64,000 nt of DNA from Candidatus Binataceae bacterium (lineage in GTDB: Bacteria; Desulfobacterota; Binatia; Binatales; Binataceae). The position numbers and the translations under genes are program-made. The notes under the pieces are model-generated. The model was not told the DNA's origin. It saw only the letters and a list, made by a program, of their open reading frames with translations, and made no database searches. This document shows, in pieces, positions 1 through 64,000 of this stretch; position 1 is the first letter of the stretch, and the number at the start of each line of letters is the position of its first letter. Where the stretch lies: assembly GCA_035531615.1 (NCBI GenBank), contig DATKSQ010000093.1, positions 45,700 through 109,699 of the forward strand, in the 5' to 3' direction.

Positions 1-14
1 GGCAGGCGGCATCA

Positions 15-1154
15 ATGGCGGCACAACCACCGCAGCGGTTTTCCCTTATCACCGACCAGAGCGTTGCCGGGCTGCGCAAGCTGATCGGCGTGGTGATCGA
101 GGATACCATCGAACCCTGGTGCCACGAGGCGTCCCGCGACAATATCCGCCACTGGGCGCACGGGATTGGCGACGATAATCCGCTCTGGTGCGACCCCGAG
201 TATGCGCGCAAATCGCAATTCGGGCGGCTGGCCGCGCCGCCGTCGTTCATCTTTCCGCTCGATCGTGTCTTCAGCGGCTACGTTGGCGGATTGGCGGGCG
301 TGCATGCGATGTTCGCCGGTATCGACGTGACATGGCATCGGCCGATGCTGCATGGCGACGAGTTTCATACGCGGATCTGGCTGAAGGATTTGATCGAGCA
401 TCAGACGCGCTTCGCGGGGCGCTCGATCCAGCAGGTCTATCGGTGCGAATTTATGAATCAGCGCGGCGAGATGGTCGCCGAAGGCGATAGCTGGTGCTTT
501 CGCACGGAACGTGACACGGCGCGTGAACGCGGCGTCAAGTACACGGAGCTCAAGGCCAGAAAGCCGGTCTATTACACGCGCGAAGAGCTTGCGAAAATTT
601 TCGCCGTGTATGAGGCCGAGGAAATCCGCGGCGCAAATCCGCGCTATATCGAGGACGTGACCCCCGGCGAAAAGCTGCCGCAAATGGTCAAGGGCCCGAT
701 GACCGCGACCGGCTTCATCGCGTTCGCGCAGGGCTGGGGCGGGCTGTATATTCGCGCCAACAAACTCGCGTGGCGCCAGCTCAAGAAGCATCCCGGATTG
801 GGTGTTCCGAACAAGTTCGGCATTCCCGATATCCCCGAACGGGTCCATTGGGAGGACGACCTTGCGATCCTGGTTGGCACGCCGGCCGCTTACGACTACG
901 GGCCGGAGCGCTGCTCCTGGATGACGCATCATCTGACCAACTGGATCGGCGACGCGGGTTTCCTGAGCCATATAGAAGTTCAGATTCGCCGGCATAATCC
1001 GGTCGGCGACACGATCTATATAAACGGCGAGGTGAAACGGATGTTCGCCGATGGCGGCGCGCACTACGCCGAAATCGAGCAGACCGCCGTGCAGCAGGAC
1101 GGCGAGTTATCGGTTCGAGCCACCGCTATCGTGCGCCTGCCCTCGCGCGCCTAA
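15..1154 (+). CDS. MaoC-like double hot-dog acyl dehydratase / enoyl-CoA hydratase family protein
   Basis: 379-aa ORF. The N-terminal half (WAHGIGDDNPLWCDPEYA) and the second hot-dog-like half resemble MaoC/FAS1-type dehydratase pairs. Family-level recognition only. Confidence 0.55.
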   Translation: MAAQPPQRFSLITDQSVAGLRKLIGVVIEDTIEPWCHEASRDNIRHWAHGIGDDNPLWCDPEYARKSQFGRLAAPPSFIFPLDRVFSGYVGGLAGVHAMFAGIDVTWHRPMLHGDEFHTRIWLKDLIEHQTRFAGRSIQQVYRCEFMNQRGEMVAEGDSWCFRTERDTARERGVKYTELKARKPVYYTREELAKIFAVYEAEEIRGANPRYIEDVTPGEKLPQMVKGPMTATGFIAFAQGWGGLYIRANKLAWRQLKKHPGLGVPNKFGIPDIPERVHWEDDLAILVGTPAAYDYGPERCSWMTHHLTNWIGDAGFLSHIEVQIRRHNPVGDTIYINGEVKRMFADGGAHYAEIEQTAVQQDGELSVRATAIVRLPSRA

Positions 1155-1399
1155 GGCGTCCGCATCAGTTGCGGAATAAACGGGTTGATTAAAAACTCCT
1201 TATCTCGAACTTGCCTGATCGGGATTAAGTCCTTATGCTGCGCAGTTAACTGGCGAAGGCGATGCGGCCCGGGGGGCGCGGCTTACGTCTGGCGGAAGAT
1301 TGCGCCGCCGAGCGCGCGTAAACCCGCCGGCCAGGCATATAGATTCGCATTTTCAGGAGCCGCCTTCGACGGCGCGCTGCCAGGAGGAAGCAGAGCACG

Positions 1400-1639
1400 A
1401 TGGCATCAGATATCGAAACCAAGATTCGCGAGAAGATCAGCGAACAACTGGGCGTGGCCGTCGACGAAGTGAAACCCGAGTCGTCGTTTATCGAAGATCT
1501 CGGCGCGGATTCGCTCGATATCGTCGAGCTGGTCATGGCGCTCGAAGAGGAGTTCAACATCGAGATCTCCGACGAGGACGCGGAGAAGATTCGCACGGTC
1601 AAGGACGTCGTCGGCTATATCGAGGCGCACAAGAGCTGA
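1400..1639 (+). CDS. acpP: acyl carrier protein
   Basis: 79 aa with the canonical [19 protein letters not shown] phosphopantetheine-Ser motif. AGGAGG-like SD upstream. Confidence 0.9.
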
Positions 1640-1674
1640 GCAGCCGCCCTTCATCACGAGTTCCTGACTCGAAA

Positions 1675-1710
1675 CCCGCCGCGGCGCGCGCGATTGCGTC
1701 CCGCGGCGGG
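1675..1710 (+). terminator. GC-rich hairpin downstream of acpP (possible terminator, no T-run)
   Basis: cccgccgcgg (1675-1684) is perfectly complementary to ccgcggcggg (1701-1710) across a 16-nt loop. Confidence 0.3.
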
Positions 1711-1751
1711 CGCACGATCACGGCGCGATAAGGTCATCGGAGAGACGAGCG

Positions 1752-2264
1752 ATGCGCTGTCCGTTCTGCAAGCATCGCGGCAACCGCGTTATCGATTCGC
1801 GCCTGTCCGGCGACGCTTCGACCATCCGCAGGCGCCGGGTCTGCTCCGCGTGCAAGCGGCGCTTCACCACCCGCGAGCGGGTCGAGGAATCGGCGCCGAT
1901 GGTGGTGAAGAAGGACGGGCGGCGCGAGCCCTTCGATCGCGCGAAAATTATCGGCGGACTCAAACGCGCTTGCGAGAAGCGCCCGGTCTCGATGGAAACG
2001 ATCGAGGAGATCGCCAATCGGATTGAAACCCAGGCGGGCGAGAGCGGCGGCAAGGAAATTCCCACCTCCGAGGTCGGCTCCGCGGTCATGAACGAATTGC
2101 ATCGTATCGATCAGGTCGCCTACGTTCGGTTCGCCTCGGTGTACCGATCGTTCAAGGATATCGACGAATTCATGCACGAGCTCGAAGACCTGATTCGCGT
2201 CCGCAAAGAGACGCTGGGCGCGCTCGGCGAGGCGCGGGCCTCAGGCAAGAAGAGTGACACCTGA
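1752..2264 (+). CDS. nrdR: transcriptional repressor NrdR
   Basis: N-terminal zinc ribbon MRCPFCKH...[12 protein letters not shown] followed by an ATP-cone-like region. 170 aa. Confidence 0.9.
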
Positions 2265-3387
2265 CGCCGGCTCGGCGGCCGCGGCCGCGCGCGACCGCCG
2301 CCTGATGGGCGCGGCGCTTATGCTCGCGCGATCGAATCTGGGGCTTACGTCACCCAACCCGTCGGTCGGATGCGTCATAGTCCGCTCCGGCAAAATCGTC
2401 GGACGCGGCGCGACCGCGCCCGGTGGCCGTCCGCACGCCGAGGTCATCGCGCTGGCGCAGGCCGGTGGGCGGGCGCGCGGCGCAACCGCCTACGTCACCC
2501 TCGAACCGTGCGCGCATCGGGGCCAGACGCCGCCGTGTGCGCGGGCGCTCGCCCTGGCCGGATTGGCGCGGGTGGTGATCGGATGCCTGGATCGCTATCC
2601 CGCCGTGCGTGGACGTGGCGCAGCGATACTGCGCCGCGCCGGAATCGAAGTGACCACCGGCATGCTCGAGGACGAATGCGTTCGCGTATGCGAGGGCTTC
2701 TTCGTTCGCGTCACCCGCCGGCGCCCGCTGGGTTTGCTCAAACTCGCGATCTCGCTCGACGGGCGAATCGCCGCGGCCTCAGGCGACTCGAAATGGATCA
2801 GCTCGCCCCAGTCGCGCGCGATCGCGCATCGATGGCGCCGGGAGTGCGACGCGGTGATCGTCGGCGCGGGAACAGTGCTCGCCGACGATCCGCGGCTGAC
2901 GTGCCGAATCGAGGGCGGACGCGATCCGGTGCGGGTAATCGTCGATGCGCGCCTGCGGATATCTCCCGACGCGCGCGTGTTGCGCGAGCGCTCGGCGGCG
3001 GGCGCGATTATCGTGACCACCAAGGCCAATCTGGCGCGCGCCCGGCGCCGATACGCCGGTTCGCGTATCGAGGTTATGGGAGTCCCGAGCCGTGGGCGCG
3101 GCGCGATAGATCTGGCGGCGATGATGCGCGAGTTCGGGCATCGCGGATGGAACCAGGTCATGTTCGAGGGCGGCGCGCATCTTGCCGCGGCGGCGCTCGA
3201 GGCGGGAATTATCGATCGGGTCGCGTTTTTTATCGCGCCCAAGATTGTCGGTGCGGGACTCGCCGCAATCGAAGGGCTGGCGACGCGCCAGATTCGCGAT
3301 GCAATCGCGCTCGGCGGCCTGACAGTTCGTCCGGTCGGCTCCGATCTGCTGGTTGAAGGGCGCGTGCTGCCGAGGCGGCGCTCGTGA
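2254..3387 (+). CDS. ribD: bifunctional riboflavin biosynthesis deaminase/reductase RibD
   Basis: HAEVIAL and [11 protein letters not shown] deaminase zinc motifs plus a C-terminal reductase half. GTG start overlaps the nrdR stop. Confidence 0.85.
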
Positions 3388-3459
3388 TAGCGCCGGCATA
3401 TGGCGCGCTGGTCGCGTATCCAGCCGGGTGATAGGATCCGGAGCCTGCGAGTAAACCTG

Positions 3460-4671
3460 ATGCCGAATTTATCGCTTGAAGACGTTTTCAGCCGGATCCG
3501 CGACGCGAAGATGGTCGTGATGGTTGCCGAGGAGCGCGACGACGCGCAAGGCGATCTGGTGATGGCGGCGGAAAAGGTCACCCCCGAACATGTCAATTTT
3601 ATGGCGCGCGAGGCACGCGGCGTGGTCTCGATCGCGATTACCGACAAACGGATGCGCGAGCTTGGCGTTCCGCTGGCGACCGCTTCGGATAGCGGTACCT
3701 CGTCCGAGCAGGCCGGAGTTCTGGTCGAAGCGCGTGAGGGAGTCACCACCGGAATCTCGACCAGCGATCGCGCGCGGACGATCCAGGTGATCGCCTCGAA
3801 AACCACCGGCCCCGAAGACATCGTGATGCCTGGCCATGTGCTGCCGCTGATGGCGCTGGCGGGTGGCGTGATGATGCGCAACGGACGCGCGGAAGGCGCG
3901 GTCGATCTGGTGCGATCAGCGGGCTTGGCGCCTGCCGCCGCGCTATGCACGATTCTGCGCGACGATGGCGAGGCGGCGCGGCTCGAGGACCTGAGGGAAT
4001 TCGCGCTCCGGCACGAGCTGCCGATCGTTTTCGTCCGGGAGCTGGTGTCCTATCGTCTGACCAACGAGACTCTTGTGCAGCGCGTCTCCGACGTTGCCTT
4101 TCCGCTGCTCGAGGGCGCCTTCAAGGCCGTAATCTTCCGCAATATCGTTGACGGCAGAGAGCATCTGGCGCTGGTCAAAGGCAATGTCGGCGGCGGACGC
4201 GGCGCGCTGGTGCGGTTGCACTCGGAATGCCTGACCGGCGACGTGTTCGAGTCGCGCCGCTGCGACTGCGGCGAGCAATTGCAGGAGTCGGTGAGTCGGA
4301 TTCTGGAAGCCGAAGCGGGCGTGATCATCTATCTGCATCAGGAAGGGCGCGGAATCGGGCTCGGGAACAAGATTCGGGCTTATGCGCTCCAGGACACGGG
4401 GCTGGACACGGTCGAGGCGAATCTCGAGCTCGGCTTTGACGACGACATGCGCGATTACGGAATCGGCGCGCAGATTTTGCGCGACCTTGGCGTCGGCGAG
4501 GTGCGGCTCCTGACCAATAATCCGCACAAGATTGAAAGCCTGCGGCGCTACGGAGTGAGTGTTACCCGGGTCGCGCTCGAAATTGTGCCGCACGACGGCA
4601 ATATCGGTTATCTGCGCACCAAAAAAGAAAAACTCGGACATCTGCTTTCGGAGCTCAAGCTCCTGACCTGA
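3460..4671 (+). CDS. ribBA: bifunctional 3,4-dihydroxy-2-butanone-4-phosphate synthase / GTP cyclohydrolase II
   Basis: RibB-like N-terminus ([12 protein letters not shown]) and the GCH-II motif [23 protein letters not shown]. The ATG at 3460 fits conserved N-terminal length better than the track start at 3400. Confidence 0.9.
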
Positions 4672-4689
4672 GCAGCGGCGCGAAGATCC

Positions 4690-5136
4690 ATGGGCATTCG
4701 ACACGAAGGGCGCGAGCTTGCGCTCAAAGCGCTGTACCGAATCGATATCTGCGGCGGCGCCTCGAACGAAGACCTGATGGCGTTCTTCGACAGCTTTCCG
4801 GCCGACCCGCGGGTGCGGAGCTTCGCGATGCTCCTGGTCGATGGCGTGTGCGGCGACATTCCGGCGCTGGATAAATCGGTGGCCGACGCGCTCGAGCATT
4901 GGACGCTTAAGCGCCTGTCGCGCGTTGACCTCAACATCCTGCGCATGGCGCTTTACGAGTTGATGCGGATCGAGGACATCCCGGCGCGGGTCACGATCGA
5001 TGAGGCGATCGAACTGGCCAAATGCTACGGCGATCAGGACTCGGGGCGCTTCGTCAACGGCGTGCTCGACCAGCTCGCGTCGCGCTTGAATCTGAAGCGC
5101 AAGGGCGAAGGGACCGATGCGTCCGATGCCGGCTGA
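4690..5136 (+). CDS. nusB: transcription antitermination factor NusB
   Basis: 148 aa, NusB-like helical protein (REEALKALY-type N-terminus). Conserved position after the rib genes. Confidence 0.85.
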   Translation: MGIRHEGRELALKALYRIDICGGASNEDLMAFFDSFPADPRVRSFAMLLVDGVCGDIPALDKSVADALEHWTLKRLSRVDLNILRMALYELMRIEDIPARVTIDEAIELAKCYGDQDSGRFVNGVLDQLASRLNLKRKGEGTDASDAG

Positions 5137-5213
5137 TTTGGCGAAGAACCTCCACGCCTCGATAAGGGAAGATTTGTAGCCGCGCGCGGGCCGGTGCGGC
5201 AGGGTGGGGCACG

Positions 5214-6311
5214 ATGGCGCTCGAGAGCGCACTCGCATTTCTCAAGTCGGCGGGATCGCGAAAATCGCTCGAACCCGCGATCGTGATTTTCGGCCCGCAC
5301 GCGTTCCTGCGCGAGGCTGTGCTCGCATCGCTGGTCGCGCCCCTGCTCGGCGCCGGCTACCAGTACCGTTCCTTCCACATTTCCTCGAGCGCCGATTTCG
5401 ATCGCGCGCTCGAAGAGGCGCGCGCGCCCGATCTCTTCGCGTCCAAACGCGTCGTCGTATGCCGCGTGCTCAAGGCGCTTCGCGAGCGCGCGGGCGGCGA
5501 GGATGCCGGCGATGCAGGCGAGGCGGACGACGCGCCGAGCCGCGGCGGATCGGCGCGCGGCGGCGAAGCGGCGGTTGCCGAGGCGCTCGAGTCCGCGCGC
5601 GGCCCGAATCATCTCGTGCTGGTCTATGAGCGCGACAACGCCCCGGCGAAGATTCGCCGCGCGGCTGAAAAATCCGCGCTGTTCATCGGATGCAATCGCC
5701 CATACGACAATCAGGTTCCCGAATATGCCGGCGCGCTCGCGCTCGCGCGCGGCCTGCGCCTTGCCCCCGGCGTCGCGCAGGCGATGGCGGAGCGGCATTC
5801 GGGAGATCTCGCGGCGATAGCCAATGCGATCGCGAAGGCGGCGATCATAGCCGAGCCGGGCCATCCGATCGGCCCCGGCGAACTGAGCGACCCCGGCGCG
5901 CGGCGGATGCCCGAAGTCTTCGAGATCGCGGACAGCCTCGCGCGCGGACGCGCCGCGGTGGCGATCGCGCAGATCGACCGCGCGCTCGCGCTGGGACGCG
6001 ACCCGATCGAAATTCTGGCGGTCGAGATTATTCCGGGGATGCGCAGGATGATGATCGCGGCGGCGATGCTCTCGCGCCGGCGCAGGCCGGACGAGATTGC
6101 CGCGGCGCTGGGCGGATCGCCGGGCGGCGGGTTTGCGACCCGCGCGATCGAGGGGGCGCGGCGCTACGGTTCCAGACGCCTCGAACGCGCCTATCGGCGC
6201 GCGGCGGAACTCGATGAAGGATTCAAGAACGGCCGGATCAAGGAACGCGAGCAGGCAATCGGTGCGATGCTGATCGAGCTGATGGCCGCGCAGGAATCCG
6301 CGCGCGCGTGA
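5214..6311 (+). CDS. holA: DNA polymerase III delta subunit
   Basis: 365 aa. HolA-like layout (IVIFGPHAFL..., DLFASKRVVV, C-terminal helical domain). Lies convergent with, and adjacent to, rpsT, a neighbourhood seen in many genomes. Confidence 0.6.
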   Translation: MALESALAFLKSAGSRKSLEPAIVIFGPHAFLREAVLASLVAPLLGAGYQYRSFHISSSADFDRALEEARAPDLFASKRVVVCRVLKALRERAGGEDAGDAGEADDAPSRGGSARGGEAAVAEALESARGPNHLVLVYERDNAPAKIRRAAEKSALFIGCNRPYDNQVPEYAGALALARGLRLAPGVAQAMAERHSGDLAAIANAIAKAAIIAEPGHPIGPGELSDPGARRMPEVFEIADSLARGRAAVAIAQIDRALALGRDPIEILAVEIIPGMRRMMIAAAMLSRRRRPDEIAAALGGSPGGGFATRAIEGARRYGSRRLERAYRRAAELDEGFKNGRIKEREQAIGAMLIELMAAQESARA

Positions 6312-6474
6312 GAGTTCGTAGTTTTTGATCGCTAGCGTTTGGTATCATCCTGAGCGAGCGCTGCGCGAGTCGAAGGATCCCTGAAGAACTCGGGGTCTTT
6401 CGACTCCGGCCGCAGCGGCCTCCGCTCAAGATGACACAAAATAGAGCACGGCGCGAAAACGCACAATCCTTGAG
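6311..6474 (-). mobile_element. MITE-like repeat, copy A (short variant, inverted relative to copies B and C)
   Basis: Its reverse complement aligns with 7119-7312 and 40311-40502 (gtcatcttgagcggaggccgctgcggccggagtcgaaagaccccgag...cgcgcagcgctcgctcaggatga). It lacks an internal module of about 35 bp. Confidence 0.7.
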
Positions 6475-6557
6475 CGCGGCCGCTTGCCAAGGTTGCTTGC
6501 GCGATATCCGTGCCGCGAAGCCATCGCCGCGGCTCCGGGCCGCGCGCGGCGGCTGAT

Positions 6558-6848
6558 CTATTGAGTGGCGGCCTTGCCGTGCGCTTTGTGTAAGCGCTTG
6601 CTCAGGCGTGCGATTTGGCGGCGCACGGTGTTGCGATGCATCGTTCCCTTGCTCTGGGCTTTCTGGAGCGCGCGTGACGCGGCCCTGAGCTTGGCTGCTC
6701 CATCGGCGGCGTCCGCGCCGGCGATAGCCTCGACCGCGAGCTTCACGGTGGTGCGCACATGAGCCTTGATCGCATGATTGCGCTCGGCGCGTTTAAGGTT
6801 TTGGCGATGGCGCTTTTCCGCCGACGGATGAACTGGAATATGCGGCAT
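6558..6848 (-). CDS. rpsT: 30S ribosomal protein S20
   Basis: 96 aa. SAEKRHRQNLKRAERNHAIKAHVRT is the typical S20 N-terminus. Confidence 0.9.
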   Translation of the reverse strand: MPHIPVHPSAEKRHRQNLKRAERNHAIKAHVRTTVKLAVEAIAGADAADGAAKLRAASRALQKAQSKGTMHRNTVRRQIARLSKRLHKAHGKAATQ

Positions 6849-6939
6849 AACCCCGCATTATTGCCAGCGCCAATGACGCGGGTCAACACCACCGCCCGGA
6901 TGGCCAGTCGTTTTGAGAGCTGACGATTCCCGACGCTGA

Positions 6940-7118
6940 GGCGCTATTCCCGCGCGCGAGGAATTCCAACTGGCAGGTCACTGCATGTGACGCGGATCGG
7001 AGCATAGCCGCCTCGGGATTTCTCGCCTTTGGCTCGAAATGACGGTTGGTGGCTTCGGCGGTGGCTACGATACGCATGCACCAAGCCAAGATACGTCATT
7101 TCGACCCCTTCGATGTTG
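6940..7118. repeat. Composite of short REP-like modules (gtcatttcga / cgggatttctcg / cctgagc...cgaagg types)
   Basis: 7013-7042 is the reverse complement of the left module of 54021-54148. tcgaaatgacg and cgtcatttcga form an inverted pair. 7095-7123 matches the right module of the 54-kb copy. Confidence 0.5.
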
Positions 7119-7312
7119 CTCAGAGTTTGTGATTTTTTCGGGCTCGGCTCAATTTCGTGTCATTTTGAGCGGAGGCCGTTGCGGCCGAAGTCGAAAGACC
7201 CCGAGTTTTTCCCGGGGTCCGGAGCTTGCCCTGAGCACTGCCGAAGGGACTCGCGCAGCGCTCGCTCACGATGACACAAAACGCTAACGATCAAGAAATC
7301 ACAAACTCTGAG
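7119..7312 (+). mobile_element. MITE-like repeat, copy B (194 bp, 17-bp perfect terminal inverted repeats)
   Basis: The left end ctcagagtttgtgattt is the exact reverse complement of the right end aaatcacaaactctgag. The interior aligns with copies A and C. Confidence 0.75.
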
Positions 7313-7445
7313 GACAGCTCTCGCGCGGCAGCCGCAGCCTGCCCTGAGCGATGTCGAAGGGCGCGGGTAATGACAGAAAAAGACTGCGATGGAGCAGAGC
7401 CTTCGTCACTTCGTTATGCAGTAATTATAATAGGAGAAGCCAGCC

Positions 7446-7661
7446 ATGCCAACTACGAACACGAGAACCCGCGGTGTGCGCGACCGATTTGATGGATTCG
7501 CGGTCGAGATTTTTCCTGATGATCAGCACGACTACGTCGCGCACTTTCCGGAATTGCCCAACGTCTCGGCGTTTGGCCGCACTCCCGCCAAGGCGCTCGC
7601 CGAACTCGCCATCGCGTGGGAGCTCGTGAAGGAAGTGTGCGTCCACGAGGGCCCTTATTGA
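7446..7661 (+). CDS. HicB-like antitoxin N-terminal domain protein (orphan, possibly truncated)
   Basis: 71 aa with AGGAGA SD. YVAHFPELPNVSAFGRTPAKALAELAIAWELVKE fits the HicB/UPF0150 pattern. No HicA partner and no C-terminal DNA-binding domain. The stop codon lies inside a MITE terminal repeat. Confidence 0.5.
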   Translation: MPTTNTRTRGVRDRFDGFAVEIFPDDQHDYVAHFPELPNVSAFGRTPAKALAELAIAWELVKEVCVHEGPY

Positions 7662-7871
7662 GTCCTGCATATCATAGTGACAATTCCGCTCTTGCTCGAT
7701 GGCCTGGCGTGTCATTCCCGCGCGTGGCTGCCGCGCGAGGAATCCCGGTCTTCTCGTCCGCCGCAGTCCTGCAGTCCGGGATTCCTCGCGCACGCCGGCC
7801 ACGCGCGCGGGAATCACACAAGGTGGCGCGCTGGAGCGGGTCGACGTCACTATCTTGTGCAGGACTCAATA
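7656..7871. mobile_element. Palindromic MITE (216 bp) with about 26-bp terminal inverted repeats
   Basis: tattgagtcctgcatatcatagtgac (7656-7681) pairs with gtcactatcttgtgcaggactcaata (7846-7871). The interior is itself a long imperfect palindrome (gtcattcccgcgcg...cgcgcgggaatcac). Confidence 0.75.
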
Positions 7872-8663
7872 GTCGTCGGGGCGGACTGTTCTCTTCGCTT
7901 CCTGCCATAGCGATTCTATCTGCTCCGGGGTGCTCGCTTTCAAATCGAGGCCGCGGGCGGTGGCGAGTTCTTCGAGCGCGGCGAACCTTGCGATGAATTT
8001 GTCGCACGCGCGGCGCAGCGTTTCTTCCGCGTTGGCGCCGATAAAGCGCGGCGCGTTCGCCGCAGCGAGCATCAGGTCGCCGAGCTCCTCGGCCAGCATC
8101 GCGAGGTCGCCGCGCGCGAGCGCCGCTTCGGCCTCCTCGAGTTCCTCGCGCACCTTGGCGAGCACCTCGCGCGCTCCTGCCCAGTCCATCCCGAGCCGCC
8201 GCGCCGCCTCGCCGAGCTTCTCGGCGCGCATCAGAGCGGGCAGCGCGCGTCCGGTATCGGCAAGGGGCGAGGTTGCGCCGGCACGCCGCGCGGCCTTTTC
8301 CCGCGCCTTGATCTGGTCCCACTGTTCGAGGATCTCAGCGACGGTCTCGGCCTTCGCGCCGGCGTAGACGTGCGGATGACGCCGGATGAGCTTGTCGGCC
8401 GCGAGGCTCAGCACGCCGGCGAGATCCGGCGCGGCGCTTTCCGCGGCAATGATTGCGCTCGAGCACGCCTGGACGATCAGGTCGCCGAGTTCCTCGGCAA
8501 TCTTGGCGCGATCGCCAGCCGCGATCGCGTCGGCGGATTCGTAGGCTTCCTCGATCAGTTTGCGCGGCGCGTCGGCGAGCGTCTGCTCACGGTCCCACGC
8601 GCACTTTGCGCGCAGCTCCCGGACGACCGCGATGAGCCGCGCGAATTCCCTTTCCTCATTCAT
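7866..8663 (-). CDS. mazG: nucleoside triphosphate pyrophosphohydrolase MazG
   Basis: 265 aa with two MazG repeats (EEAYESADAI...EELGDLIVQ and EELEEAEAAL...EELGDLML). Confidence 0.85.
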   Translation of the reverse strand: MNEEREFARLIAVVRELRAKCAWDREQTLADAPRKLIEEAYESADAIAAGDRAKIAEELGDLIVQACSSAIIAAESAAPDLAGVLSLAADKLIRRHPHVYAGAKAETVAEILEQWDQIKAREKAARRAGATSPLADTGRALPALMRAEKLGEAARRLGMDWAGAREVLAKVREELEEAEAALARGDLAMLAEELGDLMLAAANAPRFIGANAEETLRRACDKFIARFAALEELATARGLDLKASTPEQIESLWQEAKRTVRPDDY

Positions 8664-9406
8664 GCCGTGAGGATCGGCGACAGCACCTTCGCGCCCAGAA
8701 ACTTCGACAAGTCTTCCAGGCCGTCGGCGGTGATTTCGTGTCCGCAGTCATATTCCTTGTACGCGACCGGCACCCGCAGCTCGCGCAGGTTCTCGACCGA
8801 GGCGCGGGCGCGCGCGATTTCGATCATGTCGTCGCCGCGGCCGTGCTGGACTAGCGTGGGCAACCGCTCGAGCGCCTCACGATCCGTGACCGCGCCTTTA
8901 AGCTCGGGCGGAAACCAGGTCGAGAGCGCGACCAGCGCCGCGTAACGCGCCGGATTGCCGAGCGCGAGCGTATAGGCCATGAATCCGCCCTGGCTGAAGC
9001 CCAGGACCACCAGCTTGCGGCGATCGACCGGGTAGCGCTCGAGCGCGGAATCGACGAACCGCGCGGCCGTCTTGCCTGCGTTTTCGATCGCCTCGCGATC
9101 CGGCGTTCCGCCCATCCGAATCGGGAACCATCCGTAGCCGCGCGTCGGTCCGATCGGAACTTCGATCGCGCCCTGCGGGCAGATGACCATAAACTTTCCG
9201 TCGGCGATGTACGGCGCCAGACCGATCAGATCGAGCGCGCTGGCGCCCCATCCGTGCATCGCGATGATCGTCGGATGCGGACCCGTGCCGGCGGGCTCAT
9301 AAACCGTGTGAATCAAATCCATCGCGCCATAACCTCCCGGAGCGCCGGATGCGGCATCATAGGATGTGCGCGGAGCCATACGCCAGCCCGCATCCCCCCT
9401 GTTCAT
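8660..9406 (-). CDS. alpha/beta hydrolase (phospholipase/carboxylesterase family)
   Basis: GFSQGG nucleophile elbow and a C-terminal His region. The stop overlaps the mazG start by 4 nt. The true start may be an internal Met (9379 or 9322). Confidence 0.7.
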   Translation of the reverse strand: MNRGDAGWRMAPRTSYDAASGAPGGYGAMDLIHTVYEPAGTGPHPTIIAMHGWGASALDLIGLAPYIADGKFMVICPQGAIEVPIGPTRGYGWFPIRMGGTPDREAIENAGKTAARFVDSALERYPVDRRKLVVLGFSQGGFMAYTLALGNPARYAALVALSTWFPPELKGAVTDREALERLPTLVQHGRGDDMIEIARARASVENLRELRVPVAYKEYDCGHEITADGLEDLSKFLGAKVLSPILTA

Positions 9407-9521
9407 CGGGCGCGCTATGTCGGCTATGGTAACGGGCGTCGCGGACGCGCGCGCGACTCATTTAACTTGCGGATTTTCTTGCCGATGATCTCGAACAATC
9501 TAATCTGATGGTCTTGCGCTG

Positions 9522-12419
9522 ATGGATTGGGGGAACAGGCGCGGGTTTCGCGCATCGGATTCGGCCTGGATGCGAATCGGCATAGCCGCGATCTCGATCT
9601 TCGCGCTCGGCGCGGGACCGGGCGGTGGTGCTGCTCCCAGCGGCAAGATGCTGGGGATGGTCTCGGCGACCGTGCTGCTCGCGATCGTCGGGTACGCGTT
9701 CTGGCTCGCCGCATCATCGCTTAAAGGCGACCGCGAGGCGGGTCTCGATTCGGCGCTGGTGGGGCTGGTCGGGCTTGCGGTGATCAAGACCGCGATGCTG
9801 CCGTTCTTTCCGGGGTTCGGACCTGACGTAGGCAGTTACCAGGCGTGGGCGCTCCAGATTTCGAGCCTGGGTCCGGCGCACACCTATCAGCAGGGTTACT
9901 TTCTCGACTATCCGCCCGGGTACCTGTACGCGCTGTGGGTCGCGGGGATCATCGCGCGGTTCACGCACGCGACGGGTGACGCGCTGCGCGTGATCGTCGA
10001 GAGCCCGGCGATCGTCGCGGATTTTTTCCTGGCGTTTACGATCTTCGCATACGTGCGCCGCACCTCGCGTCCTTCGATCGCATACGCCGCCTTACTGATG
10101 GTCGCGCTGAATCCCGCGCTGCTGTTCGACACGGTGGTGTGGGGACAGAGCGATTCGGTGCTGACCTTCACGATGTGGCTGTCCGTGATCGCGATCCTCG
10201 ATGACCAATACGAAATCGGATGGGCGATGGCCGCGGTCTCCGTGCTGGTCAAGCCGCAGGGTCTCATGCTGCTGCCGATGCTGGCGTGGTGGACGATGCT
10301 CGAGACGCCGGTGTGGCGGTGGGTAAGGGTAGGGCTGGTCGGAATCGCGGTGTTCATCATCGGCATCGCGCCGTTTCAGATCGGGCATCCGTGGAACTGG
10401 ATTCTCGACCTCTACACCTCGACCGCGGCCTACTACCATGAAACTTCGGTCAACGCGTTCAACCTGATCGCGCTGCTCGCGGGGCTCAGGCGGCAGGACT
10501 CGGGAACGATCGCGGGGATTAGCTGGTTCGGGCTCGGGATGAGCCTGCTCGCGCCCCTTTACGGATTCGTCGCGTGGATTGTGTGGCGCAAGCGCAGCGC
10601 GCAGACGATGGTGTACGCGGCATTCATCACGGTGTTCGGATTTTTCATGGTCGCGCCGCGGATGCATGAGCGCTATCTCTACCCGGCGCTGGTGTTCTCG
10701 ATACCGCTCGCCCTCGAATCGACTGAGATGCTGGCGGTGTTCGCAATCCTGACGCTCACCACGCTGTTCAATCTCGCTTACATCCTGCACACTCTCCAGA
10801 CCGTCGTGTTCCTGGACTCGCGCGACGGGCTTGCGATGGGCGCGTCGGCGCTCAACGTGCTGATTCTGGGCGCGTCGGTCTATTACGGCGCGGTCAAGCT
10901 CGACGGCGCCTCGGGCGCGTCGGCCAGCGCCGTCGCGATGTATCATCGCCTGTTCCCGGCGCGATCGGCCCAGGCGCCGGTCGAAGCGCGTGGCGCGCCG
11001 CTTGGATGGATAAACCTCGATACTATTATTATCGCGGCGCTGCTGGCGGCGGCCGTGGCAACGCGCTTCTGGCATCTGGGCCATCCCCCTGAAATCGTAT
11101 TCGACGAGGTGCATTTCGTCGGTCAGGCGCGCAACTACCTGCACGGCGAACGATTCCTTGACCCGCATCCTCCACTGGCCAAGCTGGTGATCGCGCTCGG
11201 CATCTGGCTATTCGGCGATCATTCGTGGGGCTGGCGGGCGGGCAACGCGTGCGTTGGCACGGCGCTGGTCGGCATAACCTATCTGCTCGGCAGGCGGATG
11301 ACGCGCTCGCGTCTGGCCGGCGCTCTGGGAGCGAGCGCGGTGCTTCTGGACGGGATGTTCCTGGTCGATTCGCGAGTCGCCGTGATCGATATCGTGTACC
11401 TGACGCTGGCCGCGATCTCGTACCTGGTGCTGTTTCGCATCTTCGACACGCCCGGTATCGCGGCGCGCCGCCGGTGGCTGGTGATGCTCGGGATCGCGCT
11501 GGGATTGTGCGTAGGCAGCAAGCTTTTGATTCCGGCGGTGACATTCCTGCTGGTAATGGGCTTTCTGGTGTGGGTGCTGGCGACCGAGCCCTCGCAGACG
11601 CGGCGCGACAGGAGAATCACCGGCGCGATCCTGCTGACCGGAGGGGTCGCGTCGATTTGTTACATCGCTACGTTTTTGCCGCACTACTACCTCGGATGGT
11701 GGGGCGGAATTCAGGACCTGTTTCAGTATTACAAGGACATCATCGGCTACGAACAAAGCGTCTCGACCGCGACTCATCCGTATTCATCGAAATGGTGGAG
11801 CTGGCCGCTGATGCTGCGGCCGATCGCGTACTGGCAGGACTTTCCAAAGGTCGGCAAAGTCTCGACTATCTGGGGCGGCGGAAATCCAATCCTGTGGTGG
11901 GGAGCGCTCACCGCCATTACCATCACGGCGGTCGACGCCGTCGAGCGCCCGCGTCTCGAGCGGAGCTTCCTGGTGATTGGCTATCTTGGTTACCTGGCAA
12001 TCTGGATCCCGATCGGACGCACCCTGTTTCTCTACCACTACATGGGTTCGGTCTATCTGGGCTATGTCGCGCTCGGGTGGATTCTCGCTCAATGCTGGAA
12101 TGACTACGCCGAGCCGTGGGTGCATCTGGCTTTGCTGTTCACTCTCACGCCGGCTTTTATCCTCGGCCTCGGATGGGGTATTGGAGCGCCCGCGGTGCTG
12201 GTCCTGTTTGGGCTCTACATAGTAATTGCCTACCAGGTTTCGCTCGGAAGGGCCGAGCCGTCGCATCCGGGGAGATATGTCTGCGCGATGTTCTGCGCTA
12301 CCGCGATCGTGTTGTTCGTATACTATTTCCCCATTTGGACCGGAGCGCCGATTGAACGCGCCGGTTACTATTCGAGGATGTGGTTGCAGGAAGCCAACAC
12401 AGTCAGGAATTGGATCTGA
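9522..12419 (+). CDS. fused double GT-C glycosyltransferase (DUF2029/PIG-V-like N-half plus GT39/PMT-like C-half)
   Basis: 965 aa, polytopic throughout. The N-half has GFGPDVGSYQAW...LDYPPGYLY. The C-half, from about aa 489, has the PMT loop-1 motif IVFDEVHFVGQA and HPPLAKL. Confidence 0.75.
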   Translation: MDWGNRRGFRASDSAWMRIGIAAISIFALGAGPGGGAAPSGKMLGMVSATVLLAIVGYAFWLAASSLKGDREAGLDSALVGLVGLAVIKTAMLPFFPGFGPDVGSYQAWALQISSLGPAHTYQQGYFLDYPPGYLYALWVAGIIARFTHATGDALRVIVESPAIVADFFLAFTIFAYVRRTSRPSIAYAALLMVALNPALLFDTVVWGQSDSVLTFTMWLSVIAILDDQYEIGWAMAAVSVLVKPQGLMLLPMLAWWTMLETPVWRWVRVGLVGIAVFIIGIAPFQIGHPWNWILDLYTSTAAYYHETSVNAFNLIALLAGLRRQDSGTIAGISWFGLGMSLLAPLYGFVAWIVWRKRSAQTMVYAAFITVFGFFMVAPRMHERYLYPALVFSIPLALESTEMLAVFAILTLTTLFNLAYILHTLQTVVFLDSRDGLAMGASALNVLILGASVYYGAVKLDGASGASASAVAMYHRLFPARSAQAPVEARGAPLGWINLDTIIIAALLAAAVATRFWHLGHPPEIVFDEVHFVGQARNYLHGERFLDPHPPLAKLVIALGIWLFGDHSWGWRAGNACVGTALVGITYLLGRRMTRSRLAGALGASAVLLDGMFLVDSRVAVIDIVYLTLAAISYLVLFRIFDTPGIAARRRWLVMLGIALGLCVGSKLLIPAVTFLLVMGFLVWVLATEPSQTRRDRRITGAILLTGGVASICYIATFLPHYYLGWWGGIQDLFQYYKDIIGYEQSVSTATHPYSSKWWSWPLMLRPIAYWQDFPKVGKVSTIWGGGNPILWWGALTAITITAVDAVERPRLERSFLVIGYLGYLAIWIPIGRTLFLYHYMGSVYLGYVALGWILAQCWNDYAEPWVHLALLFTLTPAFILGLGWGIGAPAVLVLFGLYIVIAYQVSLGRAEPSHPGRYVCAMFCATAIVLFVYYFPIWTGAPIERAGYYSRMWLQEANTVRNWI

Positions 12420-13207
12420 TGATCGCCAGAGGCGGAAATCACACCCCCCGGCGCTTTGCGGCAAGTTTCGCGGCGGTGCTTGCGATGATCATAGCCGGAC
12501 TCGCCGCGCATTCGATCGCGCGCGCCGACTCCAACCTGCTGCTCAACGGCGATCTCTCGAAGGGCTCCGAATCGCAACCTGACCACTGGCGCACTGAGGC
12601 GTGGCTCAACGATCCCACGGCCTTCGCCTACGATTGGACGCATCCGGCCGGTGGCGGCCCCGGCCAGCTGAAGGTCGGCGCGCTCAAGCCCAACGACGCG
12701 CGCTGGATGCAATCGCTCACGCTCGCGCCCGGCTGGTATTACATCAGTACGGAGGTCCGTACCGAGAACGTCGGCACGCAGGCGACCGGCGCGACCGTTT
12801 CGATCATGGAGGACGGCATCATGTCCGCCGATATCCGCGGGACGTCCGGGTGGCAACCGGTCGGGTTTTACCTGAAGGTCGGCGGGCATGGGGCCGACGT
12901 GAGTGTCGCTCTGCGCCTGGGAGGATTCGGGAGCCTGAATTCCGGCACTGCCTATTTCCGCAACGCACGCGCCCGAAAGATCGCCGCTCCGCCGCCCGGC
13001 GCGGCCCAGGTGTACGACCTCAGCGCCGTTCGCAAGGCCGCCGAGCCGGCGCCGGTCGGACAGCCGATAACGCTGGTCGCGGTGTTTGCGATTCTCGGCG
13101 TGGTGGCCGCGTACGGATGGTGGATGTTCGGGGTTGAAGAGCCGTTGCGGCCCGCCGCCGGGCCGAGCCGCGCCGCGCGCCGCGCGCAGGCGAGGCGCGA
13201 GCGATGA
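12419..13207 (+). CDS. secreted/anchored protein with CBM-like (galactose-binding-like) domain and C-terminal TM helix
   Basis: Signal peptide ending SIARA/DS. LLLNGDLSKG...HW... jelly-roll-like pattern. C-terminal hydrophobic helix ITLVAVFAILGVVAAYGWWMF followed by a basic tail. TGATG coupling to the upstream gene. Confidence 0.45.
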   Translation: MIARGGNHTPRRFAASFAAVLAMIIAGLAAHSIARADSNLLLNGDLSKGSESQPDHWRTEAWLNDPTAFAYDWTHPAGGGPGQLKVGALKPNDARWMQSLTLAPGWYYISTEVRTENVGTQATGATVSIMEDGIMSADIRGTSGWQPVGFYLKVGGHGADVSVALRLGGFGSLNSGTAYFRNARARKIAAPPPGAAQVYDLSAVRKAAEPAPVGQPITLVAVFAILGVVAAYGWWMFGVEEPLRPAAGPSRAARRAQARRER

Positions 13208-15177
13208 ACACCGCCGCGCAGCGCACCCAGCGCATCGAATGGTCGCTATTCCTGATCCCGTTCATCAGCTACGCCTACTTTTATCAGGCCGCCGATCAGA
13301 GCACCGCGGCGCGATTTGATCTGATGCGCTCGATCCTCGAGCGGCACTCGCTGGCGATCGACGATCTGGCCGGTTACAACACCGCCGATATTATCAACTT
13401 TGGCGGACATATTTACTCAGTCAAGGCGCCCGGAACCTCAATTGTCGCGATGCTGCCGTGGGGGCTGATGCGGCTGTGGCTGCTCCCGCTCCTGACTAAT
13501 CACACGGGGCTCTACTGGGCGCTCGTGACCTACCTGACGATCGTGCTGACGATTGGGATGTTGATCTCGATCCTGTGCGTCGTGATGTACCGGTTCGCGC
13601 GGTTCGTGGGCGCCGCCGAGGGGCGCGCGGCCGCGCTCGCCCTGGTTCTCGGCTTGGGCACGATAGCATTTCCCTACGCGACCGAGATGACCGGCGAACC
13701 GTTCGCGGCGGCGTTCGGCTTTATCGCGTTCTACCTGATCGCCACATTTCAGGAGGACGCGCGATGGCCGCGCGCGTTCTGGGCCGGGCTGCTGGCGGGA
13801 GCCGCGGTGCTCAATGACTATCCGGCGATGCTTATCGCCGCGGCGGTGGGTTTTTATGCGATGTATCGCCTGCCGCGGATTGGCTATATCGCAGCGTTCT
13901 CGGCGGGCGCGGCGATCGCGGCGGCCCTGATGCTGGGCTACAACTGGGGTGCGTTCGGAAGCCCGCTGTTTTTCAGTTACCAGGCCTTCAAGCTGCCGGG
14001 TAATACCCAGTTTCCGGAGCAGGCCAAGGGATTCGTCGGACTCACCTATCCGAAGGTGACCAATCTGTGGAATATCCTTATAGATCCGCAGCGCGGATTG
14101 TTGTTCTGCAACCCGGTGCTGATCCTGTCGGCGGCGGGAATCGGTTACTTCTATCGGCGCCGCGAATTGCGCGCAGAATGGATCGTGACGATCGTCGCGG
14201 CCGCCGGGATGATTCTGTTCAACGCCTCCTACGGCGAATCAATCGTCTCGTGGGGCGGTGGCACCGCGACCGGGCCCCGGCAGATCGTAGCCGCCGTGCC
14301 GTTCATGATTCTGACCCTCGCGTTCCTGCCGCGCTCGTGCGACTGGCTAATCGGCGCGCTCGGCGCGGTGTCGGTATTCCTGATGCTGATGGCGACGGCG
14401 ACCAATCCGCATTTTCCGTACGAATATGTCAATCCGCTGCGCGACTTCGCGATGCAGCAATATCTGCGCGGCGACTTCGCGACCAATCGCGACGCCTATT
14501 TCGGCGGGGGGATGATTGTCGGCGATTCCACCGCGTTTAACCTCGGCAAGCTCGCCGGGCTGCCGCGTCCGCTTCAGCTATGGCCGCTCGGACTTCTGTG
14601 GATCGGCGGCGCGCTGGAATTAGCCGATGCGCTCGAGGCGCTCCGCGGCGGGATGCGCGCGCGGCTCGGCCGGGTCGCGATCGCGAGCGGAATTGCCGCG
14701 ATGTTCCTGGCCTCGCTCAACGGATGGGTCCGCGGGCCATTCGATCTGCGCGCCGACCACGGTCTGCTCGGCCGCTACTTCGTCGGAGAGGAACCCGGAA
14801 TCACCGCGCCGCACCTGACTCGAATCGACCCGCGGATCGATTTTCACAGCGTCACCGAGCTCGGCGCGATGCCGTTTCCGTCGGTCGCGCTGTGGACCGG
14901 CCAGATTGTCGCGCCGCGCACGGGAGTTTACCTGTTCAACATCGAGGCCGACGACGCGGGATGGCTCCTGATCGACGGACGCCCGGTGATCGGCGATCCG
15001 GGGCAGGTGAACCGTCCGCAGGCATCGGGCAGAGTGGTTTTGCGCGCGGGAGTGCACCGCATTCAGGTCGCGGAGCGCAACCTCGCCGGCGACGCGGCGA
15101 TTGAACTGTCCTGGCAGCCGCCGGGAGCGCAAATGGAAATAGTCCCTTCCGTGGCGTTGATTCCCGACCGACCGTAG
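13204..15177 (+). CDS. polytopic membrane protein (GT-C-like) with C-terminal PA14 domain
   Basis: 657 aa. Multi-TM N-terminal two-thirds (GHIYSVKAPGTS loop motif). C-terminal PA14 signature from about 14761: GLLGRYF...ALWTGQIVAPRTGVYLFNIEADDAGWLLIDGRPV...IELSWQPPG. ATGA coupling upstream. Confidence 0.6.
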   Translation: MNTAAQRTQRIEWSLFLIPFISYAYFYQAADQSTAARFDLMRSILERHSLAIDDLAGYNTADIINFGGHIYSVKAPGTSIVAMLPWGLMRLWLLPLLTNHTGLYWALVTYLTIVLTIGMLISILCVVMYRFARFVGAAEGRAAALALVLGLGTIAFPYATEMTGEPFAAAFGFIAFYLIATFQEDARWPRAFWAGLLAGAAVLNDYPAMLIAAAVGFYAMYRLPRIGYIAAFSAGAAIAAALMLGYNWGAFGSPLFFSYQAFKLPGNTQFPEQAKGFVGLTYPKVTNLWNILIDPQRGLLFCNPVLILSAAGIGYFYRRRELRAEWIVTIVAAAGMILFNASYGESIVSWGGGTATGPRQIVAAVPFMILTLAFLPRSCDWLIGALGAVSVFLMLMATATNPHFPYEYVNPLRDFAMQQYLRGDFATNRDAYFGGGMIVGDSTAFNLGKLAGLPRPLQLWPLGLLWIGGALELADALEALRGGMRARLGRVAIASGIAAMFLASLNGWVRGPFDLRADHGLLGRYFVGEEPGITAPHLTRIDPRIDFHSVTELGAMPFPSVALWTGQIVAPRTGVYLFNIEADDAGWLLIDGRPVIGDPGQVNRPQASGRVVLRAGVHRIQVAERNLAGDAAIELSWQPPGAQMEIVPSVALIPDRP

Positions 15178-15212
15178 CGCGCGATGCGGATGCGCCGGAG
15201 CGGCCGGCAGGC

Positions 15213-15827
15213 TCAAGTTCCCGGCCGTTTCAGGATTCCCGGACCCAGCAGCGTAGGCCGTCCGCCCTCAAGAGGGGCGGCGCTCGATGGCGAGCTGGCT
15301 GACGGCGGCGCGGCGCCGCGGTAGCTGGGAGGTTTGGTGACTCGCGCCTGGGCGAGAATCTGCTGGAGCAGGTGCGACTCCTGCGCGCCGCGCGAAACGC
15401 ATCGCACGTCGCGGGTCGGATGCAGCGGCACGCTCAGCGGAGAATCGAAGGCCGCGCTTATCGCCACCCGGCTGGATTCGTTCGAGACCGCCTTGACGTG
15501 AAAGTTATACACGCTGCTGCCGTCGGCCTCGGGAATCGCGACATAGGTGCCGACGATGCTTTTGATTTTTCCGCAATCCGCGTCGCGCAGCGAAAACTGG
15601 CGTCCCAGAACCTCGATTATTCCGTGATTGGGATCCTGCGCCTGGATGTTATAGCCGTTGGCGTGGATCACCGCGGTCACCGCCGTCCACGCAAGGTCGT
15701 ACGGCAGCGGCACGATAGTGCTGACCTTGTCCTCCGGCGGCGGCACGGCGGTCGGCGGATAAAAGCATCCCGAAGCCGCCACGGCCAGCGCCGCCGAAAT
15801 CAATCCAATCCTGAATTTTGTGTCCAT
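15213..15827 (-). CDS. hypothetical lipoprotein
   Basis: Signal peptide with lipobox AASGC. 204 aa with a Pro/Ser-rich C-terminus. Confidence 0.5.
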   Translation of the reverse strand: MDTKFRIGLISAALAVAASGCFYPPTAVPPPEDKVSTIVPLPYDLAWTAVTAVIHANGYNIQAQDPNHGIIEVLGRQFSLRDADCGKIKSIVGTYVAIPEADGSSVYNFHVKAVSNESSRVAISAAFDSPLSVPLHPTRDVRCVSRGAQESHLLQQILAQARVTKPPSYRGAAPPSASSPSSAAPLEGGRPTLLGPGILKRPGT

Positions 15828-15951
15828 CTTGCCCGACCGCGCATCTTAGCAGACCCAGGGCACCTGCTGTCCAACTTTGCGGGCCGGACAAAGCCGCTGG
15901 CCAACGGCCTGCGGCGGCGACCCCGCGGAGGTTCCCCATCACCCGAATCTT

Positions 15952-15960
15952 TGTGATAAT
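15952..15960 (+). promoter_or_regulatory. possible extended -10 element upstream of yebC
   Basis: TGTGATAAT lies 49 nt upstream of the yebC ATG. No convincing -35. Confidence 0.25.
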
Positions 15961-16008
15961 AGTCGCGGCGCGGGCCGCCATTTCCCAGGCCGCCCGCCGG
16001 ATGGAACA

Positions 16009-16761
16009 ATGTCAGGTCATTCCAAATGGTCTTCGATCAAGCATAAGAAGGCGGCGCGCGACGCCAAGCGCGGCAAGGTCTTCACCAAGTTGATCAAGGA
16101 AATCACCATCGCCGCCCGGCTCGGCGGCGGCGATATCAACGCCAATCCGCGCTTGCGCACGGCGGTGCTTACCGCGCGATCGCAGTCGATGCCCAATGAC
16201 AATATCGATCGCGCGATCAAGAAGGGCACCGGCGAGCTGGGCGGCGGACAGATCGAGGAAGTCACCTACGAGGGCTATGGACCCGGCGGGGTCGCGATCA
16301 TAATCGAGGTGCTGACCGACAACCGCAATCGCACGGTTGCGGAAATCCGCTTTGTCCTTTCCCGCCACGGCGGAAATCTCGGCGAGACCGGATGCGTCGG
16401 CTGGATGTTCAAGAAGCGCGGCGTGATTTCGATCGACAAGACCGCGATCGATGAGGACAAGCTGCTCGAGATCGCGCTCGAGGCCGGCGCCGACGATGTC
16501 CACATCGACGCCGACTCGTTTACCGTGGTGACCACGCCCGACAAGTACGCTCGCGTCCGCGAGGCGATCGAGAAGCTGCGGATCGCGATCGCTAGCGGCG
16601 AGATAACGCTGGTGCCCGAGAACACGGTGCCCGCGTCGGGACATACGGCCGAGCAAGTGCTCAAGCTGATCGAGGAGCTCGAAGAGCACGACGACGTGCA
16701 GAGCGTGTCAGCGAATTTCGATATCAGCGACGAGGAGATGGCGCAAATCTCGGCGGCGTGA
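16009..16761 (+). CDS. yebC: YebC/PmpR family DNA-binding transcriptional regulator
   Basis: [28 protein letters not shown] is the canonical N-terminus. The track ORF start at 15877 is an upstream extension. Confidence 0.9.
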
Positions 16762-16806
16762 TCGCTTCCGTGACGCGCGCGCGCCGCGGCGCCTGGGGGG
16801 ACGAGG

Positions 16807-17355
16807 ATGCGGGTGCTCGGGGTTGACCCGGGAAGCGCGGTTACAGGTTTCGGGATCGTTGACGGCGCCCCCGGACATTTTCAATTTATCACGGCGGGTA
16901 CCGTTCGCACCCGCCCCGGCGAGCCTGTGCCCGAGCGCCTGCGCACGATTTATCAGGGGCTGTTGGGCGTGATCGACCAATTCGCACCGGCGGCGGTAAG
17001 CCTCGAACGCAACTTCGTCGCGCGCAATATCCAGAGTGCGTTCAGAATCGGAGAGGCGCGCGCGGTCGCGATGCTGGCCGCCGCCCAGCGCGGATTGCCG
17101 CTGTACGAATATCCTCCCAACGAAGTGAAGCTTGCGGTCGCCGCGTTCGGCCACGCCGACAAGGAGCAGGTCAAGTTCATGGTGCGCAGCACGCTCGGGC
17201 TGCCGGCCGATTTCGAGCTGGCCGACGACGCCTCGGACGCGCTGGCGCTTGCGATCTGCCACCTCGGCCGCGCCCGCGCTCCAAGGCTTAGCGACGCGGT
17301 CGAGCGCCCCGCGCGCGCGGTGGCGGCGCGCGGACCCAGGACGCGCAAGCCATGA
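16807..17355 (+). CDS. ruvC: crossover junction endodeoxyribonuclease RuvC
   Basis: MRVLGVDPGSAVTGFGIV N-terminus. 182 aa. Confidence 0.9.
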   Translation: MRVLGVDPGSAVTGFGIVDGAPGHFQFITAGTVRTRPGEPVPERLRTIYQGLLGVIDQFAPAAVSLERNFVARNIQSAFRIGEARAVAMLAAAQRGLPLYEYPPNEVKLAVAAFGHADKEQVKFMVRSTLGLPADFELADDASDALALAICHLGRARAPRLSDAVERPARAVAARGPRTRKP

Positions 17356-17990
17356 TCGCGTCGATCAATGGGATGCTGGCGGTGCGCGACGCGGGCCGGA
17401 TAATCGTCGAGACCGGCGGCATCGGCTACGAAGTCCATATTCCGCTCAGCACCTTCTATCGGCTGCCCGCGCTCGGCGAGCAGGTGAGATTGCAGGTCCG
17501 CCAGGTGGTGCGCGAAGACGCGCTGATGCTGTACGGATTCGCCGAGCCGCTCGAGAAGCGCGCGTTCGATCTGCTGATGTCCGTGCAGAACGTGGGTCCC
17601 AAGCTCGCGCTTGCGATATTGTCTTCGCTCGAACCGGCCGATCTGGCCGGTGCGATCGGCCGCGAGGACGTGGCGGCCCTCGACGCCGTTCCCGGCGTTG
17701 GTCCCAAGGTCGCCGAGCGTGTGGTGCGCGAGTTGCGCGACAAGATCGATGAGTTGCGCCTGAGCGGCGGTGCGATCTTCGGCCCGGGCGCCGGATCGCG
17801 GAATATCGGGCCGGTTGCGGGCCCGGCGACCCCAATCGACGACGCGATTTCCGCGCTGATGAATCTTGGCGTCAAGCCGATCGAGGCGCGGCGCACGGTG
17901 GATTCGGTGGTCGCCGCCGACCCCGCCGCCGCAAGCGACCTGCAACTGATGGTGCGCAAGTCATTGGGCGCGATCTATGGCGAAAAGTAA
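17352..17990 (+). CDS. ruvA: Holliday junction branch migration complex subunit RuvA
   Basis: MIASINGML...[12 protein letters not shown] domain and HhH motifs ([12 protein letters not shown]). ATGA overlap with ruvC. Confidence 0.9.
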
Positions 17991-19026
17991 GCCGCTTAGC
18001 GGCGCCGCGGCGCCCGGCGCGGACGAGCGGCTCGCAGCGCCCGCCGAGGCCGCCGACGACCGCCGCCTCGACCTTTCGCTGCGCCCGCATTCGCTCGCCG
18101 AGTTCGTCGGACAGGAACGCCTCAAACGCGTGCTCGGGATGTCGATCACGGCGGCCCGCCAGCGCGGCGAGACGCTCGATCACGTGCTGTTCGCCGGCCC
18201 CCCGGGACTCGGCAAGACTTCGCTCGCGCATATTATCGCGCGCGAAATGGGGGTCAACGTTCACGTCACCTCGGGCCCGGCGATCGAGCGCGCGGCCGAC
18301 CTGGCCGCGATCGTGAACAACCTCGAAGAGGGCGACATCCTGTTCATCGACGAGATTCATCGCCTGCAGCGTCCGGTCGAAGAGCGGCTCTACTCCGCGA
18401 TGGAGGACTACGAATTCCATATCGTGGTGGGCGAGGGGATGGGCGCGCGCACGATGAAGCTGGCGGTCAATCCGTTTACGCTGGTCGGCGCGACCACGCG
18501 CTCGGGACTGCTCAGCTCTCCGCTGCGCGATCGCTTTGGCCAGAACTATCACCTCGAATTTTACAATCACGCCGAGCTGACCGAGATCGTCGCGCGATCG
18601 GCGCGGCTGCTTAAAATCGCGGTGGACGCAGACGGCGCCGCCGAACTCGCCGCGCGCTCGCGCGGCACTCCGCGAATCGCCAATCGCCTGCTGCGCCGGG
18701 TTCGCGACTTCGCGCAGGTCAACGAAGCCGCGCTCGTGACCCGCGAGGTGGCGCTCGGCGCGCTCGCGATGCTCGAGATCGACGCGGCGGGCTTCGACAA
18801 GATGGACCGCGCGATCCTCGAGGCGCTGATCGATAAATTCGGCGGCGGCCCGGTCGGCGTCGAAACCCTTGCCGCCGCGATCGGCGAGGAGCCGGACACG
18901 ATCGAAGAAGTGTACGAGCCTTATCTCCTGCAAGAGGGCTTCCTGATGCGAACTCCGCGCGGCCGTGCCGCGACCGACCGCGCCTTCAAACATCTGGGCC
19001 GCAAACGCGCGGGCGCGATGTTCTAG
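17977..19026 (+). CDS. ruvB: Holliday junction DNA helicase RuvB
   Basis: Walker [12 protein letters not shown], Walker [27 protein letters not shown]. Confidence 0.95.
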
Positions 19027-19038
19027 CCCAAGGCAATC

Positions 19039-19749
19039 ATGGCCAAAATCATAGTCTTGCAGCATCATCCCGCCGAGAATCTCGGCGCGATCGCCTCCGC
19101 GCTCGAATCCGCCGCGCTCGCGTGGCAGTACGTGCGCATCCACGATGGCTATCCGGTCCCGAGAGACATGAAGGGCGCGGGCGGTTTGATCGTGATGGGC
19201 GGTCCGATGGCGGTTTACCAGACCGAGCGGTTTCCGTTTTTGAAAGACGAGCTGCGGCTGATTGAAGACGCGATCAAGCATGGCAGGCCGGTGCTCGGCG
19301 TATGTCTGGGCGCGCAGATCGTCGCGGCGGCGCTGGGCGCGAAGGTCGAAAAAAATCCGGCGGGGAAGGAAATCGGATGGTATCCCGTCCGGCTACTGGC
19401 GGCGTCGCGCGAGGATCGATTATTTGGCGCCGTCGCGGAAACGATCACGCCGTTCCACTGGCATGGCGATCACTTCGATGCGCCGAGCGGCGCGGTCGCA
19501 CTCGCGGCGTCGGACAAAACGCCCTGCCAGGCCTTTCGCTACGGAGAAAATATCTGGGCGCTTCAGTTTCATCTCGAAGTTACGCGCTCTGGCATCCAGA
19601 GCATGGCCACGGCGTTCGAGCGCGAACTCGAGCGCGAGAAAATTTCCGCGGATGCCATGCTCGCGGCGTCGGACACACATCTGCCGGCGCTCGAAACCGT
19701 CGCCGAAACGATCTTCTCGCGATGGGCCGCCCCAATTCAGGGTACTTGA
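19039..19749 (+). CDS. class I (type 1) glutamine amidotransferase-like protein
   Basis: GVCLGAQ nucleophile elbow and an FHLE-type His/Glu region. 236 aa. Confidence 0.7.
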   Translation: MAKIIVLQHHPAENLGAIASALESAALAWQYVRIHDGYPVPRDMKGAGGLIVMGGPMAVYQTERFPFLKDELRLIEDAIKHGRPVLGVCLGAQIVAAALGAKVEKNPAGKEIGWYPVRLLAASREDRLFGAVAETITPFHWHGDHFDAPSGAVALAASDKTPCQAFRYGENIWALQFHLEVTRSGIQSMATAFERELEREKISADAMLAASDTHLPALETVAETIFSRWAAPIQGT

Positions 19750-20019
19750 GCGCCACCGCCGCGCTCGCACCGGAAAAACCAGACCGCCGGGACGGCCGTC
19801 CTGCTGACGGATCGCCTCGCCAGTAGCACCGGGGTTTGCGCGCGGCGCTCCGCTGGTCATCAGAGCGCCGCACGCCCGTGGCGAAGCCCCGCGACGGCGT
19901 GCGCGTGCCCGCGCAGCGAACGCCTCGATCAGCGCGGCCACCCAGCGGAGCCGCCGAGCGGAAGACTGGCTTATGGCGACCGTCTGGCGCTTGACCCGTA
20001 GATTTCGGCATTGCACAAG

Positions 20020-20036
20020 GTACGCTTTAAGCGTAC
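20020..20036. promoter_or_regulatory. perfect 17-bp palindrome, candidate operator of the brnTA-like operon
   Basis: gtacgcttTaagcgtac has 8-bp perfect arms and lies 10 nt upstream of the likely GTG start of the toxin gene. Confidence 0.4.
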
Positions 20037-20046
20037 AGTCCCATTA

Positions 20047-20316
20047 GTGAAGTTCGAGTGGGACGAAGCCAAGCACGCCAAGACCCTGCGCGAGCGCGGG
20101 ATTGGATTCGACGACGGCGCCCGAATCTTCGCGGGACCGGTCGTGATGTCGCAAGACACCCGCCGCAACTACGGCGAGGAGCGGTTGCGGGCCGTGGGCG
20201 AAAGTGAAGGCGACATTTTGCACGTCGTGTTCACCTGGCGCGGCGACACGGTGCGGATCATCTCGGTGCGGCGCGCCAGTCGAAAGGAAACCAAGCTATG
20301 GCTATCACGCGAATGA
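20047..20316 (+). CDS. brnT: BrnT-family (DUF497) ribonuclease toxin
   Basis: FEWDEAKHAKTLRERGIGFDDGARIF...GEERLRAVG...RIISVRRASRKE matches the BrnT pattern. GTG at 20047 gives the typical length of about 89 aa. Confidence 0.75.
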   Translation: MKFEWDEAKHAKTLRERGIGFDDGARIFAGPVVMSQDTRRNYGEERLRAVGESEGDILHVVFTWRGDTVRIISVRRASRKETKLWLSRE

Positions 20317-20651
20317 CGCTCGATGAAATCAAGGCGCGCCCGTCCAAGCGGGACCGCGCCAAGATCAAAGCGACGACCGAAGAGGATATTCGCCGGCATA
20401 TGATCGAGGACGGCGAAGACCCGGCCGCGGAACTGCGCGAGGAAGACATCCTCTCACCGTGGTATATCCGCAAGCGGCTAGGCATGTCTCAGCAGCAATT
20501 TGCCGATACGCTGGGCATCCCGGTCGCGACGTTGCGGAACTGGGAACAGAACCGGGTGATGATGGAACCCGCAACGATCGCGCTCATGCGCGTCTTGGCG
20601 CATGAACCCAAGGCCGCACTCCGCGCGCTCCGCCGCCGCCGCGCGGCCTAA
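20298..20651 (+). CDS. BrnA-like antitoxin with XRE-type HTH
   Basis: Overlaps the toxin 3' end by 19 nt. N-terminal BrnA-like segment (TEEDIRRHMIEDGEDP), then the HTH RLGMSQQQFADTLGIPVATLRNWEQNR. Confidence 0.65.
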   Translation: MAITRMTLDEIKARPSKRDRAKIKATTEEDIRRHMIEDGEDPAAELREEDILSPWYIRKRLGMSQQQFADTLGIPVATLRNWEQNRVMMEPATIALMRVLAHEPKAALRALRRRRAA

Positions 20652-20832
20652 CCCCATCACTTTCGACCAGCTTGCGCGTGGCACGGAAAACGTGAGGCCT
20701 ATCGTCAAATCTTCGGCCAGGGAAATCCGTCAAGCGCGCCGGCCGCGTCGATCTGGGCGGCGAGCAGAGGCGACCAGCGGAGGCCGGTTGTTCCGAGTTC
20801 AGAGCACGCAATCGTAAGCGTCCGCGTGGGCG

Positions 20833-20898
20833 CCCGGAATCCGGAGCCTGCCCTGAGAGTTAGCCGAAGGGACTCGCGCAACGCTCGCTCAGGATGAC
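20833..20898 (+). repeat. partial copy (right-hand modules) of the MITE family
   Basis: cccggaatccggagcctgccctgag...gccgaagggactcgcgcaacgctcgctcaggatgac aligns with the 3' part of 7119-7312. Confidence 0.65.
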
Positions 20899-21314
20899 GG
20901 CGGGGATGGCCGCAAGGGCACGCTGCCTCCCTAACCAGCGTTAGATTTTTTGCCAGATTTGTTCATGGCTGAACTGTTCAGCCTTATCGCCGTCTCTCGA
21001 CCCTGAGACAATGATCGCGTGGAAGCAACCCGCACACTATCCAGATCCGACTCGCCAGCCTGGTCAGTGGTGGCGGACGGCTCGTCCGCCTTCGCCTGGC
21101 TCCGATGCGATCCGCACCGGAGATCCGAACAGCGGCGGGCGACCGCGCCGCACGAAGTCCCCGCCTTCCACGAAATCTCCAGTGTTTCCAAGGGGTGTCG
21201 GTTCTGAACCGCCAGATTTTTTTTGGAACGAACCCATCGCAAAGGCCCGATATTCCAGAGTCAATGGCGCCCCGTTGCCCATCTCACTTCGCCTATTAAT
21301 CGATCGCGACAAAG

Positions 21315-21354
21315 TTCCCCTTCCCGTGCGGGAAGGGGTAGGGGTTAGGTCGAT
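21315..21354 (+). repeat. 40-bp hairpin repeat (ccccttcccgtgcgggaagggg core)
   Basis: Reverse complement of 31247-31286 with a single mismatch. The core is a 9-bp stem hairpin. Confidence 0.8.
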
Positions 21355-21382
21355 TCTTAGCGCGCAAGCCGAAGAGTCGCCT

Positions 21383-22678
21383 CTACTTGCTGGCGGATTG
21401 TGCGACCGCCGAGGTTCCCGCGCTCGCGCGGCTGGGCGTGAAGCGCACCGGCATGTGCTTGATTCCCGCCACGAAGTTCGAGCGCAGCCGCTCGACCGGT
21501 CCCGCGAGTTCGAGGTCGGGCATCCGCCGGTTGATCGCTTCGATCATCACCTTGAGCTCGATACGCGCCAGATTCGCGCCGAGGCAGAAATGCTCGCCGT
21601 GACCGAAGGCCAGGTGATCGTTGGGCGTGCGCGCGAGATCGAACGCGTCGGGATCGCGGAATATCGTTTCGTCGCGATTGGCCGACGCGTTCCAGATCAC
21701 GACGCGTTCTCCCTGCTTGATCTTGTGCCCGCGCAGCTCGCCGTCTTTCTTCGCGGTGCGCAGAATATGCGTCACCGGGCTCGTGAAGCGCAGGAACTCC
21801 TCGATCGCGGTGGGAGTGATGTCGGGATTACGCCGCAGCAACGCGCGCTGCGCGGGACTCTCGAGCAGCGCCTGCATCCCGGCAGAGGTCGCGTTGCGGG
21901 TCGTCTCCTGGCCGGCGACCAGGAGCAGCAGGCAATTGAACAGAATCTCCATGTCGCTCAGGCGCTCGCCCTCGGCCTCGCCGTGCACCAGCGCGGTCAG
22001 GAGATCTTCGCCGGGATTTTTGCGGCGCTGTTCGATCAGCTTCGAGAAGAACTCGAAGAATTGCGCCTGCGCGTACTGCCCGGTCTCCATCGCGCTGCGG
22101 CCCTGCTGATATTCCGGATCGTCGAAGCCGATCGACATGTTGGCGAGCGTGAACATCAGCTCGTAATGCTCGCGATCGACGCCCATCATTTCGCAGATCA
22201 CGGCGGTCGGAAGTTTCGCGGCGACGTCCACCACGAAATCGCATTCGCCGCGCTCGATGATCGTGTCGATAATATCTTCGGCCCGCGCCCGGATCTGCGC
22301 CGCGTAGGGCGCCAGCGCCTTCGGGGTGAAGCGCCGGTTGACGATCTGGCGCAGCTTGCCGTGGCGCGGCGGGTCGGTCGTCAGCAGCATCATTCCAAAC
22401 GCCGACTGGCTGCCGGCCTCGGCGTTGAAGTTGAACTGGAGCGACATCCCGAATTCCGAGCTGTAAGTGTACGGGTCGTGATAGACCTTGAGCGCGTCTT
22501 CGTAACGCGTGACGCACCAGAAGCCCTGGCCGGGAGCGCGCTCATGCCAATAGACGGGAGCCTCGTTGCGCATGATCCGGAAGGCTTCGAGATGCTCTCC
22601 GCGCACGAACATCTCGGGGTTCATAAGATCGATGTCGTCAAGTTTCATGGCGTGGTCTCCGGTCCCGGACTCGCGCAT
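21383..22678 (-). CDS. cytochrome P450
   Basis: Heme-thiolate motif FGHGEHFCLGANLAR, EFLR (ExxR), and the I-helix LLLVAGQETT. Confidence 0.9.
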   Translation of the reverse strand: MRESGTGDHAMKLDDIDLMNPEMFVRGEHLEAFRIMRNEAPVYWHERAPGQGFWCVTRYEDALKVYHDPYTYSSEFGMSLQFNFNAEAGSQSAFGMMLLTTDPPRHGKLRQIVNRRFTPKALAPYAAQIRARAEDIIDTIIERGECDFVVDVAAKLPTAVICEMMGVDREHYELMFTLANMSIGFDDPEYQQGRSAMETGQYAQAQFFEFFSKLIEQRRKNPGEDLLTALVHGEAEGERLSDMEILFNCLLLLVAGQETTRNATSAGMQALLESPAQRALLRRNPDITPTAIEEFLRFTSPVTHILRTAKKDGELRGHKIKQGERVVIWNASANRDETIFRDPDAFDLARTPNDHLAFGHGEHFCLGANLARIELKVMIEAINRRMPDLELAGPVERLRSNFVAGIKHMPVRFTPSRASAGTSAVAQSASK

Positions 22679-22756
22679 TGGGACGATCGGAATTGTAGGA
22701 AACTATCCTCGCTGATACTAACGGCCACGGCGCCGGAATTCTCAGCCCAATGCGCC

Positions 22757-23968
22757 TCAGCCCTTGGGCAGCTTGAGCACGCGCTCGCCGATGATGTTGT
22801 GCTGGATCTCGTTCGAGCCCGCCGCGATCGTGAACCCGCGCGCGGCCAGGGTGCGATGCGCCCACTTGCCGTGCTCGACCGCGCCGAGGCCGCCTTCGAG
22901 CGCGCCGTACGCGCCCAGCATTTCATCGGCGAACATCGTGACCCGCAGGTTCAGATCGGACGAGAACAGCTTTCCGAACGAGCTTTCGGCGCCCGGGACC
23001 TTTCCGCGCAGTTGCGCGCTCAGCGAGCGATAGCGGATGAGCCGCAGGCATCGTGCTTCGCTCGTGAACTGCGCCAGGCGCTGGCGAATGTACGAATGCT
23101 CGCGCGCGGGCACGCCCTCGAAATCGATCTGCATAGCCAGCTCGACCAGCTCATTGATCGTCCGTTCGACGGGATGGCGCGTGCCGCCGGAAACTCGCTC
23201 GTACATCAAGGTGGCGATCGAAACCTGCCAACCCTGATTTATCTCGCCGACCAGATTTTCCTTGGGAACTTTGACGCTGTCGTAAAATACTTCGTTGAAG
23301 CCCGACTCGCCGGTTATCTGGACCAGCGGACGAACCGTGAGCCCGGGCGAGTGCATATCGACCAGCAGGTACGAGATTCCCTTGTGCTTGGGCGCGGCCG
23401 GATCGGTGCGCACCAGCAGCACCTGCCAGTCTGCGCGATGCGCGAGGCTGGTCCATACCTTCTGCCCGGTGACGACGAAGTTGTCGCCCTCGAGCACGGC
23501 GCGGGTCTGCAATCCCGCCAGGTCCGAGCCCGCGTTGGGCTCCGAGTATCCCTGGCACCAGATTTCCTCGCCGGTGAGCATCTTGGGCAGATAGCGCTTG
23601 CGCTGCGCCTCGGTGCCCATCTGCGCGATGGTTGGACCGATCCGATCGAGTGCGAGCTGATTGCATCCATAGAGCGGCAGACCCAGGCGCAGCGCTTCGT
23701 CCTGATAGATCGACTGCTCGATGATGCCGGCGCCCGTGCCGCCCCACTCGATCGGCCAGTGCAGGGCGGCGTATCCGGCCTGGTAGAGGCGGCGATGATA
23801 CTCGCGCAACTTGTTCCATTGCGCGTCGTCGCGTACGTCGAGGAGGCTCGCGGTCGCGCTGCCAGCGGCATCGCCGCCGCGGCCGTAAATTTCCGTCGAG
23901 GCATTTTCGAGCCACGCGCGCACTTTGGCGCGAAAGGCTTCTTGCTCTGGCGTATAGCTGAAGTCCAT
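22757..23968 (-). CDS. acyl-CoA dehydrogenase
   Basis: MDFSYTPEQEAFRAKVRAWL N-terminus, YSEPNAGSDLAG motif, and a C-terminal IAAGSNEIQHNIIGERVL. The track start at 24040 is an extension. Confidence 0.85.
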   Translation of the reverse strand: MDFSYTPEQEAFRAKVRAWLENASTEIYGRGGDAAGSATASLLDVRDDAQWNKLREYHRRLYQAGYAALHWPIEWGGTGAGIIEQSIYQDEALRLGLPLYGCNQLALDRIGPTIAQMGTEAQRKRYLPKMLTGEEIWCQGYSEPNAGSDLAGLQTRAVLEGDNFVVTGQKVWTSLAHRADWQVLLVRTDPAAPKHKGISYLLVDMHSPGLTVRPLVQITGESGFNEVFYDSVKVPKENLVGEINQGWQVSIATLMYERVSGGTRHPVERTINELVELAMQIDFEGVPAREHSYIRQRLAQFTSEARCLRLIRYRSLSAQLRGKVPGAESSFGKLFSSDLNLRVTMFADEMLGAYGALEGGLGAVEHGKWAHRTLAARGFTIAAGSNEIQHNIIGERVLKLPKG

Positions 23969-24041
23969 CGCTTTCCTCGCGACGCGAGTATAGCGCCGGT
24001 CTGGCTCAATTTTGAAACCGCGCGGCTCGTGAAAAAACAAT

Positions 24042-24096
24042 CCACAGATTACACAGATTTCACGGATTTAATCTCTTCAATCTGTGCAATCTGTGG
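24042..24096. repeat. inverted-repeat hairpin element (ccacagattacacagatt / aatctgtgcaatctgtgg)
   Basis: 18-bp arms with one mismatch. Sits between the SDR stop and the ACAD start. Confidence 0.7.
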
Positions 24097-24114
24097 ACGC
24101 ATTCATCTTTGTTT

Positions 24115-24960
24115 CTACTTCTCGAACGACGGACCGCTGAAGCCTTGCGCGGGCAGCGCGGTCTGCTGGCGCGGAGCGCCTGACGACTCGAAGAACTGGC
24201 TCCCTATCGTCAGCCCTCCATCGACGACCATCGCCTGCCCCGTTATCCACTGCGAGTCGTCGCTGGCCAGGAACAGCGCCATGTTCGCGATATCCTCGGG
24301 ATGGCCGGCGCGCTGGATCGGCTGCCCATGCGCCATCCATTGCTCCATCGCATCTTTGACGCCGGGCTGGTTGCGATGCAGGATCGGCGTGTTGATTCCG
24401 CCGGGGCAGATGCAGTTTACGCGAATCTTGTCCTTGGCGAATTCCAGCGCCGCCGAGCGGGTAAGATTGACCACCCCGGCTTTCGCCGCGCAGTACGCGT
24501 GCAATCCCGCGAAGCCGCGGATTCCGGCCACCGACGCGGTCGAGATGATCGATCCGCCGCCCGCTTTGCGCATTTCGGGCACCGCGTGCTTCATGCCGAG
24601 AAACACCGAGCGCATCAGCACGGAGAAGCTCTTGTCCCAGTCCTCGACGCTGATTTGTTCGAGCGGGCCGATCGCGCCGCCGATTCCGGCGTTGTTGTAG
24701 ATGATATCCAGGCGGCCAAATTCTTTGACCGCGCGCGCGACCAGAGCTTTGATCTCCGCTTCGCCCGATACATCGGCTTTTTGAAAAATCGCGCGGCCGC
24801 CGTTTTCCTTGCAGTCGCGCACCGCGGCCTCGCCGCCTTCGGCATTCAGATCCGCGATCACCACGGCTGCCCCTTCGCCCGCGAAACGGATCGCGGTGCC
24901 GCGTCCGATGCCGCTAGCCGCGCCGGTGATGATCGCAACTTTTCCATCGAGTCTGCCCAT
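24115..24960 (-). CDS. SDR family short-chain dehydrogenase/reductase
   Basis: TGAASGIGRG cofactor motif, NNAG, and the catalytic YCAAKAG (YxxxK). Confidence 0.85.
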   Translation of the reverse strand: MGRLDGKVAIITGAASGIGRGTAIRFAGEGAAVVIADLNAEGGEAAVRDCKENGGRAIFQKADVSGEAEIKALVARAVKEFGRLDIIYNNAGIGGAIGPLEQISVEDWDKSFSVLMRSVFLGMKHAVPEMRKAGGGSIISTASVAGIRGFAGLHAYCAAKAGVVNLTRSAALEFAKDKIRVNCICPGGINTPILHRNQPGVKDAMEQWMAHGQPIQRAGHPEDIANMALFLASDDSQWITGQAMVVDGGLTIGSQFFESSGAPRQQTALPAQGFSGPSFEK

Positions 24961-25041
24961 GACGATTACCTCACGTGCTCAATAGCAAGCATCGGCGCCT
25001 CTGTGGAAGCGCGCAGCGGAAGGGGAAAAAAGAGCGGCCGG

Positions 25042-25120
25042 CCACCAAGGCACGAAGGCACAAAGAGGGAAATTCCGGAGAACATCTCCGCTTATCCTTC
25101 GTGTCTTTGTGTCTTGGTGG
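25042..25120. repeat. imperfect inverted repeat built of GGCACRAAG-type units
   Basis: ccaccaaggcacgaaggcacaaag ... ctttgtgtcttggtgg. About 20 of 25 positions pair. Confidence 0.55.
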
Positions 25121-25283
25121 CAGATTGGAGCTGAATCGCGATGCTATAATTCCGACCGCGATGCCGAACGATGATGACGCGGGGCGGGGTGGCCCGACCG
25201 GGCCGCGCTGCGCCTCACTGGTTGAATATCCGCCCGAAGCCGCGCCGCTGGCTGCCCTCGAACTGACGGCGCAGGATGCGCCG

Positions 25284-27284
25284 GTGGCGGGCGACGACCC
25301 GGTCGAGCGCAAGCTTGCGATCACGCCGCCCGCGCCTGGCGTCTATCTGCTTAAAGACCGCGCGGGCAAAGTCCTCTACGTCGGCAAGGCCAAGTCGCTG
25401 CGCGCCCGCGTCCGATCGTACTTCCGCCCGGCGCGCGAGGGCGAAGCTGGCGACGGCCGCTATCAGGTGCGTTTCCTGATGCGCAAAGTTCGCGACTTCG
25501 ACACGATCGTCACCGCCAGCGAGAAAGAGGCGCTGATCCTCGAAAACAATCTGATCAAGCAGTACAAGCCCCGCTACAACATCCGTCTCAAGGACGACAA
25601 ATCCTACCTGAGCGCCAAGGTCACCAAACATGCGTGGCCGCGAATCACGGTGACGCGGCGGATCGTTAAAGATGGCGGGCGCTATTTTGGCCCGTTCGGA
25701 TCGGCCGACGGATTGCGCGAAACGATCGACGTGATCCGAAAGCTGTTCCCGCTGCGCACCTGCTCCGACGGCGTGTTCCGCAACCGCACGCGTCCGTGCC
25801 TCGAATATCAGATCAAGCGATGCCTTGGGCCGTGCTGCCTCGAAGTCGATCGCGCCGAGTACGAGCGCCATCTGCACGCCGCCGAGTTGCTGCTCGAAGG
25901 GCGCAACCTCGAGCTCTTGCGCGAGATGCGCGAGCAGATGAAGGCGCACGCCTCGCGCCTGGAATTCGAGGACGCGGCGCGGCTACGCGACCGGGTCAAG
26001 GCGATCGAAAAGACCGTCGAGCGCCAGACCGTGCTGCATCACATGGGGATCGATCAGGATGTCTTCGGGCTTTACCGCGAGGGCGGCGCGATCGAGGCGA
26101 TCGTGCTGATCGTGCGCGGCGGGAAGCTGACCAGCACGCAAGGCTGGAGTTTCCAGGACCTCGAGTTCTCCGACCACGAAGTGCTGTCCGATCTGCTGAC
26201 CCAGTATTACCAGGGCGCGCGCGCGATCCCGGACGAAATCGTGACGCCGGTGGAACTCGAAGACGCCGCGGTGCGCGCCGAACTGCTGACCGAGCGGCGC
26301 GGCAAGAAGGCCGAGTTCCTCGTACCGCAACGCGGCGATAAACTGCGCCTGCTCGAAATGGCGCTCGAGAACGCGCGCCAGAGCTTCGCCGCGCGCCGCG
26401 ACAAGGAGCAGACGCGCGAGAAGATGCTCGAAGACCTGCGCACGCGGCTGCATCTCAAGAATTCTCCGAAGCGAATCGAATGCTACGACATCTCCAATCT
26501 GCAAGGCTCGATGGTGGTCGGATCGCAGGTCACCTTCGACGAGGGCGAGCCCCTCAAGGCGCAGTACCGGCGCTACCGGATCCGCGGTTTCGAGGGGCAG
26601 GACGATTTCGCGAGCCTCTACGAGGTTCTCGGCCGGCGCGTCGTGCGTGCCAGGCAGGAGAATCAATTTCCCGATCTATGGGTGATAGATGGCGGCAAGG
26701 GCCAGCTCAACGTCGCGCTGCAAGTGCTGCGCGAAAACCAGTTGCTTGAACAGATCGATTGCATCTCGCTAGCCAAGCAGCACGTCCTTCAGCCTGCACT
26801 GAGCGCCCGTTACGCCAAGGAAGTCAGCAAATCCCAAGAGCGCGTGTTCCTGCCGGGCCGCAAAGATCCGATCGTGCTGCCGAAGAACTCGACCGCGCTG
26901 TTCTTGCTGGTCCGCGTCCGCGACGAGGCGCATCGCTTCGCGATTACCTACAACCGCGAGCTGCGGCGCCGCGCGCGGATGCGCTCGGTGCTCGACGATA
27001 TAGAAGGGATCGGCCCGGTGCGGCGCCGCGCGATGCTGCGCCATTTCGGCAGCTTGAAGCGCATTCAGGAGGCATCGATCGAGGAGATCGCGCAGGTCAA
27101 AGGAATCAACCTAGAACTCGCCGCCGAAATCCGCCGCCACCTGGACGCGATGGCCTCGATAATCGACCGCGCAATGCAAGAAGAAGCAACCGACGCCGCC
27201 GCCGAAAACACCCGCGACAATGCGATCGCCGCGCAACCATCCTCGCCGCAACCGCCCCGAGCCGAAGACGAGATTGTACGCTAA
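25284..27284 (+). CDS. uvrC: excinuclease ABC subunit C
   Basis: GIY-YIG PGVYLLKDRAGKVLYVGKAKSLRARVRSYF, UvrBC-interaction and RNase-H-like regions, C-terminal (HhH)2. GTG 25284 with AGGA 7 nt upstream gives a normal N-terminal length. ATG 25161 is an alternative start. Confidence 0.9.
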   Translation: MAGDDPVERKLAITPPAPGVYLLKDRAGKVLYVGKAKSLRARVRSYFRPAREGEAGDGRYQVRFLMRKVRDFDTIVTASEKEALILENNLIKQYKPRYNIRLKDDKSYLSAKVTKHAWPRITVTRRIVKDGGRYFGPFGSADGLRETIDVIRKLFPLRTCSDGVFRNRTRPCLEYQIKRCLGPCCLEVDRAEYERHLHAAELLLEGRNLELLREMREQMKAHASRLEFEDAARLRDRVKAIEKTVERQTVLHHMGIDQDVFGLYREGGAIEAIVLIVRGGKLTSTQGWSFQDLEFSDHEVLSDLLTQYYQGARAIPDEIVTPVELEDAAVRAELLTERRGKKAEFLVPQRGDKLRLLEMALENARQSFAARRDKEQTREKMLEDLRTRLHLKNSPKRIECYDISNLQGSMVVGSQVTFDEGEPLKAQYRRYRIRGFEGQDDFASLYEVLGRRVVRARQENQFPDLWVIDGGKGQLNVALQVLRENQLLEQIDCISLAKQHVLQPALSARYAKEVSKSQERVFLPGRKDPIVLPKNSTALFLLVRVRDEAHRFAITYNRELRRRARMRSVLDDIEGIGPVRRRAMLRHFGSLKRIQEASIEEIAQVKGINLELAAEIRRHLDAMASIIDRAMQEEATDAAAENTRDNAIAAQPSSPQPPRAEDEIVR

Positions 27285-27327
27285 GGACATCCCGGCTCCT
27301 TCGATCGCGCCCTCGCCGCCGCGCGCG
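27282..27327 (+). repeat. direct repeat Ra, left copy (starts with the uvrC TAA stop)
   Basis: taaggacatcccggctccttcgatcgcgccctcgccgccgcgcgcg aligns with 31188-31231. Confidence 0.7.
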
Positions 27328-27515
27328 TATTTCTGATCCTCTCCCGACGCTCGGGACAGGTCGCGCCCCTTCGACACCGCTCAGGGCAGGCTCCGCGCGG
27401 GTGAGGGACCGACAGCAAGGAATTCCGGATCGCTTCCAGCACTCCGCCAAGCTTGCTCAGCGCGTCACGAATGCGAACGCGCTCGGGTGTGGAGCGAGCG
27501 GGCGTGAGCAGTCCG

Positions 27516-27654
27516 TCGCGGCGCGGCCATCCGGAATCTCACTCTGGCGGTCCCTCACCCTCGCGTCACGGCGATTGCTGAAAAGAGCAATCGCCGCGCC
27601 ACGCTCCCTCTCCCAAATTCTTTTGGGAGAGGGACAATCAAAAATCGCGCGCGC
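27516..27654 (+). repeat. direct repeat Rb, left copy (about 137 bp, two internal hairpins)
   Basis: Matches 31323-31458 with roughly half a dozen differences by eye. Contains the hairpins cggcgattgct-gaaaag-agcaatcgccg and tccctctccca...tgggagaggga. Confidence 0.85.
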
Positions 27655-27737
27655 GCAGCGGTATTCAGTTCACCCCCGGGCTCCGCTAGAGTAACGCAAC
27701 CGAAGAGGGGCGGCGCATCGCGCGCAACTGATCGCAC

Positions 27738-30700
27738 TTGGATCCACTCGAAACCTATCTCGCGAAACTGCGCGATATTCATTCGACCGGCGCTGGCACG
27801 CCCGAGACCTCCTACTATCCGGCGCTGGAAGCGTTGTTCAGCGAAGTCGGCAGGATGCTCAAGCCGCGCGTGACTTGTGTGATGGGGCTCAAGCAGCAGG
27901 GTGCCGGGCTGCCTGACGGGGGGCTGTTCACGGCGGATCAGTTGCGCAACGCCGGCGGCGATCCGCCGATTTCGACGATCCCCGCGCGCGGCGCGATCGA
28001 GGTGAAGCCCGCCGCCGCGAGCCTCGGCGTCACCGTGCAATCCGATCAGGTGCGCCGTTATCTGCGCCGCTACCAGCAGGTGCTGGTCACCAACCTGCGC
28101 GAGTTCGTGCTGGTAGCGCGAGAGGAAGACGGCGAACCGCGGGAACTCGAGGGCTACCGGCTCGGCGGCGGCGGCGCGGAAGAATTCTGGGACAACGCTG
28201 TAGCTCATCCGCGCGCGGCGGCGAATCTCGATGACGGCGGCTTCGCGGAATTTATCCGCCGCGTGATACTTCATCCCGCTCCGCTCGCCGCGCCGAAAGA
28301 CGTCGCGTGGTTCCTCGCCTCGTATGCGCGCGAGGCGCTGCGCCGCATCGGCAAGCGCGACCTGCCCGCGCTGACCGCGATGCGGACGGCGCTCGAACAG
28401 GCGCTCGGCATCAAGTTCGAGAGCGAGAAGGGCGCGCACTTCTTCCGTTCGACCCTGGTGCAGACCCTCTTCTACGGCGTATTCGCCGCGTGGGTGCTAT
28501 GGCGCCGTGAGCGCGGCGCATCCGCCAAACGCGAACGCTTCAACTGGCGCCTGTCGGAGTATTCGCTGCGCGTGCCGATCGTAGCCGCGCTGTTCCATCA
28601 GGTTTCTTCTGTGAGCCAACTCGAGGAACTGCGCATCGTCGAGCCGCTCGATTGGGCCGGCAATGTGCTGAATCGCGTCGAGCCGGGACCGTTCTTCGAG
28701 GCCTTCGAGCAGCATCACGCGGTCCAGTATTTCTACGAGCCGTTCCTGCAAGCCTACGATCCCGAACTTCGCAAGCAACTTGGCGTCTGGTACACGCCGC
28801 CCGAGATTGTGACCTACATGGTCGAGCGCGTCGATTCGGTGCTGCGCTCGGAGCTCGGACTGGCGGACGGACTCGCCGACGACAGCGTGATCGTGCTCGA
28901 CCCGTGCTGCGGGACAGGCAGTTATATCGTCGAGGTGCTGCGCCGGATTCACGACACCATGAAAGAGAAGGGCGCCGACGCGCTAACCGCCAATCGGGTC
29001 AAAGCGGCGGCGACAAATCGCGTGTTCGGTTTCGAGATCATGCCCGCGCCGTTCGTGATCGCGCATTTGCAGATCGGGCTTGCGCTGCGGAATTTGGGCG
29101 CTCCGCTGTCCGACAAGACTAAGGAACGCGCCGGAGTTTATCTGACCAACGCGCTCACCGGATGGGAGCCGCCGGAAGGACCCAAGCAGCACATCCTCGC
29201 GATGCCGGAGCTCGAGGTCGAGCGCGACGCCGCCGACAAGGTCAAGCACGCACCCAAGATCCTAGTGATCCTGGGAAATCCCCCTTACAACGCATTTGAC
29301 GGGATTAGTCCTGACGAAGAAAAAGGGCTTCTCGAGCCTTATAAAGCAGGGCTGGTCGCGAAGTGGGGAATCAAGAAGTTCAACCTCGACGATCTCTACG
29401 TGCGATTCTTCCGGATGGCAGAGCGGAGAATCGCGGAGATGACCGGGCGCGGCGTCGTCGCGTTCATATCAAATTTTTCGTATCTCTCCGACCCTTCCTT
29501 CGTCGTCATGCGGCAGCGCTTCCTGTCAGAATTCGATCGAATCTGGATCGACTGCCTGAACGGCGACAGCCGCGAAACCGGAAAACTCACACCCGAGGGG
29601 CGGCCCGATCCGAGCGTCTTTTCGACCGAGCAGAACCGCGAAGGAATTCGGGTCGGAACCGCGATCGGCGTTCTGGTTCGGCGCGGCAAAAGCCAGAGTC
29701 CTGCCGCGATGGGGTTCCGCCAATTCTGGGGCACCTCGAAACGCGAAGACCTCTTGACGGGTCTGACCGCGGATAAGTTTGACACCCAGTATGCGAGCGT
29801 CGAGCCGTCAATCAAGAATCGCTACTCATTCCGGCCGTCTGAGGTCAGCGCCGCATATTCGTCTTGGCCGCGTGTCATCGATCTGTGCGCGATTCCGCCG
29901 AGCAACGGACTAATGGAAAAGCGCGGCGGCGCGCTCATCGACATCGACCCGGCGGCGCTCGAAAAGCGCATGCGCGCCTATTTGGATCGCAAGCTCGACT
30001 GGGAGGAATACAAAGCGCTTGGTTACGGCCTCACGGATGATCAGGCCGCCTTTGAACCGAAAAAGGCGAGAGAGCGAGCACGCTCACAGGAGGAGTTCGG
30101 CCGCTCGCGGATTGTCCGGTACGCGGTTCGCGCCTTCGATACGAGATGGTGCTACTACACAGACGTCAATCCCGTCTGGAATCGAGCGCGCCCAGCTTTG
30201 TGGGCGCAATTCTTCGAAGGTAACTCTTTCCTGACGACTCGCCCCGCAGGCGTAGCCCAACCGGAGGGCGTTCCGTTCTTCTTTACTCGCGCGCTGGGCG
30301 ACAATGACTTTCTCCGTGGTCATGCCTACTACTTCCCGCTCAAGATCAAAGGTCGAATCATGCGCGCTAATTTCGGAAAGGCTGCGCTGGAATATCTTGA
30401 GCAACTCAATGTCAATTCCGGCGACTCAACGGCCAGCGCGAGCGACCTGCTCTGGATGCACGCGCTGGCAGTCGGCTACTCGCCAGCTTATCTAACCGAG
30501 AACGCCGACGGCGTCCGCCAGGATTGGCCGCGGATTCCGCTGCCCAACTCACGTGAACTCCTTGCCGCCTCCGCCGAGCTTGGACGTAAGATTGCCGCGC
30601 TGCTTGATACCGAAAATCAGGTCGATACCGTTACCGCCGGGAAGCTCCGCGCCGACCTTGCCTCGATCGGGGCCATCGCGAGCTCTGGCGGCGGCAACCT

Positions 30701-31172
30701 CGATCCCGCCAAGGGTCATCTCGCCCTGACCGCCGGATGGGGTCATGCGGGCAAGGCCGGCGTCGTGATGCCGGCGCGGGGGCGAATTCTCAAGCGCGGT
30801 TACACGCAGGCCGAACGCGACGCGATTGCCGCTGGCGGCGCGACGATCGGACTCTCGGGCCACGACGCAATGGACCTGCTCGGGGCGGATACCTGTGACG
30901 TGTACCTCAACGACATCGCGTACTGGCGCAATATCCCGGCGCGTGTGTGGGAATACACGATCGGCGGCTATCAGGTGATCAAGAAATGGCTCAGCTACCG
31001 CGAGCGCGAATTGCTCCATCGCGATTTGACGCCGGAAGAAGTCGCGGAAGTGACCGCGATGGCGCGGCGGATCGCGGCGATTGTGCTGATGACCCCCGCG
31101 CTCGACGCGAACTATCAGGCCATCAAGGCGAACACCTACGCTTGGCCCGCGGCCGAGACACCTCGGGCTTAG
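27738..31172 (+). CDS. single-chain restriction-modification-like enzyme: PD-ExK-like N-terminus, gamma-class N6-adenine DNA methyltransferase, type-ISP-like C-terminal domain
   Basis: 1144 aa, TTG start. MTase motifs in the order X (GVWYTPPEIV, aa 349-358), I (LDPCCGTGS, aa 387-395), IV (NPPY, aa 514-517, nt 29277-29288). The N-terminus has LPD60GG...AIE88VK90P. The C-terminus has WEYTIGGYQVIKKWLSYRE. Confidence 0.8.
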   Translation: MDPLETYLAKLRDIHSTGAGTPETSYYPALEALFSEVGRMLKPRVTCVMGLKQQGAGLPDGGLFTADQLRNAGGDPPISTIPARGAIEVKPAAASLGVTVQSDQVRRYLRRYQQVLVTNLREFVLVAREEDGEPRELEGYRLGGGGAEEFWDNAVAHPRAAANLDDGGFAEFIRRVILHPAPLAAPKDVAWFLASYAREALRRIGKRDLPALTAMRTALEQALGIKFESEKGAHFFRSTLVQTLFYGVFAAWVLWRRERGASAKRERFNWRLSEYSLRVPIVAALFHQVSSVSQLEELRIVEPLDWAGNVLNRVEPGPFFEAFEQHHAVQYFYEPFLQAYDPELRKQLGVWYTPPEIVTYMVERVDSVLRSELGLADGLADDSVIVLDPCCGTGSYIVEVLRRIHDTMKEKGADALTANRVKAAATNRVFGFEIMPAPFVIAHLQIGLALRNLGAPLSDKTKERAGVYLTNALTGWEPPEGPKQHILAMPELEVERDAADKVKHAPKILVILGNPPYNAFDGISPDEEKGLLEPYKAGLVAKWGIKKFNLDDLYVRFFRMAERRIAEMTGRGVVAFISNFSYLSDPSFVVMRQRFLSEFDRIWIDCLNGDSRETGKLTPEGRPDPSVFSTEQNREGIRVGTAIGVLVRRGKSQSPAAMGFRQFWGTSKREDLLTGLTADKFDTQYASVEPSIKNRYSFRPSEVSAAYSSWPRVIDLCAIPPSNGLMEKRGGALIDIDPAALEKRMRAYLDRKLDWEEYKALGYGLTDDQAAFEPKKARERARSQEEFGRSRIVRYAVRAFDTRWCYYTDVNPVWNRARPALWAQFFEGNSFLTTRPAGVAQPEGVPFFFTRALGDNDFLRGHAYYFPLKIKGRIMRANFGKAALEYLEQLNVNSGDSTASASDLLWMHALAVGYSPAYLTENADGVRQDWPRIPLPNSRELLAASAELGRKIAALLDTENQVDTVTAGKLRADLASIGAIASSGGGNLDPAKGHLALTAGWGHAGKAGVVMPARGRILKRGYTQAERDAIAAGGATIGLSGHDAMDLLGADTCDVYLNDIAYWRNIPARVWEYTIGGYQVIKKWLSYRERELLHRDLTPEEVAEVTAMARRIAAIVLMTPALDANYQAIKANTYAWPAAETPRA

Positions 31173-31187
31173 GACGAGGGCCTATCG

Positions 31188-31231
31188 TAAGGACATCCCG
31201 GCTATTCCGATCGCGCTATCGCCGCCGCGCG
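31188..31231 (+). repeat. direct repeat Ra, right copy
   Basis: taaggacatcccggctattccgatcgcgctatcgccgccgcgcgg, 16 nt after the RM-like gene stop. Confidence 0.7.
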
Positions 31232-31246
31232 GTTAAGAATCCTGAG

Positions 31247-31286
31247 ATCGATCTAACCCCTACCCCTTCCCGCACGGGAAGGGGAA
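31247..31286 (-). repeat. 40-bp hairpin repeat, second copy
   Basis: Its reverse complement equals 21315-21354 except for one base. Confidence 0.8.
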
Positions 31287-31322
31287 TTACCAGCGTGGCG
31301 TGAGCAATCGCTCGGAACCATC

Positions 31323-31458
31323 TCGCGGCGCGGCCATCCAGAATCTCACTCTGGCGGTCCCTCACCCTCGCGTCACGGCGATTGCTGAAAAGAGCAATCG
31401 CCGCGCCGCGTTCCCTCTCCCAGTCTTTTGGGAGAGGGACAATCAAAAATCGCGCGCG
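31323..31458 (+). repeat. direct repeat Rb, right copy
   Basis: See 27516-27654. Confidence 0.85.
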
Positions 31459-31639
31459 GCGGCGAGTGCTCCGATCCGCGCCGTTGCTGCCATCGCGGAT
31501 GGGGTTGCGTGGCGCTGGAATCCTTGCGTGGTTCCTATATGATTAGCGGAGTCGAATAATTCGCCGGCGTCCGATTAGCGCGGCTGCTGGGGCGCCGGGC
31601 GCGGAATCACCGCATCGAAAGCAAAACTTTTAAGGACAA

Positions 31640-32899
31640 GTGACAAACGACATGGCTTACAAGTACATCAAGGTTCCCGCCGACGGGCAGAAGATCACCC
31701 TCGGTAAAAATCAGGCGCTGAACGTTCCCGACCGCCCGATTATCCCGTTTATCGAAGGCGACGGCACCGGTCCCGACATCTGGCGCGCGTCGCAATATGT
31801 CTTCGACAAGGCGGTCGAAAAAGTTTATGGCGGCAAGCGCAAGATCGCATGGATGGAAGTCTATGCCGGCGAGAAGCCGTTCAAGCAGCAGAACTCGTGG
31901 CTGCCCGACGAGACGGTCGAAGCCTTCAAGGAATTTCTGGTCGGTATCAAAGGCCCCCTGACCACTCCGATCGGCGGCGGAATCCGCTCGCTCAACGTCG
32001 CGCTGCGCCAGATGCTCGACCTCTACGTATGCCTGCGGCCGGTGCGCTACTTCGCAGGCGTGCCGAGTCCGGTCAAGCATCCCGAGAAACTCGACGTCGT
32101 GATCTTCCGCGAGAACACCGAGGACATCTACGCGGGAATCGAATGGCCCGCCGAATCGCCCGAAGCGAAAAAGCTGATCAAGTTCCTGCGCGAGGACATG
32201 GGCGTCAAGAATATCCGCTTCCCCGAGACTTCCGGCATCGGCATCAAGCCGGTCTCGCGCGAAGGCTCCGAGCGCCTGATTCGCGCCGCGCTCGAATATG
32301 CGATCCGGCGCAAGCGCAAGAGCGTGACCTTCGTCCACAAGGGCAACATCATGAAGTTCACCGAAGGCGCGTTCCGCGACTGGGGCTATGAACTGGTGCG
32401 GCGCGAATACAAGGGCAGGGCGATAGGTTGGGACGACTGCGGCGGCAATGCGCCGGCCGGGCAAATCCTGGTCAAGGATGCGATCGCGGATATCACCCTT
32501 CAGCAGGTGCTCACGCGGCCCGAGGAATTCGATGTCGTCGCGACCATGAATCTAAACGGCGACTTTCTCTCCGACGCGCTGGCGGCGCAGGTCGGCGGAA
32601 TCGGAATCGCGCCAGGCGCGAATATCAACTACCTGACCGGCCACGCGATCTTCGAGGCGACGCATGGCACCGCGCCCAAGTACGCCAATCAGGACAAGGT
32701 CAATCCGGGCTCGGTGATTTTGTCGGGCGTGATGATGTTCGAGCATCTGGGATGGCAGGAGGCGGCCGACGGGATCGTGCGCGGACTTCAAAAGGCGATC
32801 GCGAACAAAACCGTCACCTACGATTTCGAGCGCCAGATGACCGGCGCCAAGCTGCTCAAGTGCTCGGAGTTCGGCAAGGCGATTGTCGATAACATCTGA
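31640..32899 (+). CDS. icd: NADP-dependent isocitrate dehydrogenase
   Basis: [22 protein letters not shown], and [26 protein letters not shown] motifs. 419 aa. GTG start 5 nt after AAGGA. Confidence 0.9.
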
Positions 32900-32924
32900 G
32901 GCGTCGCGATTCGGTTGACCCGAT

Positions 32925-32984
32925 CCGGGACCGGCCCGTCCGCGCGGCGCGCTGGTCCCGCGACGTTTTGATGTTTTGATGGTT
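32925..32984 (+). terminator. possible terminator after icd
   Basis: cgggacc (32925-32931) pairs with ggtcccg (32953-32959), followed by the T-rich ttttgatgttttgatggttt. The loop is long and the structure weak. Confidence 0.3.
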
Positions 32985-32998
32985 TGGGCTAACGCGAC

Positions 32999-33775
32999 AT
33001 GCGGCCAGGAATCAGGATCACTGCGCTCCTCACCTCGATCCGGATCGCCGCTGGCGCCGCCGCCTTGACGCTCGCGATGGCCGGATGCTCGTCCGGTGCG
33101 GCGCCGGGAATGCATCTCGGCGCGCTCGGCGGCAAACCTGCTCCGCCCCCGGCGGTCGCGCTCGCTCTCGAGACCGGGTTCCTGCCCGATCCGGCGCGGA
33201 TGTCCGCAAACAGCCGCTATCCATTCGCAGAGTCCTGGGTAGAGCCGGGCGCGGATTTCCATAGCTACAGCAAGATCATGCTGGCGCCCGTGAGCCTCGA
33301 GCACTTGCAGCCGCCGGCGTCCGGCAGTGACGCGGACGCGAACCAAGACAACAAGCCCGCCGCGCTCGACGCGGCGATCTTCGCGGGCGACGCGCTAAAT
33401 AGCGCGATCCAGCAGGATTCGGCCCATCGCTTTACGGCGGCGAGCAGCCCCGATGCGAAAACGGTCATCGTCGAGATGGCGATCGTCGAGCTCGAGCCCA
33501 ACCGGGCGGACATCGCCGCTTCGTCGCTTGGCATGGCGACTTACGCATCGGTGGCGGCGGCGCTCGAAAGCCGATCCAAACACACCGGCCGCGGATCGGT
33601 CGGCATGGAAATGATCTTGCGCGACGGACGCACCAATCAGGTGATTGCGATTTTCGCCGACACGCGCCGCGCCGATGCTCCCGCGGGTGAAGCGAAAATC
33701 ACGCCCGGCTACGGTTTCGCCGACCCGATCGTCGGCGAGTGGATGCGCCAGACGATCGCGATGCTCGCCTCGTGA
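32999..33775 (+). CDS. putative lipoprotein (DUF3313-like)
   Basis: Signal peptide with lipobox LAMAGCSS. 258 aa. The family resemblance is tentative. Confidence 0.45.
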   Translation: MRPGIRITALLTSIRIAAGAAALTLAMAGCSSGAAPGMHLGALGGKPAPPPAVALALETGFLPDPARMSANSRYPFAESWVEPGADFHSYSKIMLAPVSLEHLQPPASGSDADANQDNKPAALDAAIFAGDALNSAIQQDSAHRFTAASSPDAKTVIVEMAIVELEPNRADIAASSLGMATYASVAAALESRSKHTGRGSVGMEMILRDGRTNQVIAIFADTRRADAPAGEAKITPGYGFADPIVGEWMRQTIAMLAS

Positions 33776-33778
33776 GCG

Positions 33779-33804
33779 CGCGCGCCGGCAGAAGCCGGCG
33801 CGCG
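33779..33804. terminator. GC-rich hairpin between convergent genes (possible bidirectional terminator)
   Basis: cgcgcgccggc-agaa-gccggcgcgcg, a perfect 11-bp stem. No T-run. Confidence 0.4.
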
Positions 33805-33864
33805 ATGGCTATTCCCGGACGGTTCCTCGCGCCCGCTTCCGTTGCGGAACCGCTAACCGCTTTC

Positions 33865-35580
33865 TCAGTGGATGGCGTAGAGATTCCCGTTGGACGAGCC
33901 GATGTAAATTGTGCCGTCGCCACCTACCGCCGGCGAGGAATAAACATTGCCACCGGTGGCAAACTTCCACTTCTGTCTGCCGTTGGGGTTGACTGCGTAG
34001 AGATTGTGATCGTCCGAGCCGACGTAAATTGCGCCGTCGGCACCTACCGCCGGCGAGGAGTCAACAAGTCCGCCGGTAGCAAAATGCCACTTTTCCGTGC
34101 CCTCCGGATTCACCGCGTAGAGATGTTCGTCCTCCGAGCCGACATAAATGGTGCCATCGGCGCCCACTGCCGGCGCGGAGTCAACATAGAGGCCGGTGGC
34201 GAACTTCCACTTCTGGCTGCCCTCCGCATTGATCGCGTAAAGATTACCGTCCTGTGAGCCGACGTAAATTGTGCCGTCGGTGCCCACCGCCGGCGAGGAG
34301 TAAACACTGTTTCCGGTGGCGAACTTCCACCTCTGGCTGCCGTCTGGGTTGATCGCGTAGAGATTGTCGTCCTCCGAGCCGACGTAAATTGTGCCGTCGG
34401 CGCTCACCGCCGGCGAGGAGTAAACGGGCTTGCCGGTGGCGAACTTCCACTTCTGGCTGCCGTCCGGATTGACCGCGTAGAGATTGTCATCGTCCGAGCC
34501 GACGTAAATTGTGCCGTCGGCGCCTACGGTCGGAGAGGAGAAAATATAGCTTCCGGTGGCGAACTTCCACTTCTCGCTGCCGTTGGGGTTGATCGCGTAG
34601 AGATTGAAATCTTCCGAGCCGACGTAGATGCTGCCGTCGGTGCCCACCGTCGGCGAGGAATCAACACCGCCGCCGGTGGCGAACTGCCACTTCTGGCTGC
34701 CGTCGGGGTTGACCGCGTAGAGATTGCCGGCGAGATTATTGCTGTCTACCGAGCCGACGTAGATGCTGCCGTCGGCGGCTACCGCCGCCGAGGACTGAAG
34801 ATAGTCGGTTGCGAACATCCACTTCTGGCTGCCGGTGTCGGCACTGGTGTCAACCGGGCTCCTGCCAGTATGGAGCGCGTCGTGACGAAACATCGGCCAG
34901 GCTGATGCGCCGGGCGTCGGAGTTGGCGTTGCGGTCGGTGTGGCAGGCGGCGGCGCCTTCTTCTGCTTCTTCTGTTTGACGTTCGCGTGTAGGGCCACGG
35001 TCGCCAAGGTTTTGCCGCTGGTCGCGTTACTGCTGATGCTGATGGTCCCGTCAACGTTCTTAAGGGGTTCGCTGGCGTTGAACTCCACGTCCACGGTGAG
35101 TATGTTGTTCGTGCCCTTTCCTTTGCCTGGAATCGTGGTTGCCCCGCCGCCCGACGTGATGACGTAACTCGAAGCGGTGGGCGCGCCGACGGTTAACTCC
35201 AGCGCCAGCGTCCCGTTGTTCTTGATCTCGAAATGCTTGGTCTCGGAGAATTTGCCCTGGTCGAGATAGCCGCTGTAACTCAGCTTCTTGGGCGAGACCT
35301 CAAGTTTACTTACGGGTGCCTTGGCGTCTGGTGACGAATATTCATCCGACTGCGCCAATGCCAGACGCGTCAGCGCGGCCAGCAGAAGCACCAGCGAGAA
35401 AGCCAGCCCTGCGGTGAACCACGCCAACGACCTGTAGCGCCCTGTGAAGCCGAAGTCGCCCCGTTTGAAGCGGCTATATTCGATTTGATGCGAAGTATGC
35501 GTTTTCACACCTTCGTTAGGCGGTTCATACGGCAAATCGCGCCATATCGCAAGGGCGTGAGCGTCCTCTTTCTGGCGCAT
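33865..35580 (-). CDS. membrane-anchored protein with Ig-like/ASH-like domain and 8-bladed PQQ-like beta-propeller
   Basis: N-terminal TM (LAWFTAGLAFSLVLLLAAL), PT-rich linker, then eight repeats of about 40 aa (DGTIYVGSxDxNLYAINPDGSQKWKFATG). ATG at 35580 preferred over the track start at 35730. Confidence 0.75.
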   Translation of the reverse strand: MRQKEDAHALAIWRDLPYEPPNEGVKTHTSHQIEYSRFKRGDFGFTGRYRSLAWFTAGLAFSLVLLLAALTRLALAQSDEYSSPDAKAPVSKLEVSPKKLSYSGYLDQGKFSETKHFEIKNNGTLALELTVGAPTASSYVITSGGGATTIPGKGKGTNNILTVDVEFNASEPLKNVDGTISISSNATSGKTLATVALHANVKQKKQKKAPPPATPTATPTPTPGASAWPMFRHDALHTGRSPVDTSADTGSQKWMFATDYLQSSAAVAADGSIYVGSVDSNNLAGNLYAVNPDGSQKWQFATGGGVDSSPTVGTDGSIYVGSEDFNLYAINPNGSEKWKFATGSYIFSSPTVGADGTIYVGSDDDNLYAVNPDGSQKWKFATGKPVYSSPAVSADGTIYVGSEDDNLYAINPDGSQRWKFATGNSVYSSPAVGTDGTIYVGSQDGNLYAINAEGSQKWKFATGLYVDSAPAVGADGTIYVGSEDEHLYAVNPEGTEKWHFATGGLVDSSPAVGADGAIYVGSDDHNLYAVNPNGRQKWKFATGGNVYSSPAVGGDGTIYIGSSNGNLYAIH

Positions 35581-35868
35581 GCTGCGGTCGCCATTGAGAC
35601 GCTGTCCCACACGGTGATCGTGACGGGGTTGGCGTGGGCGGATAAGGCGCTGTAAGCCGAGCGCGCAGCGTTGTGTGGGGCGCGCGCGATCGCTGGAGCC
35701 GCTGCCGTCGGCCGACAGCGGCGCCGTCACCCGAGGGGTCCGAATCGATCGCGCGCGGATTTCTGAGGTCCAAGGCGCGCGGCGGCTTCACTTCCATGCC
35801 GAACGCTGCTATTTAACTCCACGCCTGTGGCGATTGCGGGATGGCTCGGCACGCCGCATCACTTAAGA

Positions 35869-35898
35869 TTGCCTGATTAACCAGAATGCGACTATAAG
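35869..35898 (+). promoter_or_regulatory. candidate sigma-70-type promoter for mdh
   Basis: TTGCCT, 18 nt spacer, TATAAG, about 43 nt upstream of the mdh GTG. Confidence 0.25.
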
Positions 35899-35901
35899 TA
35901 A

Positions 35902-36885
<984 letters not shown>

Positions 36886-36902
36886 CGGGAAAGAAGAGAG
36901 TT

Positions 36903-37571
36903 ATGGCTGAACCAGATTCGATATCGACGCCCGCGCCGGCCTCCGGGATGACCGCGGGTGAGCGGCACTGGCTGTTGCGCAGACTGCATTCGTTGTCGGG
37001 GATAATTCCGATCGGCGGCTTTCTGTTTTTCCACCTGTTCGAAAATTCCTACGTGCTGCAAGGCGCGCAGATGTGGTGGAAAGATACCGAGTTCACGCGC
37101 ACGCTGCCGTTTGAGATTTTTATCGAGGCGGCGGTGCTATGGATTCCGATCACCTACCACATGATTTACGGGCTGGTGATCACGGCGACTTCGGCGCCCA
37201 ACAACTCGAACTACGCCTATCCGCGCAACTTGCAGTACACCCTGCAACGCGCGACCGGAATTGTGGCGCTGCTGTTCATCCTGTTTCACTTCTTCACGAC
37301 CCGCGGATGGTTCTACCTGACCGGGGTCGAGACCAACTATGCGCGGATGCATGCGTTCATGATGAACCCCGTGATCCTGGCGATCTACCTAATCGGCACG
37401 GTCGCCTGCGTTTATCATCTGTGCAACGGAATTTTCACCTTCTCGATTACCTGGGGACTGGTGGGCGGCCCGCGCTCGCAGCGGCTGGTAGATCGGGCCT
37501 GCGTGGCCCTGTTTATCGTGCTCGCGATCGTCAGCGTGAGCATCCTGGTTTCCTTCCGCGCGCCGGTTTAG
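36903..37571 (+). CDS. sdhC: succinate dehydrogenase cytochrome b558 subunit
   Basis: 222 aa, five predicted TM helices with conserved His. Position immediately upstream of sdhA. Confidence 0.75.
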   Translation: MAEPDSISTPAPASGMTAGERHWLLRRLHSLSGIIPIGGFLFFHLFENSYVLQGAQMWWKDTEFTRTLPFEIFIEAAVLWIPITYHMIYGLVITATSAPNNSNYAYPRNLQYTLQRATGIVALLFILFHFFTTRGWFYLTGVETNYARMHAFMMNPVILAIYLIGTVACVYHLCNGIFTFSITWGLVGGPRSQRLVDRACVALFIVLAIVSVSILVSFRAPV

Positions 37572-37584
37572 GAGAGACAGCATC

Positions 37585-39348
37585 ATGCCTGGTCACCATA
37601 TTATCGTCGGGGGCGGTCTTGCGGGGCTTACCGCCGCGATGAAGCTCGCCGAAGCGGGCGAGAGTATCGATCTGTTCTCAATCGTGCCGGTCAAGCGCTC
37701 GCATTCGGTGTGCGCGCAGGGCGGAATCAACGGCGCGGTCAACACCAAGGGCGAAGGCGACTCGCCCTGGGTCCACTTCGACGACACGATTTACGGCGGC
37801 GATTTCCTGGCCCATCAGCCTCCCGTCAAGGCGATGTGCGACGCGGCGCCCGCGATCATCCATCTGTTCGATCGGATGGGCGTGATGTTCAATCGGACGC
37901 CCGAGGGGCTGCTCGATTTCCGCCGCTTCGGCGGCACCAAGCATCATCGCACCGCGTTCGCCGGCGCCACCACCGGGCAGCAGCTTCTGTACGCGCTCGA
38001 TGAACAGGTGCGCCGCTACGAGGCCGCCGGGCAGGTGCGCAAGTTCGAGGGCTGGGAGCTCCTGTCGATCGTGCAGGACGAAGGCGGGGATTGCACCGGC
38101 ATCGTCGCGATCGATACGCGCTCGCTCGAGATTCGCGCCTTCGCCGGCGACAGCGTGATGATCGCGACCGGAGGGCCGGGCCTGGTTTACGGACGCTCGA
38201 CCCAGTCTCTGGCCAACACCGGCTCCGCGGCCAGCGCCTGCTACCAGCAGGGGGCGACCTACGCCAACGGCGAGTTGATCCAGGTGCACCCGACGGCGGT
38301 CCCCGGCGAGGACAAGAACCGGCTCATCTCGGAGTCGATCCGCGGCGAAGGCGGACGGGTGTGGACCTACAAGGACGGCAAGCCGTGGTACTTCCTCGAG
38401 GAGATGTATCCCGCCTACGGCAACCTGGTGCCGCGCGATATCGCCACTCGCGCGATTCACAAGGTCGTCTTTCAGGACGGACTCGGCGTGGACGGTCAGC
38501 CGCTGGTGTTTCTGGATGTCAGCCACCTTGACCCCGAAGAACTTAATCGCAAGGTCGCGGGCGTGCTCGAAATCTACGAGAAATTCGTCGGCCAGGATCC
38601 GCGCAAGGTGCCGATGAAGATCTTCCCCGCGATGCACTATTCGATGGGCGGGATGTGGGTCGATTATCATCAGCAGACCAATCTCAAAGGGTTGTTCGCC
38701 GCTGGCGAGTGCGAATTCCAGTATCACGGCGCGAATCGGCTCGGCGCCAACTCGCTGCTCTCGTGCATCTATGGCGGCGGAGTCGCGGCGCTGCGGATGA
38801 CCGAGTATGCGAAATCGCGCAAGAGCGGCGGGGCAGGGCGCGCGCACGAACTCGAAACCCAGCGCCAGCGCGAGAGCTTCGACAGAATTTTCAGCATGGA
38901 CGGGCCCGAGAATGCGTTCGCAATTTGGCGCGAACTCGGCGACATCATGACCGAGAATGTCACCGTCGTCCGCTACAACGACAAGCTCAAAGCGACCGAC
39001 GACAAACTGCTCGAATTGAAAGACCGCTGGGGCCGAATCGGCCTTGCGGACAAGGGCAAATGGGCCAATCAGGAGGTCCTGTTCGTCCGCCAATTGTGGA
39101 ACATGCTCGAACTTGCCCGCCCGATCACAATCGGCGCGCTCAATCGCGACGAGTCGCGCGGCGCGCATTACAAGCCCGACTTCCCGAACCGCGACGACGA
39201 TAACTGGCTCAAGACCTCGATGGCGCATTGGTCGAGCGACGGTCCGCGCTTCACCTACGAACCGATCGACATAAGCTTGCTGCCGCTGCGCGCGCGCCGC
39301 TACGACGTCGATACGTCGGCGTCCAAGACGCAAGAGAAGGCGGCGTGA
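37585..39348 (+). CDS. sdhA: succinate dehydrogenase flavoprotein subunit
   Basis: IIVGGGLAGLTAA FAD motif, the RSHSVCAQGGI covalent-FAD His region, HPTA, and HYSMGG. Confidence 0.95.
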   Translation: MPGHHIIVGGGLAGLTAAMKLAEAGESIDLFSIVPVKRSHSVCAQGGINGAVNTKGEGDSPWVHFDDTIYGGDFLAHQPPVKAMCDAAPAIIHLFDRMGVMFNRTPEGLLDFRRFGGTKHHRTAFAGATTGQQLLYALDEQVRRYEAAGQVRKFEGWELLSIVQDEGGDCTGIVAIDTRSLEIRAFAGDSVMIATGGPGLVYGRSTQSLANTGSAASACYQQGATYANGELIQVHPTAVPGEDKNRLISESIRGEGGRVWTYKDGKPWYFLEEMYPAYGNLVPRDIATRAIHKVVFQDGLGVDGQPLVFLDVSHLDPEELNRKVAGVLEIYEKFVGQDPRKVPMKIFPAMHYSMGGMWVDYHQQTNLKGLFAAGECEFQYHGANRLGANSLLSCIYGGGVAALRMTEYAKSRKSGGAGRAHELETQRQRESFDRIFSMDGPENAFAIWRELGDIMTENVTVVRYNDKLKATDDKLLELKDRWGRIGLADKGKWANQEVLFVRQLWNMLELARPITIGALNRDESRGAHYKPDFPNRDDDNWLKTSMAHWSSDGPRFTYEPIDISLLPLRARRYDVDTSASKTQEKAA

Positions 39349-39370
39349 TTCAGGGCTCGCCGCGCAAGGA

Positions 39371-40138
39371 TTGAGAAGGATTAAATCGGTGGCTGAGAAA
39401 ACCTTCGTATTGCGGATCAAGCGCCAGGATTCTCCGAACTCCGGAAGCCGTTGGGACGAGTTCGAGATTCCGTATAAGTCGCATCACAACGTCATCTCGA
39501 TGCTGATGGAGATCCGGCGCAATCCGGTGACCCGGCAAGGCCAGCGCACCACCGCGCCGGTGTTCGACGCCAACTGCCTCGAAGAGGTCTGCGGCTCGTG
39601 CACGATGGTGATCAACGGGCGCGTGCGCCAGGCGTGCAGCGCGATTGCCGAGGGTTTGCCGAACCCGACCACGGTCGAGCCGATGACCAAGTTTCCGCTG
39701 GTGCGCGACCTGATGGTCGATCGCTCCTCGATGTTCGAGTCGCTCAAGAAGACCCATTCGTGGGTTCCGATCGACGGCACTTACGATCTCGGACCCGGCC
39801 CGCGCATGGCGCCCGACGTGCAGCAGTTCGCCTACCTGTTTCAGCGCTGCATGACTTGCGGATGCTGTCTCGAGGCGTGTCCGCAGGTGAACCCGCACTC
39901 GAAGTTCATGGGCGCCGCCGTGCTCGGCCAGGTCTATCTGCAAGGGCAGCATCCGACCGGGATGATGCATCAGGATGAGCGAATCGAGGCGCTGATGGGC
40001 GAGGGCGGAATCGCGGATTGCGGCAACGCGCAGAATTGCGTCGAGGTCTGTCCCAAGAGCATTCCGTTGACCACCGCGATCGCGTCGATCGGCCGGCAGG
40101 CATCACTAAAATGGCTGCGCAATCTGTTTATGAAGTGA
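39371..40138 (+). CDS. sdhB: succinate dehydrogenase iron-sulfur subunit
   Basis: Cys clusters CLEEVCGSCTMVING, CMTCGCCLEACP, and CGNAQNCVEVCP. The start may be GTG 39389. Confidence 0.9.
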   Translation: MRRIKSVAEKTFVLRIKRQDSPNSGSRWDEFEIPYKSHHNVISMLMEIRRNPVTRQGQRTTAPVFDANCLEEVCGSCTMVINGRVRQACSAIAEGLPNPTTVEPMTKFPLVRDLMVDRSSMFESLKKTHSWVPIDGTYDLGPGPRMAPDVQQFAYLFQRCMTCGCCLEACPQVNPHSKFMGAAVLGQVYLQGQHPTGMMHQDERIEALMGEGGIADCGNAQNCVEVCPKSIPLTTAIASIGRQASLKWLRNLFMK

Positions 40139-40140
40139 CC

Positions 40141-40313
40141 GCGAGGCGTGCCCGAGCGGTCACCCTGAGCGCAGCGAAGGGTCTCGCTGCGAGGCGTGCC
40201 CGAGCGGTCACCCTGAGCGCAGCGAAGGGTCCCGGTGCGAGGCGTGCCCGAGCGGTCACCCTGAGCGCAGCGAAGGGTCCCGGTGCGAGGCGTGCCCGAG
40301 CGGTCACCCTGAG
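40141..40313 (+). repeat. 48-bp tandem repeat, about 3.6 copies
   Basis: The unit gcgaggcgtgcccgagcggtcaccctgagcgcagcgaagggtc(tcgct/ccggt) starts at 40141, 40189, 40237 and 40285. The last copy is truncated where MITE copy C begins. Confidence 0.9.
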
Positions 40314-40502
40314 AGGTTGTGAGTTCTTCGGGCCTGGTTCAATTTTGTGTCATCTTGAGCGGGGGCCGCTGCGGCCGGAGTCGAAAGACCCCTAGTCTTT
40401 CCGGGGTTCGGAGCTTGCCCTGAGCGCTGCCGAAGGGACTCGCGCAGCGCTCGCTCAGGATGATACGAAACGCTCACGATCAATAAAATCACCGACTCTG
40501 AC
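40311..40502 (+). mobile_element. MITE-like repeat, copy C (192 bp, degenerate terminal repeats)
   Basis: Aligns along its length with 7119-7312 (gtgtcatcttgagcgggggccgctgcggccggagtcgaaagacccc...gagcttgccctgagcgctgccgaagggactcgcgcagcgctcgctcaggatga). Confidence 0.75.
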
Positions 40503-40552
40503 GAAGCGAAGGGTTCCTGCAATAACGATCGAATCACTTAGGTGAGTAATAG

Positions 40553-41722
40553 ATGAACATCCATGAATTTCAGGCCAAGCAGATTCTCGGGCGCTTCGGC
40601 GCGCCCGTCCCCAAGGGACAGCCCGCTTCGAGCGCCGACGAAGCCGCGGCGGCATTCACCGCGCTCGCAGTGCCGAAGGCCGTGATCAAAGCGCAAATTC
40701 ACGCGGGCGGACGCGGCAAAGCGGGCGGAGTCAAACTGATCTCCTCGGCCGAAGAGGCGCGCGCGTTCGCCGCCGGCCTCCTTGGCAAGACTCTGGTCAC
40801 TCATCAGACGGGGCCGGAGGGCCGCGTGGTGCGCCGCGTCTATGTCGAGGAAGCCAGCGCCGTCGCGCGCGAGCTTTACCTCGGGATGGTGGTCGATCGG
40901 AAGGCCGCGGCGGTGTCGGTGATCGCCAGCACCGAAGGCGGGATGGAAATCGAGGAAGTCGCCGCCAAAACCCCCGATCGGATTATCACCGAGGTGGTTG
41001 ATCCGCTGCTGGGGCTGGCGCCTTTTCTGGCGCGCAAGATCGCGTTCGCGCTGGGACTCAAGGACAAGCAGGTCAATCAATTCGCCGGCCTGTTGGCGGC
41101 GGTTTACAAAGCGTTCGTCGAGACCGACGCGTCGCTGGTCGAGATCAATCCGCTGGTGGTCACGCAGGACGGCCGCGTCATCTGCCTGGACGCCAAGATG
41201 TCGTTCGACGACAACGGCCTGTTCCGTCATCCGGATATCCGCGAGCTGCGCGACCCCAATGAGGAAGACAAGGACGAGACCGAGGCGGCCAAGTACGATC
41301 TGAGTTTCGTGCATCTGGACGGCAATATCGGATGCATGGTCAACGGCGCGGGGCTGGCGATGGCGACGATGGATATCGTCAAATTCTACGGCGCCGAGCC
41401 GGCCAATTTCCTCGACGTTGGCGGCGGCGCAAGCACCGAGAAAGTCGCCGCGGCGTTCCGGATTTTGCTGTCCGACAGCCGCGTCAAGGCGGTCCTGATA
41501 AATATCTTCGGCGGCATCATGCAGTGCGACGTGCTCGCGCAGGGCGTCGTCGAGGCCGCGCGCCAGGTCAAGCTCAGCATCCCGCTGGTGGTCAGGATGG
41601 AAGGCACCAACGTCGAGAAGGGCAAGAAAATTCTCGCCGAGTCGGGAATCAAGGTGATCGCGGCGGCCGACATGGCCGACGCCGCGCGGCGCGTGACGCA
41701 GGCAATCGGAGTGGGAGCGTAG
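40553..41722 (+). CDS. sucC: succinyl-CoA synthetase beta subunit
   Basis: MNIHEFQAKQIL N-terminus, ATP-grasp, GNIGCMVNGAGLAMATMD. Confidence 0.95.
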   Translation: MNIHEFQAKQILGRFGAPVPKGQPASSADEAAAAFTALAVPKAVIKAQIHAGGRGKAGGVKLISSAEEARAFAAGLLGKTLVTHQTGPEGRVVRRVYVEEASAVARELYLGMVVDRKAAAVSVIASTEGGMEIEEVAAKTPDRIITEVVDPLLGLAPFLARKIAFALGLKDKQVNQFAGLLAAVYKAFVETDASLVEINPLVVTQDGRVICLDAKMSFDDNGLFRHPDIRELRDPNEEDKDETEAAKYDLSFVHLDGNIGCMVNGAGLAMATMDIVKFYGAEPANFLDVGGGASTEKVAAAFRILLSDSRVKAVLINIFGGIMQCDVLAQGVVEAARQVKLSIPLVVRMEGTNVEKGKKILAESGIKVIAAADMADAARRVTQAIGVGA

Positions 41723-41731
41723 TAATCCGCA

Positions 41732-42619
41732 ATGAGTATTCTCGTCAACAAAAACACCCGCGTCCTGACCCAGGGCATCACCGGCGCCACCGGACAGTTT
41801 CACACCCGCGCGTGCAAGGAATACGGCACCCAGATGGTGGGCGGAGTGGTGCCGGGCAAGGGCGGAACCACTTTCGAGGGGATTCCGATCTTCGACACCG
41901 TCGAGCAGGCGGTGCGCGCGACGGGCGCCAACGCGGTCGTCAGCTACGTGCCGCCGGCGTTTTCAGCCGACGCGATCCTCGAGGCGATCAGCGCCGAGGT
42001 TCCGCTCGTCATCTGCATCACAGAGGGCATCCCGATCCTCGACATGGTGAAAGTCAAGCATTACTTGAACAACTCGAAATCGCGCCTGATCGGCCCCAAC
42101 TGCCCCGGAATCATCACCCCGGGCGAGTGCAAGATCGGCATCATGCCCGGCTATATCCACAAGCCCGGCCGGGTCGGCGTGGTCTCGCGCTCGGGAACCC
42201 TAACCTATGAGGCGGTGCATCAGCTCACCCAGCTCGGGATCGGGCAGTCGAGCTGCATCGGGATCGGCGGCGACCCGATCGTCGGGACCAATCACAGCGA
42301 AGCGATGAAGCTGTTCAACGAGGATCCCGCCACCGACGCGGTGATCATGATCGGCGAGATCGGCGGAACCGCCGAGGAAGAGGCCGCCGATTATGTGAAG
42401 CATCACTTTAAGAAACCTGTCGTCGCGTTCATCGCCGGGCAGACCGCTCCCAAGGGGCGGCGCATGGGCCACGCGGGCGCGATCATCTCGGGCGGGCGCG
42501 GAACGGCCGCCGACAAGATCGCCGCGCTCAAGGCGGCGGGAATCTCGGTCGCGATGAGTCCCGCCGATCTTGGCTCGACGATGAAAGCGGTGCTCGAAGG
42601 CAAAGGGGCGAACAACTAG
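41732..42619 (+). CDS. sucD: succinyl-CoA synthetase alpha subunit
   Basis: [19 protein letters not shown], and the phospho-His loop [10 protein letters not shown]. Confidence 0.95.
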
Positions 42620-42633
42620 CGCGCGCGCGCTGG

Positions 42634-43059
42634 ATGATCCATATGGAAAAGACCCTCGCAATCATCAAGCCCGACGCGGTCGCGCGCGGACTGAGCGGCG
42701 ACATCCTGAAACGTATCGAAGCCTCCGGCCTGTCGATTCGCGCGCTGCGCAAACTCCATCTCTCGCGCGCGCAAGCCGAACAGTTTTACGCGGTCCACAA
42801 GGCGCGGCCGTTTTACGCCGACCTGTGCAAATACATGACCTCGGGACCGGTGGTGGTCGCGGTGCTCGGCGCCGACGGCGCGATCGCCAAATGGCGCGAG
42901 CTGATGGGCGCGACCGATCCCGCCAAGGCGGCGCCCGGCACGATCCGCCGAGAGTTCGGCCAGAATATCGAGGCCAACGCGACTCACGGCTCCGACGCCC
43001 CCGAAACCGCCGCGCAGGAGATCGCTTTCTTCTTCAGCGCGATGGAGATTCTGCCGTGA
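42634..43059 (+). CDS. ndk: nucleoside diphosphate kinase
   Basis: [18 protein letters not shown], and the NATHGSD active-site His. 141 aa. Confidence 0.95.
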
Positions 43060-43165
43060 TCGCGGGCTGATCGAGTCGCGGTCCTGCACTGCCGCGCGGT
43101 CGCTTTTCTGCTCGCGGCGACCCCGGGTGCGCTCGCGTGCGGTTTTCCGTTACAATTATGGATTC

Positions 43166-44308
43166 ATGGAACTTTCTGACCAGCATATTGGCCCTGAACC
43201 CGAATCGTCCGGCGGGCGGCGCGATATTCGCGACCTGATGCTCGACGAGCTCGAGGCCGCCGTCGCCGACGCGGGCGAGCGCCCGTATCGCGCGCGGCAG
43301 ATTGCGCATTGGCTGTGGCGCAAGGGCGTCGATTCGTTCGACGCGATGCGCGATTTGCCGGCCGCATTGCGCTTCACGCTGGCCGAGCGCTTTACCCTCA
43401 CGCCAGCCGTTGCGGCCCTTGTGCGGCGCTCGTCGGACGGAACCCGCAAGCTGCTGCTGCGGCTCGCCGACGGCGAGGAAATCGAGACCGTGATCATTCC
43501 GGCCGAGGACCGCACCACCCTGTGCCTGTCGTCGCAGGCTGGATGCGCGATGGGCTGCGAGTTCTGCGCGACGGCGCGGATGGGGCTGCATCGCAACCTG
43601 ACCACGGCTGAGATCGCGGGGCAAATTTTCGCCGCGCAGCGCGAACTCGGTCCAGGAGAGCGTCTGACCAACTACGTGTTCATGGGCATGGGCGAGCCGC
43701 TGGCGAATTATCCGCGCCTGATTCGCACGCTCGCGGCGATGACCTCCGAGTGGGGCATGGGAATTTCGCCGCGGCGGATCACGGTTTCGACCGTCGGGCT
43801 GGTCCCGATGATGGAAAAGCTGCTGGCCGAGATTCCGGTCAATCTGGCGGTGTCGCTGCACGCGAGCATCGACGCGGTGCGCGATCGGATAGCGCCGATC
43901 AACCTGCGCTATCCGATCGCGGAACTGCTCGCCGCGTGCCGCCGCCTGCCAATCAAGGCGCGCAGCCGGATCACGTTCGAGTACGTGATGATCGCGGGAA
44001 TCAACGACGGCGTCGATGACGCGCGCCGGCTGGTGAAGCTGATGGCGCCGCTGCGCGCCAAGGTCAACCTGATTTTTTTCAATCCATTCGCGGCCAGCGA
44101 ACTCGAGCGCAGTCCGCGCGCCGCGGTCGAGGCCTTTCAAGCGATCCTGCATCGCGGTAACTTGACCGCGACCATCCGCGAAAGCCGCGGACTCGATATC
44201 GCGGCGGCGTGCGGCCAGCTCTATGCGGAGCATCATGCCCAATCCGCTCCGGCCGCGCCCGACAGCGCCGAGCGCGTCGAGCAGCACCAGCACCGGGATC
44301 AGGATTAA
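43166..44308 (+). CDS. rlmN: 23S rRNA/tRNA (adenine-C2)-methyltransferase RlmN (radical SAM)
   Basis: CAMGCEFCATARMG (CxxxCxxC), GMGEPLAN, and the C-terminal AAACGQL. An upstream GTG at 43127 is an alternative start. Confidence 0.85.
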   Translation: MELSDQHIGPEPESSGGRRDIRDLMLDELEAAVADAGERPYRARQIAHWLWRKGVDSFDAMRDLPAALRFTLAERFTLTPAVAALVRRSSDGTRKLLLRLADGEEIETVIIPAEDRTTLCLSSQAGCAMGCEFCATARMGLHRNLTTAEIAGQIFAAQRELGPGERLTNYVFMGMGEPLANYPRLIRTLAAMTSEWGMGISPRRITVSTVGLVPMMEKLLAEIPVNLAVSLHASIDAVRDRIAPINLRYPIAELLAACRRLPIKARSRITFEYVMIAGINDGVDDARRLVKLMAPLRAKVNLIFFNPFAASELERSPRAAVEAFQAILHRGNLTATIRESRGLDIAAACGQLYAEHHAQSAPAAPDSAERVEQHQHRDQD

Positions 44309-44310
44309 CG

Positions 44311-45177
44311 ATGGCGCGAAAGACACTCGGAGTGATCGGCGGCAGCGGCTTCTATAATCTGCCCGGACTGGAAAAGGTCGAGCAGATCGAACTCGCGACC
44401 CCGTTCGGCAAGCCGTCGGACACCTACTATCGCGGGCGGCTCGGCGAACTGGACGTGGTGTTTCTGGCGCGCCATGGCAAGGGCCATCGCATCTTGCCGC
44501 ACGAAATAAATTACCGCGCCAACGTCTATGGCATGAAACAGCTCGGCGCCGAATACCTGCTCTCGGTAAGTACGGCGGGTTCGCTGCGGGAGACGATTCA
44601 TCCGGGCGAGATGGTGGTTGCGGATCAGTTTATAGATCGCACCTATAAGCGTCCGGCGACGTTTTTCGGCAATGGCATCGTGGTTCACGTGTCGATAGCC
44701 GATCCAGTCTGCGCGCATATGGCGCGCGACCTCGCGGCGGCGGGCCGCGCGATTGATCCCGCGCTGCACGAAGGCGGCACCTACTTGTGTATCGAGGGAC
44801 CGCAATTCTCGACCCGCGCGGAGTCGCGGCTTTATCGATCGTGGAACGCCGACGTGATCAGCATGACCGCGATGCAGGAGGCGCGTCTGGCGCGCGAGGC
44901 CGAGCTGTGCTTCGCCGTCCTGACGCTGGTCACCGATTATGATTGCTGGCACGAGAGCGTCGCGGCGGTGGATATCGGCGAAATCCTGCGCGTGATGCGC
45001 GCCAACGTCCAGAAGGCGCAAGCGGCCGTCGTGCGCCTGGCGGCAATCCTGGCGGCGCGCGAGCGCACCTGCGGATGCGGCCGCGCGCTGGCGGGTGCGA
45101 TCATCACCGATCCCGCCGTTATCGCGCCGAAGATCAAACGGGACCTGGCCCTACTGGCCGGCAAATACCTCAACTGA
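44311..45177 (+). CDS. mtnP: S-methyl-5'-thioadenosine phosphorylase
   Basis: LGVIGGSGFY N-terminus, FLARHGKGHRILPHEINYRAN, and VISMTAMQEA. The track ORF start at 44209 is an extension. Confidence 0.85.
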   Translation: MARKTLGVIGGSGFYNLPGLEKVEQIELATPFGKPSDTYYRGRLGELDVVFLARHGKGHRILPHEINYRANVYGMKQLGAEYLLSVSTAGSLRETIHPGEMVVADQFIDRTYKRPATFFGNGIVVHVSIADPVCAHMARDLAAAGRAIDPALHEGGTYLCIEGPQFSTRAESRLYRSWNADVISMTAMQEARLAREAELCFAVLTLVTDYDCWHESVAAVDIGEILRVMRANVQKAQAAVVRLAAILAARERTCGCGRALAGAIITDPAVIAPKIKRDLALLAGKYLN

Positions 45178-45196
45178 ACCGGAGCATGGACAAGCG

Positions 45197-46120
45197 ATGA
45201 GTATCGTGGTGGTGGGCTCGGTCGCCTACGATTCGCTCGAGACGCCCAGCGGCAACGCGCCCGACGTGCTCGGCGGCTCGGCGACTTATTTCTCGGTCGC
45301 CGCGCGATTCTTCGCGCCGGTCAGTATCGTCGCCGTGGTGGGATCGGACTTCAAGCCCGAGTCGCGCCAACTGCTCGCCGAGCGCGGTGTGGACCTGCGC
45401 GGACTCGAGCAGCGGCCCGGCAAAACTTTTCGCTGGCACGGGCGCTATCACGAGGATATGAATCGGCGCGATACGCTGGCGCTGGCGCTGGGCGTGTTCG
45501 AGAACTTCTCGCCCGTGCTGTTGCCCGACCAGCGGCGCTGCGACTACCTGTTCCTGGCCAACATCGCGCCCGCGCTCCAGGAACGCGTGCTCGCCCAGGT
45601 GCAGAGTCCAAAGCTGGTGGCCGGCGACACCATGGATCATTGGATCGAGAGCTCGGGCGTGGAGCTCAAGCGGCTGCTGCCGCGGCTCGATATTCTTACG
45701 CTCAATGATCAAGAGGCGCGCATGCTGGCGGGCGAGCATAACCTGGTCAAGGCGGGCCGGGCGATCCTGAAGCTCGGGCCGAAGACCGTGCTCATCAAGC
45801 GCGGCGAGTACGGCGTCTTGCAGTTTTCGCGCGAGGCGATGTTCGCGGTGCCGGCCTATCCGCTCGAAGAGGTGATCGATCCGACCGGCGCGGGCGACAC
45901 CTTTGCCGGCGGCTTTATGGGCTATCTGGCCCGCAAGGGGCGCGTGACCGAAGCGACGCTGCGCACCGCGGCGGTCTATGGCAGCGTGCTGGCCTCGTTC
46001 GTAGTCGAAAAATTTTCGCTCGAGCGGTTACTCTCGCTCACCTGGGAGGAGATCGACATCCGCTACCGCGCCTTTATCGAGCTGACCGACTCGCACCATA
46101 GCCGATGGACCTCTCAATAG
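45197..46120 (+). CDS. PfkB-family carbohydrate kinase
   Basis: DPTGAGDTFAGGF catalytic motif and an N-terminal GSVAYD/GGSA pattern. ATG at 45197. Confidence 0.75.
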   Translation: MSIVVVGSVAYDSLETPSGNAPDVLGGSATYFSVAARFFAPVSIVAVVGSDFKPESRQLLAERGVDLRGLEQRPGKTFRWHGRYHEDMNRRDTLALALGVFENFSPVLLPDQRRCDYLFLANIAPALQERVLAQVQSPKLVAGDTMDHWIESSGVELKRLLPRLDILTLNDQEARMLAGEHNLVKAGRAILKLGPKTVLIKRGEYGVLQFSREAMFAVPAYPLEEVIDPTGAGDTFAGGFMGYLARKGRVTEATLRTAAVYGSVLASFVVEKFSLERLLSLTWEEIDIRYRAFIELTDSHHSRWTSQ

Positions 46121-47043
46121 TCGTTCCGCTGTATAACGAGCGCGACAACCTGGCGCCTCTGCATCGGGAGCTTGCGGCGGTGGTCGGGACGCTCGCCATC
46201 TCCTGTGAGATGCTGTTTATCGATGACGGATCGGATGACGGTTCGTCTGAGGTGCTGCGCCGCGTCAAGGAGTCGGATCCGCGGGTCCGGGTAATCAGGC
46301 TCGCGCGGAACTCCGGGCAGACCGCCGCGCTGGCCTGCGGATTTGCGAATTCGACCGGAGATATCGTCGTCGCGATCGACGGCGACGGCGAGAACGATCC
46401 CGCCGACATCCCGCGCCTGCTCGCGCGCCTCGGCGAGGGCTACGACCTCGTCAGCGGATGGCGTACCGAGCGCTGGAAGGGCGCGCGGATGACGCGGCGG
46501 ATGCCCTCGGTGGCGGCGAACGCGCTGATCTCGAAAATCACCGGGGTGCGTTTGCACGATTACGGCTGCACGCTGAAGGCGTATCGCGGCGAGATGGTCC
46601 GCCAACTGCGCCTGTACGGCGAGATGCATCGGTTCGTGCCCGCGATCGCGGCCGAACAGGGCGCCAGGATCACGGAGCTGGAAGTTGCCTTCCGGCCGCG
46701 CCGCTCCGGCGCCTCGAAATATGGTCCGGGACGAATTCTGCGCACGCTGCTTGATCTGATCACGGTGCGGTTTCTGTCAGGATACTCGACCCGGCCGATC
46801 CAGGTGTTCGGCGCGATCGGCGTCGTGATGGGCGGGCTCGGCTCGCTATGGACCGCGTGGCTGGTGTTCGAGAAAGTCATCCTCGGACATCCGCTTGCCG
46901 ATCGTCCCGCGCTGTTGCTCGCCGTCCTGCTGGTGGTGGTGGGCGTGCAGTTGGTGAGCATGGGGCTGCTGGGTGAGATGCTGGCGCGGACCTATCACGA
47001 ATCGCAGGGCAAACAGATTTACGTGATCAAGGAAGAATTTTAA
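46105..47043 (+). CDS. GT2 polyprenyl-phosphate glycosyltransferase (ArnC/GtrB/DPM1-like)
   Basis: IVVPLYNE, DDGSDDGS, DGDGEND (DXD), and two C-terminal TM helices. Overlaps the pfkB-family gene by 16 nt. Confidence 0.8.
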   Translation: MDLSIVVPLYNERDNLAPLHRELAAVVGTLAISCEMLFIDDGSDDGSSEVLRRVKESDPRVRVIRLARNSGQTAALACGFANSTGDIVVAIDGDGENDPADIPRLLARLGEGYDLVSGWRTERWKGARMTRRMPSVAANALISKITGVRLHDYGCTLKAYRGEMVRQLRLYGEMHRFVPAIAAEQGARITELEVAFRPRRSGASKYGPGRILRTLLDLITVRFLSGYSTRPIQVFGAIGVVMGGLGSLWTAWLVFEKVILGHPLADRPALLLAVLLVVVGVQLVSMGLLGEMLARTYHESQGKQIYVIKEEF

Positions 47044-47057
47044 GCGGGGCTACCCAC

Positions 47058-48365
47058 ATGAATATTGCAGTCATCGGAACCGGATATGTGGGGCTGGTCA
47101 GCGGCACCTGCTACGCCGAGAGCGGCAACGAAGTGATCTGCGTCGATATCGACGCCGAGCGAATCGCCGCGCTCGGCGAGGGCAAGCTTCCGATCTATGA
47201 GCCGGGACTCGAAGAGCTGGTGCGCCGCAACGCCAAGGAGGGCCGCCTGCAGTTCACGCTCGACACCGCCGCCGCGGTCGAGCAATCGATGGTTTCGTTT
47301 ATCGCGGTCGGCACGCCGATGGGCAAATCCGGCGGCGCCGATTTAAGCGGCGTATTCATGGCCGCCGAGCAGGTCGCAAAATCCGCCACCGGGTATCATG
47401 TGATCGTTGTCAAGAGCACCGTCCCGGTCGGCACCAGCGACAAGCTGCGCGAGATCGTCGCGCGTCACTCGAAGGTCCCGATCGACGTTTGCTCGGTGCC
47501 CGAGTTTCTCAAGGAAGGCTCCGCCGTCGAAGACTTCATGCGCCCCGACCGGGTGATAATCGGCAGCCAAAGCGAGCGCGCGACCGCGATTCTGCGCGAG
47601 ATACACGCGCCGTTCGTGCGCACCGACAATCCGATCCTGGTGATGGACCCGAAATCGGCCGAGCTGTCGAAGTATGCCGCCAACGCGATGCTGGCGCTAA
47701 GAATTTCGTTCATCAATCAGATCGCGAATCTGTGCAACGCGGTCGGCGCCGACATCACCGCGGTGCGCCGCGGACTCGGTTCCGACCGCCGGATCGGTTC
47801 GCAGTTCCTGTTTCCGGGCGTCGGCTACGGCGGCTCCTGCTTCCCGAAAGACGTGCAGGCGCTGATTCACACCGCGGGCGAGTACGACCTGAACTTCTCG
47901 CTGCTCAAGGCGGCCGAGGAAGTCAACGCCGAGCAGAAGCGCGTGCTGCCGATGCGCGTCAAGCTGCACTTCGGCGCCGACCTGACCGGCAGGACATTCG
48001 CGATCTGGGGCCTTGCGTTCAAGCCGCGCACCGATGACATGCGCGAGGCGCCTTCGATCGTCGTGATCGATGAGCTGATCGCGGCCGGCGCGAAAGTGCA
48101 GGTTCACGATCCCGAGGCGCTCGACAACGCACGCAAGGTGCTGGGGGATCGCGTGAGCTATCACAAGACCAATTATGCGGCGCTGCACGGGGCCGACGCG
48201 CTGCTGATTTGCACCGAATGGAACGAGTTTCGCCATCCCAATTTTCAGCGCATCAAGGCCGAGCTCAAGCATCCCGTGATATTCGACGGCCGTAACCTGT
48301 ATGATCCAGATCTTATGAAGGCGCTGGATTTCAAATACTACTCGATCGGACGTCCTCCGGTCTGA
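47058..48365 (+). CDS. ugd: UDP-glucose 6-dehydrogenase
   Basis: IAVIGTGYVGLVSG Rossmann motif and the catalytic GYGGSCFPKD. 435 aa. Confidence 0.9.
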   Translation: MNIAVIGTGYVGLVSGTCYAESGNEVICVDIDAERIAALGEGKLPIYEPGLEELVRRNAKEGRLQFTLDTAAAVEQSMVSFIAVGTPMGKSGGADLSGVFMAAEQVAKSATGYHVIVVKSTVPVGTSDKLREIVARHSKVPIDVCSVPEFLKEGSAVEDFMRPDRVIIGSQSERATAILREIHAPFVRTDNPILVMDPKSAELSKYAANAMLALRISFINQIANLCNAVGADITAVRRGLGSDRRIGSQFLFPGVGYGGSCFPKDVQALIHTAGEYDLNFSLLKAAEEVNAEQKRVLPMRVKLHFGADLTGRTFAIWGLAFKPRTDDMREAPSIVVIDELIAAGAKVQVHDPEALDNARKVLGDRVSYHKTNYAALHGADALLICTEWNEFRHPNFQRIKAELKHPVIFDGRNLYDPDLMKALDFKYYSIGRPPV

Positions 48366-48381
48366 GCGCGGGAACCCTGTC

Positions 48382-49314
48382 ATGCGAATTCTCGTAACCG
48401 GCGGCGCGGGATTTATCGGCTCGCATACCGTTGACGCGCTGATCAAGGCGGGCGCGGGCGAGATTGCGGTGCTCGACGACCTGTCGGCCGGCAAGCGGCA
48501 TCAGGTGAATAGCGCCGCGCGGTTTCATCAGGTCGATCTTCGCGACGCCGCCGCGGTGCGGCAGACGGTCGCGGATGAGCGCCCCGAGGTCATCTATCAT
48601 ATGGCGGCGCAGATGGACGTGCGCCGTTCGGTCGCCGATCCGGCCTTCGACGCGCAGGTCAATCTGGTCGGCTTCCTGAACCTGATCGAGGCCGCGCGCG
48701 GGCACGGACTTAGGCGCGTGGTCTTCTGTTCGACCGGCGGCGCGATCTACGGCGAGCAGGATACTTTCCCCGCCGACGAAGAGCATCCGTGCCGTCCGGT
48801 GAGTCCGTACGGCGTCGCCAAGCTTTCGACCGAGGCTTACCTCTTCTACTACCGGGTGCAGTATGGAATCGATTATCTGGCGCTGCGCTACGGCAACGTG
48901 TACGGGCCGCGCCAGGACCCGCACGGAGAGGCTGGAGTGGTCGCGATTTTCAGCGGACGGATTCTCGACGGACAGCCATGCACGATTTACGGCGACGGCG
49001 CGCAGACCCGCGACTATGTGTTTGTGGGCGATGTGGTGCGCGCCAACCTCGCGGCGCTCGATGCTAAAGCTTCAGGTCTCGCGATCAATATCGGCACCGG
49101 AATCGAGACCAACGTGAGCGAGCTTTACTCGACCTTGGCCGCGATCGCCGACTTTCCGACCGCGGCGGTTCACGGTCCGGCGCGTCCCGGCGAGCAGAAC
49201 CGCTCGGTGATTTCGCCCGCGCGCGCGCTGCGCGAACTCGGATGGCGTCCCGCCACGGCGCTGCGCGACGGACTGGCGGAGACCTTTCAATACTTCAAGG
49301 CGCACAGAAAGTAA
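48382..49314 (+). CDS. NAD-dependent nucleotide-sugar epimerase/dehydratase (GalE-like; substrate unknown)
   Basis: [13 protein letters not shown] and SPYGVAK (YxxxK). 310 aa. Confidence 0.8.
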
Positions 49315-49324
49315 GCGGGCCTCG

Positions 49325-51127
49325 ATGACGGACCCGAAATCGATTCGCAACTTCTCGATTATCGCGCATATCGATCATGGCAAGTCCACGCTTGCCGACC
49401 GATTGCTCGAGCGCACCGGCGCGCTCACCAAACGCGAGCTCAAGGAGCAGTTCCTTGACTCGATGGACCTCGAGCGCGAGCGCGGCATCACGATCAAGGC
49501 GCGCAGCGTGCGGCTCAATTACACCTCGAGCGCCGGTGCGGCGTACGTGCTCAATCTCATCGACACTCCCGGCCACGTCGATTTCGCCTACGAGGTCTCG
49601 CGCAGCCTTGCCGCTTGCGAGGGCGCTCTGCTGGTCGTCGATGCGAGCCAGGGCGTCGAGGCGCAGACGCTGGCCAACGTCTATCTCGCGCTCGATCACG
49701 GGCTCGACATTATTCCGGTCATCAACAAGATCGATCTGCCGGGCGCCGACGTCGAGGGCACCCGCGCGCAGATCGAGAATGTCATCGGCCTGCCCGCCGA
49801 CGACGCGATTCTGACCAGCGCGAAAGAGGGCGTTGGTATCGACGCCGTGCTCGAGGCGATCGTCGCGCGTATCCCGCCGCCCAAGGCCAATCGCGGCGAA
49901 CCTCTGCGCGCGCTTATATTCGATAGTTGGTACGACAGCTATGAGGGCGTCGTCGGCCTGGTGCGCGTAATGAGCGGCGAACTGCGCCCCGGAATGAAGA
50001 TTCGCCTGATGGCGACCGCGGCGTCCGGCGAAGTGATGCGGCTGGGGCATTTCACCCCTCACGAGCAAACCGCCGACAGCCTCGGACCCGGCGAAGTCGG
50101 TTATGTTGTCGCCGGTATCAAGACCGTCGCCGACATGCGCGTGGGCGACACCGTTACCGACGCCGAGCATCCCGCCGCCGAGCCGCTGCCGGGATTCAAG
50201 GAACTCAAGCCGATGGTGTTCGCGGGCCTCTATCCGATCGAAGCCAACCAGTATCCCGCCCTGCGCGACGCGATCGAGAAGCTGACGCTCAACGACGCGA
50301 GCCTCAACTGCGAGCCCGAGTCTTCGCAGGCGCTCGGGTTCGGCTTTCGCGCCGGATTCCTGGGCCTGCTGCACATGGAGATCGCGCAGGAGCGGCTCGA
50401 ACGCGAGTTCGGGATCAACCTGATCGTCACCGCGCCCACCGTCGCGTATCAGGTGCGGACCACCGCGGGCGCGACCACGATGGTGGATAATCCGGCGCTG
50501 CTGCCGCCCGAGAACACCATCGAGGCGATCGAAGAGCCGTTCATCTTGTCGTCGATTCATATGCCGGAAGAATATCTCGGCGCCGTGATGAAGCTGTGCG
50601 AGGACCGCCGCGGCCTGCAGCGCGACCTCAAGTACCTTGGCGACAAGCGGGTCATCCTGCATTACGAGCTGCCGCTGGCCGAGATCGTGTTTGACTTTTA
50701 CGATCGGCTGAAATCCGTCAGCCGCGGCTACGCGTCGCTCGACTACGACTTTCTGGACTTCCGGTCCGGGCCTCTGGTTAAATTGGATATCCGGATTAAC
50801 GGCGAGATAGTGGACGCGCTCTCGATAATCGTGCATCGCGACAAGGCCTATGAGCGCGGCCGGGCGCTGTGCTCAAAGATGCGCGAGTTGATCCCGCGCC
50901 AGATGTTCGAGGTCGCCATTCAGGCCGCCATCGGAGCCAAGATTATCGCCCGCGAGTCCGTAAGTGCGTTGCGCAAAAATGTCACCGCGAAATGCTACGG
51001 TGGCGATATATCGCGCAAGCGCAAGCTCCTCGAAAAGCAGAAGGAAGGCAAAAAGCGGATGAAACAGGTCGGTCGCGTCGAAATTCCGCAGGAGGCCTTT
51101 CTGGCCCTGCTCAAGGTCGGGGAGTAA
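49325..51127 (+). CDS. lepA: translation elongation factor 4 (LepA)
   Basis: [30 protein letters not shown], and the C-terminal LepA domain. 600 aa. Confidence 0.95.
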
Positions 51128-51134
51128 CCGCCCG

Positions 51135-51842
51135 GTGAGCGAACCGCTGCGCACCCTCGAGCCCGAGGAACTCGCTCCGAGCGCGGCCCCGGTCGCGCAA
51201 AAATCGGTCCTGCGCGAATACGCCGAGGCGCTGGGAATCGCGATGATCCTCGCGATGTTTATCCGCACCTTTATCGTCCAGGCCTACGAGATTCCGTCCG
51301 CCTCGATGGAGCCGACCCTGTTGATTGGCGACCATATCCTGGTCAACAAGCTGGTCTATGGACTCCGAATGCCGGATTCGATTTTCGGCCTGCGCGTCGG
51401 CGGCTTGCCCTATGGCCATTACCTGTTCCACTTCGAGCCGATTCGCCGCGGCGACATTGTGGTCTTCGTCTATCCGCGCGACCCGAGCGAGGACTACATT
51501 AAGCGCGTGATTGGAATTCCCGGCGACGTCGTCGAGATCAAGGCCGGCAAGGTATGGCTCAACGGCGCGCCGATGCTCGATCCGCACGCGCATTTCGAGG
51601 TGCCAGACAACGATCGCATCGGCGCCTCGCCACGCGACTTCTTCGGCCCCGTGACGGTCCCGCCTGGCAATCTGTTCATGATGGGGGATAATCGCGACGA
51701 TAGCTCCGACAGCCGCTTCTGGGGCTTCGCTCCAGAGGATAATGTGGAAGGGCGCGCGATGGATATTTACTGGTCCTGGGACGGCGGCGGCGGTGGATTC
51801 CCGCCGCTTCGATGGTCGCGTATCGGGATGGCGGTCCGATAA
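51135..51842 (+). CDS. lepB: signal peptidase I (copy 1)
   Basis: SASMEPTLLIGD (catalytic Ser), KRVIGIPGD (Lys box), and GDNRDDSSDSRFWG. Confidence 0.9.
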   Translation: MSEPLRTLEPEELAPSAAPVAQKSVLREYAEALGIAMILAMFIRTFIVQAYEIPSASMEPTLLIGDHILVNKLVYGLRMPDSIFGLRVGGLPYGHYLFHFEPIRRGDIVVFVYPRDPSEDYIKRVIGIPGDVVEIKAGKVWLNGAPMLDPHAHFEVPDNDRIGASPRDFFGPVTVPPGNLFMMGDNRDDSSDSRFWGFAPEDNVEGRAMDIYWSWDGGGGGFPPLRWSRIGMAVR

Positions 51843-51930
51843 GATAACCTGCGCATGAGTCACAACCAACGCAACCAGGCGGCAGGCGCATCCGCGCCGC
51901 ACGCAATCACGATCGCGGAGTAGGGCGGCG

Positions 51931-52668
51931 ATGGGAGAACCGGTGCGTAGCCAGAGGCCGCTCGCGTCGCCGCGCTCGCAAACGCCGCGCGCGCAAAAGT
52001 CGGTCGCGCGCGAGTACGCCGAGGCGTTGGTGATCGCGCTGGTGCTCGCGGTCGTCATTCGAACGTTCTTTGTCCAGGCGTACAAGATTCCGTCGGGTTC
52101 GATGGAGCCGACGCTGCTGATCGGCGACCATATCCTGGTCAACAAGCTCATCTTTGGCCTGCGGATGCCGGATTCGCTCTTCGGCGTCGATATCGGCGGG
52201 CTGCCCTACGGAAAATACCTGTTCCGCCTCGAGCCGATTCATCATGGCGACGTGGTCGTCTTCGTCTTTCCGCCCGATCCGAGCAAGGACTTCATCAAGC
52301 GTGTTATCGGATTGCCGGGCGACACCGTGCAAGTCAAAAATGGCAAGGTATGGCTCAACGGCGCGCCGATGCCCGATCCGCACGCGCACTTCGAGGTGCC
52401 CGATTCCGCGCGCTCTCCGGTCTCGCCGCGCGACAACTTTCCACAGCTCGGCGCGCAAGGCGACACCGGTGGCGCGGTCACCGTCCCGCCCGGAAAAATC
52501 TTTGTGATGGGTGATAATCGCGATCGGAGCTACGACGGCCGCTTCTGGGGCTTTGTTCCGGAAGACAACGTCGAAGGGCGCGCGATGATCATCTATTGGT
52601 CGTGGAACGCCGACGGCGGCGGAATTCTGCCCGTCCGATGGTCTCGATTTGGCATGATCGTACACTAA
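51931..52668 (+). CDS. lepB: signal peptidase I (copy 2, tandem paralog)
   Basis: SGSMEPTLLIGD, KRVIGLPGD, and GDNRDRSYDGRFWG. Colinear with copy 1. Confidence 0.9.
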   Translation: MGEPVRSQRPLASPRSQTPRAQKSVAREYAEALVIALVLAVVIRTFFVQAYKIPSGSMEPTLLIGDHILVNKLIFGLRMPDSLFGVDIGGLPYGKYLFRLEPIHHGDVVVFVFPPDPSKDFIKRVIGLPGDTVQVKNGKVWLNGAPMPDPHAHFEVPDSARSPVSPRDNFPQLGAQGDTGGAVTVPPGKIFVMGDNRDRSYDGRFWGFVPEDNVEGRAMIIYWSWNADGGGILPVRWSRFGMIVH

Positions 52669-52684
52669 TCGAAAGGAGCCGCGT

Positions 52685-53260
52685 GTGGCTGCTGCTGAAG
52701 ATGCCGTGACAAGAATTGGCGCGCTGCTCGAGGAGATGGGCGCGCGCTTTGATCTGGTGATCGAAGCTGTCTCCGGCTACGGCGGGCGTCTCGATGCGCT
52801 GCGCCAGGAGTTGTTCGCCCAGTTCGCCGAAGTCGGTAGCCAGATTCGATTTCTATCGGATCAAATCGGCGAGAACCGCAGCGGTATGGCCACGATTCGC
52901 GCCGACCTGGGAGCCGAAATGATCCGGCTGGGCGAGACCCTGGGACGCACGCGCGTCGAGGTTCGCGAGCAGTTTGGCGCCGCTGAAACCGCGCTCCGGC
53001 GGGAAATCGGCGCCCGTGCGGCCGAGTCACGCGAGCACACGACCGCGGTCGCGGTCCGCGCGGCCGACGATACCGGCGCGAAACTGAACGAAGTCACGGG
53101 CACCGCCGCAAAGAAGATCACCGCCGAGCTCGCCAAGACCAACAAGGCGCTCACCAGCCTCGCGCGAAAATTCGAACGCTTCGATGACCGGATCACCGTC
53201 GCCACTCGCGACCAGGATCAGCGCGTGCGCAAGCTCGAACAACGCCGCAAATCCGGGTAG
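52685..53260 (+). CDS. hypothetical coiled-coil protein
   Basis: 191 aa, GTG start. Ala/Arg/Glu-rich heptad-like sequence with no recognisable motifs. Confidence 0.4.
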   Translation: MAAAEDAVTRIGALLEEMGARFDLVIEAVSGYGGRLDALRQELFAQFAEVGSQIRFLSDQIGENRSGMATIRADLGAEMIRLGETLGRTRVEVREQFGAAETALRREIGARAAESREHTTAVAVRAADDTGAKLNEVTGTAAKKITAELAKTNKALTSLARKFERFDDRITVATRDQDQRVRKLEQRRKSG

Positions 53261-53295
53261 CGGGCGGTTTTCAATTTACTCGGTCAGCGCGCTGC

Positions 53296-53548
53296 TTAAT
53301 CGGCTTTCTCATGGTTTTTCCAACGGACACTGACTGCTTCTTTGGCAATTGCTTTGCGTTTCTGCCCGCTGATCCTAGCGGCCCGTGCCTTTCCGCCCCC
53401 TAAAGCCCTCGAGCGCCAAGAGCGCCTGAGCATGTATGTTCCCGCCCTCTGCCGGTTTCAGAAAATCGCCAATGGCCTGTTCCACCACGCTGACCGCGAT
53501 CTGGGCGAAGCCCGCCCGCTTATCACCTCTACTTGCTCGGGTGAGCAT
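53296..53548 (-). pseudogene. possible frameshifted small ORF (57-aa frame plus overlapping 45-aa frame ending GGGKARAARISGQKRKAIAKEAVSVRWKNHEKAD)
   Basis: ATG at 53548 runs to a TAG at 53375. The +1 frame continues from an ATG at 53433 to a TAA at 53296, with a basic helical tail typical of small DNA-binding proteins. Low-GC context. Confidence 0.2.
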
Positions 53549-53586
53549 CGAATAGTATTACAGCGACATCGAGGAGAAGCCAAACT

Positions 53587-53865
53587 ATGAACGAGATGAA
53601 TCAGAAAAAGCTCTACATCTGGCGACTGGCCGCGTTTCTGGCGTCCAACGACAAGCATATGTCCGGCGAGGAACTAGCCGAACACCTAAATCGCAACAAA
53701 ATCACGACCGGCTATGGTGAAGAATTTAAGGGCGGCGTGGGAACTTACAAGCTGATCTCGCAAACATATCGATGGGTCCACGACGAGCTAGGCTTGGATA
53801 TCGAAGCGGACAAAATTGCCGAGGCATTTGTCACGCCAGACGGCGGCCACGCGTGGGAAAAATAA
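53587..53865 (+). CDS. hypothetical protein (orphan, low-GC)
   Basis: 92 aa with a GGAGAA SD 7 nt upstream. Codon usage is AT-richer than the neighbours. No motif recognised. Confidence 0.45.
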   Translation: MNEMNQKKLYIWRLAAFLASNDKHMSGEELAEHLNRNKITTGYGEEFKGGVGTYKLISQTYRWVHDELGLDIEADKIAEAFVTPDGGHAWEK

Positions 53866-54020
53866 GGGTTCGGCCGGACGCAAGCAAAACCGCCCTCTAG
53901 CCAAATCCGCAGGATGATCGGGGCGCGGCGCGGGGTCTAACACGGGCCCTCGTTGTCTGAAACGTGGGAAGATTAACGGATCCGTGCGGCGATTCTCGCG
54001 CCGGCCGCCGCTCCTTGGCC

Positions 54021-54148
54021 GTCATTCCGAGCCATAGGCGAGGAATCCCGAAGCGTCCATGCTCCGCGCCAACGCCACACGCAGTGGCTCTTCGCCCGGG
54101 ATTTCTCCCGGAGCCCGCCCTGAGCAGCGTCGAAGGGGTCGAAATGAC
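54021..54148. repeat. REP/MITE-like element with gtcattYcga terminal inverted repeats
   Basis: Starts gtcattccgagcc and ends ggtcgaaatgac. Shares its modules with 6940-7123. Confidence 0.6.
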
Positions 54149-54325
54149 GATTGAGGTCTCAGCACCTGACTATCAGGGCCTCTGCACAACCTCCACTGCG
54201 CATGGCCGCAGCGTCATTCTTCGCACTGCTTGTGTCCCGGCGGCGAGGGCGGTAAAACTGGGACACCTTTAATCCGCTACTGAGATAGCGGGAAGGTCAT
54301 CATGATGGTTTTCCTCAGCATTGTG

Positions 54326-54356
54326 CCCGGCTGCATCCGCGGTCGGGATTTTTTTT
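54326..54356 (+). terminator. intrinsic terminator-like hairpin plus T8 in the pyrR leader (candidate attenuator)
   Basis: cccggctgc-atcc-gcggtcggg stem, followed by a tttttttt run (54349-54356), 32 nt before the pyrR ATG. Confidence 0.5.
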
Positions 54357-54387
54357 CGTCCGTGGATTTCCTGCCGGGGCTTTCGCG

Positions 54388-54930
54388 ATGACGCCCAAGC
54401 CCGAGGTCGCTCTGGACGCCGCCGCGGTCGCGCGCGCGGTCAAACGAATCGCGCACGAAATCTCGGAGCGCGGCGCCGGCGCCGGCGCGCTGGTGCTGAT
54501 CGGGATTGTCCGCCGCGGCGCATTTCTGGCCGAGCGAATCGCGACCGAACTCAATAACGCCGCGCAGAGCGCCATTGCGGTCGGCACGCTCGACATCTCA
54601 TCTTATCGCGACGACGGCAAAGGCTCTCCCGGCGATCCACGCCTGCTCGCGCGCAATATCCCTTTTTCGCTCGACAGCAAGCGCGTCGTGCTGGTGGACG
54701 ACGTGCTCTACACGGGACGCACGGTGCGCGCCGCGCTCGACGCGTTGTCCGATCTCGGGCGCGCCGAATCAATCCAGCTCGCGGTGCTGGTCGATCGCGG
54801 CGAGCGCGAGCTGCCGATTCGCGCCGACTATATCGGCAAGAATATCCAGGCGCCCGCCGGGCAGCGGGTCTATGTGCGGATGGCCGAGGTTGACGGAACC
54901 GACGCGGTGATAATCGGCAACGGCAAATGA
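54388..54930 (+). CDS. pyrR: bifunctional pyr operon regulator / uracil phosphoribosyltransferase PyrR
   Basis: 180 aa. VVLVDDVLYTGRTVRAALDAL PRPP loop and LAVLVDRGERELPIRADYIGKNI. Confidence 0.9.
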   Translation: MTPKPEVALDAAAVARAVKRIAHEISERGAGAGALVLIGIVRRGAFLAERIATELNNAAQSAIAVGTLDISSYRDDGKGSPGDPRLLARNIPFSLDSKRVVLVDDVLYTGRTVRAALDALSDLGRAESIQLAVLVDRGERELPIRADYIGKNIQAPAGQRVYVRMAEVDGTDAVIIGNGK

Positions 54931-54949
54931 CGCGCCCGAGCATATCGCG

Positions 54950-56896
54950 ATGAAACCGCTGGCCAAATTCGACCTCGTCTCGATCGAGGATCTCGCGCTG
55001 CCCGAGATCGAGCGCATCTTCACGCTTGCCGACGGCTTCGCGTCCGCGCTCGAACGCGGCGAGCCGCTGTCGCTCGCGAGCGGGCTCATCATGGCGACGC
55101 TTTTCTACGAGCCTTCGACCCGCACGCGGCTCAGCTTCGAATCCGCGATGCATCGCCTCGGCGGCGCGGTCATCAGCTCCGCCGACATGAACGCAAGCTC
55201 GGTCGCCAAGGGCGAGAGCCTTGCCGACACTGCGCGGATCGTCAGCGGATACGCGGACCTGCTCGTGCTGCGCCATCCGCACGACGGCGCGGCTCGCGTC
55301 GCCGCCGAATACGCGCCGTGCCCCGTCATCAACGCGGGCGACGGCAGCCGCGAGCATCCGACGCAGACCCTGTGCGACCTGTTCATCCTGCGGCGCAAGA
55401 AGGGCCGGCTCAAGGGACTCACCGTCGCGTTGTGCGGCGATTTGAAATTCGGCCGCACCGTTCATTCGCTCATCTATGCGCTGGCCCGCTTCGGCGCGAA
55501 TATCGTGGCGGTGCCCACCGCGGGAATGGAAGTTCCCGAGTACGTCCTCGAGCGGCTTGCGGCCGAGCGCAATTACAGCTTCTCGACCGTCACGATGGAC
55601 GAGCTGAAGTCCGTCGCCGGCGGGCTGGACGCGCTGTACCTGACCCCCAGCGCGCCGCATCAGATGGCGCTGTTCACCGGCGAGGCTCCGCACGGCAAGA
55701 TTCCCGCCGCCGCGCCGCCGCTCCTGCTTGACGCCTTCTACATCACGCGGCTGCAAAAGGAGCGGATGACGGGCAAGGACGCCAAGCCCGGCGATTACGT
55801 GCGCTTCGACGCGCGTGCTCTCAAAGGGCATCGCGCGCAAGAGGCGGTGGTGATGCATCCGCTGCCGCGCGCCGGCGAGCTCGCCTACGAACTCGACGCC
55901 GATCCGCGCGCGGTTTATTTCGAGCAGGCCGCCGCCGGAGTTCCCGTCCGAATGGCGCTGATCGCGTGGCTTATCGAGCAGTCGGGCGCGCAGCGCGGCG
56001 CGCAAACCGCGACCGCCGAGCCGATTCGCATCAAGGCCGAACCGTCGCCGCGATGCGCCAATCCGAATTGCATCACGCGGTTCGAGTCGGCGTACCTGCA
56101 TCCGCGCTTCAAGCTCGCGCGCCCGGCCGATCGCAACGTGCTGCCACTGCGCTGCGATTTCTGCGAGCGCGAACTGCACGTCGAGTTCGTGGGCCATGCC
56201 CGCTCGCATCGCTACTATCGCTACGATGAAAACCTTTACGGTTACGTCCGCAATTGGATCGCCGAAGGCTCGCTCGCCGTCTTCGACAGCGTCAAACAGG
56301 CCGAAGAGAACGGCTATGAGCCGTACAAACGCGGCCCCCAGCGCGAGGTTATGAACGCCCCGGAAATCTCGAGCGCGGTCGATTCTCTCGCCGCGCAGGT
56401 GATCGCGGATACCCCCGACCTTACCAATGTCTCGATCGTCGGGGTCGTGAGCCACGGCGCGATGCTGGCGGTTCGCCTGCGCGACCTGATCGCCGAGCGC
56501 TCGGGAGTGCGCCCGCCGACCGCGGCGCTCGACGTTTACAATCCCGCCGGCGCGATCGTCGCGCTCGATAGCGGAGAGCCGTTCGCGGTCGAAGCCCGCA
56601 CCATCGTGATCGTCGATGACGTCATCAATAGCGGATGGACCGTGCAACGCGCCATGACGACGCTGTGGCAGCACGGCCGCCCGGCCTCGGTCAGGCTCGC
56701 GGTGCTGATCGATCGAGGCCATCGCGCGGTTCCGATTCGTCCCAACTACGTCGGCAAGAATATCCCGACCTCGCGCACCGATCGCGTCCAGGTCAGGCTC
56801 GCGGCGCCGGGCTCCGCCGAAAAGCATCCGCCGCACGACCGGGTCATGATTTACTCGATGGTCGAAGAAATGGGCGCCTCGGAGCGCGCCGAATGA
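54950..56896 (+). CDS. pyrB: aspartate carbamoyltransferase catalytic chain fused to a PyrI-type zinc domain and a PyrR-like PRTase domain
   Basis: 648 aa. ATCase motifs are FYEPSTRTRLSFE, HPTQ, GDLKFGRTVHS and HPLPR. The zinc domain is C369-x4-C374-x27-C402-x2-C405. The PyrR-like domain runs from about aa 468 to 640 (IVIVDDVINSGWTV, LAVLIDRGHRAVPIRPNYVGKNIPTS). Confidence 0.85.
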   Translation: MKPLAKFDLVSIEDLALPEIERIFTLADGFASALERGEPLSLASGLIMATLFYEPSTRTRLSFESAMHRLGGAVISSADMNASSVAKGESLADTARIVSGYADLLVLRHPHDGAARVAAEYAPCPVINAGDGSREHPTQTLCDLFILRRKKGRLKGLTVALCGDLKFGRTVHSLIYALARFGANIVAVPTAGMEVPEYVLERLAAERNYSFSTVTMDELKSVAGGLDALYLTPSAPHQMALFTGEAPHGKIPAAAPPLLLDAFYITRLQKERMTGKDAKPGDYVRFDARALKGHRAQEAVVMHPLPRAGELAYELDADPRAVYFEQAAAGVPVRMALIAWLIEQSGAQRGAQTATAEPIRIKAEPSPRCANPNCITRFESAYLHPRFKLARPADRNVLPLRCDFCERELHVEFVGHARSHRYYRYDENLYGYVRNWIAEGSLAVFDSVKQAEENGYEPYKRGPQREVMNAPEISSAVDSLAAQVIADTPDLTNVSIVGVVSHGAMLAVRLRDLIAERSGVRPPTAALDVYNPAGAIVALDSGEPFAVEARTIVIVDDVINSGWTVQRAMTTLWQHGRPASVRLAVLIDRGHRAVPIRPNYVGKNIPTSRTDRVQVRLAAPGSAEKHPPHDRVMIYSMVEEMGASERAE

Positions 56897-58263
56897 CACC
56901 GGCCGCATTTATCCGCGGTGGTCGCGTCATCGATCCCGCATCGGGAATCGACGGAGATTTCGATGTGCTCATCAGCGGCGGCGAAATCGAAGCCCTCGAA
57001 CCGGCTGGCGCGCTCGCCGCCTCGGCCTCGGGCACCGCGCTGATCGACGCGTCGGGATGCTGGGTCGTGCCGGGACTCATCGACCCGCACGTGCATCTGC
57101 GCGATCCCGGCTTTCCCGAAAAAGAAACCATCGCCAGCGGCCTGCGCGCCGCCGCCGCCGGCGGATTCACCGCCGTCGCCGCGATGGCCAACACCAATCC
57201 GGTCAATGATATTCCCGCGACCACCCGCTACATGCTCGAACGCGCCGGTCAGGCGCGCGCCGCCCGGCTGATTGCGGTCTCCGCTGTGACGCGTGGACTC
57301 GCGGGCCTCGAGTGCGTGGATTTCGCCGCGATGGCCGAGGCGGGGGTGCGGATGTTCTCCGATGACGGGATGCCGGTGGATGATCAGGTGGTACTCCGCA
57401 GCGCGATGGAGCGGATCGCGCGGCTCGACTTCGCGATTTCGCTGCACGAGGAAGACCGCGGCCTGTCCTGCCACGGCGCGGTTGACGCGGGCGAAATCGC
57501 ACGGCGGCTCGCGGTCAGCGGATACAGCGCGGCCGCCGAAGCCCAGCGCATCCGGCGCGATCTGGCGCTGGCGATCGGCTTGGGCGCGCCGATTCATATC
57601 GCGCACGTCTCGACTCGGGAATCGCTCGATCTAATCCGCGCGGCGCGGCGAAGCGGCGCGCGGGTAACCTGCGAAGTAACCCCGCATCATTTCGCGCTCG
57701 ACTCGGGCGCGGTATTGCGATGGGGTCCGAACGCCAAGATGAATCCTCCCTTGCGCTCGCGCGAGGATGTCGCCGCGATCGGCGCGGCTATCGCCGACGG
57801 CACGATCGACATGATCGCGAGCGACCACGCGCCGCACGATCCCGCCTCGAAGCATCTTGACGCGCTGGCCGGCTATTTCGCACCCGATCGCGACGCCCAT
57901 GCGCTGCCCGCCGAGGTCGCGCGCGAATTTGGCGCCGCCGCCAACGGCATCGTCGGCCTCGAAACCTCGCTCGGCCTGGCGCTGGAACTGGTGCATCGAT
58001 CATTGATTGGCGCCGCGCGATTGGTTGAGATGATGAGCCTCAATCCCGCCGCGCTGCTCCGGCTTGACGCCGGAACCCTGGCGCCGGGAGGAGCGGCAGA
58101 TATTACCGTGATCGATCCTAACCTTGAATGGAGCGTCGAGCCCGCCCGCTTCCGGTCGATGAGCCGCAACACTCCGTTCGCCGGCCGCCGGCTGCGCGGA
58201 AGAGCGATCCTCACGATCGTCGCAGGCGAAGTCGTGTTCGACGCCCGCAGGACCGAGCGATGA
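56893..58263 (+). CDS. pyrC: dihydroorotase
   Basis: [13 protein letters not shown] metal-binding motif, and ASDHAPH. ATGA overlap with the pyrB stop. The track start at 56635 is an extension. Confidence 0.9.
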
Positions 58264-59459
58264 CCGCGCCGCATCAAGCCGCGATTCTTGCCCTCGCCGA
58301 CGGGCGCGTGTTCCGCGGCCGCGCGTTCGGCGCAATCGGCGAAAGGGTTGGCGAGGTCGTGTTCAACACCGCGATGACCGGTTACCAGGAAGTGCTGACC
58401 GATCCTTCCTACAAGGGACAAATCGTGTGCATGACCTATCCCGAGATCGGCAACGTCGGGATAAACCGGGAGGACGCTGAATCGCGCCGCGTCTTTGTCG
58501 AGGGCTTTGTCGTCCGCGAATATTGGGACCGCCCGTCGAACTGGCGCGCCGAGCAGCCGCTCGGCGAATACCTCGAAGCCGCCGGCGTGCCCGCAATCCA
58601 GGGAATCGACACGCGCGCTCTCGTCCGTCATATCCGCGAACACGGCGCGCAAGAGGCTGTCATCTCGAGTATCGACCTCGACGAGCGCTCGCTCGTCGCC
58701 AAGGCTCGATCCTCGCCGGGACTGGTCGGGCGCGACCTCGTGAAGGAAGTCACCTGCGCCGAGGCCTACGACTGGCACATCGGAAGGTGGCGTCTTGCGG
58801 GCGGATACGCGCGCGTCACGCGAGCGGAGCAGGGCGATGCGCCGCTGGTCGTCGCACTCGACTACGGGATCAAGCTCAACATCCTGCGCCTGCTGGTCGC
58901 GACCGGGTTTCGCGTCCGCGTGATGCCCGCGCAATCGACAGCGGAGCAGATTCTGGCGGAGAATCCGGACGGAATTTTTCTGTCCAATGGGCCAGCCGAC
59001 CCGGCGGCGCTTCCGTATGCTCATCGGGCGGTCGCCGGGGTTTTGGGCAAGCGGCCGGTCTTCGGCATCTGTTTGGGTCATCAGATAATCGGTCTCGCGT
59101 TGGGCGGAAAAACCTACAAACTCGATTTCGGGCATCACGGCGCGAATCATCCGGTGATGGATCTGCGCACGCGCCGGGTCGAGATCACTTCGCAGAATCA
59201 TGGCTTCGCGGTCGATTCCGACTCGGTCGCGGGCCGCGCCGAGCTTTCGCATCTGAACCTGAACGATCGCACGGTCGAGGGACTACGCGGCCAAGGCGCG
59301 CCGTTCTTTTCAGTGCAATATCATCCCGAGGCGTCGCCCGGCCCGCACGACTCGGGCTATCTGTTCAGGCGCTTCAAGCGGATGGTCGAGCTGTATCCCA
59401 AGCATGGCGCCGAAACGCTCGACCGCGTCGCCGCCGAGGAAGCGGCCGCCTCGAAATGA
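58260..59459 (+). CDS. carA: carbamoyl-phosphate synthase small subunit
   Basis: [17 protein letters not shown]-terminus, the GICLGHQ amidotransferase Cys, and [16 protein letters not shown] overlap with pyrC. Confidence 0.95.
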
Positions 59460-59512
59460 ACACGCGCGCAATCGCGGCCAGGCCGCGCCAATGACCGACT
59501 GGAAAATTTGAC

Positions 59513-62719
<3,207 letters not shown>

Positions 62720-62748
62720 CCAACCGCGCACTATGGCTCCCAAAGCCC

Positions 62749-64000
62749 ATGCGCGAGCATCGCACCGATAAGCCGGCGCGCGCCGCCGCGCCGGTGATCT
62801 CTCCCGAGACCGAGGTTTCAAGCCTTCCCGGCGTCGGCCCCAAGCGCGCGGCCGCGATGGCCGAGCGCGCGATCCGCACGCTGCGCGATCTGGTCTTTCA
62901 TCTGCCCGCGCGCTACCAGGACTGGCGTGCGCTGACTCCGATCGCCGGCCTTGCGCCCGGCGCGATGGTGACAGTGAGCGGAGCGTTGGGAAAGATAGCC
63001 GAACGCCCGATGCGCGGATCGCCGTGGCGCCGCCTTGCCAACGGATTGTTGACTGAGCAGGGCGGGGCGAAGATTCGCCTGGTATGGTTCAATCTGCCCG
63101 GCTACATGCGCGGACGGATGCCGGCCGGCGAAAGCGTCCTCGCGCACGGACGCGTGACTGCGACCGCCGATGGCGGTCTCGAGATTGTACAGCCGGAGCT
63201 GCATCCGCTGGCGCTCGGCGCGCCGCCCCCGGTGCGCGCCGTTTACCGGCTACCGGCGTCGATCGGCCAGCGCGTATTCGCGGCGCTGGTGCGCAGGGCG
63301 CTCGACGCGATCGCTTTTCAGATCACGGGCGCGATTCCCCAGGCACTGTCCCCGGCGCTCTCGATTGGCGACGCGCTTCGCTATCTGCACCAGCCGCCCG
63401 CGGATGCGGATCGCGCGGGACTCGAGCGCGGTGATTCGCCGGGGCATCGTGCGCTCGCCTTCGATGAGCTGTTCGCGTTCGAGCTGGCGCTGTGCCTGGA
63501 GCGCGAGCGCGCCGCCGGCCGCGCGGGCGTGGCGCTCGGCGCTCCGGCAGTCACGACCTCGCGATGGCTTTCCGAGTTGCCCTTCGCGTTGACGGCCGCG
63601 CAGGCGCGCGCGCTCGGTGAGATCGGCGCCGATCTCGAACGGCCCGCGCAGATGCATCGGATGCTGATGGGCGACGTCGGCAGCGGCAAGACTCTCGTCG
63701 CCTTCTGGGCGGCTCTGCGCGCGGTCGAGTGCGGCTATCAGGCCGCTATCATGGCGCCCACCGAGCTCTTGGCCGAGCAGCATCACGTGAGCTTCCAGAG
63801 CCTGTGCGGCAGACTCGGCGTGGTCGCGGGCCTGCTGACCGGGAAGGTCACGGGCGCGCCCCGCGCCGCGACCCTGCGCAGTCTTGCGTCGGGAGCGATG
63901 CCGATAGTGTTCGGCACTCACGCCATTATCCAGGAGCGCGTCAAGATTCGCCGCCTCGGTCTCGGCGTGATCGATGAGCAGCATCGCTTCGGCGTGTTCG
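62749..64000 (+). CDS. recG: ATP-dependent DNA helicase RecG (5' part; runs off the window)
   Basis: An open frame absent from the track because it has no stop in the window. LPGVGPKRAAAM, wedge domain, Walker A GDVGSGKT, and DEQHRFGV at the window end. Confidence 0.85.
   Translation, partial: MREHRTDKPARAAAPVISPETEVSSLPGVGPKRAAAMAERAIRTLRDLVFHLPARYQDWRALTPIAGLAPGAMVTVSGALGKIAERPMRGSPWRRLANGLLTEQGGAKIRLVWFNLPGYMRGRMPAGESVLAHGRVTATADGGLEIVQPELHPLALGAPPPVRAVYRLPASIGQRVFAALVRRALDAIAFQITGAIPQALSPALSIGDALRYLHQPPADADRAGLERGDSPGHRALAFDELFAFELALCLERERAAGRAGVALGAPAVTTSRWLSELPFALTAAQARALGEIGADLERPAQMHRMLMGDVGSGKTLVAFWAALRAVECGYQAAIMAPTELLAEQHHVSFQSLCGRLGVVAGLLTGKVTGAPRAATLRSLASGAMPIVFGTHAIIQERVKIRRLGLGVIDEQHRFGVF

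What the first reader, a model, noticed from the sequence alone, without database searches (positions are those of the whole stretch)
27282..31458. Solitary single-chain RM-like enzyme bracketed by direct repeats in the uvrC-icd spacer
**Seen in the sequence**
- A 1144-aa ORF (27738-31172, TTG start) carries N6-adenine MTase motifs in gamma-class order: X GVWYTPPEIV, I LDPCCGTGS, IV NPPY at nt 29277-29288.
- Its N-terminal 120 aa contain a candidate PD-(D/E)xK arrangement (LPD60GG ... AIE88VK90P, then QVLVTNLREF).
- Its C-terminus carries WEYTIGGYQVIKKWLSYRE. I recognise this as the kind of C-terminal module found in type ISP (LlaGI/LlaBIII-like) and related type IIG enzymes.
- There is no helicase/ATPase domain, and no separate R, S or second M gene nearby.
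- The gene sits between two core genes. It is bracketed by a repeat of about 137 bp (27516-27654 / 31323-31458, about half a dozen differences by eye).
- A second repeat of about 45 bp (27282-27327 / 31188-31231) has a left copy that begins with the uvrC stop codon.

**Inference**
A one-gene cassette, either a type IIG-like defence enzyme or an orphan methyltransferase, was inserted into or duplicated within a repeat-bearing spacer. The repeats may be the recombination substrate.
Basis: partly seen in the sequence, partly recalled or inferred. Interest (0 to 1): 0.7.

Follow-up and report, generated by a model that had tools for sequence, protein, structure and literature searches.

The report
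Mobile one-gene restriction enzyme behind uvrC
A single-protein restriction-modification enzyme of a common, already annotated kind sits between two housekeeping genes of an uncultured soil bacterium, flanked by two copies of the local spacer, which is a known way for such genes to sit in genomes.

Summary
Every item of the observation checks out: the ORF, the methyltransferase motifs, the conserved D60/E88/K90, the C-terminal type-ISP module, both repeats, and the lack of partner genes.

**The gene.** It is a DrdV-like type IIL/IIG enzyme with four parts: an N-terminal PD-ExK nuclease, a helical connector, a gamma-class N6-adenine methyltransferase, and an ISP-type recognition domain. It has no ATPase motor. 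The family has thousands of members, and NCBI labels them "type ISP", which is a misnomer.

**The organism and mobility.** The window comes from a Candidatus Binataceae genome.
- One relative has an empty uvrC-icd site.
- Close copies of the same 3.5-kb promoter-plus-ORF cassette sit at three or more other loci.
- Composition is native.

**The repeats.**
- They are two copies of the local spacer distal to uvrC.
- The duplication includes roughly the last 11 codons of uvrC, and the enzyme's ORF terminates inside that relic.
- Relatives at the same site carry this spacer on one side only, or only a 46-nt repeat. The A/B repeats are therefore not needed for the cassette to occupy this site.
- The arrangement resembles the published "insertion with long target duplication" of restriction-modification genes.

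**Verdict.** This is a well-resolved but ordinary case, and interest is low to moderate.

The parts
25161..27284 (+). uvrC, the upstream core gene. Roughly its last 11 codons (about 27252-27284) form the start of the duplicated segment.
   Evidence: Pfam and NCBIfam identify UvrC.
27255..27654 (+). Left copy of the duplicated spacer. It comprises the uvrC tail (27255-27281), repeat A (27282-27327, starting with the TAA stop), segment x (27328-27515) and repeat B (27516-27654). Segment x holds a dispersed hairpin at 27362-27395 and an inverted partial B copy at 27394-27433. Repeat B is a double hairpin.
   Evidence: Repeats. Hairpins fold with z = -5.6.
27655..27737 (+). Upstream block that belongs to the cassette. 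ATTCAGTTC (27663-27671) and GCTAGAGTAAC (27685-27695) are conserved in every context. TTCAGT-17 nt-TAGAGT is a possible promoter, which is inference only.
   Evidence: The block is 75-79% identical to L001, L002, L083 and L086, and 90% identical to L085, directly upstream of their genes. The promoter scan itself did not flag it.
27738..28172 (+). N-terminal PD-ExK endonuclease domain (aa 1-145), with E23, D60, E88 and K90.
   Evidence: The AF2 model has pLDDT 88 and pTM 0.84. The best Foldseek hits are the DrdV endonuclease domain chains 7lvv_C/D and 7lo5, with TM 0.59-0.67 and E 7e-6 to 2e-4.
28173..28712 (+). Helical connector (aa about 146-325).
   Evidence: The full-length model is all-helical here.
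28713..29900 (+). Gamma-class N6-adenine methyltransferase domain. Motif X is at aa 349-358, motif I at 387-395, and motif IV (NPPY) at nt 29277-29288.
   Evidence: Pfam N6_Mtase. DrdV, LlaGI and LlaBIII match by sequence. Motif residues are invariant.
29901..31034 (+). Target-recognition domain of the type-ISP/DrdV kind (aa 722-1099). Segments around aa 500-900 are swapped among close relatives.
   Evidence: Pfam Type_ISP_C, E 1.4e-34. Mosaic identity profile.
31155..31190 (+). Relic of the uvrC 3' tail. In frame it reads ETPRA*DEGLS*. The enzyme's stop codon (31170-31172) lies inside the relic, and the relic's own TAA (31188-31190) starts repeat A'.
   Evidence: The uvrC tails for comparison are ETPTADRGLS* (L083), ETPTAERGVS* (L171) and QPPRAEDEIVR* (window). 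The relic matches the uvrC tail at 15 of 27 nt; only 0.18% of window 27-mers match as well.
31188..31458 (+). Right copy of the duplicated spacer. It comprises A' (31188-31231), y (31232-31322, with a dispersed hairpin at 31247-31286) and B' (31323-31458).
31506..32899 (+). Conserved icd upstream region and icd (31652-32899). Homology to the empty-site relative L013 resumes at 31506.

Best explanation
**What it is**
- The ORF encodes a single-chain type IIL/IIG restriction-modification enzyme of the DrdV kind.
- By analogy with DrdV (inferred), one recognition domain directs both adenine methylation of one strand of an asymmetric site and cleavage at a fixed distance. Cleavage would be licensed only when several enzyme-bound unmodified sites come together.

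**How it moves**
- The gene and its 80-nt upstream block form a 3.5-kb unit that moves among Binataceae genomes without any mobility gene.
- At this locus the unit sits just past uvrC, between two copies of the local spacer (uvrC tail, stop codon, A, x/y, B).
- This is a long duplication of the target. It leaves uvrC intact and supplies the last codons and the stop codon of the enzyme's ORF.

**Shown versus inferred**
- Shown: the domain architecture, conservation of the catalytic residues, the empty site, the other loci, the duplicated uvrC tail, and the variant junctions in relatives.
- Inferred: enzymatic activity, the order of events, and the mechanism of duplication. Candidate mechanisms are illegitimate insertion with target duplication, or Campbell-type re-integration of an excised circle carrying one spacer copy.
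For: **The enzyme**
- Family matches: Pfam Type_ISP_C and N6_Mtase, and PADLOC type IIG models at E 5.5e-84 and 8.2e-78.
- The best PDB match by sequence, and over the full length by fold, is DrdV.
- The N-terminal model matches the DrdV endonuclease domain.
- E23, D60, E88 and K90 are invariant or nearly so. They parallel DrdV E25, D64, E79 and K81.
- Recognition-domain segments are swapped between close relatives.

**Mobility**
- L013 is an empty site.
- The cassette (window 27653/27660 to about 31150) is 81-91% identical at loci next to mutS, next to a PEMT-like gene, and in another context.

**The duplication**
- A and B are colinear in both flanks.
- The uvrC tail relic is present.
- A occurs nowhere else in about 2 Mb of related loci apart from the copies linked to this cassette in L085 and L171/L172.
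- L171/L172 carry a single A-x-y-B copy.
- L083 has a 46-nt repeat that begins in the uvrC tail.
- The arrangement is reproduced in two other assemblies.
- The pattern is described in the literature for restriction-modification genes (PMC2853133).
Against: - No RM-free allele with a single A-x-y-B copy was found. The only empty site (L013) has a different 84-nt spacer and aligns only to the uvrC tail.
- Similarity among copies is mosaic. The left A is 98% identical to the A on the right of the gene in L171, but only 89% identical to the window's own right A'. A simple single-event model does not predict this.
- B-like double hairpins and small hairpins are dispersed elements in these genomes. 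Part of the repeat content could therefore have arrived independently.
- The native tail of the enzyme at other loci (WPAAERA*, WPATARE*) resembles the start of the supposed relic, which blurs the exact junction.
- No activity, methylation motif or restriction phenotype is known. Two relatives at another locus are disrupted.
Confidence: 0.62

Rival explanations
1. The flanking repeats are not a duplication linked to the gene. They are independent insertions of dispersed REP- or MITE-like hairpin elements that colonise intergenic DNA on both sides of any gene.
For: - B-like double hairpins occur in L013 (3366-3429) and L029 (3096-3176) with compensatory stem changes.
- Small hairpins at 27362-27395 and 31247-31286 have other copies in the window and in relatives.
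- A's 3' end and B' 3' end form a 24-nt inverted repeat (I6).
Against: - A is found only at this cassette.
- A and B keep the same order and orientation in both flanks.
- The right copy is contiguous with a relic of the uvrC tail.
- The two B copies are 97% identical to each other but only 89-90% identical to the orthologous B in L171.
- B-like copies are rare: two in about 2 Mb of related DNA.
Confidence: 0.15
2. The cassette is ancestral at uvrC-icd in this clade. L013 lost it by recombination between the duplicated uvrC tails, and the long left flank in the window arose later by local duplication or gene conversion. On this reading the window shows a survivor rather than a recent insertion.
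For: - Three or four lineages (window, L083/84, L171/172, perhaps L170) have the gene at the same site with different junction lengths.
- Composition is native: GC 62.6% versus 63.9%, and RSCU r = 0.95.
- L170's right flank carries the hairpin seen in L013's empty spacer.
Against: - The same cassette also lies at three or more unrelated loci, so it does move.
- In the 160 uvrC-anchored loci from the two scans, uvrC-icd adjacency appears only in L013, apart from the window itself. The locus history is therefore short.
- The direction of change cannot be settled from three lineages that are about equally distant.
Confidence: 0.2
3. The protein is an orphan adenine methyltransferase, used for epigenetic regulation or for protection only, and its N-terminal domain no longer cuts DNA.
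For: - There is no partner gene.
- The gene sits among core genes with native composition.
- Relatives tolerate disruption of the gene.
Against: - E23, D60, E88 and K90 are conserved across phyla at 40-60% overall identity.
- The N-terminal domain forms 1354 clusters at 50% identity and is nearly always at the N-terminus.
- Recognition-domain swapping is typical of enzymes under selection for new specificities.
Confidence: 0.1

Closest known systems
DrdV (Deinococcus wulumuqiensis), a type IIL single-chain restriction-modification enzyme, PDB 7lo5/7lvv
   Same: - The domain order is the same: N-terminal PD-ExK nuclease, helical connector, gamma-class N6A methyltransferase, recognition domain.
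- DrdV is the best match by sequence (E 5e-30), by full-length fold (E 8e-36) and for the isolated nuclease domain.
- Neither protein has an ATPase.
   Different: - Overall identity is only about 19-21%.
- Sequence similarity is limited to the methyltransferase region and a few C-terminal stretches.
- This protein is 115 aa longer.
- The spacing of the nuclease motif differs: D60-x27-E88-x-K90 here, D64-x14-E79-x-K81 in DrdV.
- The specificity and cleavage distance of this protein are unknown.
[quoted passage not shown]
   Same: The methyltransferase and the C-terminal recognition module (Pfam Type_ISP_C) are homologous. NCBI names the protein after them.
   Different: Type ISP enzymes have an Mrr-type nuclease, an SF2 helicase-like ATPase and a coupler (PMC4666363 abstract). 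None of these is present here, so the translocation-collision mechanism cannot apply.
MmeI and BpuSI (type IIL/IIG)
   Same: The overall plan is the same, with one-strand modification inferred. Foldseek matches both: MmeI at E 1e-11 for the full length, and BpuSI weakly for the nuclease domain.
   Different: The recognition-domain family is different. No MmeI Pfam domains are found in this protein.
Insertion of restriction-modification genes with long target duplication (Nobusato et al. 2000; Furuta, Abe and Kobayashi 2010, PMC2853133)
   Same: - An RM unit without mobility genes is flanked by direct repeats longer than 30 bp that are made of local sequence.
- The repeat overlaps the 3' end of the upstream gene, as in their Haemophilus cases.
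- An empty site exists in a relative.
   Different: - In their cases the repeat aligns with a single copy in the empty genome. Here the empty genome (L013) shares only the uvrC tail.
- Relatives here show the duplication at three different lengths.
- The duplicated tail also completes the inserted ORF.

Membership tests
Type IIL / IIG single-chain RM enzymes (DrdV, MmeI kind) | N-terminal PD-(D/E)xK endonuclease domain with conserved catalytic residues | tested here: met
   The model of aa 1-150 (pLDDT 88) matches the DrdV endonuclease domain with TM 0.59-0.67. E23, D60, E88 and K90 are conserved.
Type IIL / IIG single-chain RM enzymes (DrdV, MmeI kind) | Gamma-class N6-adenine methyltransferase fused in the same chain, followed by a recognition domain | tested here: met
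   Motifs X, I and IV occur in order. Pfam N6_Mtase and Type_ISP_C both match. The full-length fold matches DrdV.
Type IIL / IIG single-chain RM enzymes (DrdV, MmeI kind) | No ATP-dependent motor and no separate R, M or S subunit | tested here: met
   No ATPase domain was found. The neighbours are housekeeping genes. Distant homologues are also solitary.
Type IIL / IIG single-chain RM enzymes (DrdV, MmeI kind) | Methylates one strand of an asymmetric site and cuts at a fixed distance | not testable with these tools
   This needs methylome data or biochemistry.
Type ISP (LlaGI / LlaBIII) | SF2 helicase-like ATPase and coupler between the nuclease and the methyltransferase | tested here: not met
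   There is no ATPase match in Pfam, NCBIfam or PADLOC. The alignments to LlaGI and LlaBIII cover only their methyltransferase and recognition parts.
BREX PglX / BrxX methyltransferase | Encoded within a brx gene cluster, with a full-length match to PglX models | tested here: not met
   Only weak partial hits were found (20-29 bits; the NCBIfam BREX-2 PglX model cutoff is 400). There are no brx genes nearby.
[quoted passage not shown] | Insert under 20 kb, with R and M functions, and no mobility gene | tested here: met
   The window-specific segment is 4.2 kb and contains a single fused R-M gene.
[quoted passage not shown] | Flanking direct repeats longer than 30 bp that are unique local sequence | tested here: met
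   The copies are about 400 and 300 nt long. A is unique to this cassette and the uvrC tail is included.
[quoted passage not shown] | The repeat aligns with a single copy at the empty site of a related genome | tested here: inconclusive
   L013 aligns only through the uvrC tail. A single A-x-y-B copy exists in L171/L172, but there it lies next to the gene.
REP / MITE-like dispersed elements (for repeat B) | Many copies at unrelated intergenic sites, with conserved hairpins | tested here: inconclusive
   Two B-like copies with compensatory stems were found in about 2 Mb of related loci. No whole genome of this lineage could be scanned.

The most novel reading that the evidence does not exclude
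The cassette is an autonomous mobile unit whose own enzyme drives its insertion. On this reading it targets the 3' ends of genes (uvrC here; upstream of mutS in L085; immediately after stop codons at other loci). Insertion creates a long duplication that restores the host gene and supplies the enzyme's own stop codon. The repeats then allow excision as a circle and re-entry into naive genomes, which is the life cycle proposed but never demonstrated by the Kobayashi group.
Probability: 0.06. Interest if true: 0.7.

Novelty: new member of a known kind. Interest (0 to 1): 0.25.

Why it matters
**What it adds**
- It is a cleanly resolved natural series from an uncultured phylum (Binatota). The series comprises an empty site, a short duplication, a one-sided long spacer and a two-sided long spacer.
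- The series illustrates how solitary restriction-modification genes sit in and move between chromosomal sites without mobility genes.
- It shows that a large protein family labelled "type ISP" in public annotation lacks the motor and is really DrdV-like type IIL.

**What it does not add**
- It reveals no new kind of system.
- The enzyme could be a source of a new specificity if it were expressed.

Tried and rejected
- **Rfam.** A scan of 26500-32500 at E up to 1 gave only a chance hit. The repeats match no described RNA family.
- **tRNA integration.** There are no tRNA genes in the window, so integration at a tRNA is excluded.
- **Promoter and terminator scan.** It found no promoter and no excess of terminators.
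- **N-terminal domain by sequence.** A profile search against PDB sequences and a Pfam search at E up to 10 found nothing. Only fold comparison identified the domain.
- **Metagenome scan with uvrC.** It returned no relative closer than 85% and no further uvrC-icd locus. The predicted RM-free allele with one A-x-y-B copy was not found.
- **mutS beside uvrC.** mutS is not next to uvrC in any other Binatia locus fetched. L085 is therefore treated as a different downstream context rather than the same spacer.
- **Terminal inverted repeats.** None were seen at the cassette ends, so a transposon-like form is rejected.
- **Assembly artefact.** Rejected, because two other assemblies reproduce the arrangement.
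- **Foreign composition.** Rejected on GC content and codon usage.
- **Campbell-type integration from an L171-like donor.** A simple version predicts that the right A copy is donor-like. The identities show the opposite, so the exact path is left open.
Full report
**1. The observation**

The ORF at 27738-31172 (+, TTG start, 1144 aa) exists. Its motifs GVWYTPPEIV, LDPCCGTGS and NPPY lie at aa 349-358, 387-395 and 514-517. NPPY is at nt 29277-29288. The motif residues are invariant in an alignment of 38 homologues.

- Pfam finds Type_ISP_C (aa 722-1099, E 1.4e-34) and N6_Mtase.
- The PADLOC type IIG models PDLC03610 and PDLC03631 match at E 5.5e-84 and 8.2e-78.
- No ATPase or helicase domain is found in Pfam, NCBIfam or PADLOC.

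The upstream gene is uvrC (ends 27284). The downstream gene is NADP-isocitrate dehydrogenase (31652-32899). The wider neighbourhood is housekeeping: P450, acyl-CoA dehydrogenase and SDR on the minus strand, then DUF3313, a PQQ propeller protein, mdh and sdhA. There are no tRNA genes.

Both repeats are real.
- B: 27516-27654 versus 31323-31458, 132/136 identical.
- A: 27282-27327 versus 31188-31231, 39/44 identical.
- Neither has another copy in the window.

Two assemblies from other samples reproduce the whole 8-kb arrangement with one mismatch each.

**2. The protein**

The exact sequence is in public databases as [quoted passage not shown]. Many are 57-62% identical in other phyla.

By sequence, the best solved relative is DrdV (7lo5, E 5e-30). 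LlaGI and LlaBIII follow, and they align only over their methyltransferase and recognition parts.

Structure prediction gave two models.
- **Full length** (pLDDT 80.8). It aligns over its whole length with DrdV (E 8e-36), then with LlaGI/LlaBIII, MmeI and BrxX.
- **N-terminal 150 aa.** Sequence methods were blind to this region. Modelled alone it gives pLDDT 88 and pTM 0.84. Its only significant fold matches are the DrdV endonuclease domain (TM 0.59-0.67, E 7e-6 to 2e-4). BpuSI and HsdR nuclease domains follow weakly.

D60 sits at the start of a strand and E88-x-K90 sits within the next strand. With E23, these residues are invariant or nearly so. DrdV's active site is E25, D64, E79, K81 and K94. 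The correspondence between the two sets is my inference, not a residue-level superposition.

The N-terminal domain alone defines 1354 clusters at 50% identity, almost always at the N-terminus.

Among close relatives, otherwise 90-100% identical proteins carry replaced segments at aa 600-700 (P0003) or aa 500-900 (P0009). This is the pattern expected for enzymes that change specificity.

I conclude that this is a DrdV-like type IIL/IIG enzyme. The "type ISP" label fails the defining ATPase test.

**3. It is a mobile one-gene unit**

A genome scan with uvrC returned 80 Binatia loci. Only L013 (uvrC 94%, icd 92% identical) has uvrC next to icd, and it is empty. The window's 27285-31505 (4221 nt) replaces 84 nt of L013.

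The closest homologues (83-89% aa identity) lie in several contexts.

| Loci | Context |
|---|---|
| L001, L002, L086 | between a PEMT-like gene and a DUF433 gene |
| L085 | upstream of mutS |
| L083/84, L171/172 | the same uvrC-icd site |
| L169 | another context |
| L170 | possibly uvrC as well |

- The segment shared by all of them runs from window 27653/27660 to about 31150. It consists of an 80-nt upstream block with conserved ATTCAGTTC and GCTAGAGTAAC, plus the ORF.
- No mobility gene or terminal inverted repeat accompanies it.
- Composition is native: GC 62.6% versus 63.9% for the window, and RSCU r = 0.95 against uvrC plus icd.
- Two of the copies at the PEMT locus are damaged. L002 has an in-frame stop, and L086 has a frameshift after the nuclease domain.
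- More distant homologues are also solitary genes among housekeeping genes.

**4. What the repeats are**

The two flanks are colinear.
- Left: uvrC tail, TAA, A, x, B, cassette.
- Right: cassette, tail relic, TAA, A', y, B', icd side.

Read in frame, the end of the enzyme plus the next 18 nt gives ETPRA*DEGLS*. The uvrC tails are ETPTADRGLS* (L083), ETPTAERGVS* (L171), QPPRAEDEIVR* (window) and EPPRAEDDIVW* (L013). At the nucleotide level the match is 15 of 27, reached by only 0.18% of window 27-mers. About the last 11 codons of uvrC are therefore part of the duplicated segment, and the enzyme's ORF ends inside the relic.

A occurs only with this cassette: in the window, L085 and L171/172.

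B is a pair of strong hairpins (z = -5.6 and -5.9). It has rare relatives elsewhere, at L013 3366-3429 and L029 3096-3176, which keep both hairpins with different stems. Segments x and y each contain a small hairpin that is dispersed in these genomes.

**5. Relatives at the same site show other states**

| Locus | Left of cassette | Right of cassette |
|---|---|---|
| L083/84 | uvrC TGA plus 24 nt | about 12 nt before the conserved icd upstream region |
| L171/172 | the same short junction | tail relic, A, x, y, B as a single copy |
| L085 | contig starts inside B | tail relic, A, x, a B core, then mutS |

- In L083/84 the cassette is flanked by a 46-nt imperfect direct repeat (33/46 identical) that begins in the uvrC tail.
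- The uvrC-derived flank in L085 shows that its copy derives from the uvrC locus.
- The A/B repeats are therefore not needed for the cassette to occupy this site.
- The general theme still holds: the cassette sits between two copies of the uvrC-distal sequence.

Identities are mosaic.

| Comparison | Identity |
|---|---|
| B, window left vs window right | 97% |
| B, either window copy vs L171 B | 89-90% |
| A, window left vs L171 right-hand A | 98% |
| A, window left vs window right A' | 89% |

This points to recombination or gene conversion among alleles rather than one simple event.

**6. Comparison with what is known**

Furuta, Abe and Kobayashi (PMC2853133) describe restriction-modification units that insert without mobility genes and with long, variable target duplications. 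In some of their cases the repeat overlaps the 3' end of the upstream gene. They also describe allelic diversity of recognition domains in type IIG genes. The present case meets their criteria except one. The repeat should align with a single copy in the empty genome, and L013 shares only the uvrC tail. A metagenome scan did not find a closer RM-free allele.

By analogy with DrdV, the mechanism of the enzyme itself would be:
- slow methylation of single sites;
- cleavage at a fixed distance only in assemblies of several site-bound molecules.

This is inference.

**7. Verdict**

- It is right that the flanks are a duplication of local sequence.
- It is not right that these particular repeats are required as the substrate.
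- The finding is a new member of known kinds, both as an enzyme and as a mode of genomic residence. Interest is low to moderate.
- Left open: the direction and order of events at the locus, whether the enzyme is active, and its specificity.

Noticed in passing
window 21011-24700 (+): A 1229-aa ORF with no family match runs antisense to three real minus-strand genes: P450 (21383-22678), acyl-CoA dehydrogenase (22757-24040) and SDR (24115-24960). It is probably a spurious ORF of the kind high-GC DNA produces.
   Followed up: partly
L013 2465-5290; window 24115-24960: The relative L013 has three tandem SDR paralogues where the window has one. A B-like double hairpin (L013 3366-3429) lies in the first gap between them.
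   Followed up: partly
window 31247-31286, 21315-21354, 27362-27395, 7333-7365, 40409-40437, 54109-54138: Two families of small GC-rich hairpin repeats are dispersed through the window. One of them (CCCCTTCCCGCACGGGAAGGGG) also occurs in several other Binataceae loci (L008, L012, L026, L031).
   Followed up: partly
window 27516-27654 and 31323-31458; L013 3345-3450; L029 3075-3185: Repeat B belongs to a rare family of double-hairpin intergenic elements. A conserved CCCTCAYCC..GTCACG lead precedes two stems, and the stem sequences differ between copies while pairing is kept. No Rfam family matches.
   Followed up: partly
L002 8001-11414; L086 4178-7595: Two of the three copies of the enzyme gene at the PEMT-like locus are disrupted. 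L002 has an in-frame stop that splits the gene into 891 and 236 aa. L086 has a frameshift right after the nuclease domain.
   Followed up: yes
proteins P0003 (aa 600-700) and P0009 (aa 500-900), relative to window 29538-30437: Close relatives are 90-100% identical except for replaced blocks in and before the recognition domain. This suggests swapped specificities.
   Followed up: partly
L066 17615-21037 (OZ241979.1): A complete Binatia chromosome carries a 45%-identical homologue of the enzyme about 6 kb downstream of its uvrC.
   Followed up: no
window 27309-27332 and 31446-31469: The 3' part of repeat A and the 3' end of repeat B' form a 24-nt, 88% complementary inverted repeat (CGCCGCCGCGCGCG core). 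It may mark the ends of the A..B unit, or it may be GC-rich chance.
   Followed up: no
L083, L084, L169-L172: All contigs that carry close relatives of the cassette at or near the uvrC site are only 3.6-4.4 kb long and end close to the cassette. This suggests assembly breaks caused by strain variation or repeats around it.
   Followed up: no
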